Assembly (NCBI GenBank): GCA_951406725.2
Contig: OX597815.1
Coordinates: 168,516,001-168,580,000 of the forward strand
Reading direction: 5' to 3'
Length of the DNA stretch: 64,000 nt
From: Octopus vulgaris
Lineage: Eukaryota
The notes beneath the pieces were generated by a model. The model searched no databases, was not told where the DNA came from, and worked only from the letters and a program-made list of their open reading frames with translations. The position numbers and the translations under genes are program-made. Position 1 is the first letter of the stretch; the number at the start of each line of letters is the position of its first letter. Positions 1-64,000 of this stretch are shown here, in pieces.

Positions 1-346
1 AGTACAGAAACAGATTCTGTAAATGAGTATAAATAGAGACAGATACTATTGATGAGTATAAAGACAGATAAAATAAATGAGAAAAAATAGAGATCGTCAT
101 CATTAGCATATAATGTCCCTTTATCCATACTGGCATGTGTTGAGTGGTTTGACACAAACTGACAAGCCAAAGGATTACACCAAACACCAATTTTCTGCTT
201 CACCATGGTTTCTGTAGCTGGATATCCCTCCTAATGCCAACCATTTTACAATGAACTGGGTGCTTTTTTTTTTTATAGCACCAGCACTAGTGAGGTTGCC
301 AAGTACTCACAAGATAAGAAACCCCTCAAGTGAGCTAGGATATAAT

Positions 347-721
347 CAGGCACGTGCCGTCTTTAATTACTCAGGTAATGGTATATAGTAATGAAACAAT
401 AAAAATAAGCGAAATACAGGCATGCAACTGTGTTGAAAGCAGATTTACTTCTGCCTTTATAGCCTGTGAAGAAAATGTAGGAGTGTATACAGCATTACTA
501 TGCATAGCTTAAATACAAAGATTGAAAGGCAGGGCAATTTATGCCTACTTAACCTACAAAAAAATAAAATATTTTGCATTTTATGCATAGAAATCAGAGT
601 AACTTTCATAATTTTATTGAATTAAGTGCATATTTTGCCATAAAAAGAAAATGTTGCTATTGATCTATTTTATTCAAGGTAGGCACTGCCTACCTTTGCC
701 CACCCAGGCGGCACGTCCCTG
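347..721. mobile_element. Non-autonomous hAT-type MITE
   Basis: TIRs CAGGCACGTGCCG / CGGCACGTCCCTG (12/13 match) and a perfect 8-bp TSD GATATAAT (339-346 and 722-729). Confidence 0.8.
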
Positions 722-731
722 GATATAATAA

Positions 732-911
732 TGGTTTCAAATTTTGGCACAAGGGGGAGGGGTAAGTTGATTACATCAACCCAGTGCTCTACTGGTACTT
801 ATTTTAAAGAGATGAAAGGCAAAGTCAACCTCGGCGGAATTTGAACTCAGATGAAATTCCTCTCAGAATTTTACCCAGCATGTTAGCAATTTTGTCAGTT
901 CACCACCTTAA
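732..911 (-). mobile_element. SINE family B, partial copy
   Basis: Reverse complement of the conserved block CTGAGTTCAAATTCCGCCGAGGTTGACTTTGCCTTTCATC...AAATAAGTACCAG also seen at 17731, 23089 and 23554. Confidence 0.7.
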
Positions 912-1483
912 AGCTGGGGTATAATATTGAATGATGTGAAAGTAGGATAGACAGACATGAACAAGAACAGGTGTCTTGCTAAAGAGGTGAATACACGGTT
1001 TCCTCAGCTGGAAAGAAAGAGGAAGAGAGAAGGATGGTGAGGGCATACCATCAAGGTATGAAGTGAATATATGAGAAAAATGCTATAAAGGAATATAAAT
1101 AAGACCTACAATCAATTTGATCTCTTTTTCCTATTTTCAGAAAAGTTTTGAGACTAAACTACCAACTTGAAAACTGTTATTGTAAAACTGTTAAATCCTA
1201 CCATTGTTATTGTATAGTAAGTATCCATTTATGACTAATGAAGCTTAAAAAATTCATATGACCAAAAAATTCATATGACAATCACTTCATGACCAAGTAG
1301 TTAAAACAGAATGGTTAAATGAAGCAAGCTTTACAGAAAATAATTCATTAAAATATTTCAATTAAACTGAATCTTCCAACTTATACTCAGCGTAAACTAA
1401 TCAGTTTTAAAATAATTACAAAAAAAGATATAAAAATAAAGATAAGAGATTTTCACAGTTATATTCAATTATTTTCCAAATGA

Positions 1484-1830
1484 TAGGAGTTCTCAACCAT
1501 TTTTTGCCTACAGACCTTTTTGATTATTATTTATTCTGGTGGACGCCCATAACCATCCAATGTCTAAAAACTAATTTTATAGATACTTCTTTCAAAATTA
1601 CTTTTTGTTCATCACGCATTCACTTGTGTAGATTGAACAATGTAAAACGTTAGAGAAAGAAACTTAGCTGTTTTTTGAAATACATACTAATACAGACATC
1701 TAAAGCAAAGTTTTTTCAGGGGCCTTTAAAATACTTTTGTGGATTGCCAATTTACTATTTTGTTGCATGGATCCCCCAAAATCTTATATGGATCTTGAGG
1801 GGCCATATGGACTCCAGTTGAGAACCACTG
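1484..1830. mobile_element. hAT (Charlie-like) MITE, degenerate
   Basis: Ends TAGGAGTTCTCAACC and GTTGAGAACCACTG resemble CAGTGGTTCTCAAC-type hAT TIRs. Confidence 0.6.
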
Positions 1831-1914
1831 TCTTAGATGATCTCACACAGGTTTTAGAAATGGCATTTTTATCATATTATATTATAAGTAAACTGTAAAT
1901 GCACCTAGTACATA

Positions 1915-2090
1915 CAAAGTGGTTGGCATTAGGAAGGGTAACCAGCTGTAGAAACCATCCCAAAGCAGACACTGAAGCATGATGCTATCCTTGGATCTAT
2001 CAGAGCCTTTCAAACACATCCAATTCATGCCAGCATGGAACATGGACATGAAATTGATAATAATGATGATGATGATGACAACAATGACAG
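1915..2090 (+). mobile_element. RTE-LINE-related 3' tail fragment
   Basis: GTGGTTGGCATTAGGAAGGG...CCAGCATGGAA...(GAT)n, the same tail as at 39250-39410. Confidence 0.6.
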
Positions 2091-3213
2091 CAACGGTGAT
2101 CACAATAATGACAATGATGATGATGATGTAAGCAAGACAGCAAATTGGTTGTGTTGCCAAAAAATAGTAAGGTATGTCAAAGTAAGGCGTGATAGTGACC
2201 AAAAGAAAAAACAAGGATAGTTATTCTTAAAGAAAGAAAATACTTAGAATATTGGGCTTCACATTTTTGGTGAAGCAAGACGGAAACACACAGAGAATTT
2301 AATTTGTAGACTTAATTCATCTAAATAGAGACAAAGTAAGGAAATAATAATGATCATGATGATGATGGTGGTGGTGGTGGTGGTGGTGGTGGCTGCAGGA
2401 ACAACAAAGATGATGTCTGTGGTACTGCGTGCAGTGATAATGATGATGAGTGTTGCAGGGTCTGTTGTTGATGCTGCTGGCTCCTCTGAAGGTACAAGAC
2501 TGTGAGAGCTTCCTCTATACTCCCTCACTGGGCCTAGTTCCAGCTGTTGATAAACTGGGCTGGCCTCATGAGGCTGACTCATAGAAAATGTATATCAAGC
2601 TGTGTAGGTATTTGTGTGCAATAAAAGACATGCACAGTGTTGTGCATACGGACCTACACAAAGTTAAAGTGTGGAATGCATGAGTTTGAAATACATGGCA
2701 CTGTGGTTATTTGGCCAAATGTCAGTCCTAATCAATGATGATCCAATCATGGCTATTACATCTTTTTGCATATCTCGGATTTCATTGGCCATCCATCTTT
2801 AAACTGGAAAGATATGGTTCGAGGAAAATTCAGCTGCTATTTCTAGCAGGTTGATAGACTACATAGTGGGTTGTGACAGTGTAATTTGAATGTACTTGAA
2901 TAATGTTTGTTCCATTTGTGCTAATGTCTGACAGGAAAATATTGACTATTTTGTTGTGTGGAAAGTATATGAGGGAATTTTATAGCATTTATGAATTTAT
3001 TGCCTGTAGATTTCCTTTTAGTTGCTCTATTGATATTTCTGATGTGGTAAGGCCGTTTGCTCTTGTAGTGTCAGTCACCATTTGTTGTTCATTGTCAGTG
3101 TGAAGTAGTCATTCTCAAACAGTACACTGCAAGGGGTATCTAGATGCACCATGGATCAAAAGTATCAAAAGTAACAATTTTTATTTGCATTATTTTTTGA
3201 CTCAACTTTGTAT

Positions 3214-3245
<32 letters not shown>

Positions 3246-3716
3246 ATTTGGCTCAAAAGCAAATAGCAAGGCCATGTAGGGGGACATGGAGTTAAGTACA
3301 GGGTGGTGTTCATGTAAAGAGTTCAGGCCACTCGAGGTCCAGGGAGGCTTTGAACAAAGCGGTCGTCGGCATCTTCACCATCTCGTCTGGCAGCTTGTTC
3401 CACGGATCCGCAACCCGGACGGAGAAAGCTCCTCTCCTTCGATTGAGATGAAATCGTCGCAGGTAGAGCTTTTCGGAATGACCCCGCAGCCGACGCTCTG
3501 GAGCAGGAGTGAAGAACAGCTCTTTCGAGAGGTTACACTTTCCGCTTATGATGTTGTGGGCGAGAATGAGATCACTACGGCGGCGGCGTTTTTCAAGAGA
3601 ATAAAGGTCGAGCGTCCTCAGCCTTTCTTCGTAGGACAAATTTTTGAGACCATGAACCATGCGGGTAGCCAGCTTCTGGACTCTTTCGAGATGCTGTATG
3701 TCTTTGAGGAGATAAG
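3214..3716 (-). mobile_element. CR1-clade LINE, 5'-truncated 3' fragment
   Basis: ORF2 C-terminus ...LERVQKLATRMVHGLKNLSYEERLRTLDLYSLEKRRRRSDLI...RRLRGHSEKL...FSVRVADPWNKLP...FKASLD is typical of CR1. It is followed by a short 3' UTR and a (CTAA)n tail at 3214-3245. Confidence 0.9.
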
Positions 3717-4042
3717 TGTGTGTTAAAAATTAATGCAGATAAAAGATGCATTACTTTCTGACTCACCCTCATAAAATACAGACACAAACACATACACACA
3801 CGCATAAATGACAAGCTCCTGCAGAGTTTCTGCCAATCAAATTCCCTTATAAGGCTTGGTCAGCTCTGGGCTATAGCAAGTGTTGTGAAATGAGATTGAA
3901 CCTAAACCATATGGTTCTGAAGCAAATTTGTTGACCACACAATATTGCCTGCCCTTAAGTCCATTTTATTATGTATGCAATGTTATTGCTTCATATACAA
4001 CTTATACTGATTTGGAATGTTACTATTTTGGATGGCTTAGAG

Positions 4043-4326
4043 CAGTGGTTCCCAAAGTGGGTGGCACTGCCCTCTTGAGATTGGGGAAAGCGGGGGATAT
4101 TGGAAAAAATGTGGAGCAATAATGGGGTGGCCAAAAGGAAGCAATGAATGTTGTAAAAAAAAACCCCAAAATAATGGGTTAATTAAGTTAAGTTTTATTT
4201 GTGAAATACAGTTGTTTCAAATTTGCTCCAGAAAGTGGTCTGTGTTTGTGGTTGTGAGGGTGGGGCTGAAAGGAATGTGGTCTGGGTGCCAAGAGGGAAG
4301 CAACCTGAAAAGTTTGAGAACTACTG
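4043..4326. mobile_element. hAT (Charlie-like) MITE
   Basis: TIRs CAGTGGTTCCCAAA and TTTGAGAACTACTG. A related copy lies at about 49610-49887. Confidence 0.7.
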
Positions 4327-4535
4327 GTTTATAATATGATGTTTGTACGTAGCAATTGGAACTAGTCAATAAACTCATATTCTTCGATGGATTGTTTAAT
4401 GGATTTACATGTTGCTTCTTTCTGTCCTCCCTATCGAATGCAGTGAATGCTGACTGAATTTCAGATTTGTAGAATAACCTTAATTATAAACTAATATATT
4501 CAGACTTGTGTCTAAATCAGTCACAGCAACCTGCA

Positions 4536-5208
4536 ACTCGTGGGATTTTCTCAATGGCGTGCTTAATTCAAAAAATTACCTTGAATTTTTTGCGTAAAGT
4601 GGCCTACCTAATGATGAGCCATGTCTCATACAACCTGCTTCTTGAAAACAGTTGTCCATGCCTGGTCTAAATCTCAGTTGTCAGAGTCACAATGTTTCAG
4701 CCATTGTACTTTTTCTGGCCTTCTTCAACAAGGCCTGTCATATTAAATAACATCCTTGAAATTTCAGAGCAAACCCTCTTTATTCAAAACCATGGAGATA
4801 CATAGTTTTCATTCCAAAGCCCATGCCAGGAATACTCTTGTAAGTCAATAACCCAGGTACTAAACCTACACTCATGGAATTTTCTCAATGGCATGCTTAA
4901 TTTAAAAAATTACCTTGAATTTTTTCCGTAATGTGGCCTACCTAATGATGAGCCATGTCTCATACAACCTGCTTCTTGAAAACAGTTGTCCATGCCTGGT
5001 CTAAATCTCAGTTGTCAGAGTCACAATGTTTCAGCCATTGTACTTTCTGGCCTTCTTCAACAAGACCTGTCATATTAAGTAGCATTCTTGAAATTTCAGA
5101 GCAAACCCTCTTTATTCAAAACCATAGGGATATATATTTTTCATTCCAAAGCCCATGCCAGGAATACTCTTGTAAATCAATAACCCAGGTACTAAACCTA
5201 CACCCATG
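4536..5208 (-). mobile_element. Two-copy ~334-bp tandem duplication of a Penelope-like element 3' end
   Basis: Direct repeat with period 334 (4541 vs 4875). On the minus strand each unit reads a frameshifted EYSW...MK(T/N)xYP(Y/H)GLNKE, then TTGAAGA-A-GGCCA...TGGCT-GAAA-CATT-GTGAC. Confidence 0.6.
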
Positions 5209-6039
5209 AGATAAACTGATCCTTGATACTTAATCAATGCTTACAATCAGTTATTGTCTTAACCTACATTTGGGTAATGGAAATTAGGAGCTTAAACATT
5301 TTTTTTTTATTTCAAAAATAACATTAAGCTTAAGATGATTTTAAAGAAATTATTTTTGTTGTAAATGATGTAAATGACCAACACAGCTTTATGGAGTTAT
5401 GGAAGACAGTCAGTTTACTATTGGGTATATTTTAGCTATTGGAATATCACCATTTCAAAGCAGTTCACATTTATTGTAATACTTAGTGGTTTTGTTTTTT
5501 AATTAAGTTTTTTGTATTTTATGATTAGGAAAACTTAAAAGAAAGAAATACTTTCAATCTTTCTTACTAGATAACACAAACATATTTGAAGAATGAGACA
5601 CAGAATATGTAAAGATTTTAATAAAAAAATTCAGATAGGAATCATTACAGAGAAGTTATTAAATAAACGAGAGATAAACTAATAAAAGAAAGGATTATTG
5701 AAACATAAATCATAGTTTAATGGATCACAAGTTGAAGTAATTATTGAAAATTATTGATTAATTGCTGGCTGAAAATGTCTACCACTGCTGTTGCTAAAGG
5801 AAAATATAAATAACTAGTAAAGGCTTTAAAATGTCTGAGAACAAAAATAAGTTTCTTTAATTCTGTTATTGGTTTTGGTTATTGGAATGGGGTCATACTG
5901 GGGCACTGCCTTCAAGAAATTGCAGTTGATATTATCAATCACTGTGTTGATTTAATCAAACTCTGTTGAATGTGACATAAAGGGGCACAACATATCAGTT
6001 TACGCAGGTAAACATAAATGCACCTGAACATGTGTATGT

Positions 6040-6343
6040 TGTTGTTTGTTTGTTCCTTCTCGAGCCATGCCTGGCTCATAAGGGCCAGTTTCCCGGTTTC
6101 TTGGTGTATAGGTTCCCCACCTGGACGGGACACCGGTCCATCGCAGGTGAGCTGCAAGATACAGGAGGAAAGAGTGAGAGAAAGTTGTGGCAAAAGAGTC
6201 AGAAGTTTCGCCATTACCTTCTGCCAGAGCCACGTGGAGCTTAGGTGTTTCGCTCATAAACACACACATCGTCCAGTCTGAGATTCGAACCCGCGATCCC
6301 TCGACCGCGAGTTTGCTGCTCTAACCACTAGGCCATGTGCCTC
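6040..6343 (-). mobile_element. tRNA-derived SINE (family C head) with a 19-bp TSD
   Basis: Minus-strand head TGGCCTAGTGG (A box) and GGTTCGAATC (B box), tail (ACAA)n. The TSD CACCTGAACATGTGTATGT is at 6021-6039 and 6344-6362. Confidence 0.9.
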
Positions 6344-7139
6344 CACCTGAACATGTGTATGTGTGTGTAAAACCGAAATAGGATACAAGAAAGAGATAGA
6401 AGGAGAGAAAACAATATCATCATCGTTTTTAACATCATCGTTTCCATGCTTGCCTACATCAGACGGAATTCACTGGGTCCAGTTTGATACCTGTTTTGTT
6501 GCTAACCCTCACTTATTTCCATACATGGTAATATTCTCCCATGTCTAGACATGTTTGCACAGAAAATTGGAAAATAACTGACACAGCTTTTCTGTGAGTG
6601 ACTATCGTGTGATGTCAAGACGAAGAGAGTAAAAGCCATACACACACACACACATATATTCTTTCAGTTTTTACCAAATCCACTCACAAGGATTTAGTTG
6701 GCCCTAGGTACCATGCAGCAGAACTGAACCTGAAACTACATGATAGGGAAGCAAATTTCTCAACCACAACCCCTACACTATATATATATATATATATATG
6801 TACATGTATCCACATACGTTTATATATATATATATATATATATGCACTTATGTATATACAGTATGATTCAGCACAGTTCCTTCCAACCAGATTCCACTTA
6901 CAAGACAATGGACAACTCAAGGCTAAAGCAGAAGACACATGAGGTGTTACAGAGTGGGATTGAACTAGAAACCATGTGGTTGCAAAGTGAATTTCTTGAT
7001 CACAATTGTTATGCCTATACAGTTAGAAATTTTTCAACATTTCATCTTTCACTTCTATTCTGTTATCAAGAAGTGTTGTGTTTATTAGATATCTATGATT
7101 AAAGAAAAATAAAGAACAAATAAAAAAACTTATTCTTAG

Positions 7140-7323
7140 CACATTCATGGCTGTGTGGTTAAGAAGCTTGTATTGCAACCACATGGTTTTGGGTTCAGTC
7201 CCATTGCACAGCAACTTGGGCAAATATCTTCTATTATAGACCTTACCCAACTAATGCTTTGTGAAAAAATTTAGTGATGGAAACTGTGGAAACCTGCTGT
7301 GTGTGTGTGTGTGTGTGTGTGTT

Positions 7324-7368
<45 letters not shown>

Positions 7369-7583
7369 TGTGCATGCGTGCGTGTGCACACGCATTTTTG
7401 TATTTCTACTACCACTTGACAGCAGGTATTGGTTTGTTTACATCTCCATAGTTTTGCAGCTCAGCAATGAAATAAATGTCAAACTTAAAAATAAGCACTA
7501 GGATTGATTTATTTGGCTAAACCCTTCAAGCCAAGAGTGTCAGCATGGCTGCAGTCAATTACCGAAACTAGTAAAAGATAAAA
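7140..7583 (+). mobile_element. SINE family A, degenerate full-length copy
   Basis: TGGCTGTGTGGTTAAGAAGCTTG...GGGTTCAGTCCCA...TTGGGCAAATATCTTCTA, internal (GT)n, and a GAAACTAGTAAAAGA tail. Aligns to 20621-21034. Confidence 0.75.
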
Positions 7584-7954
7584 TACTCCAAATATAGGAG
7601 ACATTTTATTTTGATCAATAAATCCATAATGTATCCGAAATTCAGAAACATTTTTTAGAGTTATTGCTTTGCTCTATCACAGAAAAAAATTTTTAAATAC
7701 ACACATACATGTAACCAGAAAAATTTTTAAAATTATCTAAAACAGTAGAAATACAATTAATACACCACCATCATTGTTTAATGTTCACTTTCCATGCTTG
7801 AATGGGTCAGTCAGAAATTATTGAGGCAGATTTTCTATGATCAGTTTGCTCAACCTATTGCCAACCCCCACCTGTTTCCAGGCAAACTGATATTTTCCCA
7901 TAGCAACACATTTTCAGAGAAGATTCTAAACAAACAATCTTGCTTATATCACAA

Positions 7955-8381
7955 TAATAGGAGATGAAGAGAGAGAAGAAAAACAAAACATAAAAGTTCA
8001 CAGTTCAACTTTCCGATGTCGTAGAAACAGCTCCTCATTCCTTTACTCCTGTCCTCTATGTCATCATTTCATTAATCTATACCCTTCTCGTTTTCCCTAT
8101 TTGTCTGTGATGACAGAATATCCAATACTCTGGGATATCCCAGAAACAGCTGTAAGACTTTGAATTTTTTTCAATAATAATAATGTATATGACTCGAGAT
8201 GTTTGCCTTGCCTTAACATTTCTTGTCCTCTTTAAGAATTATATATCCGCTATATCGGAAATCTGCTATGGCTCCATAACTACTGTCTCAGCTACAACCT
8301 TGGAGCCCTAGTAATCCATTACTCCACATACCTAGTGTACCTAATCATTTAGATTACCTGTGAACTAAACCCCCATACTTT
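7955..8381 (+). mobile_element. Penelope-like element remnant with a hammerhead motif
   Basis: 8103-8158 reads GTCT-GTGATGA-[stem II ATATCC/GGATAT]-GAAA-CAGCTGTA-AGAC. The element ends at a (TA)n array. Boundaries are approximate. Confidence 0.55.
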
Positions 8382-8405
8382 GTATATATATATATATATA
8401 TATAT

Positions 8406-8803
8406 ATAGCAGTATCGCCCGGCGTTGCTCAGGTTTGTAAGGGAAATAACTATATAAGCATTTTTAGAGAGTTATAGCCAAAAAATAGCAAAAAAATGCA
8501 TTAAAAATGGAAAAAAAATTATGTAAATTTTTTTTTAAATCGTTGACTCATCGTAGACATTTTTAGAGAGTTACTTCCCTTATATAATAGCGAAAAAAAT
8601 GCATTAAAATGGAAAAAAATTATGGTAAATTTTTTTTTAAATCATAGACTCATCATAGACGTGCGCTAATACCCAGAAGGGCTCGATATGAATCACGACT
8701 ATAAGATACCCGGTTTTGGTTAAACTGCACCGCAAAATGTGGGAGTAGTTAGGAATCTAAATCGTAGGAGACAGACACACAACTTCACTTTTATATATAA
8801 AGA
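8406..8803 (-). mobile_element. Non-autonomous Helitron
   Basis: The minus strand starts A|TCTTTATATATAAAAG and ends with the GC hairpin CCTGAGCAACGCCGGG...CTGCTA. It has an internal tandem duplication. A second copy with an intact CTAG end is at 37852-38235. Confidence 0.8.
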
Positions 8804-8818
8804 TATATATATATATAC

Positions 8819-9130
8819 GGAGGTGCAATGGCCCAGTGGTTAAGGGCAGCAGACTTGTGGTTGTAGGATCGCGATTTCAATTCCCAGAGCGGGTGTTGTG
8901 AGTGTTTATTGAGCGAAAACACCTAAAAACTCCACGAGGCTCCGGCAGGGGGTGGTGGCGAACCCTGCTGTACTCTTTCACCACAACTTTCTCTCACTCT
9001 TTCTTCTGTTAGCCTGCTCGCTTAGCCAACGGGGTGGCGTCATTTGAAGGCTAAAACAATGCGAAGCACATTGTGACCAGCAATGTGTAGCAACATCTGA
9101 TAGCCTGGTCGGTCATGGTGATCACGGTGA
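8819..9130 (+). mobile_element. tRNA-derived SINE family C
   Basis: GGAGGTGCAATGGCCCAGTGGTTA head, inserted in (TA)n, closely similar to 11106-11393. Confidence 0.85.
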
Positions 9131-9606
9131 TATATATATACACATACACACACACATGTATACAGGCACATACAAACACACACACACACACACACACACA
9201 TACATAGTGGTCTTCTTTCAGCTTTCAGTCTCTGTCTACCAAATCCACTCACAAGGTTTTGGTTGACCATAGGGCTACAGTACAAGACACTTGCATAAAG
9301 AGCTGCACAGCAGGACTGAATTCAATACCACACAGCTGGGAAGCAAGCTTGTTAACCACACAGCAACACCTGCATCTCTTGTAACATATTTACTAACACC
9401 AAATTTTGAAACTGACACTAATTCAAAAGCAATTAAATAACTTTCCATTCCTTTCATCACAGCTTAAACTGAATTAAAAAAATTTACCACATTTCTCACT
9501 TGTGGACTGTTGCTTCCCTATTTACCATTTTCCCCTACAACTTCACAATTACAGTTCTAAGTTCTCAGCCTAACATTATCAATGCTTCGTTTTGATACTG
9601 CATGAA

Positions 9607-9755
9607 ATAATAGTAGTAGTAGTAGTAGTAATGATGATGATGACGACGATGATGATAGTAGTAGTAGTAGTAGTAGTAATAGTAGTAGTAGTAGTAGTAA
9701 TGATAATAATGATGATGATAATAATAATGATAATAATAATAATAATAATAATAAT
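9607..9755. repeat. Compound trinucleotide microsatellite (TAG/GAT/AAT)n
   Basis: Seen directly in the sequence. Confidence 0.95.
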
Positions 9756-10365
9756 ATCTTGTCCTTCATGCATCCTTGACCACCCAAAGATATCTTCAGC
9801 TCATTTCAGTTCAGCCTTTCTTCTTAAATTACATTCCATGTCTGAAGAAGAGGAATGAGGAGGAGGAAACCAACATCAACACCACCACCACCACCACCAC
9901 CACCATCATGATTATCATCATAGAAATTTTTCAGTCTCTTTCCAGCCATTATGCTACCACTATCAATAAACAGAGTCTGTAATGAAGACGCCTCTACTTG
10001 GTTGACTGATCTGTTGTGAAAGATACTTCAGGAAGCATTCTGCATACTAAACACAAATTAAACAATGAAGTCTCACATCTGCAACAACAGAGTGAGAGGA
10101 GAATATTTCGTTGAGTTATATTGTTAATATTCATAAACAGTGTTTTTGTCCGGCCTTACATTCTGAGTTCAAATTCTGCTGAGGTCGACTTTGCCTTTCA
10201 TCCTTTTGGGGTTGATGAAATAAGCACCATTTGAGCACTGGAGCTGATGTAATTGACTAGGCCCCTCCCCAAAATTGCTGACCTTGTGTCAAAACATGAA
10301 ATTAATATTCATAATTAGCATCACTGCATTCTCTCTCTCTCTCTCTCTCTCTCTGTATGTGCACA

Positions 10366-10398
<33 letters not shown>

Positions 10399-10399
<1 letters not shown>

Positions 10400-10532
10400 A
10401 CGGGAAGCTTTATGAAAATAGACAAAAGACGAAGGCAGGTGGAAAACAAATAAACAATTGTATTAGTATGGCGCTCAGGAAATATAAATAAAACAAGTCT
10501 TTAACGTTTTGAGCCTACGCTCTTCAACAGAA

Positions 10533-10535
<3 letters not shown>
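10399..10535 (-). mobile_element. Short Penelope-like terminal fragment in (TA)n with a decayed hammerhead
   Basis: Minus strand 10535-10498: TCTTT-CTGTTGA-A-GAGC(GTAG)GCTC-AAAA-CGTT-AAAGA. G12 is lost, consistent with CpG decay. Same family as about 22280-22460. Confidence 0.6.
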
Positions 10536-10574
<39 letters not shown>

Positions 10575-10578
<4 letters not shown>

Positions 10579-10792
10579 AGGTCCCGGGTTGAGTCGGGGT
10601 TAACCACAGTAAATAAGGTACTCAATACATAGCAGAGTAAATTAATTTATTTTGTAGAAGGAGCTTCTACAGAACTAGAACTGTTTCATTCAAAAGAAAT
10701 CATCAGGAAGCTCTGATACTGCATGATACTGATGAGCTTCCTGATGATTTCTTTTGAATGAAACAGTTCTAGTTCTGTAGAAGCTCCTTCTA

Positions 10793-10799
<7 letters not shown>
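10575..10799. mobile_element. Penelope-like inverted terminal element in (TA)n with two hammerhead ribozymes
   Basis: Perfect 66-bp inverted repeat (10648-10713 / 10734-10799) with a 20-nt spacer. Each arm encodes a type I hammerhead. Confidence 0.75.
10734..10786 (+). ncRNA. Type I hammerhead ribozyme motif (identical copy on the minus strand at 10661-10713)
   Basis: Helix I GAGCTTC/GAAGCTC, core CTGATGA, helix II TTC-TTTT-GAA with a U.U closing mismatch, GAAA, helix III ACAG/CTGT, cleavage triplet GTA. Confidence 0.75.
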
Positions 10800-10841
<42 letters not shown>

Positions 10842-11057
10842 GTCATGAATGACAGAGAAATGGTTTGACAAAATTCAATTTAACAATAAGAAAAATAAAT
10901 TTCATCAAGCTATTTCTCTATCATTTATGACTTTATACACTCCTTATCATTTTCTCATGTACCTTACTATATATTCTATATGTTTTGTAAAATGACCAAT
11001 TTAGAGGCTTTTTTATGACTACTACCAGATTACTTGAATCCATATATTGTGACTTAA

Positions 11058-11105
<48 letters not shown>

Positions 11106-11106
<1 letters not shown>

Positions 11107-11393
11107 GAGGCGCAATGGCCCAGTGGTTAGAGCAGCAGACTCGTGGTCATAGGATCGCAGTTTCGATTCTCAGACCGAGTGTTTATTGAGCGGAAATGCC
11201 AAAGCTCCACGAGGCTCTCGAAGGGGATGTGGCAATCCCTGCAGTACTCTTTCACCACAACTTTCTCTCACTCTTTCTTCTGTTGGCTTGCTCGCTTAGC
11301 CAGCAGGGTGGCATCATTTGAAGGCTAAAACAATGCGAAGCGCAATGTGACCAGCGATGTGTAGCAACATCTGATAGCCTGGTCGGTCACGGT
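11106..11393 (+). mobile_element. tRNA-derived SINE family C
   Basis: GGAGGCGCAATGGCCCAGTGGTTAGAGCAGCAGACTCGTGGTC...TTTCGATTC head, with TCG in the anticodon-like loop (tRNA-Arg-like). Flanked by (TA)n. Confidence 0.85.
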
Positions 11394-11394
11394 A

Positions 11395-11421
<27 letters not shown>

Positions 11422-11425
<4 letters not shown>

Positions 11426-11567
11426 ATCCAAACAAGAAAACACAACAACGCGAGGACGTGGAACAAATATAGTATTATTGGACGCTCAGGAAAGAAGGGA
11501 AGAAGGAGGGTTTAACGTTTCGAGCGGAGCTCTTCGTCGGAAACATAGGAGAAGGAAAGATCCAGAC
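11422..11567 (-). mobile_element. Short Penelope-like terminal fragment with a minimal hammerhead
   Basis: Minus strand 11544-11510: GTTT-CCGACGA-A-GAGC(TCC)GCTC-GAAA-CGTT-AAAC. It sits between (TA)n and (CATA)n. Confidence 0.7.
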
Positions 11568-14500
11568 ATACATACATACATCACTGTTTTAACATCCACT
11601 TCTCCATTCTTGCATAAATCGGACAAAATTTATTGAGGTAGATTTCCCTATGGCCAGATGCCCTTTCAGTAGCCAACCCTCACATCTTTCCAAGCAAGGT
11701 AATATTTTCCCATGGCCAGACATATTTTCAAAGAAGATTAGAAACAAGGGACACTGCTTGAATGCTAGCGACACACATTTACAACTATTGTGTAATATCA
11801 AGACAGGGAAACACAGACGCACATACTCCTATAAACACACACACACTCCTATAAACACACACACACACACATACATACACACATACATGGTGACTGTCAA
11901 TTCATAGAGGAGTATGACCATCAGTAACAAATTATTATATCTTAATTGTTGAAGACTATGGCTGTCAGCAATGCCTGTGCTGACACTTAAAGTCAAAGCA
12001 ACTTGAAGAACATGTTAAGACTCACACCTGCAAAGCTAAGTAGCTCAGAAACTACCAAGAGCATGAATTCTGCAATGAGGTGGGTTTTATTTTGGAATTT
12101 TCTTCTCCTGGAGAGATGTCTAAATAAAGATTAGGAATCTCATTCCCATCTGTGGGATGTCAGTTGACTCAGAGTACACACACACACACACACACACACA
12201 CATGACAGTCTTCTTTCAGTTTTCAATTACCAAATCCACTCAAAATGTGTTGGTCAGCCTGAATCTATAGCAGGAGATACTTGTCCAAGGAGACACACAG
12301 TGAAACTAAACCCAAAACTATATGGTTGGGGAGCATACAGCTTAACCATACAGCCATACTTATGTATATCACTCTTATTCTTATAAGTGAATATAATATG
12401 GGTCACTGAGGTCTAGCAAAATCTGACACAAGCACCTTACTGACTTTCAAAGCCAGATCCATACGAAGCTGCACTATTATGAAAATCATCGCAAGATTTC
12501 AATCAGCTGATTTTATTGGAGTTATCTCCCTTACTTGTTAAATGTTAAACACTATTTGCAATAGTTTCTGCCTACAATTTGCTTCAATAAATCTCAGGTG
12601 ATGAAATATTTTCAATTTACTAGATTATATATGTAAGATTCTACCAAGCTTTTCCAATGTATACTTTTTTTTTAGATGATGGGATAAGATTAAAGGAAGG
12701 ATTTTGCTGCAGTTAACAATGCAGAGACTCCTCCATCAATTGTGCCATATATTAATGTAGGAGCTGTTCTTGCTAAGGCATTTTAATCCTTTTGGTACCA
12801 ACACACCAAAGACCACTTCTGGTTCTATCATACAATTTTCCTGTTTCAATGTGATTGAAATGTTATATTAATTCATGTTCCAAACGCTAGCGTAATAACG
12901 ACAAAATTCAATAAACTCATTATCACCACCGTGTGTGTGTGTATGTGCACACACACGTGCAATAATAATGAGTAACGTAAAGAAAATAATATTGTGGGTA
13001 CTTGAAGGACTTTTAATTGAGTCCTATTTTGTCTGTCATCTTCTCATGCTAATTGGTATAAATTTTTCATATGTAGGAGATGAGTCTTTCCATAAGGCAC
13101 AATATTTTAGAAAAGGGGGAAAAAAAACAATTTTACTCATGTTGTTGTTATTGTTTAACTCCAAGTTATCCTTGATCAAGTAACTGTATGATCAAAAGCA
13201 TTCCAGACATGACCATCCCTCCTGATTTTTTTTTTTTTTTATATAAGAGACTACATTGTTAACCTTTATTTAAGATGGTAAGATGTAATCTGATAGTGAC
13301 TTAGCTACTATTTCAAGCAAGTCAAACAATTGTGTAATGGATCATTTGTCAGTTTGAAAAAAAAACTGTTGTTGTTATTGTTGGCAGATGGTAAAGAATA
13401 ATAATAGTGACAATGGTATTTTCAGCCAATTTTCATTAGTTCTATAGCACCCAATCTTCTAAAGATAAGATTGAAAATTAATTATTTATATAGATCCGAA
13501 ATAGAATAACTGTCAAGAATTTCCTGTTCTAATACCTTCTTGTAAAGATGTGTAAACTAAAAATAGTGATCAGCATGTCTGTGTGAGGGAGATCAGACTG
13601 CAGCGTTTAGTTCACACAAGTCAGTGGGAAGACTATGTTTTTCTGCCAAAAATTCCACTCACCTTACATCTAATATTCCATTCAAGAATCAGTAGCCTCT
13701 GTCACTGAAAAGGGTGGACTGTTTATTAAATTTCATATTTGTTACAACATGAGGTTTTATTCTTATGTTTTAGAGGAAATGGCAGTATCAAGTTAGCAAA
13801 ATAACTATTTTAGTTTTAACAAAGAATAGTTATTCAGTTAATAGTTATTGTAATAGACAGAACAGACAATTACTGTCTATATCTTCAGTAGGAATTATTT
13901 CTTTTATGATTAGAAGGCAGAATGTATGTGTGTGTCCTGTGTGCATGCGTGTGTGTGCATGTGCATACATGCATGCTCATGTGTACAAATAAGAAGGTTG
14001 CTTTGCAACCCTGTGGTTTTGGGGTTCAATCCCACTGCATGGCACTTTGGACAAGTGTCTTCTACTATAGCCTCAGGTTGACCAATATTTTGTAAGTGAA
14101 TCTGGTAGATGGAAACTGTGGAAGCCCATAATGTGTGTGTCTCCCAAGCATCATTTGACAACATGTGCTGGTTTGTTTGCATTCCCATATTTCCTTGTGG
14201 TCAATCATGTTTTCATGAAAGATTAGAAATGAATGACACTGTATGACAATAAAACTTGCAGTGTGTATGTGTGAAATACACATACACACATATATATATA
14301 TATATATACACAGGCACACATATACACACACTCAGACAGCACATACACACACACATGTATACATATGCCATGATGTTTGGACAGGCCTGCGTTTTTCCTT
14401 TGCCATTTTATTTACCTCCAGCATTTTTTCTCCTTCACCAGTTTTTCATTGCCATTTTGTTTACTCAATGTCCAGCCTAGCATTTGAAAGAAAAGTGAAT

Positions 14501-16387
14501 GCGCAAAACATTAGAAATGTTTCCATCACTTTTTTATCCATTTCCAGCGCATCAAACTAATGTTTCTTATTTACCTCATTTTTGTGTTGCATTTTTTGCA
14601 GACTTTGCACCTTACACACATACATACACACACACACACACATACATTTACCATTATTGTCAGCTTTATCTTGTATCCAAAGTATTTATTTTCTTCTCTG
14701 TTGAACACTTCCTTTGTGGTGATACTGTTGATGACTGTAGACTAATTCTTGCATAGAAGAGTTGATAGCATATATATATATATATATACACACAAACACA
14801 CACTAAGAGGATCTTTCAAATTCCATCTACCAAATTCACTCACAAGACTTAGGTTGACTTGGAGTTATGGTAGAAAACATTGCCCAAAGTGCCACTTGAA
14901 AATAACTGGAAGGGTTTGGTTAATTAACTAACATGTTTTCATCTACTCATCATATGTGAACTTAAAAGATTTCTACATAAAATTATGATGGAAGCCTTTA
15001 GATTTGAATAAGAACACTTAATAATAGTGGTTTTGTAACATTTTTAACATAAAACTAGAGGTAGTCTAAAGTAGGTTGCCATCGAGAGGGTTAAAGTAAC
15101 CTACTTGACCTTTTCATAGAATATATCTATATCTATCTATAATGTTATTCCACTCCTTCTAACCAGTTTCAAGATAATGTTTTTTTTTTAACAGTCCTTG
15201 TATTCTTCATCACTGTATCAACGTCGCACAACCTTTTTACTGCGTTAGTATTTATTCTACAGCCTATAAAGTTAGACAGTTAAAAAATAACGTAGTAATG
15301 TCAAATTCATTTATATCTTGCTACATACATCCTTCAGCAAATATTTTAAATTAATAGTACAACAACATCTTCCTTTCTATACACTTGGTTCAGCATTCGT
15401 TTCAAAATTGTAAAAATAAATTAATTTTGTATGAAAAATTGAATCATGCCTTCTGAATTTTCTTCGACTGTCACTTTCTTCACTGTGATATTAAATTGTG
15501 AATTTTATAACATTTAGTTCATGTTCCAAATAAATGTTGACTTTTTGTACTTTGTTACATTGGTGTTGTATAGTAACTTTTGCTAAATTGATAACTTTCC
15601 ATTTTTTTATAGCATAACTATGCTACAGAAAGCATGTTTTGCACCTGTATTGACTACATTTCATTTTGCTTGAACTTCATATGTGTACATTTTACTGTTT
15701 TCAATATTATCAATTCCATGAGTGTGTTTCTGTGTTCCTTATGTCTATAGTAAACTATAGTAAAGAACATTTTACACTGTTTTAATGAGCCTACATCTAA
15801 TGAAGTAGCTATCCTTATTGTCGGTGATCTCCATGAAAATCATGATATTCTTATTCATGTTCAAGATAACAACCTTAAACATGTTTCACAGACTCACCCC
15901 TCTTATCATGCTTTCCAGTATACTTTTATTCTGTGGAATGGACAAGATGGGTATCATTTCAAAATTCCATGGATTGAACCTGCAACAAGATAGCCAATTA
16001 CAAACAAATAGGTGTCATCAAATGACTTCTATTCTTACTAACTGATGTTAAGGCCAGAACAGTCAAATCAATTACACATGTCAAATAAACTTTATTTTCA
16101 TTTACATATTTTCTATGTTATCTCAATAACCAGCTATAGTTATTTCAACTTGAATTGAAATTACAAAATGTTGCATTACATGAGTGACGACGTGTGAATA
16201 ATGAAAGTAATGTTTCTGCCCATATGAAAGGAGCAAACAATACAATGTGCCTGTAGGTCATAACACCCAAGCAACGCCGGGATGCATTGGTAGTGTGTGT
16301 GTGTGTGTATGTATATATGCATGTGTGTGTGTGTATATGTATATATGCATGTGTGTGTGTGTATATGTATATATGCATGTGTGTGTA

Positions 16388-16765
16388 TCATCATCATCAT
16401 CATCATCATCATCGTTTAGCGTCCGTTTTCCATGCTAGCATGGGTTGGATGGTTCTACTGGGGTCTGTGAAGCCAGAAGGCTTCATCAGGCCCAGTCAAA
16501 TCTGGCAGTGTTTCTACGGCTGGATGCCCTTCCTAACGCCAACCACTCCGTGAGTGTAGTGGGTGCTTTTTACGTGCCACCCGCACAGGTGCCAGACAGA
16601 GCTGGCAAACGGCCATGAACGGATGGTGCTTTTTATGTGCCACCGGCACAAGGGCCAGGCGAGGCTGGCAACGGACACGAAACGGGGCGGTGCTGGCAAC
16701 GGTCGCGAAACGGAAGGTTCTCTGACATGCCACCGGCACTGGTAACACATCTGCAATTTCCATTG
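16388..16765 (-). mobile_element. RTE-LINE 3' UTR fragment with internal ~63-bp repeats
   Basis: (GAT)n tail on the minus strand, the GGTTGGCGTTAGGAAGGGCATCCAGC block, and repeated GTGCCACCGGCAC units. The same UTR is attached to RTE ORF2 at 56471-57335. Confidence 0.8.
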
Positions 16766-16839
16766 TATATATATATATATGTATATATATGTATAACAGG
16801 AATGTTAAAATGATGATGATGATGATGACGACGATGAAT

Positions 16840-16993
16840 AAAATATATATGTATATATATGTATGAGTATATATGTGTGTGTGTGTGTGTATATATGTTT
16901 GTGAAGGTATGTGTATATATGTGTGTGTGTGTATATGTATACATGTATATATATGTATATATGTATATATATATATGTATATATGTATGTGCT

Positions 16994-17024
<31 letters not shown>

Positions 17025-17143
17025 GTATATATATATGTGTGTGTGTGTATTTATATATGTGTGTGTGTGTGTGTATTTATATGTGTGTGTGTGTATATAT
17101 ATATATGTGTGTGTGTATATATATATATGTATGTATGTATATA
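16840..17143. repeat. Compound (TA)/(TG) microsatellite
   Basis: Seen directly in the sequence. Confidence 0.95.
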
Positions 17144-17730
17144 TCGACAAACTTACCAGACAATCTTAAGAACCTCACATATCTCTTCCACTCTGCTAAG
17201 ACATTTACTAAATATACTTTCTGGCACTCTCCAAGCTAGCAGGATTTGGCATCTGAGGTTTTATCCTCTAAATGTATTTCCCTGACATTGTAAACACATG
17301 ATAAAAATGCAGAACACATGATAAAAATACAGATAAACTATTTCTATCAACACATAATTTAACAAACCTTTTATGGGTTATGGTTTTTATACATCCATGG
17401 TCAGAGTGTTTTGGGTTTGTTTTTTTTAATTTTGTCAAATTGGTGAAACAATTATTAAATTTTTTTTTTCTTTTCAAATAGTTAGATGCATTCCTATTGT
17501 TAATAAGTCAGGCACAGGCATACTTGCATGGTTAAGAAGTTTAATTCCTAACCTCATTAGTTAGGAAGTAACTAATGAGTTAGGAAGTAACTAATGAGAC
17601 ATTACATAGTCTCAGGTTCAGTTTCACAATATTGATTATTGGGCAAGGGTCTTGTACTAAAGCCCTTGAAAGAAACCTATTGTGTGTGTGTGTGTGTGTG
17701 TGCATACATGCATGTGTGTGTCTTTTTGTC

Positions 17731-17955
17731 TGAGCTGGCAGAAACGTTAGCATGCCAGGCGAAATGCCCAGTGGTATTTCGTCTGTATTTACATTCTAAG
17801 TTCAAATTCCGCCAAGGTCAACTTTGCCTTTCATCCTTTTGGGGTCGATAAATTAAGTACCAGTTACGCACTGGGGTCGATATAATCAACTTAATCCGTT
17901 TGTCTGTCCTTGTTTGTCCCCTCTGTGTTTAGCCCCTTGTGGGTAGTAAAGAAAT
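17731..17955 (+). mobile_element. SINE family B
   Basis: GAGCTGGCAGAAACGTTAGCA...AGTTCAAATTCCGCCAAGGTCAACTTTGCCTTTCATCCTTTTGGGGTCGATAAATTAAGTACCAG. The central block resembles, from memory, the Meta/MESC SINE domain. Confidence 0.8.
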
Positions 17956-18589
17956 ATATACATTACATGGCTTTTGCAAAAGAAAATTCATTTCTAATAT
18001 TCTGTGAAAACATGTCTAGTCATGGGGAAATGTTAGCTGCCTTGGAAATAGAAAAGGATTAGCAACAGGAAGGTCATCTGGCTGTAGAAAACTTATCTCA
18101 ATATATTTTTCTGTCCAATTCATGCAAGCTTGGAAAAGCGAATGTTAAAATGATGATGATGATGATGACGATGAATAAAATTTATTGAGATAACGAGTAC
18201 TATCTGACTATGTGTCTTGCTCAGTAGTACAAAAGAATAAACAGTGGTGAGGTCAGTACTTATGAATACGTACATAGTCTGTAATTTAACATCTTAACTA
18301 GAAACCATTGCATCTCGCACTTGGCCATTCCATAGAATCAACTGTATTAATACCAATGTGAGGATATATTGCTAACAATGAAACAGAAAATGGCATATAA
18401 ATCTAGTTTTTTGTCACGACGCAATTTAAATTTAAAATTAATTTCTCAGAGAATGATATGGAAATAAAAATAATCAATTAAAAATTTTAAAAAAATAAAG
18501 AATAAATGAAAAGATGAAGATTAAAATGCGTTTTTTTTTTAATTAAAACGGATTTGGAGATGATAGAAGAAAAAAAGAGGAGCTAGGAA

Positions 18590-18630
<41 letters not shown>

Positions 18631-19779
18631 AGAGAAAAATAAAGTCAATAAAAATAACATTGAAGAAAATGAAGGAAGAAGTTGTAAACGACAAAGAGGG
18701 TGAAGAAGATAAAGTGAGTAACAAGGCGGCAATGCCATAAAATTTTAATATAAAACTATTCACTATTATTAGAGACAAAAAGAAGTACTTCATTTGCAAT
18801 TCTCATATCTGATTTTCACCATAAAAGTAAAAATAAATATAAAAATAAAACCATAGGGATATTAAAATTTTTCAAAAATCTAGGAGTTTACTTAAATCCA
18901 TTTTCTATGGGATTCAATATCAAATAATACTTCAGAACAGCACAAAATCTCGGGGAAAAAAGCCTAATCAACAAATCTTTTGTTCTTCCACAATTTTGAG
19001 TTAAGAAGATTTTGTCTTGGTAGAATTGGCTTTATCAAATTAGATAACCTTCAGTGATGTGGAATGAAGTGTTTTTCTGCAATATTTTTGCTTCTTCATT
19101 TTTTATCCATTTATTTATTCTTATTTCTTTATTTTTTATTTATTTCTTCTTATTTCTTTATTTATTTCTTCTTGTTTATTTATTTATTTATTTTTCTTGT
19201 TCATAAATATGCAATAGAACTGTGCAGATAAAAGAATTTAACCATGTATGGCTGAAGAATAATTTTGACACAAAATAGCCAACTATTTTGCTTTCGATTT
19301 ACAAAACAGATTCAGTATAAAATAAATAAATAGATAAATAAAATAAAATAGAAATAATAAAAAAAAAGTTTAAAAATCAAGACAGTCTGTTGCGGAAAGA
19401 AGTCAGTAGTTGTAATATGTAGAATTAAAAACAGAATTTTCAATAAAAGTTGTTATTTTGTTTGTTTGTTTGAAGTCAGTCATACAAAAGAACTTATTGT
19501 ATAGATAATAATCACGTCACTGAATTTCTTTGAAAGATCAGATTTCTGAAAGTTGCTATGACTGTTACTGTTCTGCTTCAAAAAACGATATATGCTGCAG
19601 TGCTATCCTCTAAAAATTATACATTAGTTGCAAGATGATAAATGATATTTCATTTTAAGCATTTACACATTAAATATTGCTTCATATTGACATTTCAATA
19701 TCCAATTTTTATTTTGGAACAGATAATGAGGCCTTCTCAGAACTGCACAGAGTAAACCACATATATACAAGCATGATAG

Positions 19780-19802
19780 AATGTATATGTATGTGTATGC
19801 AC

Positions 19803-19833
<31 letters not shown>

Positions 19834-20131
19834 TGTATCTATGTATGTATGTATGTATGTGTGCATGTATGAGTGTGTGCATGTGTGAGTGTGTGTATAT
19901 GTGTGTATATGTATGTATGTGTATGTATGTATATGTGTATGTATGTATGTGTGCATATATGAGTGTGTGCATGTGAGTGCATATGTACGTGTGTCCATAT
20001 ATATGTGTGTGCATATGTATGTATGTGTGTATGTATGTGTGTATGTATGTATGTATGTATGTATGTATGTATGCATGTATGTATGTATGCATGCATGTAT
20101 GTATGCATGCATGCATGTATGTATGTGTATG
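19780..20131. repeat. (TATG)n/(TG)n microsatellite
   Basis: Seen directly in the sequence. Confidence 0.95.
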
Positions 20132-20620
20132 GAGCTATCTGTGGGTGTGTTAAACACAATACAATAGCTATGATATTAAGACACTGGTTTACTAGCCATG
20201 TCTTCTGATAGCCAGATTAATACATTAACACTAAGTTCTATTCTTTTTCAAGAAATAAGAAGTTTGGGTAAGATCATCGGCCATCAAACTCAAGGGTCAC
20301 CAGCTCAAGGCATGAACAACTTTGGCTATCTAGAGAGTCATCTTATAACCAGTACTAAAATATCCATAATTGCAAAATCCAACATTTGAAATATGCAAGA
20401 AATGCCTTTGCGCATCTGTGAATATAAATTTTTCAGAGCTGAAACAACTGAACTGAAGCTATCCCTGCTTTCCAGTACAAATCAGAATCCTGGGTCATCT
20501 ACTGTAGACATCTGACTTAATTGAAGCTCTTCCACCGGCATTACATTTACACCATTCTAAAGATCAACTGAGACAATTATAGAACCAGCATTCGGCTTTC
20601 TTAAAGAAGCAAATACCACC

Positions 20621-21034
20621 AGCGCAAGTGTGACTGTGTGGTAAGTAGCTTGCTTACCAGCCACAAGGTTCTGGGTTTAGTCCCACTGCATGGCACCTTG
20701 GGCAAGTGTCTTCTACTATAGCCTCGGGCCGACCAAAGCCTTGTGAGTGGATTTGGTAGACAGAAACTTAAAGAAGCCCGTCGTATATATGTATATATGC
20801 ATATATCACAGCTTGTGTACATGTTTGTGCGTCTGTGTTTGTCTCCCTACCATTGCTTGACAACCGATGCTGGTGTGTTTATGTCCCCATAACTCAACGG
20901 TTCGGCAAAAGAGACTGATTTAATAAGTACTAGACTTACAAAGAATAAGTCCTGGGGTCAATTTGCTCGACTAAAAGGCGGTGCTCCAGCACGGCCGCAG
21001 TCAAATGACTGAAACAAGTAAAAGAGTAAAGAGA
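20621..21034 (+). mobile_element. SINE family A, full-length (the dominant SINE of the window)
   Basis: tRNA-like head, CORE-like CCTTGGGCAAGTGTCTT, internal (TA)/(TG) tract and an AAAGAGT-repeat tail. Further copies or fragments lie at about 3810, 6660, 9205, 12200, 13985, 35440, 39440, 42170, 45725, 46158, 49370, 52038 and 56240. Confidence 0.9.
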
Positions 21035-21934
21035 GCATTGAAGTAACCATTTCGAAAATTGCTTTCGATAAACAGGATGTATGCTTGAAATAGAAGTCAG
21101 GTGATACCCCCCCCCCCCCCCAGCAAATTCTCTACAGTCAGCAGAGAGAGGGGAACTGAACAAGAAGGGGACAGCTGAATCACTTTGACAATGTCATAAA
21201 AGCAATACAAGAAAAAGAAAATTAACATTAAAGTTAATAACCAGGAGGGTTCTGCTCCTGACATAACAACCTCCAAGCTCATTCATTCATCAAGAAATGG
21301 ACTGGTTTGAATGATTACACAGAGAAGTTTGCTAAGCTGAACCCAACAGCCAAAAACCATTCTCCACTCTACAATGAGTTGCTCTCACTGTTACAAAAAC
21401 TGTGCCTAGGATAAAATTAATTAATTACCTATTCAGGCTTGCTAATAGCCTCTGATCTGGAAGACCACCATCTTTCATTTTAAAGAATTGTTCTGTATGT
21501 GTGTGTAGATGCAGGCTGAGCTAACCAATGCCTTATGAGTGAATCTGGTAAGGGGAAACTCTATGAAGTCCATCTTGTATGTGTGTAAGAGTGTGCATGT
21601 GTGTGAGAGTGTGTATGTGTGTGCACATATGTTTACATGAATGTTTACTGTTTGGGCTTTGCTACAAACAATGAATTCTGCTGTCAATTTCCAGTTAACA
21701 ATTCAGTCACAAGTTTTGTGCTTTCATAAATGGGTGGAATACAAAAAAAAAATCCCTTATGGAAAAACAGATAAAATAACCAAAAGACATACACACACAA
21801 ATATACACATAGATATATGCAAACACAAACACAGACACGTGTATATATACATACAAATATAAAGTTTATACACACATACAAACACACACACACACACACA
21901 CATACGTACATACATACATACATACATACATACA

Positions 21935-21970
<36 letters not shown>

Positions 21971-22069
21971 TCTGAATATATGTGTTTGTACCATACTGGT
22001 GATACATAAAAGGGTACTCCTGCAGGTGACACATAAAAGATACCCATGGTGGTGACATACGGTGACATA

Positions 22070-22270
22070 TAAAAAGACACCTGTGCCAGTGACATGTAAG
22101 ACACCCAGTATACTCTGTAAAGCGGTTGGCATTAGGGAGGGCATCCAGCTGTAGAAATCAAGCCAAAACAGACAACTGGAGCCTGATACAGCTTTCCAGC
22201 TTACCAGCTCTAGTCAAAGCATTCAAAAAAGCCAGCATAGAAAACGAGTGTTAAATAATGATGATGATGA
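22070..22270 (+). mobile_element. RTE-LINE-related 3' tail fragment
   Basis: GTGCCAGTGACATGTAAGACACCC...GGTTGGCATTAGGGAGGGCATCCAGCTGTAGAAA...(GAT)n. Confidence 0.65.
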
Positions 22271-22279
22271 TATATATAT

Positions 22280-22460
22280 ATATATATATTCTACACATTC
22301 TTTATTTTCTCTCCTTGTTTGTTTCTGTGTTCATTTCTGTGGAACAGCGTAGGCTCAACACATTAAAGACTTTTTCACTTCCTGAGCATTATACTAATAT
22401 ATCTGTTTGTCGTCTACACCACCTGTCTTCATCTTTTGTTTTTTTCTGAATTCTCCCCCT
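22280..22460 (+). mobile_element. Penelope-like terminal fragment with a degenerate hammerhead
   Basis: TTTCTGTGGAACAGCGTAGGCTCAACACATTAAAGAC (22334-22370) is a decayed version of the motif at 10498-10535, and the downstream CCTGAGC...ATACTAAT...CCACCTG...GTTTT also aligns. It sits between (TA)n and (TG)n. Confidence 0.6.
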
Positions 22461-22894
22461 GTGTGTGTGTGTGTGTGTGTGTGCGTGTGTGTGTGTACGC
22501 ATGTGTGTGTACAACAAAAACATCAGCATTTGCTATATTCAGGTCAAAAGTTTACAATATTGCTATTTCTAATACCAAATAGGCTTGCAGTTTCTTCTAT
22601 GAGCCAATTGGCATAAATCAGTTTCCAAGTGCTAAAAGAAGGAAAAAAGTGACATAGTCACAACTGGAACATTTTTGATATGTCTGCTTGGTATGGATAA
22701 CCCAGAATTAAATGACAACACTACACTTCAAAGAATCAATAAGGAATTTTGTACGCAGCCACTCCCTGCTACAAATATTAGCCAAATCCCAGTCAAGAGA
22801 AAGAGTTCTTTGAATAATGTAGCCCTAGACAAACTATGTCTTAATAAAAATAGTAAATTTGATTAGTTTTACAATTCTTAGCAACATTTCATTC

Positions 22895-23765
22895 ATCTTT
22901 ACATTCTGAGTTCAAATTCTACTGAAGTCAGCTTTGTCTTTCAGCTGTTTGGGATTGATGAAATAAGTACCAGTTGAACACTGGGGTTGATGCAATCGAC
23001 TAGCCCATTCCCTCAAAATTTTTGGGTCTTGTGCCTAGAGAAGAAAGGGTTATCATCATCATCATCATTATTACTATTATTATTATTATGGTGGCAAGCT
23101 GGCAGAATCATTAGCACACCAGGCAAAATGCTTAGCAGCATCTTACCTGTTTTTATGTTCTGAGTTCAAATTCTGCCAAGGTCAACTTTGCCTTTCAACC
23201 TTTCAGAGTCAATTAAATAAGTACCAGCTACACACTGAGGTCGATGTAATCAACTTACCCCTCCCGCAAAAAAATTTTCAGGCCTTATGCCTATAATAGA
23301 AAGGATTATCATCATCATTATTATTATTAACCCTTTCGTTACCAACCCGGCTGAAACCGGCTCTGGCTCTGAGTACAAATGTCTTGTTTTCAAAAGTTTT
23401 GAATCAAAATCTTCCACCAAACCTCAGTCACAATTAATGTTCCTAACACTTGGTTAATGATAATTAAGTTATTTTACTAAATTCTTTGTTATAATTAAAG
23501 TAACTGAAAGAAACACAGAGCATCTCAAAATAAATACAGTAACGAAAGGGTTAAGGTAGCAAGCTGGCAAAATTGTTAACATGCTGGACAAAATTCTTAG
23601 CAGTTTTTCGCTCGTCCCTACATTCTGAGTTCAAACTCCACTGAGGTCGACTTTGCCTTTCATTCTTTTGGAGTCGATAAAATAAGTACCAGTTGAACAC
23701 TGAGGTTGATGTAATTGACTCATTCCCACCTCTCCCAAGCTGCCCTTGTGGCAAAAATTTGAAAT
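22895..23765 (+). mobile_element. Three head-to-tail SINE family B copies
   Basis: TTCTGAGTTCAAA...ACTTTGCCTTTCA...AAGTACCAG recurs at about 22903, 23158 and 23623, each followed by an (ATC/ATT)n tail. Confidence 0.8.
23331..23550. mobile_element. piggyBac-type MITE
   Basis: TTAA-CCCTTTCGTTAC ... GTAACGAAAGGG-TTAA: perfect 12-bp TIR and TTAA TSD. Confidence 0.85.
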
Positions 23766-23900
23766 TATTACTATTATTATTATTATTATTATCATCATTA
23801 TTATCATTATTATCATTATTATCATTATTATCATCATTATTATTATCATCATTATTATTATCATCACCATCATTATTTTTATTATTATTACTATTATTAC

Positions 23901-23940
<40 letters not shown>
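23765..23940. repeat. (ATT/ATC)n microsatellite (expanded SINE tail)
   Basis: Seen directly in the sequence. Confidence 0.95.
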
Positions 23941-24195
23941 ACATAACACAAAAATCACTTCCTGATTCAAATAAACATAAAACATCTGGCCATAACAAAA
24001 TAGTTTCATTGCAACATAGATTGTGACACTAAACTTAAACTATGTTGCCAACCTATTATAACAAATCACAAAGAAACTGAGACTCTAATATACTAAATTC
24101 AAATTGCATGTCATTATTGTGACCTTTTTTTGCATGGTTGTGTCTATTCATAGCCAGAGGAATGAATTATCATATCATTTGTTAGTTTTTATCCT

Positions 24196-25320
24196 TCATC
24201 ATCATTATTTAACGTCCATTTTCCATGTTGGCATGGGTTGGATGGTCTGACCGACAGCAGCTGGTCAGCTGGAGAGCAGTCCAAGCTCCATGTCTGTTTC
24301 AGTATGATTTCTATGACTAGATGACCTTCCTAATGCCAACCACTTTACAGAGTGTACCAGATGCTTTTATACAGCACTAGCTTGAGTGTTTTTTTCATGG
24401 CACTAGCACATGTTTTTTACATGGCACTAGCACCCATGAGCCCACAAGATTAGCTATGCTCAGCTGAAGATGAATGCAGACGACATGTCTGTATGCAAGG
24501 ACAACCACATATTTACTTAGCTCGAGATGTCTTGTCAAGCACAGCAAACTGCCAGAAGTTTTGATCTCCTGTCATCCCCTCTGCGAGGCCCAACATCTGA
24601 AAATCCTCTCACCACTGCATTCAACATCTTCCTAAGTCTACCCCTCCCACATTATGTTCCCTCAACAGTTAGAGCTTCACACTTCTTGATGAAACTGACT
24701 TCAGTCATATGCATTACATGACCATATCAATGCAGTTTTCTTTCTCTCTTGCACACTATGTCTGATGCCCCATATACCCAGTTTTTCTCTCAAATCACTT
24801 ACACTCTTTTGGGATCTTTTCGGTTTGAACGGCAGTTTTTCTAGCGGTGTCATATGAAATTGTCTCCCATAATTATGACCCTAGTATCGATCTATTGCAT
24901 TTCAATCTGTTTTAGGGTTAGGGTTAGAGGTGGGGGAAGGGTATCTTTTTTTCTTCAGAAATGTAAATAAACCCAATCTGTTTCTTAAACGAGGGACATA
25001 TTCATACGGCACAGAATGTTTTCAACTCAATAGACGTCATTGATTGGTTGAAATTGCAGAAATTGAAGAAAAAAAACAACAAATATCTTACAAACTATAG
25101 AATTTTCTCAATAAAGCCAAGAGAAAAAAATGTTTTATAAACACATTCTACCAGTATACGAAGTTTAAAGGTGTTTAGTTACGTGGAAATTATTTTTAAA
25201 AACTGCTGTTCAAACCGAAAAGATCCCTCTTTTGTATATGCACACTGACGTTACCCATCCAGCAGAGCATACTGGTTTCATTTCTTTCAAAACTTCACAT
25301 GTCCTCAACAGTCACAGCAT
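24196..25320 (-). mobile_element. Degenerate RTE LINE 3' part interrupted by a MITE
   Basis: 3' UTR tail at about 24200-24360. The region 24500-25320 aligns to the RTE ORF2 end at 57000-57330 (for example CCAGCAGAGCATACTGGTTTCATTTCTTTCAA vs CCAGCAGATCATACTATCTTCATTTCTTTCAA). Confidence 0.7.
24812..25226. mobile_element. MITE with GG termini, 8-bp TSD and internal TTAGGG repeats (Merlin- or hAT-like)
   Basis: TIR GGATCTTTTCGGTTTGAACGGCAGTTTT, perfect TSD CTCTTTTG (24804-24811 / 25227-25234). A second copy is at 58236-58871. Confidence 0.85.
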
Positions 25321-26814
25321 TAAAACTGAAGAAAGAAATACAGATATCTAATCGTGTCTAAACCAGTGTTTCCAAGCTTGATTTCTATATTTGTCCTCCA
25401 TGTATAATAAGAAAGAAGCAGTCTTATAAACAACATAATTTATTGCATATTATTAACTGCCTTATATTAATTTAACCTTATCCTTGTTACAATAAAGCAG
25501 CAAATTTGAAGAGTCATTTGAGCATCAGAAAAAATACCTTGCAGTATTTGTTCTTATATCTAAGTTCAAATTTTGGCTAAGGTCAATTTTGCCTTTCTTC
25601 TCCTGGGCATCAATAAAGTACCAGTCTAACAGTTGTCAAGATGCTTTACGGTAGATGTTCTGGCTCTTAGCATTCTGATGGCATTGTCTCGATAACACAG
25701 GTATTAAACTGAACCAACTCTTGACTCTCCCTTGGCTAGCATTGGTGGAGTTGTGAGGGTAGATTAGCATACATAGGCATGAAAATATTGGTCAGGTCTT
25801 CACCTTGGAAAGAAACTTCCCAAGTTTAAAGAAAATATTCAATTGTATTTAACTTCAGCAATTTTAGGAGTGAATTAAAATCTGTGTGTTGCATTTTTCT
25901 ACTAATCACTCTCGATGATATTAATAAAATAAGTACCAGTTGTATACAAAGATCAATTTAAGTAAATATAGTATATTTACTCAATTATAAGTCACACTAT
26001 TTTATAGTTGATTTTAACTGAAAAAAAACTGGGGTGCAACTTATATACAGGACGAAACAAAAACTATAACTCTTTAGTATTTAAACCAGCCATATCCAGA
26101 CCAAGTATTCTACCTGTTTTATGTTCAAACCAGCCAGATCTAGCCTCTTGTACCTACTAAAAAGGACATTGTATAATGTAACCCTTGATTTGCTAAATCT
26201 GGAAAAAGATGATGACCATAGCTGAAATGCTTTGGGTCATAGGTTTCTGTAATCTTGATTGGGGATGATCAGGAGTTAAACAGAAGCTACAATAACTACA
26301 GTGAAATCTCTGTGATAACTTTATCAAGGAAAAAACAGAAGCTTTGTGTGAATACTATCAGAATGACACAGAGAAAAATAGTTTGTCGACAAATAAAGAA
26401 ATTTTCTGTATGTCAAATATTTTCTGTGTTGCTTTCAGAGAAACATTCCCATAAAGAGAATATTGTTAAAAACATTAAAAGAAAATAAATGAATGAGAAA
26501 TACAGGTCATGCAAAACACATAATGAGCGATGAACGAAAGAGCTTTCTATAATAAGATGTACTGGTGAAATATAATATGGAAAACATATGTTACTTGTCT
26601 AGAGAATGAATGTTTACAAAAAGAGCAGAAGAGAAAAATAAACTTGTTACAAATGTTCTCTAAAGACAGCTAATCAAACTTTCACTACAAAGTTTACAGA
26701 GTTAAAAATTTCATATTGTCAAAAGTAATATAAAATAACTACTGAAAAAAAAATCAATAAAGTAACTAGTGAAAAGAAAGAGAGACAGACAGACAGAGAA
26801 AGTAAAATATATTT

Positions 26815-27906
26815 TCACAATCTTCTGCAATCCTTCTGGATGGTCTTCCTTTTTAAGTTGGTGAATGCTGCCATAATTCTTGCCTTCAGTTCATCTTTAC
26901 CAGGAGTTTTGTTGGTCTCTCACTCAACTGCACCCCACACATAATAATCAAGTGGAGTTGCAGCCTGGAGAGTTAGGTGACCAGATGTTAAGAATGATGT
27001 GGTCGCAGAAATTGTCTGACAGCTATGACTGGGTTCTGCTGCTTGTTTGGCATAGTGCAGAGTCCTGTTGCCAGGCATAGAGTCTTTCAGCAACCACCTT
27101 CTTGACCAGGGCAGCACTACCTCCTCCAGGCACTTGATGTAGGCCTCCGTGTTGAGACTGAGGCCATGTGGGAAGATGAATGGAGGCATAACATTGCCAT
27201 CACTAGTGATCACTCCAAACAACATGATGTTGACTGGATGTTTGATTTTTTATCAGTCTCAGTACATGTTTTGGGGACATGGCAAGCCAACGGTTGTTCT
27301 GTGTTTTCACATCTAATCCTGGCAGAAATTTTTCTCGTCTGAGAAAAACCAAAGCATGTTTAGTTGGAAGGGATGCTTGAGTTTGTTCAAAAGCTTCGTA
27401 ATGTGGTCTTTCCTTTCGTCCTTGATGGCGTGGGATAAAAATTGGCCCTTTCTCATCTTGTATGAGGAATACCAAATATTTTCATGTACTCAGACACACC
27501 CATGTCTTTGGAGATGGACCTGATTGACTTAGAGGGATCATTGTCAATCATGGTCTGGATCTCATCAACAAATTCAGGAGTTCTTTTCTTATCAGAACGA
27601 TCAGAGTGAGTTTTCCAAATTACCGTACCTTCACAAACACCATTAGATTCATTCACTGCAATGTCCTCAGTTTGACACCCAAACTCTCTGAAATGTTTGT
27701 ATTGAAGTTTCCAGCATGAATGCCATGCAGTACAGCATGTCGTTTCCAAATTTCTGGCAGAGCGAATTGCGTCATGGTGCTGTTTTTCTCATAGACAGTG
27801 CCCAACTGACCCTACTATACTGTGTAGTTGACAAAATCAAAAACAAACAATGCACATGCAGGAAATTAAAAATATAAAATGGCAACAATTTATCCATTAT
27901 ACCCTA
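26815..27906 (-). mobile_element. Degenerate Tc1/mariner transposon, DD37D (maT-like)
   Basis: Frameshifted transposase: FGVITSDGNVMPPFIFPHGL.LNTEAYIKCLEEVVLPW...WQQDSA...IWSPNSPGCN(P)LDYYVWGAVE. There are 37 residues between the last two Asp after correcting a 1-nt insertion. The 5' end is near 27906 and the 3' TIR was not seen. Confidence 0.8.
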
Positions 27907-30094
27907 TGTATGTATATATATATATATATATATAAAACAAAAGGATTCTTCTTTATGCATAAGGTCAAAATCAGTCAGAGAACCTTTCTATCTTTCTGTA
28001 TTTGAAAACCACATTGAATTGAGAGTAATCTAATAAGGTCATATTAAATAATTTTATTATATATGTATGAAAATGTAATTAAGTTTATTGTAAAAAAAAA
28101 TGTAATTATAAATATTTACATAAGAAATAAAAAATGTAAACTGATTTTTTGTTTATAACTTTGTATACTTATAATTAACAATCAAGAAATTTTTTTGTAG
28201 AAAATCTTGACTTTTACCAAAAGATGGTATACCAGGTTTTAAAAGCAGCAGTTTTAGTTCATAATTTACAAGAGATTTAATTGGATCAAGTGGGTGAAAG
28301 CTGATTGAAGGTAGTATTGTTAATATGTAGATAAAAGAATTTTTTTTCAGCAAGAATATATTGGAATGAAGAAAGTTCTAGGGAGTGTCAGTTTTGGGAA
28401 TGAAGGATGGCATTTAATGTTAAGTACTTTGGTTTTACAGAAAGAAACCAAGTGTGAGAAATTTGAAAGAGAGAAGCAGCTAGAACAAGTATATTTGAAG
28501 ACAGACAAAATGCAGTCGAGTCAGCAAGCTCTGATGAACAAAGTCTATGAGACCAACATTTGAAGAGGTACAGGAAGTACACAGTATAATGATCACAAAA
28601 ATAGCTTTCTACTGCTTCTACTGCTGCTGTTGCTGCTGCTGATGATGATGATGATCATGATGATGTTTAATCCCAGCTCAACCCAATTAGGCAAACTTTA
28701 GATCAAAATAATTCTAGCTATGACTAGCCTGTCTTGTTGCACATCACCGTCTATGTGTTACCATTTAAAATAATAGGGAGTATTATTTAAAATAATAGGG
28801 AGTAATTTGAGAGAGATTTGACTGTTATTCTTAGTAGGTTGAGTAACTATGTAGAGGTGTTGAGGTTCTCTCAAGGAATCCAAAGTGTCAGGGTTTAAAG
28901 GAGAACAGCATCCAATAAGAGAGGAGTTCTCCTCAGTGGAGCATATTTATAAGTTTTGGAAATGGTCAACAGATGTTTAAGAGTGTAATAGTTCTCACTT
29001 CTAAAATAGACTATGCACATATACATACATGCATGCATGCATACAAGCACACATATAATTGAATGTTTTATCTTTTATTTAAATTACAAAAACACAGCTA
29101 TGTGAATACCATTATAATCAGATTGATTGAAATTCATTCAACCAATTTCAGTTTTGTGAAAGTTGAATAAAAGAGCATGTATATTGGAATTCAATAGTAG
29201 AGATCACTTACAGAAATTAACCTCTACAGAATTAACTTCAATATCAATTAAATCTTGGTATTCTCCACACAATTCTTTACATAACAAATTGATTATTTCT
29301 TACAAGTTGTTAACAAGAGTGAATAGTTTTCATTTTTTTTTTTTGTATCCATTTATGCAATTAGAAAAGGAATTCCTGACATCATTTTAATAGCTATTAC
29401 TGTTGTTGTTATTGTTTTATTTTTGTTCAAGGGATTTTTGGTAAAATTATTATTCAGTCTAAGAAGGAAGGGAAGCATCCATGATTATGACAAGCCCCTT
29501 TTTCACACCAGTGAAATTAATGTCATTAATGTTTAATGTCAACAACTGTAAGTTGATGCTTGTTGGGAAAACACAACAAGGAAGCCTCCACAATTTGCTA
29601 GAAATAGCAACCAATTCACATATTACATCCAATCATCTTAAAAAAAGAAAGAGTGAGTTTCAAAAACTAAGAAATAGTGGTCATGGCTAAAATGCTTTTA
29701 ATGTGGACCTGCTCAACAGGAGCTCACCTGCAAATGAATAACAATATGAACAGGGAGTTGTTGCAGAGAATAGTAATTTAGCAGGAGGAAAAGTAAAGTT
29801 AAGAACTAATGTGCATGGTTTGTGGAGTAAGAAACACTTGGGAGGCAACTGAACTTGAAAGGAGACAAAACACAGTTCATTATTTCAGAGAATTATGCAC
29901 CCTTATAGAAGAAAAAGTGCTATTTGCGTAATGTACAGTAAGATTCACAATGATGATTTGCATTTGATCCTGCTGGTATGTATTAAGAATATATATTCAA
30001 ATCATCATTTTAGATCTCAATTTAAATAATGCCAATTACAATTTTTATAGACTGACAAATATAAGCACTGATCAGCAAACAGTTTTCTTTGTTG

Positions 30095-32365
<2,271 letters not shown>

Positions 32366-35300
32366 ATATACTGTGATTGTTGTAGCTTAGTATTATTGAA
32401 AGTGATTGCACTTTGAGTGTTAACTGGAGAAGATAAAGTGAAGTTATCACTTTGGTTGTGATCCAGTAACAAGACTTTCTTTTCCCCACTCTCACACAAA
32501 CAACAAGGGTCAAAACCTCAGATATGGCAACTGAATTTATCAAATTTTTCTAGAAATCTCACATAAACTAATTGTTTTCTCAAATTTTGGTTTTTACACT
32601 GTCTTTCAAATATTTGCTAAAAATAGGAATAATAAGTTTGGTAAATTTACTCTATTTCACTCTAACCCAAATTGCTATACTTTTACAAGATCCACTCCCA
32701 ATACTAACTATATATTATAAAAAGCAGTTTTTATCAACCACTTCCACCAAGATACATATATCTAGGCAATGTACTTCATTATTTTAGCTACAGCTGTAAC
32801 TCTTGCGTATTTGTTGAAGATTTCACTTTTTGTGTACACAGTGTTTGCACTCTGTATCCAAAACAAAGATCCTTCTCGGATGCTATAGCACTTTGGAAGT
32901 TCCTGCTACTAATCAGTCTTGACTATGTCCACTATAAAGACTTTTACTAAGACACATTATTCCTTATTTCAAAACATTTATAGATATCCAACAAAATATA
33001 CAAAGAATTAGTTTGAAATAATTTTTAAATGTCTGAAATGTTCATTTATGAAACAGAAATGCTTCAATTTATTCCACTTCACAAATTCACCATACTTCAA
33101 TTTCGATTATAAAACTAAAATTATATTCTCTTGAAATTTAATTATTCCTTATTGTTACAATGCACTCTCCTTCTTTATATATTAGTAGACACATGTCTAG
33201 TTACTATCTAATAAAAATGACTTCTTTCACAAGATTATACCATTAGGAAATTATCGTAATGACAAAGATAAAACCGATGGTTAATATTGTATAGTGAGTG
33301 GAAGGATGGTGTGGCAAAAGCATGTGACATTTATGTATGTGTATTTACATTCTGAGTTCAAGTACTGACAGAGTTGTATTTACCTTTCAAGGGTCAATAA
33401 AATAAGTGCCAGTAGTAGATGAGGGTTAGTTCTAATGACATTATTTCTTTCCTAACAAAGTTAGAAATCAATTATTTAACCAAGAGTTTCAATAATATGT
33501 GAAGCCACATAAACAAAAATGTCTGGCCATAAATATGATTGGTAATGAGTAGATCAATCAGTTGGTTAGTAGATCACAGAGATGGACTGAAATTACTATT
33601 GAGATGTAAAAAAATTAGTTGACACCTTAAGTAAGCAGCAAATGTTCACGTAGTACTGTGACTAGCCATGTTGAAGAACGTAGTATGAAAAAAAAGTAAA
33701 AAAAAAACATACATTTACACAAGCGGTGATTTTACAAAAAAAAACAAAAAAGGAAGAAAGAGGGAGAGAACGCAAGATAAAAGACATATTAAAGTAGGTT
33801 GTTTTGAAATGTTTAAAATTGGTGTAAATAAGCTTATTTTATGCATATAACTAATTCTAATAATGTATATAAATAGATTCGTTCATGTTGCTATTTCAGA
33901 CCTTCATGTTAAAGACTCACCTACATATATTCCAAATATAACTTCCTTTGTTGTGCTTGTTTGGTAAATGATTTTATGTAAGGTCATGTGTTGAAACTAA
34001 ATCAAATACATTTCGGTAAAGTCATTCACATTAGTCCTTAAAATACACATACATTGCTGTTTCACTTTCATTTCATTTATTTTATTTTTTTTTACAATAG
34101 TATCAATGACTTTCATAGAACAATTTATATTCTGTCACTTGACAGTATCTATTAGAAATCACTTGGTATATAAACTGAGACATTTCTTATTACTACTGAG
34201 ATTTACCTTCCTGTTTCTTTTTTCCTCTTCTCTCCATTTTTCTCATATATACACGCATTCTCTCATTCTAACCATCTCTTTTACAACAATGTCCATTAGC
34301 TTATCATAATTGCTTATTTCTTTTATTTTTACTGTTTCTTTTTGTAGTTTTGTTTTGTCTTGTGACTCTGTTGTAAAAGAAAGAAATAATGATAGAGCTG
34401 AGATGATTATAACAGTGTATGTATGTTTTAAATAGCTAATATGACTCTACCCCATTGATCAAAACTTAATAATTTTACAACACAAGCTATGGTAAAAGTG
34501 TTTTGCTCAAGCACTTCATTATTAGGATGTGCATCCACTCAATTTCTGATCATCTAACTTGAATAAAAGTGACCTTAAGAACAAATCCCATCAATGACCA
34601 TTCTTAGATAAAATTTGAACTATTGTAATTCTTTGTTAGTGCTAGTATCAGTTCCTTTCTATTTCCTAACTGTAAAACTGTAGTAGCACTCAAGAAATAT
34701 TATTTGTTCAATAACAAGAGTTCAACTTACAGGGGATATAATTCAGTAGGTTGTCTGAACAAAGGAATTCTGTCAGATTCACTTAATAATATATTTTTTT
34801 TTAATTCCATAAAAACTGTGATGACAATATTGAAAATGATAGATAGTCACATTAGTTCCTATATTGTATCTTATTTTATGCTTCATTGCTTTGGCTTCAA
34901 ATCTTACCAGAGGCCTTACCTTAGTAAATAAAATGAGAGCATACAATATATTGGAGCTTAATACCATGAACAATATCCCTTCCCTTAGAAAAAGAGGTAT
35001 TGAGGTATATCAAAAGAAATAATTATTTCCATTAGATGTTTACAATAAGAACATTTTGTTGTATGTGAAAGCTATTGATTTCTTCCCTTTTTGAATATAC
35101 AAAAGCAAGCTTACTGTTCCGTAAGCAGATCAAATTTTCTGCAACCCATCTCTTCATTGCAGCACCACTGAAGATTTTGTTTCCATGCAGTTTAACTAAG
35201 GCAAGTCAACCTAAGAGAGACCATTTATTTCCATGCTAAACATGTAAGAAAACTTCAGCTCTGTAACTGAAACTGAGAAAGCAGATTTCAATTGTAATGC

Positions 35301-36203
35301 TTCAGCTGTTTGCAGCATTGAACTTGTACTGATTTACAACTAAGTAAAATATACCATTGTTTTATTAGTAAGGCTAATGAATAAGGGCAGCAGCCATAGC
35401 TTTCCAAGATACAGATAACTAGGGAAAAGTTAATGAGATGTGCGCAAGTATAGCTGTATGGTTAAGAAGTTTATTTCATAGTCCCATACCTCCAGGTTCA
35501 ATCCCACTACATGGTACATTGGACAAGGGCTTTCTAGCAAGACTTGTGAGTGAAATTGGGTAGACAAAAACTGAATGGAAGCTCATTGGAAGGACTATAT
35601 TTGATGAATGGTTTCTCTTCTTTTCTCATCAGCAGTTTTAATGGCCCTGTAAAGGTTAATGGGTACAATCCTTCCTCTTCTAGCTAGGCCATAAAAAAGT
35701 TAATGTTTAGTCTGAATTCTTGTTTAGTGGCTGAGAGAAGATCATGAGCATGGGATGTGTGCCAAAGGTTGTAGTAAAAGGAAAGAAAGATCAGGAAAAG
35801 TGTTTAGTGCAGAAAGAAAGAGTGTAAGGAAGAAGAGAATCAGATACAACAGAAATTTAGCAGATCTCTAATGCAAGGTGAATCTGTGCATTGTACAGAA
35901 TTAACAGTTGTGTTAAGAGCTGAAGTATTTTCCAGCTCTTAAAAGGAAAACCAAAGCCACTATGAAGCAATTTAAACAATCTGAAATAAGTGTAGTCACC
36001 TTGAAAGAAAAGACAAGATACAAACCAGCTCCTTTAGGTGGGGGTTGGGAGTAGACTGATGTATTATTAACTCAGTGACCTATCTCTCCTAGATTTTCTC
36101 TAATAACTGCTTATCTACACAGTAAATTTATCTTGATCATGCTTTACTTTTCAGTATCAAATGACACTGATTGTTATATTACATATCTCTTTTTTATTCA
36201 TAC

Positions 36204-36234
<31 letters not shown>

Positions 36235-37282
36235 TACTCACATATATATATGTATGAATACAACGTACATACATTTCCAACATTAAGCACACACACTGCA
36301 GTGTGTAACATTCCAGTTTCCATGGTAATCATATTATAATGTGTTCTCTCTCAGTCAATGCTTTAATTGGAACAACTGACAAGAAATCAACTTTTTCTAC
36401 ACCAGTAATTACCATAAATTTGATAGTAATGTCACAACAGATCCATACCACCTCTGCTGTGTAATTAGAAAGTCTATTGCCATCACAATTGTCAATAGAA
36501 TACTAGGCATATTATTTCTTGCATAGTTTCCAACGCTAATAATGCAATTTTATTTTCTGACATTATTGATTCATTTCAAAACTATGTGGTTTTGATTATA
36601 CTTTTGGTTTTTTTTATGGAAATAATAGCACAGCTTTGTAACAATTTGCATCACTGACTTGCTATAAATTAGCCTTTGTTTTATCTATATTCACCATGTA
36701 GACACAGAACTTGCAATAAATTAGCTTTTCTTTTCATGTATATTCTTCATGTAGAATCATAGAGAACACTAACCAATTAACCAACTAACAAATGTGAAAG
36801 TTTCTGTATAGACATTCAGCTTGCTAACATGACAGCTAGACCTCTTTTAACAAATTTGCTACTTTTTAAATACATATCATGCATTTTTGTCCTAGATTTT
36901 AAGATAGTATTCCTCAAAAATATACAAGATTATCATATCAAAAACGTTGCTGAAAAAAAACATTTGGCATAAACTGGGCAATTTATGCCTGTTCAAATTA
37001 CAACTAATCTTTGTAATAAGATCTGTTTCACAATGGAGTAAGTACAACATATTTAGTGCAGTGGACCTGCAAGTCACACCAAATAGATCTGATCCAACAC
37101 AACTCACACACATGACTAAACCAGATATGTGGAGAGATATGTCAGTGAGTTCCAAATTATGTCATAAGCAACGCTTCATTATCATTAACCCTTTTGTTAT
37201 CATATTTCTATTGAAATACACTTACCTTTGTTTCAATTAACTTTTAAAATAACAAATAATTTAGTAAAATAACTTTTTTGTT

Positions 37283-37697
37283 CAGTTCTATATTTTAGAG
37301 ATGAGGAATTATGTACATTATTTACATTCGATGGATATTTGTCCTCATCTTGTTTGTTGTTAACACAACGTTTCGGCTGATATACCCTCCAGCCTTCTTC
37401 AGGTGTCTTGGGAAAATTTCGAACCTGGGTTCTCATTCCTAAGGTATTTTTCAATGTTATTATTGGGCATATGGCATAGTGGTTAAGAGCACGGGCTACT
37501 AACCCCAAAATTCCAAGTTCGATTCCAAGCAGTGACCTGAACAATAATAATAATAACATCGAAGAATACCTTAGGAATAAGAACCCAGGTTCGAAATTTC
37601 CCCAAAACACCTGAAGAAGGCTAGAGGGTATATCAGCCAAAATGTTGTGTTAACAACAAACAAGATGAGGACAAATATCTGTTGAATGTAAATAATG
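37283..37697 (+). mobile_element. tRNA-headed element flanked by inverted hammerhead-bearing Penelope-like arms
   Basis: 149-bp inverted arms (37316-37464 / 37549-37697), a central tRNA-like segment at 37465-37537 with A and B boxes, and a 12-bp TSD AACT(T/C)TTTTGTT (37271-37282 / 37698-37709). Confidence 0.8.
37363..37406 (-). ncRNA. Minimal type I hammerhead ribozyme motif
   Basis: ACAC-CTGAAGA-A-GGCTG(GAGGGTATAT)CAGCC-GAAA-CGTT-GTGT: intact core with palindromic AACGTT in place of helix III. The plus-strand partner at 37607-37650 has CpG-type changes (CCGAAACG to CCAAAATG). Confidence 0.75.
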
Positions 37698-37851
37698 AAC
37701 TCTTTTGTTATTAAACCAGTGTTTGGAACAAATTAACATACAATTTTGAAAGAAGATTTAATTCAGACCCCTTTAAAACAAGAAGATTGTGTCATAGAAC
37801 CAGGAACAGTCTCAAGCAGATTGTTTATTGCTTAACTCTTTTATATAAAAA

Positions 37852-38235
37852 CTAGCAGTATCGCCCGGCGTTGCTCGGGTTTGTAAGGGAAATAACTATA
37901 AAGCATTTTTGAGAGTTATAGCAAAAAAATGCATTAAAAATGGAAAAAATATGATGGTAAATTTTTTTTTAAATCGTTGACTCATCGTAAACATTTTTAG
38001 AGAGTTACTTCCCTTATATTTAAAAAAATATGCATTAAAATGGAAAAAAAATGATGGTTAATTATTTTTAAAATCGTAGACTCATCGTAGACGCGCGCTA
38101 ATACCCAGAAGGGCTCAATATGAATCACGACTATAAGATACCAGGCTTTGGTTAAACTGCACCGCAAAATGTGGGAGTAGTTAGGAATCTAAATCGGAGT
38201 AGACAGACACACAACCTTACTTTTATATATAAAGA
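37852..38235 (-). mobile_element. Non-autonomous Helitron
   Basis: Canonical A|TC...hairpin CCCGAGCAACGCCGGG...CTAG|T on the minus strand. Near-identical to 8406-8803. Confidence 0.88.
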
Positions 38236-38733
38236 TGTATTTGATATAGATGTATAATAAAAACGGTAAAAATAAACTGTTGGAAAATGAAATGTAAAAT
38301 ACTGACTTTGTTCAGAGCAATCTAGAACAATAAAAGAATCCCTTAGTGGAAGTTGTAGAATTTTAAGAGTTTTAAAATTCTGTTTTCAATTCACTATAAA
38401 GAATTAAGCAATGAACAATACTTTCTTTATACTTCCGTAACTTTTATACAAGATATATGTTAACCACATGATATCATTTCATTTCATTGTCCACTTTCTA
38501 TGCTCGCATGAGTTAGACAGAATTTGTTGAGGTACATTTTCTATGGTCGGATGCCCTTCCTGTCACCAACCATCACCTATTTCCAAGTAATGTAATATTT
38601 CCACATGATCAGATGAGACATGTTTTCATTGGATACTGAAAATGAATGACACTATTTGTATGACTGTGACACTCATTTATAACTATCATGTGACATCAAG
38701 ACAGTAACATACACATACACATATACATATATA

Positions 38734-38769
<36 letters not shown>

Positions 38770-39021
38770 TGTATGTATGTATAAATTAATAATAAGGAGA
38801 ACAGAGATTTATATAAACTGGATATATAAATCTCTGTACTGATAATAAATTTATTATTTCTTCTCTACCAACAACATGCAGTCTCTATAGAGACATGGAT
38901 TTACTGATGTGAAGATCGACTGAGGATAGTGAAATAAACTAACCGAAGCTTTTCTATGCTCATGGAGGCTAGCCAGCATTGATTGTATATCCCTACTAGC
39001 TTAATTTGGAAGTTCTTGAGG

Positions 39022-39410
39022 AGACCTACTGAGCCAAGTACGTCAACACCAACATCAAAATAAAAATCAAATGGAAATTGTAGTTAAAATACCCATGCCG
39101 GAGACACGTAAAAAAGCACCATCCGAATGTGGCAGATGCCAGCGCCACCTGACTGGTGTCTGTGTCGGTGACACGTAAAAGCACCAACCGATCGTGGCCG
39201 TTTGCCAGCCTCCTCTGGCCCCTGTGCCGGTGGCACGTAAAAAACACCCACTACACTCACAGAGTGGTTGGTGTTAGGAAGGGCATCCGGCTGTAGAAAC
39301 ACTGCCAGATCAGACTGGAGCCTAGTGCAGCCTCCTGGCTTCCCAGACCCCGGTCAAACCGTCCAACCCATGCTAACATGGAAAACGGACATTAAACGAT
39401 GATGATGATG
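39022..39410 (+). mobile_element. RTE-LINE 3' UTR fragment
   Basis: Three ACACGTAAAA(A)GCACC units, GAGTGGTTGGTGTTAGGAAGGGCATCC, and a CGGACATTAAAC(GAT)n tail. Confidence 0.8.
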
Positions 39411-41274
39411 TTATAAATATATATATATATATATATATATGATGGGCCTCTTTCAGTTTCTGTCCACCAAATCCACCCACAAGGCTTTGGTTGGCCCAGG
39501 GCTGATAGAGAAGACACTTGCCCAAGGTACTACTGAGTAGGACTAAACCCAGAACTATGTGGTTTGGAACCAGATTTCTAACCACAAGGCTATACTTGTA
39601 TCTATTATCTTACTTACAATTTATGCATGTCAATATAAGTAAGCTCTTGTTTTTGTTTTGTTTTTTAGGATAAATTCCATCAATAATTAACGACAAGATA
39701 TATCTATTAATAATTGTAAGTAAAGTTTTGATATAATCATGTAAATAAATAAGCTACACGTGAATGACATAAATAAAATGCAGGATAAAACATTGAAATA
39801 ATCATACTAGAAAAACAACAAAAACAATCAAGAAATGTTTAGAAAACACATCATTGTTTTGTCATGATCAAAAAGAGAGAAAAATAGTGGATTAAAAACA
39901 GAAATTTTAAATCTTTGAAAATTCCACAACTTGCACTAATGGATTCTTTTATTGTTCCAGATTGCTCCAAGCAAGGTCGGTATTTTTCATTTTGTTTCCC
40001 AACAGTTTATTTTTACTGCTTTTATTATACATCTATATCAAATACATTTTTTTACAAACATTTCATTTGGAAATACTAATCTATATAATCTTCATGTTAT
40101 CGTCAAATTTTGCTCCTGCTGCATTTAACAACTTTTGTTTTTTGTTTTTATTTTCTTTTTGTTGTCTTTTTTTTTTCATTCTGACACGAGATGATGAATT
40201 TGTATTCAACATTTTACCATACATCTCTTTTATTTGAGAAGTTCAACATTCTCAGATCTGACCTAACTATTTTCAACCAAGTCTTTCTTTGAATATCTGT
40301 ATCACAAATAATCTTCACTACCAACTCTAAACCAAAGAAGCCCTCTATAAACCAAAAAAAAAAAAACTCTATGTGATTGCTCAACATGCTAGCAACAACA
40401 ACCAAATCTTCCTCACCTCAGCTTATTCTCTTAAAAATGGAAAGGCAAGTAAAATAATGTTCTCTTAGATAAACAGAGAGAAAAAAGTAAAATAGTCCAT
40501 ATGGAATGCTTTACATCATCTCTCCTGGATTAGTGCTAAACTGGGGTTAAACAGCAATAACAACAGATTTTAGGGAGGGTTTTTTTTTCCATTTTTTATT
40601 ATTCAGCATGTACCATCTGATTACATTACATTTCCAAACCAGTACCATGACCATTCCAGAAATCAGTAACCAATTGCCTTTGCTATCCATACACATCAAC
40701 ACAGCACATTTTCACTGAGATCATCAGTCATATCATCATCATCATCTTTTAACGTCCGCTTTCCATGCTAGCATGGGTTGGATGTGTGACTGAGGGAATT
40801 AATTTTGTTGACTAATAATGTCCATCTTGGTGGAGCTATGTACAAACATTAGCAGTAATACGCTTTAGGGAAATTGGCAATTTTGATCATTGATTCCACA
40901 GAAGTTCCTCTGCCAAGCGTTGTACAAGTGTCACCATTGGTCAGTGGATGAATGTTTCAGCAATACAGCACATCTATCACAATGCTTCTCAAGGTTTCAC
41001 CTATAATCCAAGACCAGGTGGCTGTGAGGTGCTATGCTTTGCCAAATGGCAATCCATGTTTAGCCCCAGATGTCTTATTTCTATATTCACCATTAACGCT
41101 TGTATCTAGAAATCATCCCTCTATTTGCTACCTGGGGACACATCATGTGTGAGTTCTATTTCCCAATTCAATCCCACTAATTTAACCCTTTAGCATTTGC
41201 ATTACTTATTTATTCACAATATTTTCAGTTAATCATTTATCATCTTGTAGCAGAAAGATTTAATGATGTCATCA

Positions 41275-41505
41275 TTATCATCATCATCATCGTTTAATGT
41301 CTGCTTTCCATGCTAGCATGGGTTGGACAGTTCAACTGGGGTCTGGGAAGCCAGAAGGCTGCACCAGGCTCCAATCTTGATTTGGCAGAGTTTCTACAGC
41401 TGGATGCCCTTCCTAATGCCAACCACTCCGAGAGTGTAGTGGGTGCTTTTACATGCCCCCAGCACGAGGGCCAGTCAGGTGGCACTGGCAACAGTCACGG
41501 AAAAT
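41275..41505 (-). mobile_element. RTE-LINE 3' UTR fragment
   Basis: Matches 31502-31700. It lies inside a decayed TTAACCCTTTAGC MITE (about 41182-41630). Confidence 0.75.
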
Positions 41506-41827
41506 CGTGTATTTTTTTTTTTTGCATAATTTCAAAATGATGTTGTAGGGTAGGTGTTACAGGTAGGATTTGGCCAGTCTGAATATAAAAGAGGTTGACT
41601 ATTTGAGCTAGATATGGCTGGTTTATATGGTTAAAATAACAGCTAAACCTCCCTAAAATTACACCCTACTATTTTAATAAAAGAACACATTTAATAAAGC
41701 AATTCTGGATAATAGGATTAATAAACTTGTGTCCTCAACATGATCTTATTACCTTTCTTTACACTCCATTACTACCATGAAATCATTGTCTATCCTTTTA
41801 CAATCACCCTCCTTATGTCTCTCATTC

Positions 41828-42040
41828 AAGGGGCTTTCTCCGTCCGGGTTGCGGATCTGTGGAATAAGCTGCCGGATGAGATAGTGAAGATGCCGACGAC
41901 CGCTTGGTTCAAAGTCTCTCTTGACCAGAAATGGCCTGAACTCTTTGTATGACCACCCTCCCTGTACATAACTCCCTGTCCCCCTACATGGCCTTGCTTT
42001 TGCTTTTTGAGCCAATAAAAATTGAATTGAATTGAATTGA
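41828..42040 (+). mobile_element. CR1-clade LINE 3' end
   Basis: GAFSVRVADLWNKLPDEIVKMPTTAWFKVSLDQKWPELFV*, nearly the same as the 3310-3430 region. It ends in an (AATTG)n tail. Confidence 0.88.
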
Positions 42041-43243
42041 ACCCAGAGTACTCCTCACATCATCATCCTCCTTTCTACATTCACTATATCTTGATTTTTC
42101 TTTTTACTTTTTGTTGTTTTTTTAATCTTTTTGTTTTCTATCATATAAATATGAAGGTAAAGTTTGCATATGTATGCCTGTACGGTTAAGAAGCTTGCTT
42201 TGCAACTGTGATTTCGAATCCAGTACAGCTACATGCCACCTTAGGCTATTGTCTTTTAATATAGCCTTGGAGCAATGAATACATTGTAAGCAGATTTGGT
42301 AGACAGAAGTTGTGGAAGCCCATTGTGTGTGTGTGTGTTCCCCCTCAATTGTTTAACCAATGTTGGTTTGTTTACGTCCCTGTTAGTTCAGCAAAAGAGA
42401 CCTATAGAATAATTACCAGACTTAAAAATAAATAAGTAAAGGCTAATTTATTTGACTAAAACCCTTCAAGGTGGTGCCTCAGCATGATCATAGTCCAATG
42501 ACTAAAACAAGAAAAAGAAAGAAAGAAAGAAAGAAAGAAAAAAAGAAGGAAAGAAAGAGAAAGCAAACAAAACAAATAGACACACACACACACATGCATT
42601 ATATGAGGTCAATGTTTCAAACCCAAGTCCAGCCCTGATCAAACAGCCCTATGATCAAAGGACATTCCAGCAGCGACCATTCAGTCTTTTATTCAGATAT
42701 GGTGTATCAAACAAGGCCACCATTAACCAATGTACTTTTTCCTTTCTCCCATCAAATAATGGTGTTGGTTAATGGAGAATTGGCTGCTATTTCTAGAGAT
42801 TGAACAACCACATAGGGGCTTTTTCACTGCTTAAATTGTGTGTACAGTGGGGTCTGTCAAGCAGCCAAAGAAGTCAACGGCTTATATTTTTTCACTGGTA
42901 TGGTAAAGTGTCACTGGGTAAAAATACTTAGGTTACAATATCCCAGAACACCTAACTATAAATATAAGCCATAGAGAGGTATACTCAACCACTAAAGGCA
43001 ACTAAATAGCTTACAACCCTGAGATGGTATCCTTATCTCAGTCTTAGAAAATTACATGCAGTAGACTACCAGCATCATATCCCAAAGAATATTTATTTCT
43101 CATCTACTTAACACTTGGTATAAACTCTTACCCTTCAATTTGGAAAAGATTTATTGTCTTAGTAACTATCCCTATTTTACATGGTCTGTGTTTTCTTAAA
43201 TTTGGTTCATTTTCAATACGAAACAAAGGAAACAGCTTCAAGA

Positions 43244-43294
<51 letters not shown>

Positions 43295-44109
43295 GTAATT
43301 TTATCAGCAATGTTTCTGATGAAGAGAAGGATAAATCTTTGTTTCTGAATCTTAAGCCTGCCTCCCTATTATCACCACCACCACCAACACAATATCTCCC
43401 TCCACCACCTAAATCAAATCTATCATAATCTTAATTCTGAACTACTAATGTCTGGTAATTGAAATGTAATAAATGTAATGTAGATGTATTGCTATGTTGG
43501 CTTGAATTCCCACCCTTCCCTCTTCCTCTCAGGCTCTGCCCCTCTCTCTCTCTCTCTCTTTATCACTTTTCCCTACAACCACTCTCTTATTTTCAGTTTG
43601 TCTTTCTGCGTCTTTCATGCTCGCAAATAAACCTATATACAGAAATTAACAGTAAAATATATAAGCAAAATGCATGCAAACTCCCACACATGTACACAGT
43701 GACACATACATTCGTGTGTGTGTGTGTGTGTGTGCGCGCAAAACACTAATAACACAGAGCAAAATATAAACATAAAATACAGGAAGATAAAAGAAAAAAA
43801 ATATTCTAAAATAAAGGTGGGGTCTGTTTAAGATTCCTTGAAATTATATAACAAATGAAAAGAGAGCTAGAAGCTAGTGTGGAAACATAAGACATCAGAT
43901 GTAAGTCAATATTATAAAGACAGAAAAGAGTATAAGGAAGATGCATTGTCAGAGATGAGATGGAAACAAAATATGGTTTAGAGCTTGCTTAGTGATATAA
44001 CATACTATTTATGTATAGCTGTGTGAATGTGTGCATACACATATATTTGCACATAAACGTGAATAGGCAGAGATGCTCAAATGCACGTATATACATACAG
44101 GTATATATG

Positions 44110-44179
<70 letters not shown>

Positions 44180-44901
44180 TGCCAAACAAAAATCCATTTG
44201 ATTATACAGAAACACATTTTGACACACAATTCAAACACACAGGCACAAGCACATGCACACGTGTGTGTTTACACACACACACACACACACACATATATGC
44301 ACATACTGTTCAAAGACCCTTCTTTTACTGTTACACTTCCTTTATTTCATTATATACACACATTCATAATACAGACATTCATACATCAACAGCAGTATCT
44401 ATCTACATACACATTCAATTATGCATATTTGCATGTATCTCTACACACACACAGACTTAGACAAACTTAATTTTATCACACACACACACAGAGGCTTAAA
44501 ACATTTAATTCAAATACACACATACACTATCACATACATGCAGAGGTTACAAAGAATGGTTTCCTTTAAATGATAATGTTGTTTAGCAACTGCAATATTA
44601 TCTGCAAACCTGTATACAATGAAACTGGTGCATATTCCTGCAACATTTTGCACATATTCTACAGAGTAAGCATGCATGCCTCAAATAAGTTGGACATTTT
44701 TTTTTCCCAGAGTTAATTAAGAGAAAATGAAAATACATTTAAATATATATTTAGGTGCAGGTGTAGTCATATGATAAAGAAGTTTCCTTTGCAGTCACGT
44801 GGTTTTTAGTTCAATCTCACTGCTCAATGCCATGAACAACTCTCACTGAAGCCTCAGGTTGACCAGTGGCTTCTGAGTGTGTGTGTGCGTGCTTGCATGC
44901 A

Positions 44902-44936
<35 letters not shown>

Positions 44937-44955
44937 GCACACACACACATTCATG

Positions 44956-44993
<38 letters not shown>

Positions 44994-44999
44994 TATATA

Positions 45000-45325
45000 T
45001 TGGGTCATCCCATAAATAATGTGGATTTTTTTCAATTGCATGAAGTCAGAGGGGGATGAGGTAAACTACCTGCATCAACTTGCCATAAAAGCAGGTAGTA
45101 ATTTTACCTTGTCCTTATTCTTAGTGCAGTTTGATTTTAACAGTTATTTTTTCAAAGCTATAATGGAAGTGACAAAGGAGCATATTCAACATATTTTGCT
45201 TTATGAGTTCAACAAACATAACAAGGCAATGAAAAGTGTGAGAAATATTAATGCAGTATATGAGGATCGGACAATAATCATAAGCCAGTGTCAACAGTGG
45301 TTTCAGTGATTCTGAGCCAGAAACT
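45000..45325 (+). mobile_element. Mariner 5' fragment
   Basis: TA-TTGGGTCATCCCATAAATAATG left end and a mariner HTH N-terminus MEVTKEHIQHILLYEFNK...SVRNINAVYEDRTI..SQCQQWF. Confidence 0.75.
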
Positions 45326-46157
45326 TATAATAAAGGCCAGCAATTTCAGAAGAGAGTGTATGTTGATTACATTGACCTTAGTGCTCAACTGGGACTTTAT
45401 TGACTCTAAAGGGAGAGAAAGGCAAAGCTTGACCTAAGCAGGATTTGAACTCAAAATATAAAGGTTTGGAACAAATACTACAAAGCTTTCTATCTAATGT
45501 TCTAAAGATCTTCCAAACTACCACCTTGAAAATCATAATTATAATTCTTTCCAATATAGGCACAAAGCCTGAAATTACACTGACCTCCAGTACTTGGCTA
45601 GTATTTTATTGTATCGATACAGAGAGGATAAGAAATAAAGTCTGCAGCAGTATTTGGAATCAGAATGTAAAGAGTCAGAAGAACTGCCATTAAGTATTTT
45701 GTCCAATATGCTAATAGTTCAGCTGAGTGGTTAAGAAGTTCAGTTTGCAACCTTGGTGTTTCTGGTTCAGTTCTACAGTGGAGCATCACGCAAGTATCTT
45801 CTACTATAATCTCAGGCTGATCAATGCCTTACAAATGAACTTGGCAGATGGAAACTGTACAAAGCCAGTCATATATTTATGTGTGTGTGTGCATGTATGT
45901 ACACTTGTGCATCTGTGTGACTAAAAAACACTTTTATTTGAAAAATAGGTAAGCAACAGGAAGGGCATCTGGCTGTAAAACAATGCTTCAACAATATGCA
46001 TTCATCTAAGCCAGGGGGCACAGAAGCCCCTGCCCATGGGGGCAAGCCAGCATACTTGTAGGTACAAAATATAGCAAATTTCTCAATTATAAAATTTATA
46101 CAATATTCGTATGCCTATTTGCAACAATAGGTCACATTTCCACTACAAATTAAAACA

Positions 46158-46497
46158 GTGGCACCTTGGGCAAGTGTCTTCTACTATAGCCTTGGGCCGA
46201 CCAAAGCCTTGTGAGTGGATTTGGTAGACGGAAACTGAAAGAAACCCGTCGTATATATATATATATGTGTGCGTGTATGTTTGTATGTCTGTGTTTGTCC
46301 CCCCAACATCGCTTGACAACCGATGCTGGTGTGTTTATGTCCCCGTAACTTAGCGGTTCGGCAAAAGAGACCGATAGAATAAGTACTGGGCTTATAAAGA
46401 ATAAGTCCCAGGGTCGAGTTGCTCGATTAAAGGCAGTGCTCCAGCATGGCCGCAGTCAAATGCCTGAAACAAGTAAAAGAGTAAAGAGTAAAGAGTT
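46158..46497 (+). mobile_element. SINE family A, 5'-truncated, well-preserved copy
   Basis: Highly similar to 20690-21034, with an (AAAGAGT)n tail. Confidence 0.9.
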
Positions 46498-46749
46498 AGA
46501 CTCGAATGGAAAATTGTCCAATAATTGCCATTTGAATGTAAATTTTGTTTTCACTATAAAACAAATACTGTTAGGTTTGTACCACCCCACTTGAGACTCA
46601 ACTACACTCTAGCTGAAAAATATAGAACACCTCATAAATAATATAAAACATCCTAAATTCAGTAACAGCGTTAATGAAAATGTTACATGTTAATTTAATG
46701 TCTTAAACTTATCTTTATTAATGTGTCTTGAATTATACATACATATATA

Positions 46750-47238
46750 CCGTAAATCCTCAAGTATAATCTGCACTTTTTCCCCAAAATTTAAAGGTCA
46801 AAATCTCTAGTGCATACTATATACGAGGTTAAAAATGAAAATTATTTTCTAAGCAATGTCCGAATCTCTATTTTCTGTCTGGCAATGTTTATTCAGATGC
46901 ATTTTGTGATGTCAGGCGTGAAAATACCTTAAGCTAAGCCTGAAAGTAATGAAGTCATAAAAGAATCATCCATAACTTGCAGTAAGCAACATTTATTAAA
47001 CGTTATTACTGTTATTTCTTTATTTTCTGCAAACAAAATGCACGAAAAAGCTACACATTTGGATTATGTTATAAATATATATATACAATAATAATAAAGG
47101 ACGTTATATAGACCTCCTTGACTCAAGTTAGAGAAGGGGTGTGTATTATAAACAAGGTTTAGGTTTTTCAGAGGTACAGCCCACTAGAAAACCCCTGTGT
47201 ATTATACTCAAGGGCGAACTATACTGGAGGATTTACGG
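46750..47238. mobile_element. Tc2/pogo-like MITE
   Basis: TA-CCGTAAATCCTCAAGTATA ... TATACTGGAGGATTTACGG-TA: 18/19 TIR match and TA TSD. Confidence 0.85.
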
Positions 47239-48349
47239 TATACAAGATTTACACAACATAAGAGTTAGAACTTGTGATCTGCCCGCAGACCTTTTTCTTT
47301 GGAAATTTTTGCCCGCCGCACTAAAAGTTTCCCCATTCCTGATCTAACCCATTCTATCAGGGAAAACAGATGCAAAATGAACAAATGAAGAAACAAATGA
47401 ATTTCTAAGTAAAACAAGGCCACAAAATTTGGTGGAGAAAGAATGTAGTCAATTTAATCATCCTTAATACTTGGCTGCTACTTATGTTATCAACTGCACT
47501 GGATTGAAAGCAAAATCAACCTCAGATCCTGTCAGGAATCTGAACTTAATATGTCTTTTCCTTTTGGAGACAGCAGAGTGTGATGAGAGAGAGAGATTTG
47601 GCTGTGCTCATGCTTTTTGTGTCTATTGTTTTGACCGACATTTTTTATTGTTTAAACAAGTAAAAGGTGTTAGAAGCAAATGGCCTTGCAAATAAATAAG
47701 CCATCAATATACAATTCTGACAGTCTGTTAATGCTGCGAAAAAAGAAAATATATACCTTTATCTTTGAGGCTATCCATTTTTAAATGGCTGACTCAAAAA
47801 AAAAAAAGATCAGCTATGTGCATACATATCATACATATGCATGGACACAGAATTACATCATGGTTACAGAAGTGCAATCTTAATATTGACAAAATCCAGA
47901 TAGAAAAAGGTAGTAGGGATGTATATAAATGCATACACACATAAGTATGTGTATATGTGTATGTATATATGTCTATGTGAGTGTATGTATATATATATAT
48001 ATATATAAATGTATGTATGTATGTATGCTTGTATGTATGTATGTATGTATGTATGTTTGTATGTATGTACATGTGTGTGTGTCTGTATCAGAGAGAGAGA
48101 AAGAGAGAATGAGCCTAATTGATTTTCTCTCTCAATGAACCATTTGTGCTTTGCTGATGACCAAATCTAATAAATCCTTTAGACTGGTGGAGCCAACACC
48201 TTCTTGCTAATAACCAGCAATGAATCTCTTCGGTTACTTGATATTGACTGCTAAAGATAATGTTCATAATAATAGCAATTAGTACAACTTTCATGCTAAA
48301 TTATATTTCCAAGAAAGAATATATTTTCCCAGCAGAATATTTTCCTATA

Positions 48350-48383
<34 letters not shown>

Positions 48384-48489
48384 GAAATCAATAAAATTTT
48401 GTGAAATTTATAACGGAATTTAAATTAAGTATATTCATTACATGGTAATGAATCGAGTTAAAAGAGTGTAATGTGAAGGCACACCTAGT

Positions 48490-48807
48490 GAAAGAAAGAA
48501 AGAAAGAAAGAAAGAAAGAGAAGGAAAGAAAGAAAGAAAGAAAGAAAGAAAGAGAAGGAAAGAAAGAAAGAAAGAAGGAAAGAAAGAAAGAAAGAAAGAA
48601 AGAAAGAAAAGAAAGAGAAAGAAAAGAAGGAAAGAAAGAAGGAAAGAAAGAAAAAAGAAAGAAAGAAAGAAAGAAAAGAAATAGAAAGAAAGAAATAGAA
48701 AAGAGAAAGAAAGAAAGAAATAGAAAAGAAAGAAAGAAAGAAGGAAGGAAAGGAAGAAAAGAAATAGAGAAAGAAAGAAAGAGAGAAAGAAAGAAAGAAA
48801 GAAATAG

Positions 48808-48842
<35 letters not shown>

Positions 48843-48843
48843 G

Positions 48844-48913
<70 letters not shown>

Positions 48914-49015
48914 GAAAGGAAAGGAATAAAGAAAGAAAGAAAGGAAGGAAGGAAAGGAATAAAGAAAGAGAGAAAGAGGGAGAGAAAGAAAAGAAAGAAA
49001 GAAAGAAAGAATAAA
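48490..49015. repeat. ~525-bp polypurine (GAAA)n tract
   Basis: Seen directly in the sequence. Confidence 0.97.
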
Positions 49016-50329
49016 TAGAGTACTGATAGCCAAAGTGCCAGTAATGAGAATGGTGAATTAGCAGAAACAGAAGAACATTGAACTAAATAATTTATAGTAT
49101 TTAGTTACCTTCTACATTTTCAAACACAACCATTGGCAGTTTTGTCTCTCCTCTTTCTGAGAATGATAAAGTAAGTACCAGTCATATACTGGGGTGTCAA
49201 TTCAAGTTGTTAGTGATGTCAGTATTTCTGTTATTGTACATACAATACGAATTGTTACAACCAATATTCCCACTTCACATGGCTACGTTGTGTTTTCATC
49301 TAGAAACTTCTAAAGAGCCAACTTTTATTCTTCCAGGGAAAAGTGAAAAAAAAAAAGGTACCAATAGGTGCAGGCAAAGCTGTGTGGAAAGAGGCTTGTT
49401 TCTTAATCACATGGTTCCAGGTCCAGCCCTACTGTGCAGTGCCTTGAGAAAGTGTCTTCTATTATAGCTTCGGGCCAACCAAATCCTTGTGAGTAGACAC
49501 AGAAACTGAAAGAAGCCTGGTGAATGTGTGTGTGTGTGCATGTGTGTCTGTGTTTCTTTCTTTATTGCACACAGAGGACTAGACACAGACGGGACAAACA
49601 AGAATAGTAGGGCAGTGGAAATTTCCAAAGGGGCATTGAAGAAACATGGGGCAATAATGGGGTAGCGATTCATGTAAAAAGTAGGGTAATAATGGGTTAG
49701 TGATGATGGGTTCATTAGGTTAAGTTTTATTTGTGAAATACAGTTGCTTTGAATTTGCTTCAGAAAGAGATCATGTTTGTGATGGTTAATTGGGGTGGGG
49801 CCGGGGTGTCAAGGGGGCAGCAGCTCTATGATGAATGTGGCCGGAGTGTCAAGGAGGCAAAAGCCCAAAAAAGTTTGGGAACCACTGCTTTAACTAATCA
49901 AAGCATGGAAAACAGACATAAAATGAATGAATAAATGAGCAAATAAAGTGGGAGGGAATGTAGTCCAATTAATGATCCCTAGTTCTTGGCTGCTACTTAT
50001 TTTATCAATCCCACAGGATTGAAAGCAAAGTCAACCCTTACTGGAACTGAACTCAATGTGTCATTCTTTACTTTTAAAGACATACTTTGTGATATTTGTT
50101 CCAGTTCTTTGCAGTCTGGGCTCAAATTCCACCATGGCCTGTTTGGATGAGTAGAGATAATCCATAGCCCTGTTTAAGCCCACCACTAGACACATTGGGT
50201 GCCTTTAGTAGAAGTCACTTCAGGCCACGTCTCCAGTGTGAGGATATCTTCCTTCTCTCTCTCACACCAGTCTCAGGGACTCTGTAAAGAGTCCTGAACA
50301 CTGCCTTCTCTATAGACTATAAGACTCAG

Positions 50330-50965
50330 ATTTAGGTTTATCTTGCAACCTAGGACCCATAAGATGGAGTTTAACCTAGTTTTCATGGTGAATAGGTGAC
50401 TGAGATTACAACACTCCCCTGCCCCTGGATAGGATACCTGTCTATCACCGTTAACTTCCCAGTTATTGCCGGAATTTAATTACAGCTGAGTCTACTGGAG
50501 CAATGTGAAATGAAGTGTTTTGCTCAAAAACACAAAACACTACCTGATCCAAGTGCATGGCTGGTGCCATGTAAAAAGCACTTGCACTGGTTCCATGTAA
50601 AAAGGACCCATACCAGTGCCACAGTGCCACCAATGCTGATGCCATGTAAAAAGCACCCATGCAGGCACCACATAATAGGCATCTGTGCAGGTACCTCATA
50701 AAAAGCACCTGTGCTGATACCACCAAAAAGTACTCATGCTAATATCACTGGTACTGTTTCCATGCAAAAAAAGGCACTTCGTACATTCTGTATGTGGTTA
50801 GCATTAGGAAGGGCATCCAGCCATAGAAGCCATGCCAAAACAGATAATTGAAGCCTGGTGCAGCTCTCCAACTGGCCAGCTCCTGTTAAACAGTTGGACC
50901 TATGATTGATGATGATGATCTTATAATCAGGTGTGCAACACTGTAACCACTAGGCCACATGATTT
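50330..50965 (-). mobile_element. CORE-like SINE (minus strand) split by a plus-strand RTE 3' UTR insertion at about 50550-50920
   Basis: ACAGCTGAGTCTACTGGAGCAATGTGAAATGAAGTGTTTTGCTCAA is the reverse complement of the core at 55400-55460. The head TAACCACTAGGCCA lies at about 50944-50957. Confidence 0.55.
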
Positions 50966-51361
50966 CACCTACAGACTATACGACTGGAAAATAAAAAATT
51001 AATAAAAGAGTTTGACTACTGATTGATTTTGGTGAAATTTTGCTTCATTCTTACACAGAACGGAATTTCTTGATGGCTTTTGTCTCGTCTTGTTAATAAC
51101 ATATCTTTATCTCGTGAAGTAAAACTAGCTACAGTACTTTTTTACAAATAAACCATGTTTATTCTCTCATCTCACAGAATGAAGAGAATACAAAAGAAAA
51201 AAAGAAAAAGAAAACAGGAAAAAGTGATAAAGATTTAATAAAATACAGTAAAATGCAATTATGTGATGCAGGTGTTGTATTTCATTTTCAACTTCAATTT
51301 TGGCGTTATGTCTAACTGCTTTCTCCATTTTCATATGATCCTGAAAGGTCGATCATTAATC

Positions 51362-51790
<429 letters not shown>

Positions 51791-52037
51791 AAATGTAGTT
51801 ATGTGGCATAGTTTATTTCAAGAAAATTTCAAAGCAGGAATTGCATGTATAGAAAAAGCTCACGATTCCTTCCATTGAGCGTGTTAAAGCCAAGATTTCA
51901 CAAACTCTAGATACGTGAACATCAGATAAACAGGATCTGAATATTTTGATAATCAAACAAAAAAAATGTGTCCAGCTGTGATTATGAGTTCATTTTCCAC
52001 ACATACATACACACAGATATATATATATATTCTATTA

Positions 52038-52428
52038 TTCTTTTACTTGTTTCAGTCATCTGACTGCAGCCATGCTGGAGCACTGCCTTTAGTTGAGCAA
52101 ATCGACCCCAGAACTTATTCTTTGTAAACCTAGTACTTATTCTATCGGTCTCTTTTGCCAAACCGCTAAATTATGGGGACATAGACACACCAGCATTGGT
52201 TGTCAAGTGATGTTGGGGGACAAACACAGACACACAAACATACTCACACACATACATACATATACGATGGGCTTCTTTCAGTTTCCGTCTACCAAATCCA
52301 CTCACAAGGCTTTGGTCAGCCTGAGGCTATAGTAGAAGACATTTACCCAATGTGCCAAGCAGTAGGACTGAACCTGGAATCATGTGGCTGGTAAGCAAGC
52401 TACTTACCACACAGCCAATCTTGTGCCT
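52038..52428 (-). mobile_element. SINE family A, full-length
   Basis: Reverse complement of 20621-21034. Confidence 0.88.
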
Positions 52429-52435
52429 ATATATA

Positions 52436-53678
52436 CAGGGGTTGGACAAAATAATGGAAACACCTAGCATCATAGTATCATAATTTTGAAATATTTATAA
52501 AACCGTCAAAAGTTTGTTTATCTTTATGTTTTTTTTATTTATTATTAGTGTTGCTTGATATGTTTTGCTAAAATTGGTGTTTCATTTCAGATAGCATCAG
52601 AAAAGGGTAATTAAAATTCATTAAAATGACAGATCTATCAGACTTTCAAAGAGGTCAAATTGTTTGTGCTCATATGGCAGGTGCTAGCATAACGAAAACA
52701 GCCAAACAGTATAAAGAAGTACTGTCTCGAAAGTAATGGCAGCCTTTAAGAAAGAGAGAAAAACCTCCTCATCGAAACAAAACTCAGGAAGAAAACCAAG
52801 ACTTTCAAATAGGGACCATCGAACTCTTACGCAAATTGTTAGAAAGGATCACAAAAGTACATCTCCCAAAATCACTGCAGAGCTTAATGAGTACCTCGAG
52901 AACCCAGTTTTCACAAAAACTGTTCACCGGTAACTGCACAAAACCAGATTTCAAGGGAGGGCTGCAATCAGAGAACCACTACTTTCAAAAACAAACATTG
53001 CAAAGCATTTAGAGTAGAGTAAGAAACTACAGAATTGGTCCCAAGAGCAGTGGAAGAATGTTATTTTCTCAGACAAGTCAACCTTTATCTTATTTCCGAC
53101 CACCGGCCAAGTATACAAGTGGAGACAGCCAAAAGAAGCAGTTGACCCAGACTGTCTTCTTCCAACTGTTAAACATGGAGGAGGATCTGTGTGATAATTT
53201 GAGGGTGGGGGGGTATATCTTGGAAATCTACTGGCCCAATGATTTCCCTTCATTTTATCTGATCAAATTCATCCTGTGGTTGCAGAACTGTTTCCGGAAG
53301 GAAACACAGTCTTTCAGGATGCTTAAGCACCAATTCACACAGCTAAAGTTGTTACTGAAAGGCACAAGGAAAATTCTAGTGAAGTTGGACATCTTATCTG
53401 GCCACCACAGTCCCCAGATTTCAATATTATTGAACATTTATGGTGCTTTTTAGAAAAACTAGTGAGAAGTCGATATCCTCCACCATCACCACTACAAGAA
53501 CTGGAGACTGTTTTAGCTGAAGAATGAACAAAAATTCCCTTGGAAACAATTCAAACTTTGTACGAGTCCATACCTCAGAGAATTCCAGCTGTAATCACTG
53601 TCAAAGGCAGTCCTACCCCATATTAAAATAAATTTGTTTGGAATTTTAAGGTGTTTCCATTATTTTGTCCAACCCCTG
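52436..53678 (+). mobile_element. Tc1-family transposon (DD36E, Incomer-like) with both ends and a disrupted transposase
   Basis: Perfect 30-bp TIRs CAGGGGTTGGACAAAATAATGGAAACACCT and TA TSD. Pseudo-ORF 52626-53626: MTDLSDFQRGQIV...VIFSDKSTF...FQDA*APIHTA...WPPQSPDFNIIEHLW...PTPY*. Confidence 0.9.
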
Positions 53679-53680
53679 TA

Positions 53681-53974
53681 CTTTATTATCAAAGCTACAA
53701 AAACATCACAAAAATATCACAAAAAAACTGCTGAGTTTCATGTTCCTGTTCATCGGGCAGTTACGATCAAGAATGGAATAAAAATTGTGATTTTTTTAAT
53801 TCCATTCTTGATCACAGCTACCCAACAAACGGGAATGTGAAACTCTGAGTAGAAGCTTTTTTGTGATATTTTTGTAATGTTTTTGCAGCTTTAATAAAAA
53901 AGTATATTACTCTACCTCCGGTATTCGAGTACTGTTTTTTTCCACCTTGCTTCACATTTATGAGGTTACTCAGG
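53681..53974. mobile_element. Penelope-like inverted terminal element with two decayed hammerheads
   Basis: Imperfect inverted repeat centred near 53788. Minus strand 53762-53726: AACTGC-CCGATGA-ACAGGAACAT-GAAA-CTCA-GCAGTT. Plus strand 53816-53857: ...CCAACAA-ACGGGAATGT-GAAA-CTCTGAGTA-GAAGCT. The element ends at (TA)n. Confidence 0.65.
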
Positions 53975-53996
53975 TATATATATATAAATATGAATG

Positions 53997-54035
<39 letters not shown>

Positions 54036-54078
54036 CGCTGCATAGTCTCCTTTAGAGAGACTTAGAAATATTTCTCTC

Positions 54079-54124
<46 letters not shown>

Positions 54125-55130
54125 CATACATACACACACACACTTATACATACACACATATACATAAATTGTTAGAGATAGATATGGTTTAACTCTACAT
54201 TCTTGAATTCATGTTGGCAACAAATCTTAGCAGATAACAACCCTCAAAATAGAAAAGAAGAATCTTTTCTTTATCAAAATGAATTGCAGGGGAGTAGAAA
54301 AATTCCTCGAAATATTGTTATATTACATAGAAGCTCTCTAATTGACATCAAAAACATTTGTGGATCATCTACAATTTTATAAGTATTCTACATTTTTTTT
54401 CTTGTCCTGCCTTCCTCCAGGGTACAAATAAGATTATTAAAAATTATAGCAAAGAACTGTCATGTAGCAACAGAAATTAAATTAGCCATAGAATTTGTTA
54501 CTGTCACGTTTAGATTTTTATCTGATTTCAAGATTTGGGGTTTTTTTCTTCTTTATTGGAATAAAGATGATTAACAAAATAGTTTGCCAATCTAAAACAA
54601 CAGGTTTTACAATGAACATTTTTTTTTTGTTTTTACTTTTGGCAAACACCCACATAGAAACATATTTTTATGCACGCATAAGATGCTGATTTATTGCCTG
54701 CATGCATGTGTATGTAAATATATAAAACTCTTAAATCTCTGTCAGCATTTGTGCATGTGGGTGCAATGTCAGGTTGCTTTAAGCACTAAAGGTACTGAAA
54801 TTCAGTACAACCAATTACACAGCTAGGTCATAAGTGACTAAATTGGCATCCCCACCAGGCTAGCTTGCTGAGAAGTGTTTGCAGAAACCAAGCAGGTTTC
54901 TAGCAATCTTTCTCACCAAGTTAAAACTGATGGTTCAAAGAGACACTGACCATCAAGAATTGAACATAGAAGTATGCAAGATGGTCAATGAGTGCACTGA
55001 GAGACCACTCTGGGAGTGATGGGTACTGTTCTTGTCAAAACATCTATCTAGAAAGGTAGAAAGGGCTTCTTAGCTGTGAGAGAATGGCAATCTATTAGCA
55101 CTGCTCTAGTGCCTTGTAGCTATATCAGCT

Positions 55131-55703
55131 ATAATTCATTAGCATTTAAACCAGCTATATGTAGCCAAAATATTCTACCTCTTTTATGTTCAAACTGGCC
55201 AGATCCTACCTCTCACACCTACCCTACAATGTCATTGTAAAAATAAACAGCCACACCATCAAAATTGTGAAGCTACAAGCAATGCGTGATTAATTCAAAA
55301 CAATGTAAATAAGTAAGCATTATAGAAGGTGCATGGTGTAGTGGTTAGAGCATCAGGCTCACAATCATGAGGTAGTGAGTTCAATTTCCAGACTGGGCTG
55401 TGTTGTGTTCTTGAACAAGACACTTTATTTCACATTGTTCCAGTTAACTCAGCTGTAGAAATGAGTTGGGACATCACTGGTGCCAAGCTCTATCAGTCTT
55501 TGTCTTTCCCTTGTATAATATTAGTGGCATGGAGAGGAGAGGCTGGTATGCATTGGCGACTGCTGGTATTCCATAAACAACCTTACCCAGTCTTGTGCCT
55601 CAGAGGGTAACTTTCTAGGTGCAATCCCATGGTCATTCATGACCAAAAGGGATCTTTACTTTTTTCACATTTAAAATAGTTATCTGAATGCTAAAAGGGT
55701 TAA
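55131..55703. mobile_element. piggyBac-type MITE (same family as 58409-58628) with a SINE inserted
   Basis: TTTAAACCAGCTATAT...AAAATATTCTACCT...TTATGTTCAAACT, right end GAATGCTAAAAGGG-TTAA. Confidence 0.7.
55325..55660 (+). mobile_element. tRNA-derived CORE-like SINE
   Basis: A box TGGTGTAGTGG, B box GAGTTCAATT, and a CORE-like TGTGTTCTTGAACAAGACACTTTATTTCAC...CTCAGCTGTAGAAATGAG. Confidence 0.75.
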
Positions 55704-56470
55704 TGCAGTTTCCAGTCAGCTGAATTTCCAGCAACTCCTACAACTAGAAAGAGATACTTGTCATCTTGCCATTGGATTTATCTCTTTCAAAGTAAAAAAG
55801 TGGTACTGGAAAATGCACATTTTCCAAGGGTGCTATGAAACTTCATTATACAGGTGTCTCTTCTTACAATGTGGAACATGGATCTTGGAGTGGATTTTGC
55901 ATTATAGTAATTAGGATATGACTTTTATGCCCTAGATATGACTATAAACTGCATCCAGTGATGGGACCCTGGTTTGGGAATTCCAGGGTTTTTGAAGCGT
56001 GTAACTTGGTTCCAATAGCCAGATGCCCTTCCCCATATCAACATGGATCAGGCAGATTTTTTTCATGGACCAAAAGCCCTTCTTCTGGCCAACACACACA
56101 TGTTTCCTGGCAAGATAATGTTTCCCCATGACCAGACATGTTTTTATGCATGAATAAAAAAGAATGACACTGTTTGCATGATGATGACAGTCATTTACAA
56201 CAACCATGCAAAGTCAAGGCAATGAAACAGGAAACACACACATGACAGGCTTCTTTCAGTTTCTGTCTACCAATTCCATTTATTGCTTTTGTGAGCCCAG
56301 GGCTATCATAGGAGACATTTGCTCAAGGTGCCATGCAGTAGGACTGAACCTAAAACCATGTAACTGTGAAGCAAACTTCTTACCACATAACCACCAATGC
56401 CTGCGTCTTACAGCAGCATGTATTCCTATAGCCCTGCCTGTATACTGATATAGGCATACACACATACACA

Positions 56471-57335
56471 CATCATCATTGTTTAACATCCGTTTTCCAT
56501 GCTGGCATGGGCTGGACAGTTTGACTGAGGTCTGGAGAGCCAGCAGCTGCACCAGCCTCTAATCTGATCTGGCAAGGTTTCTACAGCTGGATGCCTTTCC
56601 TAACGCCAACCACTCCAAGAGTGTAGTGGGTGGTTTTTATGTTCCATTGGCACAGGGGCCAGTTAGGCAAGCCTGGTATCGATCACATTCAGATTGTGCT
56701 TTTTATGTGCCACTGGCATGAGAGCCAGTCAGTGGGTACTGGCATCAGCTATGTTTGGATGGAGCTTTTTACATACCACCAGCATGGGAGCCAGTCAGGC
56801 AGATCTGGCATCGACCATGTTCAGATGGTGCTTTTAAGTACCACTGGCACAGGAGCCAGTCAAGGGCACTGGCCACAGCTACGATATTGGTTTTAATTGA
56901 CTCAACAGGTCTTCTTAAGCATATCATATCGCCCAATGCATCAGAGGTAATCTTAACTGGGCTAGACATGTGTGGCTGCAATCTCACTTTAGTCACTAGG
57001 TCTTCTCAATCACAGCATATCTCCAAAGGTCTCTGTGAGGCCCAATGTTTGAAGGCCATGCTTCACCACTTCATCCCATGTTTTCCTGGGTCTATCTCTT
57101 CCACAGGTTCCTTCCACAGTTAGGGAGTGGCACTTCCTCATGCAACTGTCCTCATCATACATAACATATGACCATACCAGCGCAGTCGTCTCTCTTGCAC
57201 AACACATTTGATGCTTCTTATGCCCAACTTTTCTCGCAGAGCACTTACACTCTGTCCAGTATGCACACTGACATTACACATCCAGCAGATCATACTATCT
57301 TCATTTCTTTCAAGCCTACACATGTCCTCAGCAGT
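56471..57335 (-). mobile_element. RTE-clade LINE, ORF2 C-terminus plus 3' UTR
   Basis: RLERNEDSMICWMCNV...ALREKLGIRSIKCVVQERRLRWYGH...CHSLTVEGTCGRDRPRKTWDEVVK, followed by a UTR with ~63-bp units and a (GAT)n tail. Confidence 0.88.
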
Positions 57336-57419
57336 AGCCTACACACACATATGTGTGTGTGTGTGGTATTCAAATGATTTCACTGCACCTCTTGTGTGTC
57401 ATATAGTTTGATGTCTGTT

Positions 57420-58010
57420 TCCTGTTTACTAACACTTTGGTCAACATTAAATTAACTTTAAGATCCTTTGATTCTCAATTTTGCTTCTACACCTGAAGTT
57501 TCTTTTCTAATTCTACTAAATTCAGTCATCAGTATATAGCAGTTCCCATATGCATTCAGTCTTAAACTCTCCAGCTATAGCTTGAAGGACAACAATGAAT
57601 TAAAGGGGACTGAGAACAGAGCCCTAATGGACCCCAAAGTCACACTGAATTCATTGCAATATTCATTACAAACTCTCACAAACTATTTGTTTGCTCCTAG
57701 CTTCCTCAGGGACTACCAGATCAAAGAGTATGGTATCCTGTCAAAGGCTTTCTCTGGGTTGACAAATGTTAAATACGGTAGCCTACTTTAAGCTAAATAC
57801 TTCTCTTACAATTACCTCACCAGGAAGAGAACATATTAGTACTTCTCCAGACATAAAAAACAAACTGCATCTCATCCAGGCTGATTCTCTTCCTAGTTTT
57901 ATTGAGCTATAACTCTTCTCCTGTATCTTTCATGACCTGGTCTAGCAGTTTGATACCTCAGTAATTAACTCTCTCTAAATCATCTCATTTATCCTTGTAA
58001 CAGCTGACTG
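57420..58010 (-). mobile_element. Degenerate LINE reverse-transcriptase fragment (RTE-like)
   Basis: The minus strand reads ...FVNPEKAFDRIPYSLIW*SLRKL (about 57770-57700) and a GVHxGSVLSPL-like motif (about 57635-57600). Confidence 0.65.
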
Positions 58011-58235
58011 TGTGTATGGGTGTGTGTATGCATATGTGTATGTGTGTGTGTGTGTACAAATGTATGTGTATACATTTGTTTATATGAATATATAAGGTGG
58101 TATCAAACAGTTCCTGGACTAGTTATGTATAATAAAAAAATAACTTATTTACCTAAGTTTTAACATCATCTCCTTCAAAATAGCCTTGTGCAGCAATATA
58201 CTGCGACTTTTGGAATCCAGCAAAGAAATCATTTT

Positions 58236-58871
58236 GGATCTTTTCGGTTTGAACGGCAGTTTTTTCTAGCAGTATCATATGAAATTGTCACCCATAATTA
58301 TGACCCTAGTATCGATCTATTGCATTTCAATCTGTTTTAGGGTTAGGGTTAGGGGAAGGGTTATCTTTTTTTGTTCACAAATGTAAATAAACCCAATCTG
58401 TTTCTTAACCCTTTAGTGTTTAAACTGGCCATATCCGGCCAAAATATTCTACCTATTTTATGTTCAAACTAGTCAGATATGGTCATTTATAGCTACCTTA
58501 TTGTGTCATTTTAAAAATAAACAATCACATCATTGAAATCTCAAAGCCATGAAATGAGGCAAGATTAATTTTACATGGTGTGAATACATAAGCTTTACAT
58601 TTGACAGAATAATCTGAATGCTAAAGGGTTAAACGAGGGACATATTCATACGGCACAGAATGTTTTTTACCTCAATAGACATCAGTGATTGGTTGAAATT
58701 GCAAAAATTGAAGAAAAAAAACAACAAATATCTTGCAAACTATAGAATTTTCTCAATAAAGCCAAAAGAAAAAGATGTTTTATAAACACATTCTACCAGT
58801 ATACAAAGTTTAAAATTTTTTTAGTTACCTAGAAATTATGTTAAAAACTGCCGTTCAAACCAAAAAGATCC
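58236..58871. mobile_element. Second copy of the GGATCTTTTCGG MITE
   Basis: Same TIRs and body as 24812-25226, TSD ATCATTTT/GTCATTTT. Confidence 0.85.
58409..58628. mobile_element. piggyBac-type MITE
   Basis: TTAA-CCCTTTAG ... CTAAAGGG-TTAA. The empty TTAA site (TTTCTTAAACGAGG) is visible in the uninterrupted host copy at about 24985. Confidence 0.9.
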
Positions 58872-61155
58872 GTCATTTTCTGTAAGCAAGTCTTGGACCT
58901 TCTGTGGTTCACTCTTGATCTTGACAGCAGTGTAAAAACATCAACCTTTGAGCTGCATTTTCATCTTGGGGAAAAGATGGAAGTCTGCAGACGCTAAATC
59001 TAGTGGATAGAATGGGTGTGGAAGCAATACCATGTTGTTTCTGGTGAGGAACTCACAAGGTTGGTGTCAGGGTGCATTGTCATCATGAAGAATTGGATTC
59101 TTCACATTCCACATATCCAGTTGCTTTCGTCAATGTCCTCCCTCAAACACTTCAAAATGTCATAGTAGAACTCTCGATTGATGGTCTGGCACTGGGGGAC
59201 GAATTTTTGATGCACAATACCACAAATGTTGAAAACAATGATGAGCATGCTCATGATTGAGCTGTGGCTTTTGAAGCGCCCATGCCACTCGAAACATTGA
59301 GTACAACTCATTGCTGTAAGATTGTCAATACATGCTCAATGTCTCTGTAGCAGGCTTCCGAAGTTTAACGCAAAATTTCATGTTGGCTCTTTGTTCCAAC
59401 TTCCTCTTCATGACAAAAATCGCAGACTTATGTGATCATAAAAGCAAAAATTTCACAACTCACAAAGTAAACACAGCGATGTCACTCTGCACACTTGCCT
59501 CATAAAGGTCACTGCTAGCCCTCACTGTGTGCTGCCATCTGTTGGCATGCTACAAAACTAGTCTGCGAACTTTTTGATACCACCTCATATGTAACTATAT
59601 ATATATATGTGTATACATATACTTATCTATACATATATGTATGTGTATACATATACATATCTATCTACCTATCTCTTTCTCTCTCTCTCTATAGATATAT
59701 ATATACATATACACACATGCATCTGTGTGTACGTGTAAGATACACATATAGTAGAGACACACACACGTGTGTGTATGTATACGCACATTTATGTGTGGAG
59801 TGGTGGGGTGGAGATGTCAAAATATTTATTTGCAAGAAGCTATGTATTTTCTGATCTTTATGCATTCTTGTCTTGTAACTAGCCAACTATAATAGTATAG
59901 ATTTCATTGTGCATAGACTATATATATACATACATGCATGCAAAGAAGCGCTTATTTGTGTATATACTTTTGATAACATGTGTGTGTGTGTGAAAGAGAG
60001 AGAGAATTATCTCTATGTACCCAGAACTTGAAAATATTTTTAATTTTCAATCATTAACCAGGAAATCAAAATTGTGTTAAAGAGTTATTGGCCTTGAGCT
60101 TAATGAACAAGGGAAAATGAAATTTTCGAGATGACAAGAATTCCTTAATACTGTAATTGTGACGACAACGACGACGATACTTATAATGGTGAATGTAATG
60201 ATGATGATGATGGTGGTGATGCTATATCTATCACCATGCTTTTAAATTATTTTGATTAATAAAATTGCCATATTTGTTGAGAAACAACAAATGTTTATCA
60301 TTGGTTTTTGGTGAGTTTTTCAATGAACTGGGGGTTTTTAGGGGGAGGGGGGAACCAATACCTACATGTAGAATGTTATAAACCTTGGAACCTTATGGAC
60401 AATTTGGCTATTTAGTACTTGGTAGTAACTTGAAAAGGTTTGTAGGTGTTAGTAAAAAAAAGGAAAAAAAACTTTTCCGATAAGTATTCCTGCTTTTACA
60501 TTGTATTGATCATGAAGTTTTTGAGTAAAAGAACTTTTATTGGTTACCTGATCAATAATATGGGAAAAAGTACCACAAATAGTTAACAAATTTAAGAATA
60601 AAAATTCCCATTTTCAAAAGGAAAAAAAATATTAAACACATCCACTGAAAATTTTGCAGTGGTCAATAATTGATTTAAATTTAGTACTGATATATAGTTT
60701 AAATATTTTTATATCACTTAAAAGTGAGGAAAAAAAAAAAAAGAAGTGTTTTACTATTTTTGTTGAAGGAAGAAATATAGATTACCATGAAATGAATAAT
60801 ATGTAATTTTATCCTTCAAAAACATGTGTACATATATGAAATACCTAAATAGCAAATATATTCAAATAAGAAAAGAATTTTATATGGAAATTCACAATAT
60901 ATTCATGTAAATAGTACTTTTATATAAAAACTCACAAACTAAATTATCTATTACTGGATTATGTATAAAATATATTTAAGAATAATATAAAATGCTTTCT
61001 AATCTTGTTTGACTCTGAAACAAGGCAGAATAGAATTCTCAATCTGAATGAGAAATATTTCGCTGTGCAAATACCTTTTCTAAAATTCAATCAAACTAGT
61101 ATGTGCATGTGTGTGTGTACGTGCGTGCGTGTAATACAATATTAGTTATTCTTAC

Positions 61156-62356
61156 CATATATATTCCTGTCTGTATCTTTGCTTTCATTTGCAGATATAT
61201 TTCGTCCAGAATTCCATTTGGACGATGTGTAACGATTTGTATTTTGTGATTCTGCAGCAGTTGGAGTTACATGTTTCATACGCTGTTTCTGCCAGAGTTT
61301 CAGTTCGTTAAGAATATTGGCTTTGCTTTGGTCTCTTGGTGGCACTTGGGGTGGAGACAAGGAACGTTGGTGTGTATTAGATGCATGTGTGGGTAAAGAT
61401 GCCTGGTCAGTTGCAAAAGGTTCTTGTGTATCAGTATTATATTGAAGGTGTGAGTGGCTCACCTGTCGTGATTGAAGGGGTGGCCTGTCTGCAGATCTTG
61501 TGAGACAAGGTAAACGTTGGTTGTGAGTAAACTTGTCATTAGACACAGCATTGTTTCCTACTCCAGTTCCAATAGATTGAAGACTGTTATTATTGTTATA
61601 TCGACTAGTATCGTGGTTACTATTAACCGGGGTGTTGTAATGTGTATTGCTTGAATTATAATGACTAGCTGATGTCTGATAATGAGTGTTGTGTTGATGA
61701 CCACTGCTATGCACATTGGTTGTCACGTTTGTCGCACTGTTCTGATGGCCTAAGGTAGTGTGCTGACTGCTGCCCAGTCGGCCAGGCACATTCGTTATAC
61801 CAGTGGCTGGAGTTAAGCTGCTGTTAAAGACATCCGCCGCAGTGTTGTGATGCCGATTGAAAAACTGACCATCAATATTTGGCGAAAGATTTATGTGGCC
61901 GTACTGCTCTTGTGACCCTGTGTAATTCATATTTTTTTCATCATTATAATTGTTTAATTTGTTTTCCTTACCCAAGAAAACCCCATCTTGATCTGATTGC
62001 TCAACATCAGTATTATTGTGAGAATCATCAAGTCTGTTTCGCCACAGAACGAGTTTAAGACCGGCTACAAATCTATCAAAATTCAAATAACCATTTGGTG
62101 GTGTCACTTTTCTGAGAGCATCTACAACACCAGGCGGAAGGCCTTTAACACCGTCTTCCTTCCATCGGCTTTCAATATCCAATAATCGAACATAACCACT
62201 GTGGTTTTCATCAAGAATATCGAAAAGAATTCTTAGAGAAGATACAAACTGTTTAGGGAGATCATCAGTCGTGTTACTATTTTTAAGGTTACATAAAGAA
62301 GTATTGCTGTTGATCGATTGATACTGTTGTTGATGAGAACTATCGATATGAGACAT
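61156..62356 (-). CDS. SAPCD2: First coding exon of a suppressor APC domain-containing protein 2 (SAPCD2/p42.3)-like gene
   Basis: The N-terminal block LPKQFVSSLRILFDILDENHSGYVRLLDIESRW...LPPGVVDALRKVTPPNGYLNFDRFVAGLK matches the EF-hand-like N-terminus of SAPCD2 as I recall it (human LPRAFLQSLRTLFDILD...LREIESRW...GYLTFERFVAGLR). The ATG at 62356 has A at -3. A G|GTAAG donor lies at 61156/61155, giving 400 codons + 1 nt (phase 1). The C-terminal coiled-coil exons were not found in the window. Confidence 0.88.
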
Positions 62357-62489
62357 CGTTTTGAAACCGCAAACACATAGATAATCAAATCAACTATCAA
62401 CAAGCGATAACAAAGAAACAAAAAGTAATTTCTAACGTGAAACAATGAATGAAACACGAAAAATGATAAATCAGCAGATTTTGTCGGCA

Positions 62490-62780
62490 GACGAATTCAA
62501 ATCAAAACGTGCATGAGAATTTGTTGATGTTTTCTTTTCCGTTCCTGTACTTTCCAGATATAAATAACAAACGTAAGAAACAATGCATTAATTTGTGAGA
62601 TTATTCAGAAAGGGAGAGAAGAAGAAAAAAAAAACGAATAGCTCACTAAAAACAAAAAAAGAATAATGAAGCTCAAAATATGACCTAAGGTAGGCAGAGA
62701 GTGCGCGAATAACGATTTAAAGTGGGTTTAGGTCAGACTAACGAAGGCCGACGACACTTTTGATTGGTCAGGTCGAGTGG
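62490..62780 (-). promoter_or_regulatory. Putative promoter / 5' region of the SAPCD2-like gene
   Basis: Repeat-free, locally CpG-richer stretch upstream of the ATG. On the minus strand it has a CCAAT box (TGACCAATCA, 62761-62770), TTTAAA (62716-62721), an E2F-like TTCGCGC (62703-62709) and TTTGAA (62496-62501). Confidence 0.35.
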
Positions 62781-63735
62781 GCACTTTAGCCGTATAAGCA
62801 AAACAAAATTATGAGTGGAACAAACGAAACGAGAAATTTAAATAAATTCAATTAAAAAATGTCTATATTTACAATTTAATGCACTTTGTGGATGGTAAAA
62901 CTATTTTCTTTACATTTCTTTAAAGAAATGAAGCAATGTAAACTTTCATTTTATTGTTCAAGTGGTAAGCAACACTGTTTTTTAAGGTATGAAATCAAAA
63001 AGTATAAAACAAAACAAAGAAAGAAAAACTGTCGGGTCGTTGGTCACATTTATTAATTTTATACTTTCAATACGTTAGAAGCATGCAGTCAAGTGGTTGT
63101 CACGAAATGGTTTGTCAAATGATTTTACTTAGTTAAATAAATACTGTTGAGAAAAACAGATTCTTGAGAAGTACCACTTTAAAAGTAAAAAAAATAATAA
63201 TAATAAAATAAAAATGAAATGAAGGAAAGTATTTTTGAAAGTTAACAAAACTTGTTATTCGTGCTCACAATGATATATTTACGCAGTGAAAGTTTCTTTT
63301 CCTCTTTATTATTTTCTTTTGCTTTCTATATTTAATTCATACATTATCAATTTTAAGTATATTTACTCGAGGAATCAAAACTGTAAGGAAAAGGTAGAGT
63401 TATTTGACTCAGTGTGCGACTGATACTGTTTAACGATTCTCGAAGGTAAGGTCGTAATTATAAAAATAAACAAAAAAATTATTACTCCCTATCGACTCAG
63501 TGAAATAACTGCAATTAGAAAAAAACTGTCTATAACTGCATCACTGTCTATGACTACTCTTAAAATAATCACATCATGATCAATGCTTTCTGGATCAATC
63601 GTTGAACTTCGATCTAAGCTGTGTTTTTTCTTTTTACCGTTTTATGTTGTAGGTTATGTCTTCGGTGGAACATTAAACTCGTCGAAGTCGTGAAGAAATG
63701 ATTTATTGTTCAATAATGCAGTCTTTCTCCTTATC

Positions 63736-63737
63736 TA

Positions 63738-63803
<66 letters not shown>

Positions 63804-63836
63804 GGCTTAGTAAAATAAATTACTTTGCCACATACT

Positions 63837-63872
<36 letters not shown>
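63736..63872. repeat. (TA)n array interrupted by a ~40-bp insert
   Basis: Seen directly in the sequence. Confidence 0.9.
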
Positions 63873-63873
<1 letters not shown>

Positions 63874-64000
63874 GTAAACACGCGCGTCTTTGTTTTTTTG
63901 TTTTTTAATACATTTAGTAACCTTCGTTATAGTATTATAAAAATGTTTCAGATAAGAGAGGAGTCACGTTTTAATATATTCACCTCTTCATTTCTTGATC

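Follow-up and report, generated by a model that had tools for sequence, protein, structure and literature searches.

The locus and its surroundings

The analysed window is a stretch of 64,000 nucleotides of Octopus vulgaris DNA (assembly GCA_951406725.2, contig OX597815.1, positions 168,516,001 to 168,580,000), and all coordinates given here are positions within it. It contains a compact element (10575-10799), flanked on each side by a (TA)n run, in which two copies of a hammerhead ribozyme (HHR) motif lie head to head on opposite strands (Table 1). The two arms of this element are exact reverse complements at 66 of 66 positions across a 20-nt spacer, just as the first-pass annotation had described them, and pairing is lost at the very next base on the inner and the outer side alike; between 9 and 13 kb of the window, no longer inverted repeat is present. 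The pair had also been described as lying inside a (TA)n array, which holds insofar as TA runs are found on both sides, but the left arm stops 73 nt short of its run (10575-10647). The element is asymmetric in this respect: the plus-strand copy ends at its TA run, and the minus-strand copy continues for another 73 nt beyond the corresponding position. The last ATA of the right arm is common to the right run. An AATAAA at 10646-10651 (minus strand) spans the border of the extension and the left arm, and a stem-loop with an A/C-rich loop is predicted at the very 3' end of the extension, of which no second copy was found elsewhere in the window. Outside the two TA runs, the flanks are unrelated to each other.

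Table 1. Features of the inverted hammerhead element and of the neighbouring gene (positions within the window)
Feature	Position	Strand	Remarks
Left (TA)n run	10535..10574	.	20 units; likely target site
73-nt 3' extension, left copy only	10575..10647	-	tail-like; putative role
Left arm, 66 nt	10648..10713	-	ribozyme sense on minus strand
Type I hammerhead motif, left	10661..10713	-	predicted cut between 10668 and 10667
Central junction, 20 nt	10714..10733	.	8-nt direct repeat at period 10, and 7-nt word 10729-10735
Right arm, exact inverted copy	10734..10799	+	ends 20 nt past cut site
Type I hammerhead motif, right	10734..10786	+	predicted cut 10779/10780
Local hairpin, 8 bp, competing with helices I and III	10776..10794	+	mirror copy 10653-10671 (-)
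Right (TA)n run	10797..10839	.	21.5 units
SAPCD2 first coding exon, about 400 codons	62356-61156	-	Pfam, tblastn

The only gene assigned in Table 1 lies close to the right end of the window, where a minus-strand open reading frame (ORF; 62356-61154) carries a Pfam SAPC2_N domain. Over its first 200 residues, the ORF shares 98% identity with an Octopus bimaculoides protein and 75% with one of Argonauta hians; the closest database entry bears an uninformative low-complexity name. In a tblastn comparison, residues 1-401 of the 605-aa O. bimaculoides protein matched the ORF at 97.5%, the match ending at a GT donor (61155-61154), and residues 402-605 had no match in the window beyond one exact 6-mer on the wrong strand. 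Since the rest of SAPCD2 is absent from the window, an intron of more than 61 kb is implied; because no later SAPCD2 exon occurs in the window, and assuming a correct assembly, positions 1-61155 probably represent SAPCD2 intron 1, which would place the element in the minus-strand pre-mRNA. ARAGORN returned no tRNA gene, and a bacterial promoter scan, a method inapplicable to an animal genome, returned nothing.

The window also holds copies of a tRNA-like SINE family at 11104-11395, 8819-9119 and 6165-6346, which are 76-86% identical to the first of them, the copy at 11104-11395 sitting between two TA runs. Furthermore, a 1.4-kb (TA)n array of about 700 units is located at 30099-31503, and tandem arrays with units of 55-66 nt, which look mutually related, at 31673-31927, 32159-32268, 16562-16681 and 56688-56881. 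Remnants of Tc1/mariner transposases (45016-45306 and 52715-53524) matched Pfam HTH_48 and DDE_3 above the cut-off; two further regions, a transposase-like one (26923-27788) and one resembling the end of a LINE protein (3313-3729), were recognised by eye and had no Pfam match. An imperfect palindrome at 53733-53845 matches itself at 74% over 113 nt.

Composition of the hammerhead motif

Positions are given in the customary hammerhead numbering. In the right motif, helix I consists of 7 bp (10734-10740 with 10780-10786), followed by the first core box CUGAUGA (10741-10747), a helix II of three pairs (10749-10751 with 10756-10758) closed by a U·U (10748, 10759), GAAA at 10760-10763, and a helix III of 4 bp (10763-10766 with 10775-10778), composed of A15.1-U16.1 and three further pairs, with an 8-nt loop; in both arms GUA directly precedes the predicted cut site. 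The conserved type I core (C3 U4 G5 A6 N7 G8 A9, G12 A13 A14, A15.1-U16.1 and H17) is present, and the arrangement of the three helices around it (7, 3 and 4 pairs), with helix I open, is that of type I topology. The first-pass annotation had called both hammerheads complete: this is true of the core, which is intact in both arms, but in both motifs helix II has U·U in place of the G10.1-C11.1 pair that is conserved in hammerheads, according to PMC4209133. A U·U variant of the helix II base gave 22% cleavage in one hour in the experiments described in PMC7229834, and an axolotl motif with U·U at the same place is described there as cleaving weakly as a monomer, while GUA is listed as a natural, active cleavage triplet in PMC1636495.

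The motif additionally departs from the metazoan PLE (Penelope-like) minimal-HHR consensus by its short helix II and its real 4-bp helix III. The rule for that class is a helix III that is absent or reduced to a palindrome; the octopus motif has a stem here, but the segment is nearly self-complementary and predicted to dimerise. The extra nucleotide after A9, followed by a long, G-C-closed helix II, which characterises that class, is absent here. When helix I was inspected by eye for a continuation beyond an internal loop, at most three further pairs were seen, and the ATGs within the motif reach stops in at most 5 codons, as read from the sequence.

The likelihood of such a motif arising by chance was assessed with a hammerhead descriptor at three stringencies, applied to the real window and to 300 dinucleotide shuffles. 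The real window gave two matches, a single event with its copy, against 0/300 shuffles at the two stricter settings and 4/300 at the loosest, and the motif is far beyond chance. The Rfam Hammerhead_1 search that had been proposed as a check produced no match up to an E of 10, whether with the window, the element or the right arm alone; Hammerhead_3 gave 12 bits (E 3.1), below its gathering score of 48.5. Other Rfam matches, to miRNA models, were all below threshold and were dismissed as generic hairpin scores. In bacterial and archaeal genomes the full motif pattern had no match; a shorter pattern occurred at 9 loci against about 2.4 expected by chance under uniform base composition, and these were dismissed as chance because none of the 9 has the full 3' strand of helix I. 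Judged by its sequence, with U·U for G10.1-C11.1 and no score under Hammerhead_1, the motif appears to be a weak one.

Predicted RNA folding and mutual masking

In equilibrium estimates that leave out Mg2+, tertiary contacts, proteins and kinetic traps, as do all folding figures given here, the active fold is predicted to account for a share of 0.096 of the isolated 53-mer 10734-10786. It is placed at -10.8 kcal/mol, 0.3 above the predicted minimum, and in the lowest-energy fold the 5' strand of helix II is predicted to pair with the GAA of the core. The first-pass annotation had suggested that cleavage could be masked both by a competing local hairpin and by the 66-bp duplex, and the predictions bear out each of these. 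The hairpin comprises 8 bp (10776-10783 with 10787-10794), and the predicted active share remains at about 0.09 up to 10792 and, with completion of the hairpin, decreases successively to 0.025, 0.0013 and 4.6e-4, the folding window being predicted to shut about 7 nt after completion of helix I. With the duplex, in read-through RNA, the predicted active share is 1e-43 to 1e-54.

It had also been proposed that co-transcriptional folding might allow cleavage in a long transcript, a proposal that the orientation of the arms does not support. As the arms lie head to head, the antisense arm is transcribed before the ribozyme on either strand, and co-transcriptional folding would therefore oppose cleavage. 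Capture of the 5' strand of helix I by the antisense arm is predicted with a probability of 0.62 at 10740 and 0.998 at 10742, and thus falls within about 9 nt of the synthesis of that strand. The ribozyme could consequently be formable, according to these models, only in RNA starting inside the 20-nt spacer or in the RNA of the parent element. The whole element is predicted to fold at -127 kcal/mol (z = -23), and none of 200 shuffles was equally stable.

The helix III segment is nearly self-complementary, with a predicted -15.6 kcal/mol for the dimer against -2.7 kcal/mol per monomer, and such pairing would be as expected of metazoan hammerheads that act as dimers. The two arms cannot be dimer partners in one RNA because they are on opposite strands. 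In the parent element, the motif was probably a weak, dimer- or protein-assisted ribozyme, restrained by the local hairpin; at the present locus, the models suggest that the two ribozymes are most likely passengers that mask each other in read-through RNA. Such RNA, most likely the SAPCD2 pre-mRNA (minus strand), would form a perfect 66-bp duplex and would stay uncleaved.

A second head-to-head pair and further hammerhead remnants

A head-to-head HHR pair of a different family occupies 37283-37702, its arms (37313-37463 and 37550-37700) being identical at 139 of 151 positions and each carrying a minimal hammerhead core. This second pair interrupts a MITE-like element (37187-37823) with short terminal inverted repeats. 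Read against an uninterrupted MITE-like relative (23329-23552), it proves to have a target duplication of 7 bp (37276-37282 and 37703-37709) and, confined to the left arm, a tail of 30 nt; at the 66-bp pair, a target duplication is unreadable because the insertion sits in a microsatellite. The 86-nt centre of the second pair resembles, on the plus strand, the head of a tRNA-derived SINE, with A- and B-box-like words (recognised by eye) followed by AAT repeats, and it matches the SINE head at 6317-6341 at 23 of 26 positions. From its sequence, the second pair may represent a SINE, combining a tRNA-derived head and a PLE-type 3' end, that was mobilised by a PLE enzyme; hammerhead-bearing SINEs are known from Schistosoma (PMC6765202).

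Three related remnants resembling minimal hammerheads, which belong to families other than that of the 66-bp pair, were also noted, at 10400-10535 (-), 11421-11560 (-) and 22334-22445 (+). The one near 11540 has a C at position 4 of the first box, and those near 10530 and 22340 are more degenerate. Two of the three lie within 1 kb of the 66-bp pair and flank it in neighbouring TA runs, which indicates that this stretch took several ribozyme-bearing insertions.

Origin of the insertion

The element is best read as a young, 5'-truncated PLE pLTR insertion into (TA)n, in which both hammerheads likely derive from one event and are predicted to silence each other, a reading to which we assign a probability of roughly 0.7. 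PLE parentage is suggested by the layout, which matches published PLE insertions. According to Craig 2021 (PMC8557442), such insertions often carry an inverted 5'-truncated copy beside the pLTR, have a tail of 30-40 bp at one end only, contain hammerheads within their pLTRs and, in several PLE clades, use (TA)n targets. The head-to-head arrangement is given as the most frequent one for PLEs by Arkhipova 2013 (PMC3846280), where self-priming was proposed, and pairs of minimal HHRs that lie on opposite strands, separated by 100-700 bp, were ascribed by Cervera and de la Peña 2014 (PMC4209133) to probable truncated PLEs. In O. vulgaris, 31 recently active Penelope-like families are reported in PMC13282606. 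At the present locus, the predicted cut site is located 93 nt from the long end, placing the HHR near the 3' end of a terminal repeat, an inverted truncated copy lies head to head with a one-sided extension, and the target is (TA)n or AT-rich; the extension of 73 nt exceeds the usual 30-40. The suggestion of a young, short PLE-derived element, made in the first-pass annotation, agrees with this layout and with the presence of a second such pair in the window. Further copies of the element family were sought in the window by blastn and nhmmer and none was found. A Pfam scan of ORFs of at least 65 aa, covering 150 of the 173 in the window, gave no RT or GIY-YIG match; the remaining 23 fell in tandem repeats, in alternative frames across the SAPCD2 exon and in a small number of overlapping frames. 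Six motifs of the element had no match in the part of the Craig 2021 supplement with which they were compared.

Comparison with the systems described in these sources refines the placement. The inverted pLTRs of EN-bearing PLEs (Neptune, Nematis, Hydra and Penelope/Poseidon; PMC8557442, PMC3846280) share with the octopus locus the head-to-head ends, the one-sided extension, the hammerhead near the 3' end and the (TA)n or AT-rich target, but the octopus locus has no ORF, its arms are 66 nt long, its extension is 73 nt rather than 30-40 nt, and it is not assignable to a clade. Naiads have the same layout and target but are described as lacking canonical HHRs. With the metazoan PLE minimal HHRs described in PMC4209133 the locus has in common the type I topology, the full core, dual motifs on opposite strands, a self-complementary centre of the helix III loop and weak predicted activity; it differs in its 7-bp helix I, its short helix II and its 4-bp helix III with an 8-nt loop, and its cores, whose 5' starts are separated by about 35 nt, are nearer to each other than the 100-700 bp reported there. 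In the Poseidon PAc element of Anolis carolinensis, as described in PMC11167929, the target is likewise AT-rich and reverse transcription starts internally in an AC-rich stem-loop 85-92 nt past the HHR cut; the 3' end of the octopus locus lies 93 nt past the cut with a predicted A/C-rich stem-loop, a likeness that is one coincidence rather than a test. The PAc HHR is reported in the same source to be inactive without protein, and the PAc ORF starts in stem II, unlike the motif ATGs of the octopus locus with their early stops.

Two routes can be envisaged by which a PLE enzyme would have generated the pair. In the first, a PLE endonuclease/reverse transcriptase, supplied in trans from elsewhere, would nick the TA run and copy approximately 150 nt at the end of the element RNA, starting at the 3' end (10575) and passing through the ribozyme into the spacer; the cDNA would then slip, fold back and be extended by 66 nt as an exact mirror copy, which would finally be joined to the other TA end via the shared ATA. 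This sequence of slippage, fold-back, mirror extension and ATA joining is given about even odds. It is favoured because the short arm is wholly nested in the long copy, no more than 20 nt separate the inner ends, and slippage repeats are found at the junction. The spacer contains an 8-nt direct repeat at a period of 10, seen in 42 of 100000 base shuffles, and the first core box recurs at the junction as a 7-nt word (10729-10735), which 679 of 100000 spacer shuffles reproduced, both tests having been chosen after the sequence was seen; these repeats are likely, on sequence grounds, to be traces of template slippage. The spacer also matches 9593-9605 over 13 nt, which is taken as chance.

The main alternative to fold-back is a PLE origin by two separate primings, in which both ends of the cut TA run would prime reverse transcription at different internal sites and the cDNAs would be end-joined in the middle of the element. 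The anole PLE protein is described as cutting and extending both strands and as starting at two internal sites of the RNA, which would explain tails (PMC11167929), and the junction repeats are also compatible with templated end-joining. Moreover, two primings are what the second pair needs, with its tail on one arm and its head on the other; as its arms each have unique sequence, fold-back would not be the sole route in the O. vulgaris genome, and the second pair appears better explained in this way. For the 66-bp pair, however, this route requires two independent truncations that halted at most 20 nt apart, and the short arm begins 73 nt inside the long end, a distance exceeding the 30-40 nt that separate published start sites. 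We consider it a tentative alternative, less probable than fold-back.

The arms would be identical at the start by either route, and gene conversion, to which the first-pass annotation had appealed as an alternative to youth, therefore need not be invoked, one insertion event already yielding identical arms. With no difference at 66 sites, any divergence since the insertion is limited to less than about 4.4%, and had the arms diverged as far as those of the second pair, such identity would have a probability of 0.004; the insertion thus appears from its sequence to be young.

It is rather unlikely that the source was a non-LTR retrozyme or a hammerhead-bearing SINE, inverted by the same route, instead of the pLTR of a coding PLE. 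No ORF is linked to the element. The axolotl retrozyme motif HHR_Amex2 resembles the octopus motif in having a real, formed helix III and U·U at the base of helix II, and mussel retrozyme HHRs are described as lacking the usual tertiary contacts (PMC7229834), just as no loop 1-loop 2 contacts are evident here. Against such a source, retrozymes are by definition tandem repeats of about 200-400 nt (bioRxiv 10.64898/2026.07.22.740005; PMC7229834), with at least two direct units each carrying an HHR, and the octopus locus has no tandem monomers, its copies being inverted rather than direct; because of this inversion, no circular RNA could be excised between the two motifs. Additionally, PLEs are described as forming inverted pairs in (TA)n that bear a tail on one side (PMC8557442), and animal retrozymes have themselves been argued to be PLE derivatives (bioRxiv 10.64898/2026.07.22.740005).

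More improbable still is an assembly or library artefact, in which a fold-back chimera beside the TA microsatellite would have made the mirror copy. Perfect identity and (TA)n on both sides, as seen at the locus, are typical of error-prone regions. The mirror, however, ends after 66 nt with unrelated flanks past the TA runs, the spacer is not a plain mirror point, and a diverged pair of the same geometry, with a target duplication, is present in the window.

There is similarly very little to recommend a selected bidirectional ribozyme switch, kept identical by gene conversion and cleaving the transcripts of either strand under some conditions. The core nucleotides are all intact in both arms, the cleavage triplet GUA is a natural one (PMC1636495), and the identity of the arms, at the probability of 0.004 given above, means that they are either younger than the second pair or homogenised; but youth suffices to explain that identity, the antisense arm comes first on both strands with a predicted active share of about 1e-43, and an intronic ribozyme that cleaved in sense orientation would more likely harm the host. 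The least probable proposal is a MITE whose terminal repeats happen to contain a hammerhead-like motif, since the repeats do not form both ends of the element, a further 73 nt being present beyond the left arm, and the motif is far beyond chance, even though the element is short with long inverted repeats and a TA target, and Tc1/mariner remnants and MITE-like elements are present in the window.

Implications

The layout as such, including two hammerheads on opposite strands, is already published for PLEs. What is new, though small, is an octopus hammerhead variant that is unscored by Rfam, in which helix II contains U·U, helix III is close to a palindrome and a downstream hairpin covers the cut site. 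Among the sources returned by the literature search, no paper was devoted to octopus hammerheads. As a young PLE insertion, the locus offers a compact and very young example for the question of how PLE inversions originate, by fold-back or by two primings, the answer to which needs many copies.

If intronic, the element would furthermore be a clean candidate ADAR substrate, and the models make it likely that its 66-bp duplex, with 43 adenosines in the arms, is a candidate for editing. Octopus is reported to have an exceptionally high hyper-editing signal, lizard Penelope repeats are reported as heavily edited, and the edited palindromic repeats described there (Xenopus Harbinger, lizard Penelope) fold on themselves into a near-perfect duplex (PMC5625713), as predicted for the octopus locus. 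A more speculative possibility, which we regard as doubtful, is that the inverted layout is self-silencing, such that intronic PLE ribozymes are retained when a mirror copy and a hairpin block cutting of the pre-mRNA, the hairpins making up a sizeable share of the dsRNA edited by octopus ADAR. If this were true, editing could loosen the duplex, and intact single ribozymes on the sense strand would be depleted from introns, whereas inverted pairs would not.

Follow-up and report, generated by a model that had tools for sequence, protein, structure and literature searches.

The insertion at positions 37283-37697 of the window (the whole 64,000-nucleotide stretch of Octopus vulgaris DNA analyzed here) raises the question of what kind of element places a tRNA-like head between two inverted arms with hammerhead motifs. 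The initial annotation regarded it as a candidate SINE or Pol III retrozyme mobilized by Penelope-like elements (PLEs). RNA polymerase III (Pol III) normally makes small non-coding RNAs. As far as the available texts go, elements with Pol III heads are described as non-coding and non-autonomous, and PMC10886601 holds that their autonomous partners must use Pol II.

Results

Structure and distribution of the insertion

The insertion comprises 415 bp and is composed of the parts listed in Table 1. The target-site duplication described earlier was recovered, as were the 149-nt inverted arms, which pair 37316-37464 with 37549-37697 at 11 mismatches; a second alignment of the same pair extended over 152 nt with 92% identity. 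The left arm indeed exceeds the right one by 33 nt. Alignment of copies identified it as an inverted, variable-length copy of the 3' end of the element, in line with the origin initially proposed for it, and in the window this copy matches the family consensus at 96.8% over 157 nt.

Table 1. Features of the insertion and its flanks (positions in the window)
Feature	Position	Strand	Remarks
Left target-site duplication	37271..37282		12 bp, 11/12 matching
Inverted copy of the 3' part of the PLE pLTR	37283..37464	-	end of (TAA)n leader, ATG, hammerhead, hairpin and tail
PLE tail	37283..37315	-	33 nt; tail as defined in the available text of PMC11167929
PLE ORF codons 1-51	37284..37436	-	ATG at 37436-37434; frame open in left arm
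Minimal type I hammerhead	37363..37406	-	core intact, helix III palindromic; activity predicted
tRNA-like head (5' part of the pLTR)	37465..37541	+	copy in the window begins at family position +7
A box	37472..37482	+	family position +14
B box	37517..37526	+	family position +59
(TAA/CAA)n leader	37542..37557	+	length varies among copies
Sense arm without tail	37549..37697	+	ATG mutated (37577-37579); hammerhead core (37607-37650) mutated at 37639 and 37643
Right target-site duplication	37698..37709		

The element is a dispersed repeat with 8,044 candidates in the 2.8-Gb assembly, 40 of which were scored, and a 28-nt tail pattern gave 4,090 exact matches as opposed to none for the reversed control. 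Therefore, the structure of the insertion is not due to chance. From the exact-match count and a non-CpG divergence of approximately 4.5%, the family is estimated at about 10,000 copies in order of magnitude. It is old, as the loci selected by protein similarity show a mean identity of 92.4% and a best one of 96.3%, with no young copy seen among them.

In the best 30 loci the end of the tail was fixed and the length of the inverted arm variable; the tail was located on the inverted arm in 23 of them, a minority having it on the sense arm instead. Duplications of variable length (8-18 bp) flanked 21 of 23 tail-left copies, compared to 78 of 460 mismatched flank pairs under the loose threshold, as expected from the initial annotation. 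A tail of 30-40 nt at one end combined with an inverted, 5'-truncated copy is the insertion pattern of PLEs in the available text of PMC8557442, and it is what was found here. Minimal hammerheads on opposite strands, 100-700 bp apart, have already been noted for truncated PLEs (PMC4209133, as far as available).

Head and arm as the pLTR of an autonomous PLE

The autonomous PLE with reverse transcriptase (RT) and GIY-YIG domains that had been proposed to share the arm was found, and the arm turned out to be its coding start. The unit is ordered as ORF stop, head, (TAA)n, ATG, hammerhead, hairpin, tail and ORF body. Its single ORF of approximately 830 amino acids, for which the family consensus retains an open frame of 783 codons, encodes an RT followed by a C-terminal GIY-YIG domain, as in PLEs. 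PF00078 (RT) was matched in natural fragments, and the GIY-YIG region, to which Pfam PF01541 gave no match, was recognized by eye and by alignment to relatives. The ORF shares 38% identity with an Anolis protein of 836 amino acids, which we infer to be Poseidon_Ac.

The head of long copies lies 23 nt behind the stop codon of the ORF. Among the first 30 tail matches along contig C1, three continue 5' of the head into coding sequence, and of 30 loci chosen with a foreign protein as query, 22 align without interruption from the ORF through the head position, while seven stop inside the ORF and one is rearranged at the head. On the other side, copies spanning the pLTR-ORF junction show the tail passing without a gap into the body of the ORF, and 90 exact tail-ORF junctions were counted. 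The frame opens at the ATG inside the arm, the left arm in the window translates to ORF residues 1-51, and the peptide encoded across the hammerhead matches that of a distant relative, P0004 (11/20 identical, E 5e-5). Since the ORF end joins the head and the tail joins the ORF body, head plus arm constitute the pLTR, arising from a partial tandem and containing a minimal hammerhead as is typical of PLEs. Direct upstream pLTR pieces were present in 13 of 30 ORF-start loci. Most upstream pLTRs begin after the head; a near-complete head directly upstream of arm and ORF was found only in L129 and L317, and partly in L310, L319 and L302. We conclude that the head almost certainly belongs to the pLTR of the autonomous element, and head, hammerhead and tail form the pLTR of a putative Poseidon-clade PLE, the clade being assigned by similarity only.

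That an independent SINE or retrozyme with a tRNA head had borrowed a PLE tail, its autonomous partner lacking the head, is very improbable, even though short head-plus-arm copies outnumber ORF-attached ones by about 4:1. The arm is the ORF's own start, and the 22 of 30 protein-selected loci with the ORF running through the head, together with variants common to both kinds of copies, contradict the non-autonomous chimera that had initially been suggested. Neither a head-less autonomous sister family nor a second Poseidon family of this genome occurred among the top 30 protein matches, and a non-autonomous lineage whose head is absent from its partner was not found. A Pfam GIY-YIG search yielded other PLE families, mostly a young one that was also considered as partner and discarded, none of the 30 loci carrying the arm; it then served as a control for the terminator analysis below.

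This young family (L037, L042 and L151-L153, on contigs C16, C17 and elsewhere) has many intact frames of 781 amino acids. Its terminal repeat contains tandem CCAAT-like and TGACGTC motifs and lacks an A/B box pair, which suggests transcription from a putative Pol II promoter.

A fixed 5' end at the tRNA-like head

The A and B boxes, assigned by the box consensus, were confirmed at the positions and with the tRNA spacing given initially, and they lie near a fixed 5' end. The pair occurs once in the whole unit, with copies starting 13 nt before the A box. Exact 24-mer matches, searched with a head pattern containing two degenerate positions, decreased from 3,293 at the head start to 791 at a site 39 nt before it, and then to 681 over the next 158 nt in the same direction. 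Survival across the 39 nt amounted to 24%, compared to 96% predicted by random truncation at the rate of the ORF. Twenty-five of the first 30 head matches along C1 begin 0-8 nt ahead of the pattern; no start falls at 9-169 nt, and the remaining five matches enter the ORF, three of these representing one duplicated insertion. Such a sharp 5' start at the head fits a Pol III start site, and we consider it very probable that Pol III initiates there. A TATA-like stretch approximately 25-30 nt upstream of the head start overlaps the stop codon and may be a chance occurrence.

In L310, L311, L319 and L312, which belong to 30 tail-ORF junction loci (29 distinct), ORF sequence is joined directly to head position +1 or +2, as expected if the RT reaches the 5' end of the RNA and jumps to another template. 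L310 and L311, both on C3, share the same junction of ORF nt 1-234 to head +1 and may constitute a small non-autonomous subfamily or result from a duplication.

ARAGORN called no tRNA at the head, neither in the window nor in any of 30 loci, and Rfam gave no tRNA call for it; the only Rfam matches, to miRNAs, were driven by the hairpin, remained below the gathering score and were rejected as artefacts. The best-scoring tRNA was tRNA-Arg with approximately 49-51 identical positions, a weak match from a set of retrieved tRNA genes that included no tRNA-Ile, the candidate named initially. No A/B pair was present behind the ORF match in four related loci, where the 155-258 nt that follow are so short that the test is a weak one. 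A tRNA-like copy at L184 (C12:25267077-25270148), called Ser(ACT) by ARAGORN, adjoins a tRNA-Cys gene and has an anticodon loop resembling that of the head; it could be a Cys-derived relative bearing on the origin of the head.

The pile-up of 5' ends might also arise without any role of Pol III, if a tRNA-derived SINE behind the ORF had merely hitch-hiked and RNase P-type cleavage, stalling of the RT or fold-back at a palindrome produced the ends. Indeed, the head begins with a GCCC..GGGC palindrome at which many copies fold back, and RNA-seq data from a related organism (three raw runs and one contig set) showed no pile-up of starts at the head. In these data both strands were represented equally and 75-80% of the reads ran into unlike flanks, which was taken as passive co-transcription and as evidence in neither direction. 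On the other hand, copies that lack an inverted arm (L212, L234 and L237) likewise start at +1 to +9, as do direct tandem jumps; stalling should occur on the 3' side of the structure; and both boxes are kept although no cloverleaf is recognizable. As the lack of T4 runs described below would be unexplained as well, we regard an origin of the ends without Pol III as improbable.

Hammerhead motifs

A hammerhead had been assigned to each arm. This holds for the left arm, whose CUGANGA/GAAA core is intact; the right arm is mutated and reads CAGCC-AAAA-TGTT, so that GAAA has lost its G and the palindrome is altered. A strict motif scan of the window accordingly recovered the left copy only. The core is present in the family majority sequence, and core plus palindrome are fully kept in 19 of 134 sense copies, 35 being without a readable match. 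The CUGA[A/U]GA variant is common to both arms in 26 of 29 readable loci. The predicted hairpin is flanked by the two 3' ends. MFE folding of a mutated copy did not recover the hammerhead monomer fold, which a minimal hammerhead would not be expected to adopt on its own.

The retrozyme interpretation was not borne out. Copies were dispersed, inverted or single, with no tandem monomer arrays bounded by hammerhead cleavage; they extend 50-83 nt beyond the predicted cleavage site, and no copy ends at it.

Absence of Pol III terminators from the sense strand

A run of four T (T4) terminates transcription by Pol III, and absence of T4 from an ORF read by Pol III was predicted before counting. The sense consensus (2,656 nt, 21.8% T) contains no T4 run at all and has an observed/expected ratio for TTT of 0.47, whereas each of 15 control ORFs had at least one TTTT and a TTT ratio of at least 0.84. 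Natural copies contained 60 T4 in 126.6 kb (0.47 per kb), and two positions carry T4 in nine and eight natural alignments, respectively. The control counts, 28 in 9.2 kb (seven ORFs that other PLEs carry in this genome), 40 in 9.1 kb (seven of eight related metagenome loci, the 285-nt L177 being left out) and 5 in 1.2 kb (host exon), come from single copies, several of other clades or hosts and none of the same clade from this genome. Depending on the model, the probability of the T4 absence was 0.038 (synonymous shuffle, the strictest of the models, under which the effect is modest), 0.004 (four-fold sites), 0.009 (base composition) or 0.0003-0.002 (control rates). G4 runs were absent from the sense consensus as well (1.1 expected), which, like the two T4-bearing positions and the lack of a same-clade control, weakens the case. 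The absence of T4 is suggestive of reading by Pol III without proving it.

The same head could, however, serve as Pol III promoter for short RNAs only, with short, tail-bearing copies and 3' pLTRs as SINE-like sources mobilized in trans and the ORF RNA made by Pol II, either through host read-through or from a Pol II promoter in the pLTR; the absence of T4 would then be due to chance or another cause. Such a division of labor accounts equally well for the step in the 5' counts, and it is consistent with the existence of sense copies with a full tail (L017, L020, L029, L212 and L214). A comparison of 51 ORF-attached with 83 head-start copies revealed the same variants and no private diagnostic site, which speaks against such a division; in its favor, CUGAAGA was commoner in short copies (23/70 vs 6/45, P=0.027, one of many columns tested). 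Divergence was 4.7-5.1% in the ORF-attached and 4.1-4.3% in the short copies, the short set being biased to good matches. From known elements, the Drosophila Penelope pLTR with its LINE-like internal promoter (PMC2377424) and the limit that Pol III processivity sets to length according to Kojima (PMC10886601), each as given in the available text, are in its favor. Against it stand the lack of T4 across the whole 2.66 kb, the existence of head-arm-ORF junction copies and the requirement of the anole Poseidon template for ORF sequence beyond the RT start sites (PMC11167929, available part), which short copies lack. Taken together, we consider this division rather unlikely, while giving it appreciable weight.

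Discussion

A model for transcription and integration

We favor, with moderate confidence, a model in which a captured tRNA-type promoter drives an RNA from head to ORF, and the short inverted copies come about when the RT primes internally at the hairpin of the tail. Whether Pol III itself makes the coding RNA is nearly balanced in our judgment, leaning slightly to the negative. The same reserve applies to the full form of the model, to which we grant a little less than an even chance: an autonomous coding retrotransposon transcribed end to end by Pol III over approximately 2.7 kb, purged of T4, translated without a cap and yielding SINE-like copies by short stops. The small number of loci with a near-complete head ahead of arm and ORF, and the age of the copies, count against the model.

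As suggested by the 5' ends of copies, the RNA would begin at head +1 and, in a tandem source, would run on into the ORF, to which junction copies and the absence of T4 point. In the anole Poseidon, according to the available text of PMC11167929, reverse transcription starts internally at two sites in the stem-loop at the ORF start, which delimit the tail; cutting and extension affect both strands of the DNA, and the substrate is uncleaved RNA. By analogy, the RT-GIY-YIG protein of the octopus element might cut with a stagger of about 12 bp and, with uncleaved RNA as template, start cDNA internally at either of two sites that border the tail, and the tail end is likely to be an RT start site. 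Priming at the first hairpin would copy only the 5' approximately 270 nt and give SINE-like copies, and priming at a downstream hairpin would give long, 5'-truncated ones. Inverted arms, one with and one without a tail, would form by head-to-head joining of two cDNAs, each made from one of the cut strands. The short form behaves like a SINE, with a Pol III-type 5' end and a PLE-made insertion, and short copies may act as source genes of their own. For making inverted copies, the hammerhead is probably not needed.

The weakest step of the model is translation of an uncapped RNA, which in the 2.7-kb Pol III reading might proceed from the (UAA/CAA)n leader or after hammerhead cleavage. Cleavage, however, would remove the in-frame ATG, which precedes the predicted site. 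Ribozyme-dependent, cap-independent translation is described for some viruses in the available text of PMC13725137.

Relation to known elements

With Poseidon_Ac of Anolis (Frangieh 2024, PMC11167929) and Penelope of D. virilis (PMC2377424), in the parts available, the element shares a single ORF with RT followed by GIY-YIG, an ORF start within the pLTR over a minimal hammerhead, an optional tail of 30-40 nt and AT-rich targets, and like them it forms partial tandems and inverted, 5'-truncated copies (PMC8557442, available part). It differs by the tRNA-like A/B-box head right after the stop codon, by the start of most head copies exactly there and by a sense strand free of T4; the Penelope pLTR promoter, in the accessible text of PMC2377424, further involves a DPE and an intron.

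The SINE-like repeats SM-alpha and Sj-alpha of Schistosoma have the same succession of Pol III promoter and hammerhead, but are described in the available part of PMC6765202 as non-coding tandem repeats released by cleavage, whereas here the element is a coding PLE whose copies cross the cleavage site. TRIMp3 elements (Cassandra, Helenus and Ajax; PMC10886601, available part) likewise carry a small-RNA-derived Pol III promoter in their terminal repeat, probably from a SINE insertion; these are non-autonomous LTR elements, in contrast to the pLTR of an autonomous element described here. Non-LTR retrozymes of animals (PMC7229834; bioRxiv 10.64898/2026.07.22.740005) likewise consist of short units related to PLE pLTRs, with a type I hammerhead. 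They form tandem monomer arrays that give rise to circular RNAs, unlike the octopus copies, and the available portions of these sources mention no tRNA head. With tRNA-derived SINEs (SINE2) the short form has in common the A/B-box head, the fixed 5' end, a unit of approximately 270 nt and thousands of dispersed copies with duplications; it departs from them in that the coding 5' end of a PLE supplies body and tail, its insertions take the form of inverted repeats and the autonomous element has the same head.

A PLE with a tRNA head was not found in full-text searches of the literature (including PMC6962438, PMC13282606, PMC8967140 and PMC7229834), and a name could exist in Repbase, Dfam or SINEBase. 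The element is a genuine high-copy feature, apparently a variant of Poseidon-type PLEs. If the model is true, a coding PLE with a Pol III head and a terminator-free strand would be a counter-example to the confinement of such heads to non-coding elements and would show that a SINE-like family can arise directly from an autonomous element, no chimera being required. Owing to the fixed 5' end, thousands of copies read out the poorly understood insertion of PLEs, with its two RT starts, two cDNAs and template jumps. Moreover, the cassette of Pol III promoter, ribozyme and RT start is compact and readily accessible to the in vitro system already established for Poseidon. In automated annotation, the family would probably be reported as two separate entries, one a tRNA SINE and the other a Penelope.

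Neighboring features in the window

Beside the element, a repeat at 37820-38419 has 22-nt inverted ends (37820-37841 and 38398-38419) and an internal 100-bp duplication; it matches 8397-8815 at 89% and, inverted, 39884-40054, and has the appearance of a DNA transposon of the non-autonomous kind. At 30099-31503, a (TA)n array extends over 1.4 kb; tandem units of 62 bp and 55 bp follow at 31673-32268 and recur at 16562-16681, all of this being part of a common host repeat. An open frame of 415 codons on the minus strand at 61142-62389 encodes an SAPC2 N-terminal EF-hand-like domain (PF25825, E 5e-38) and is probably an exon of a host SAPCD2-like gene.
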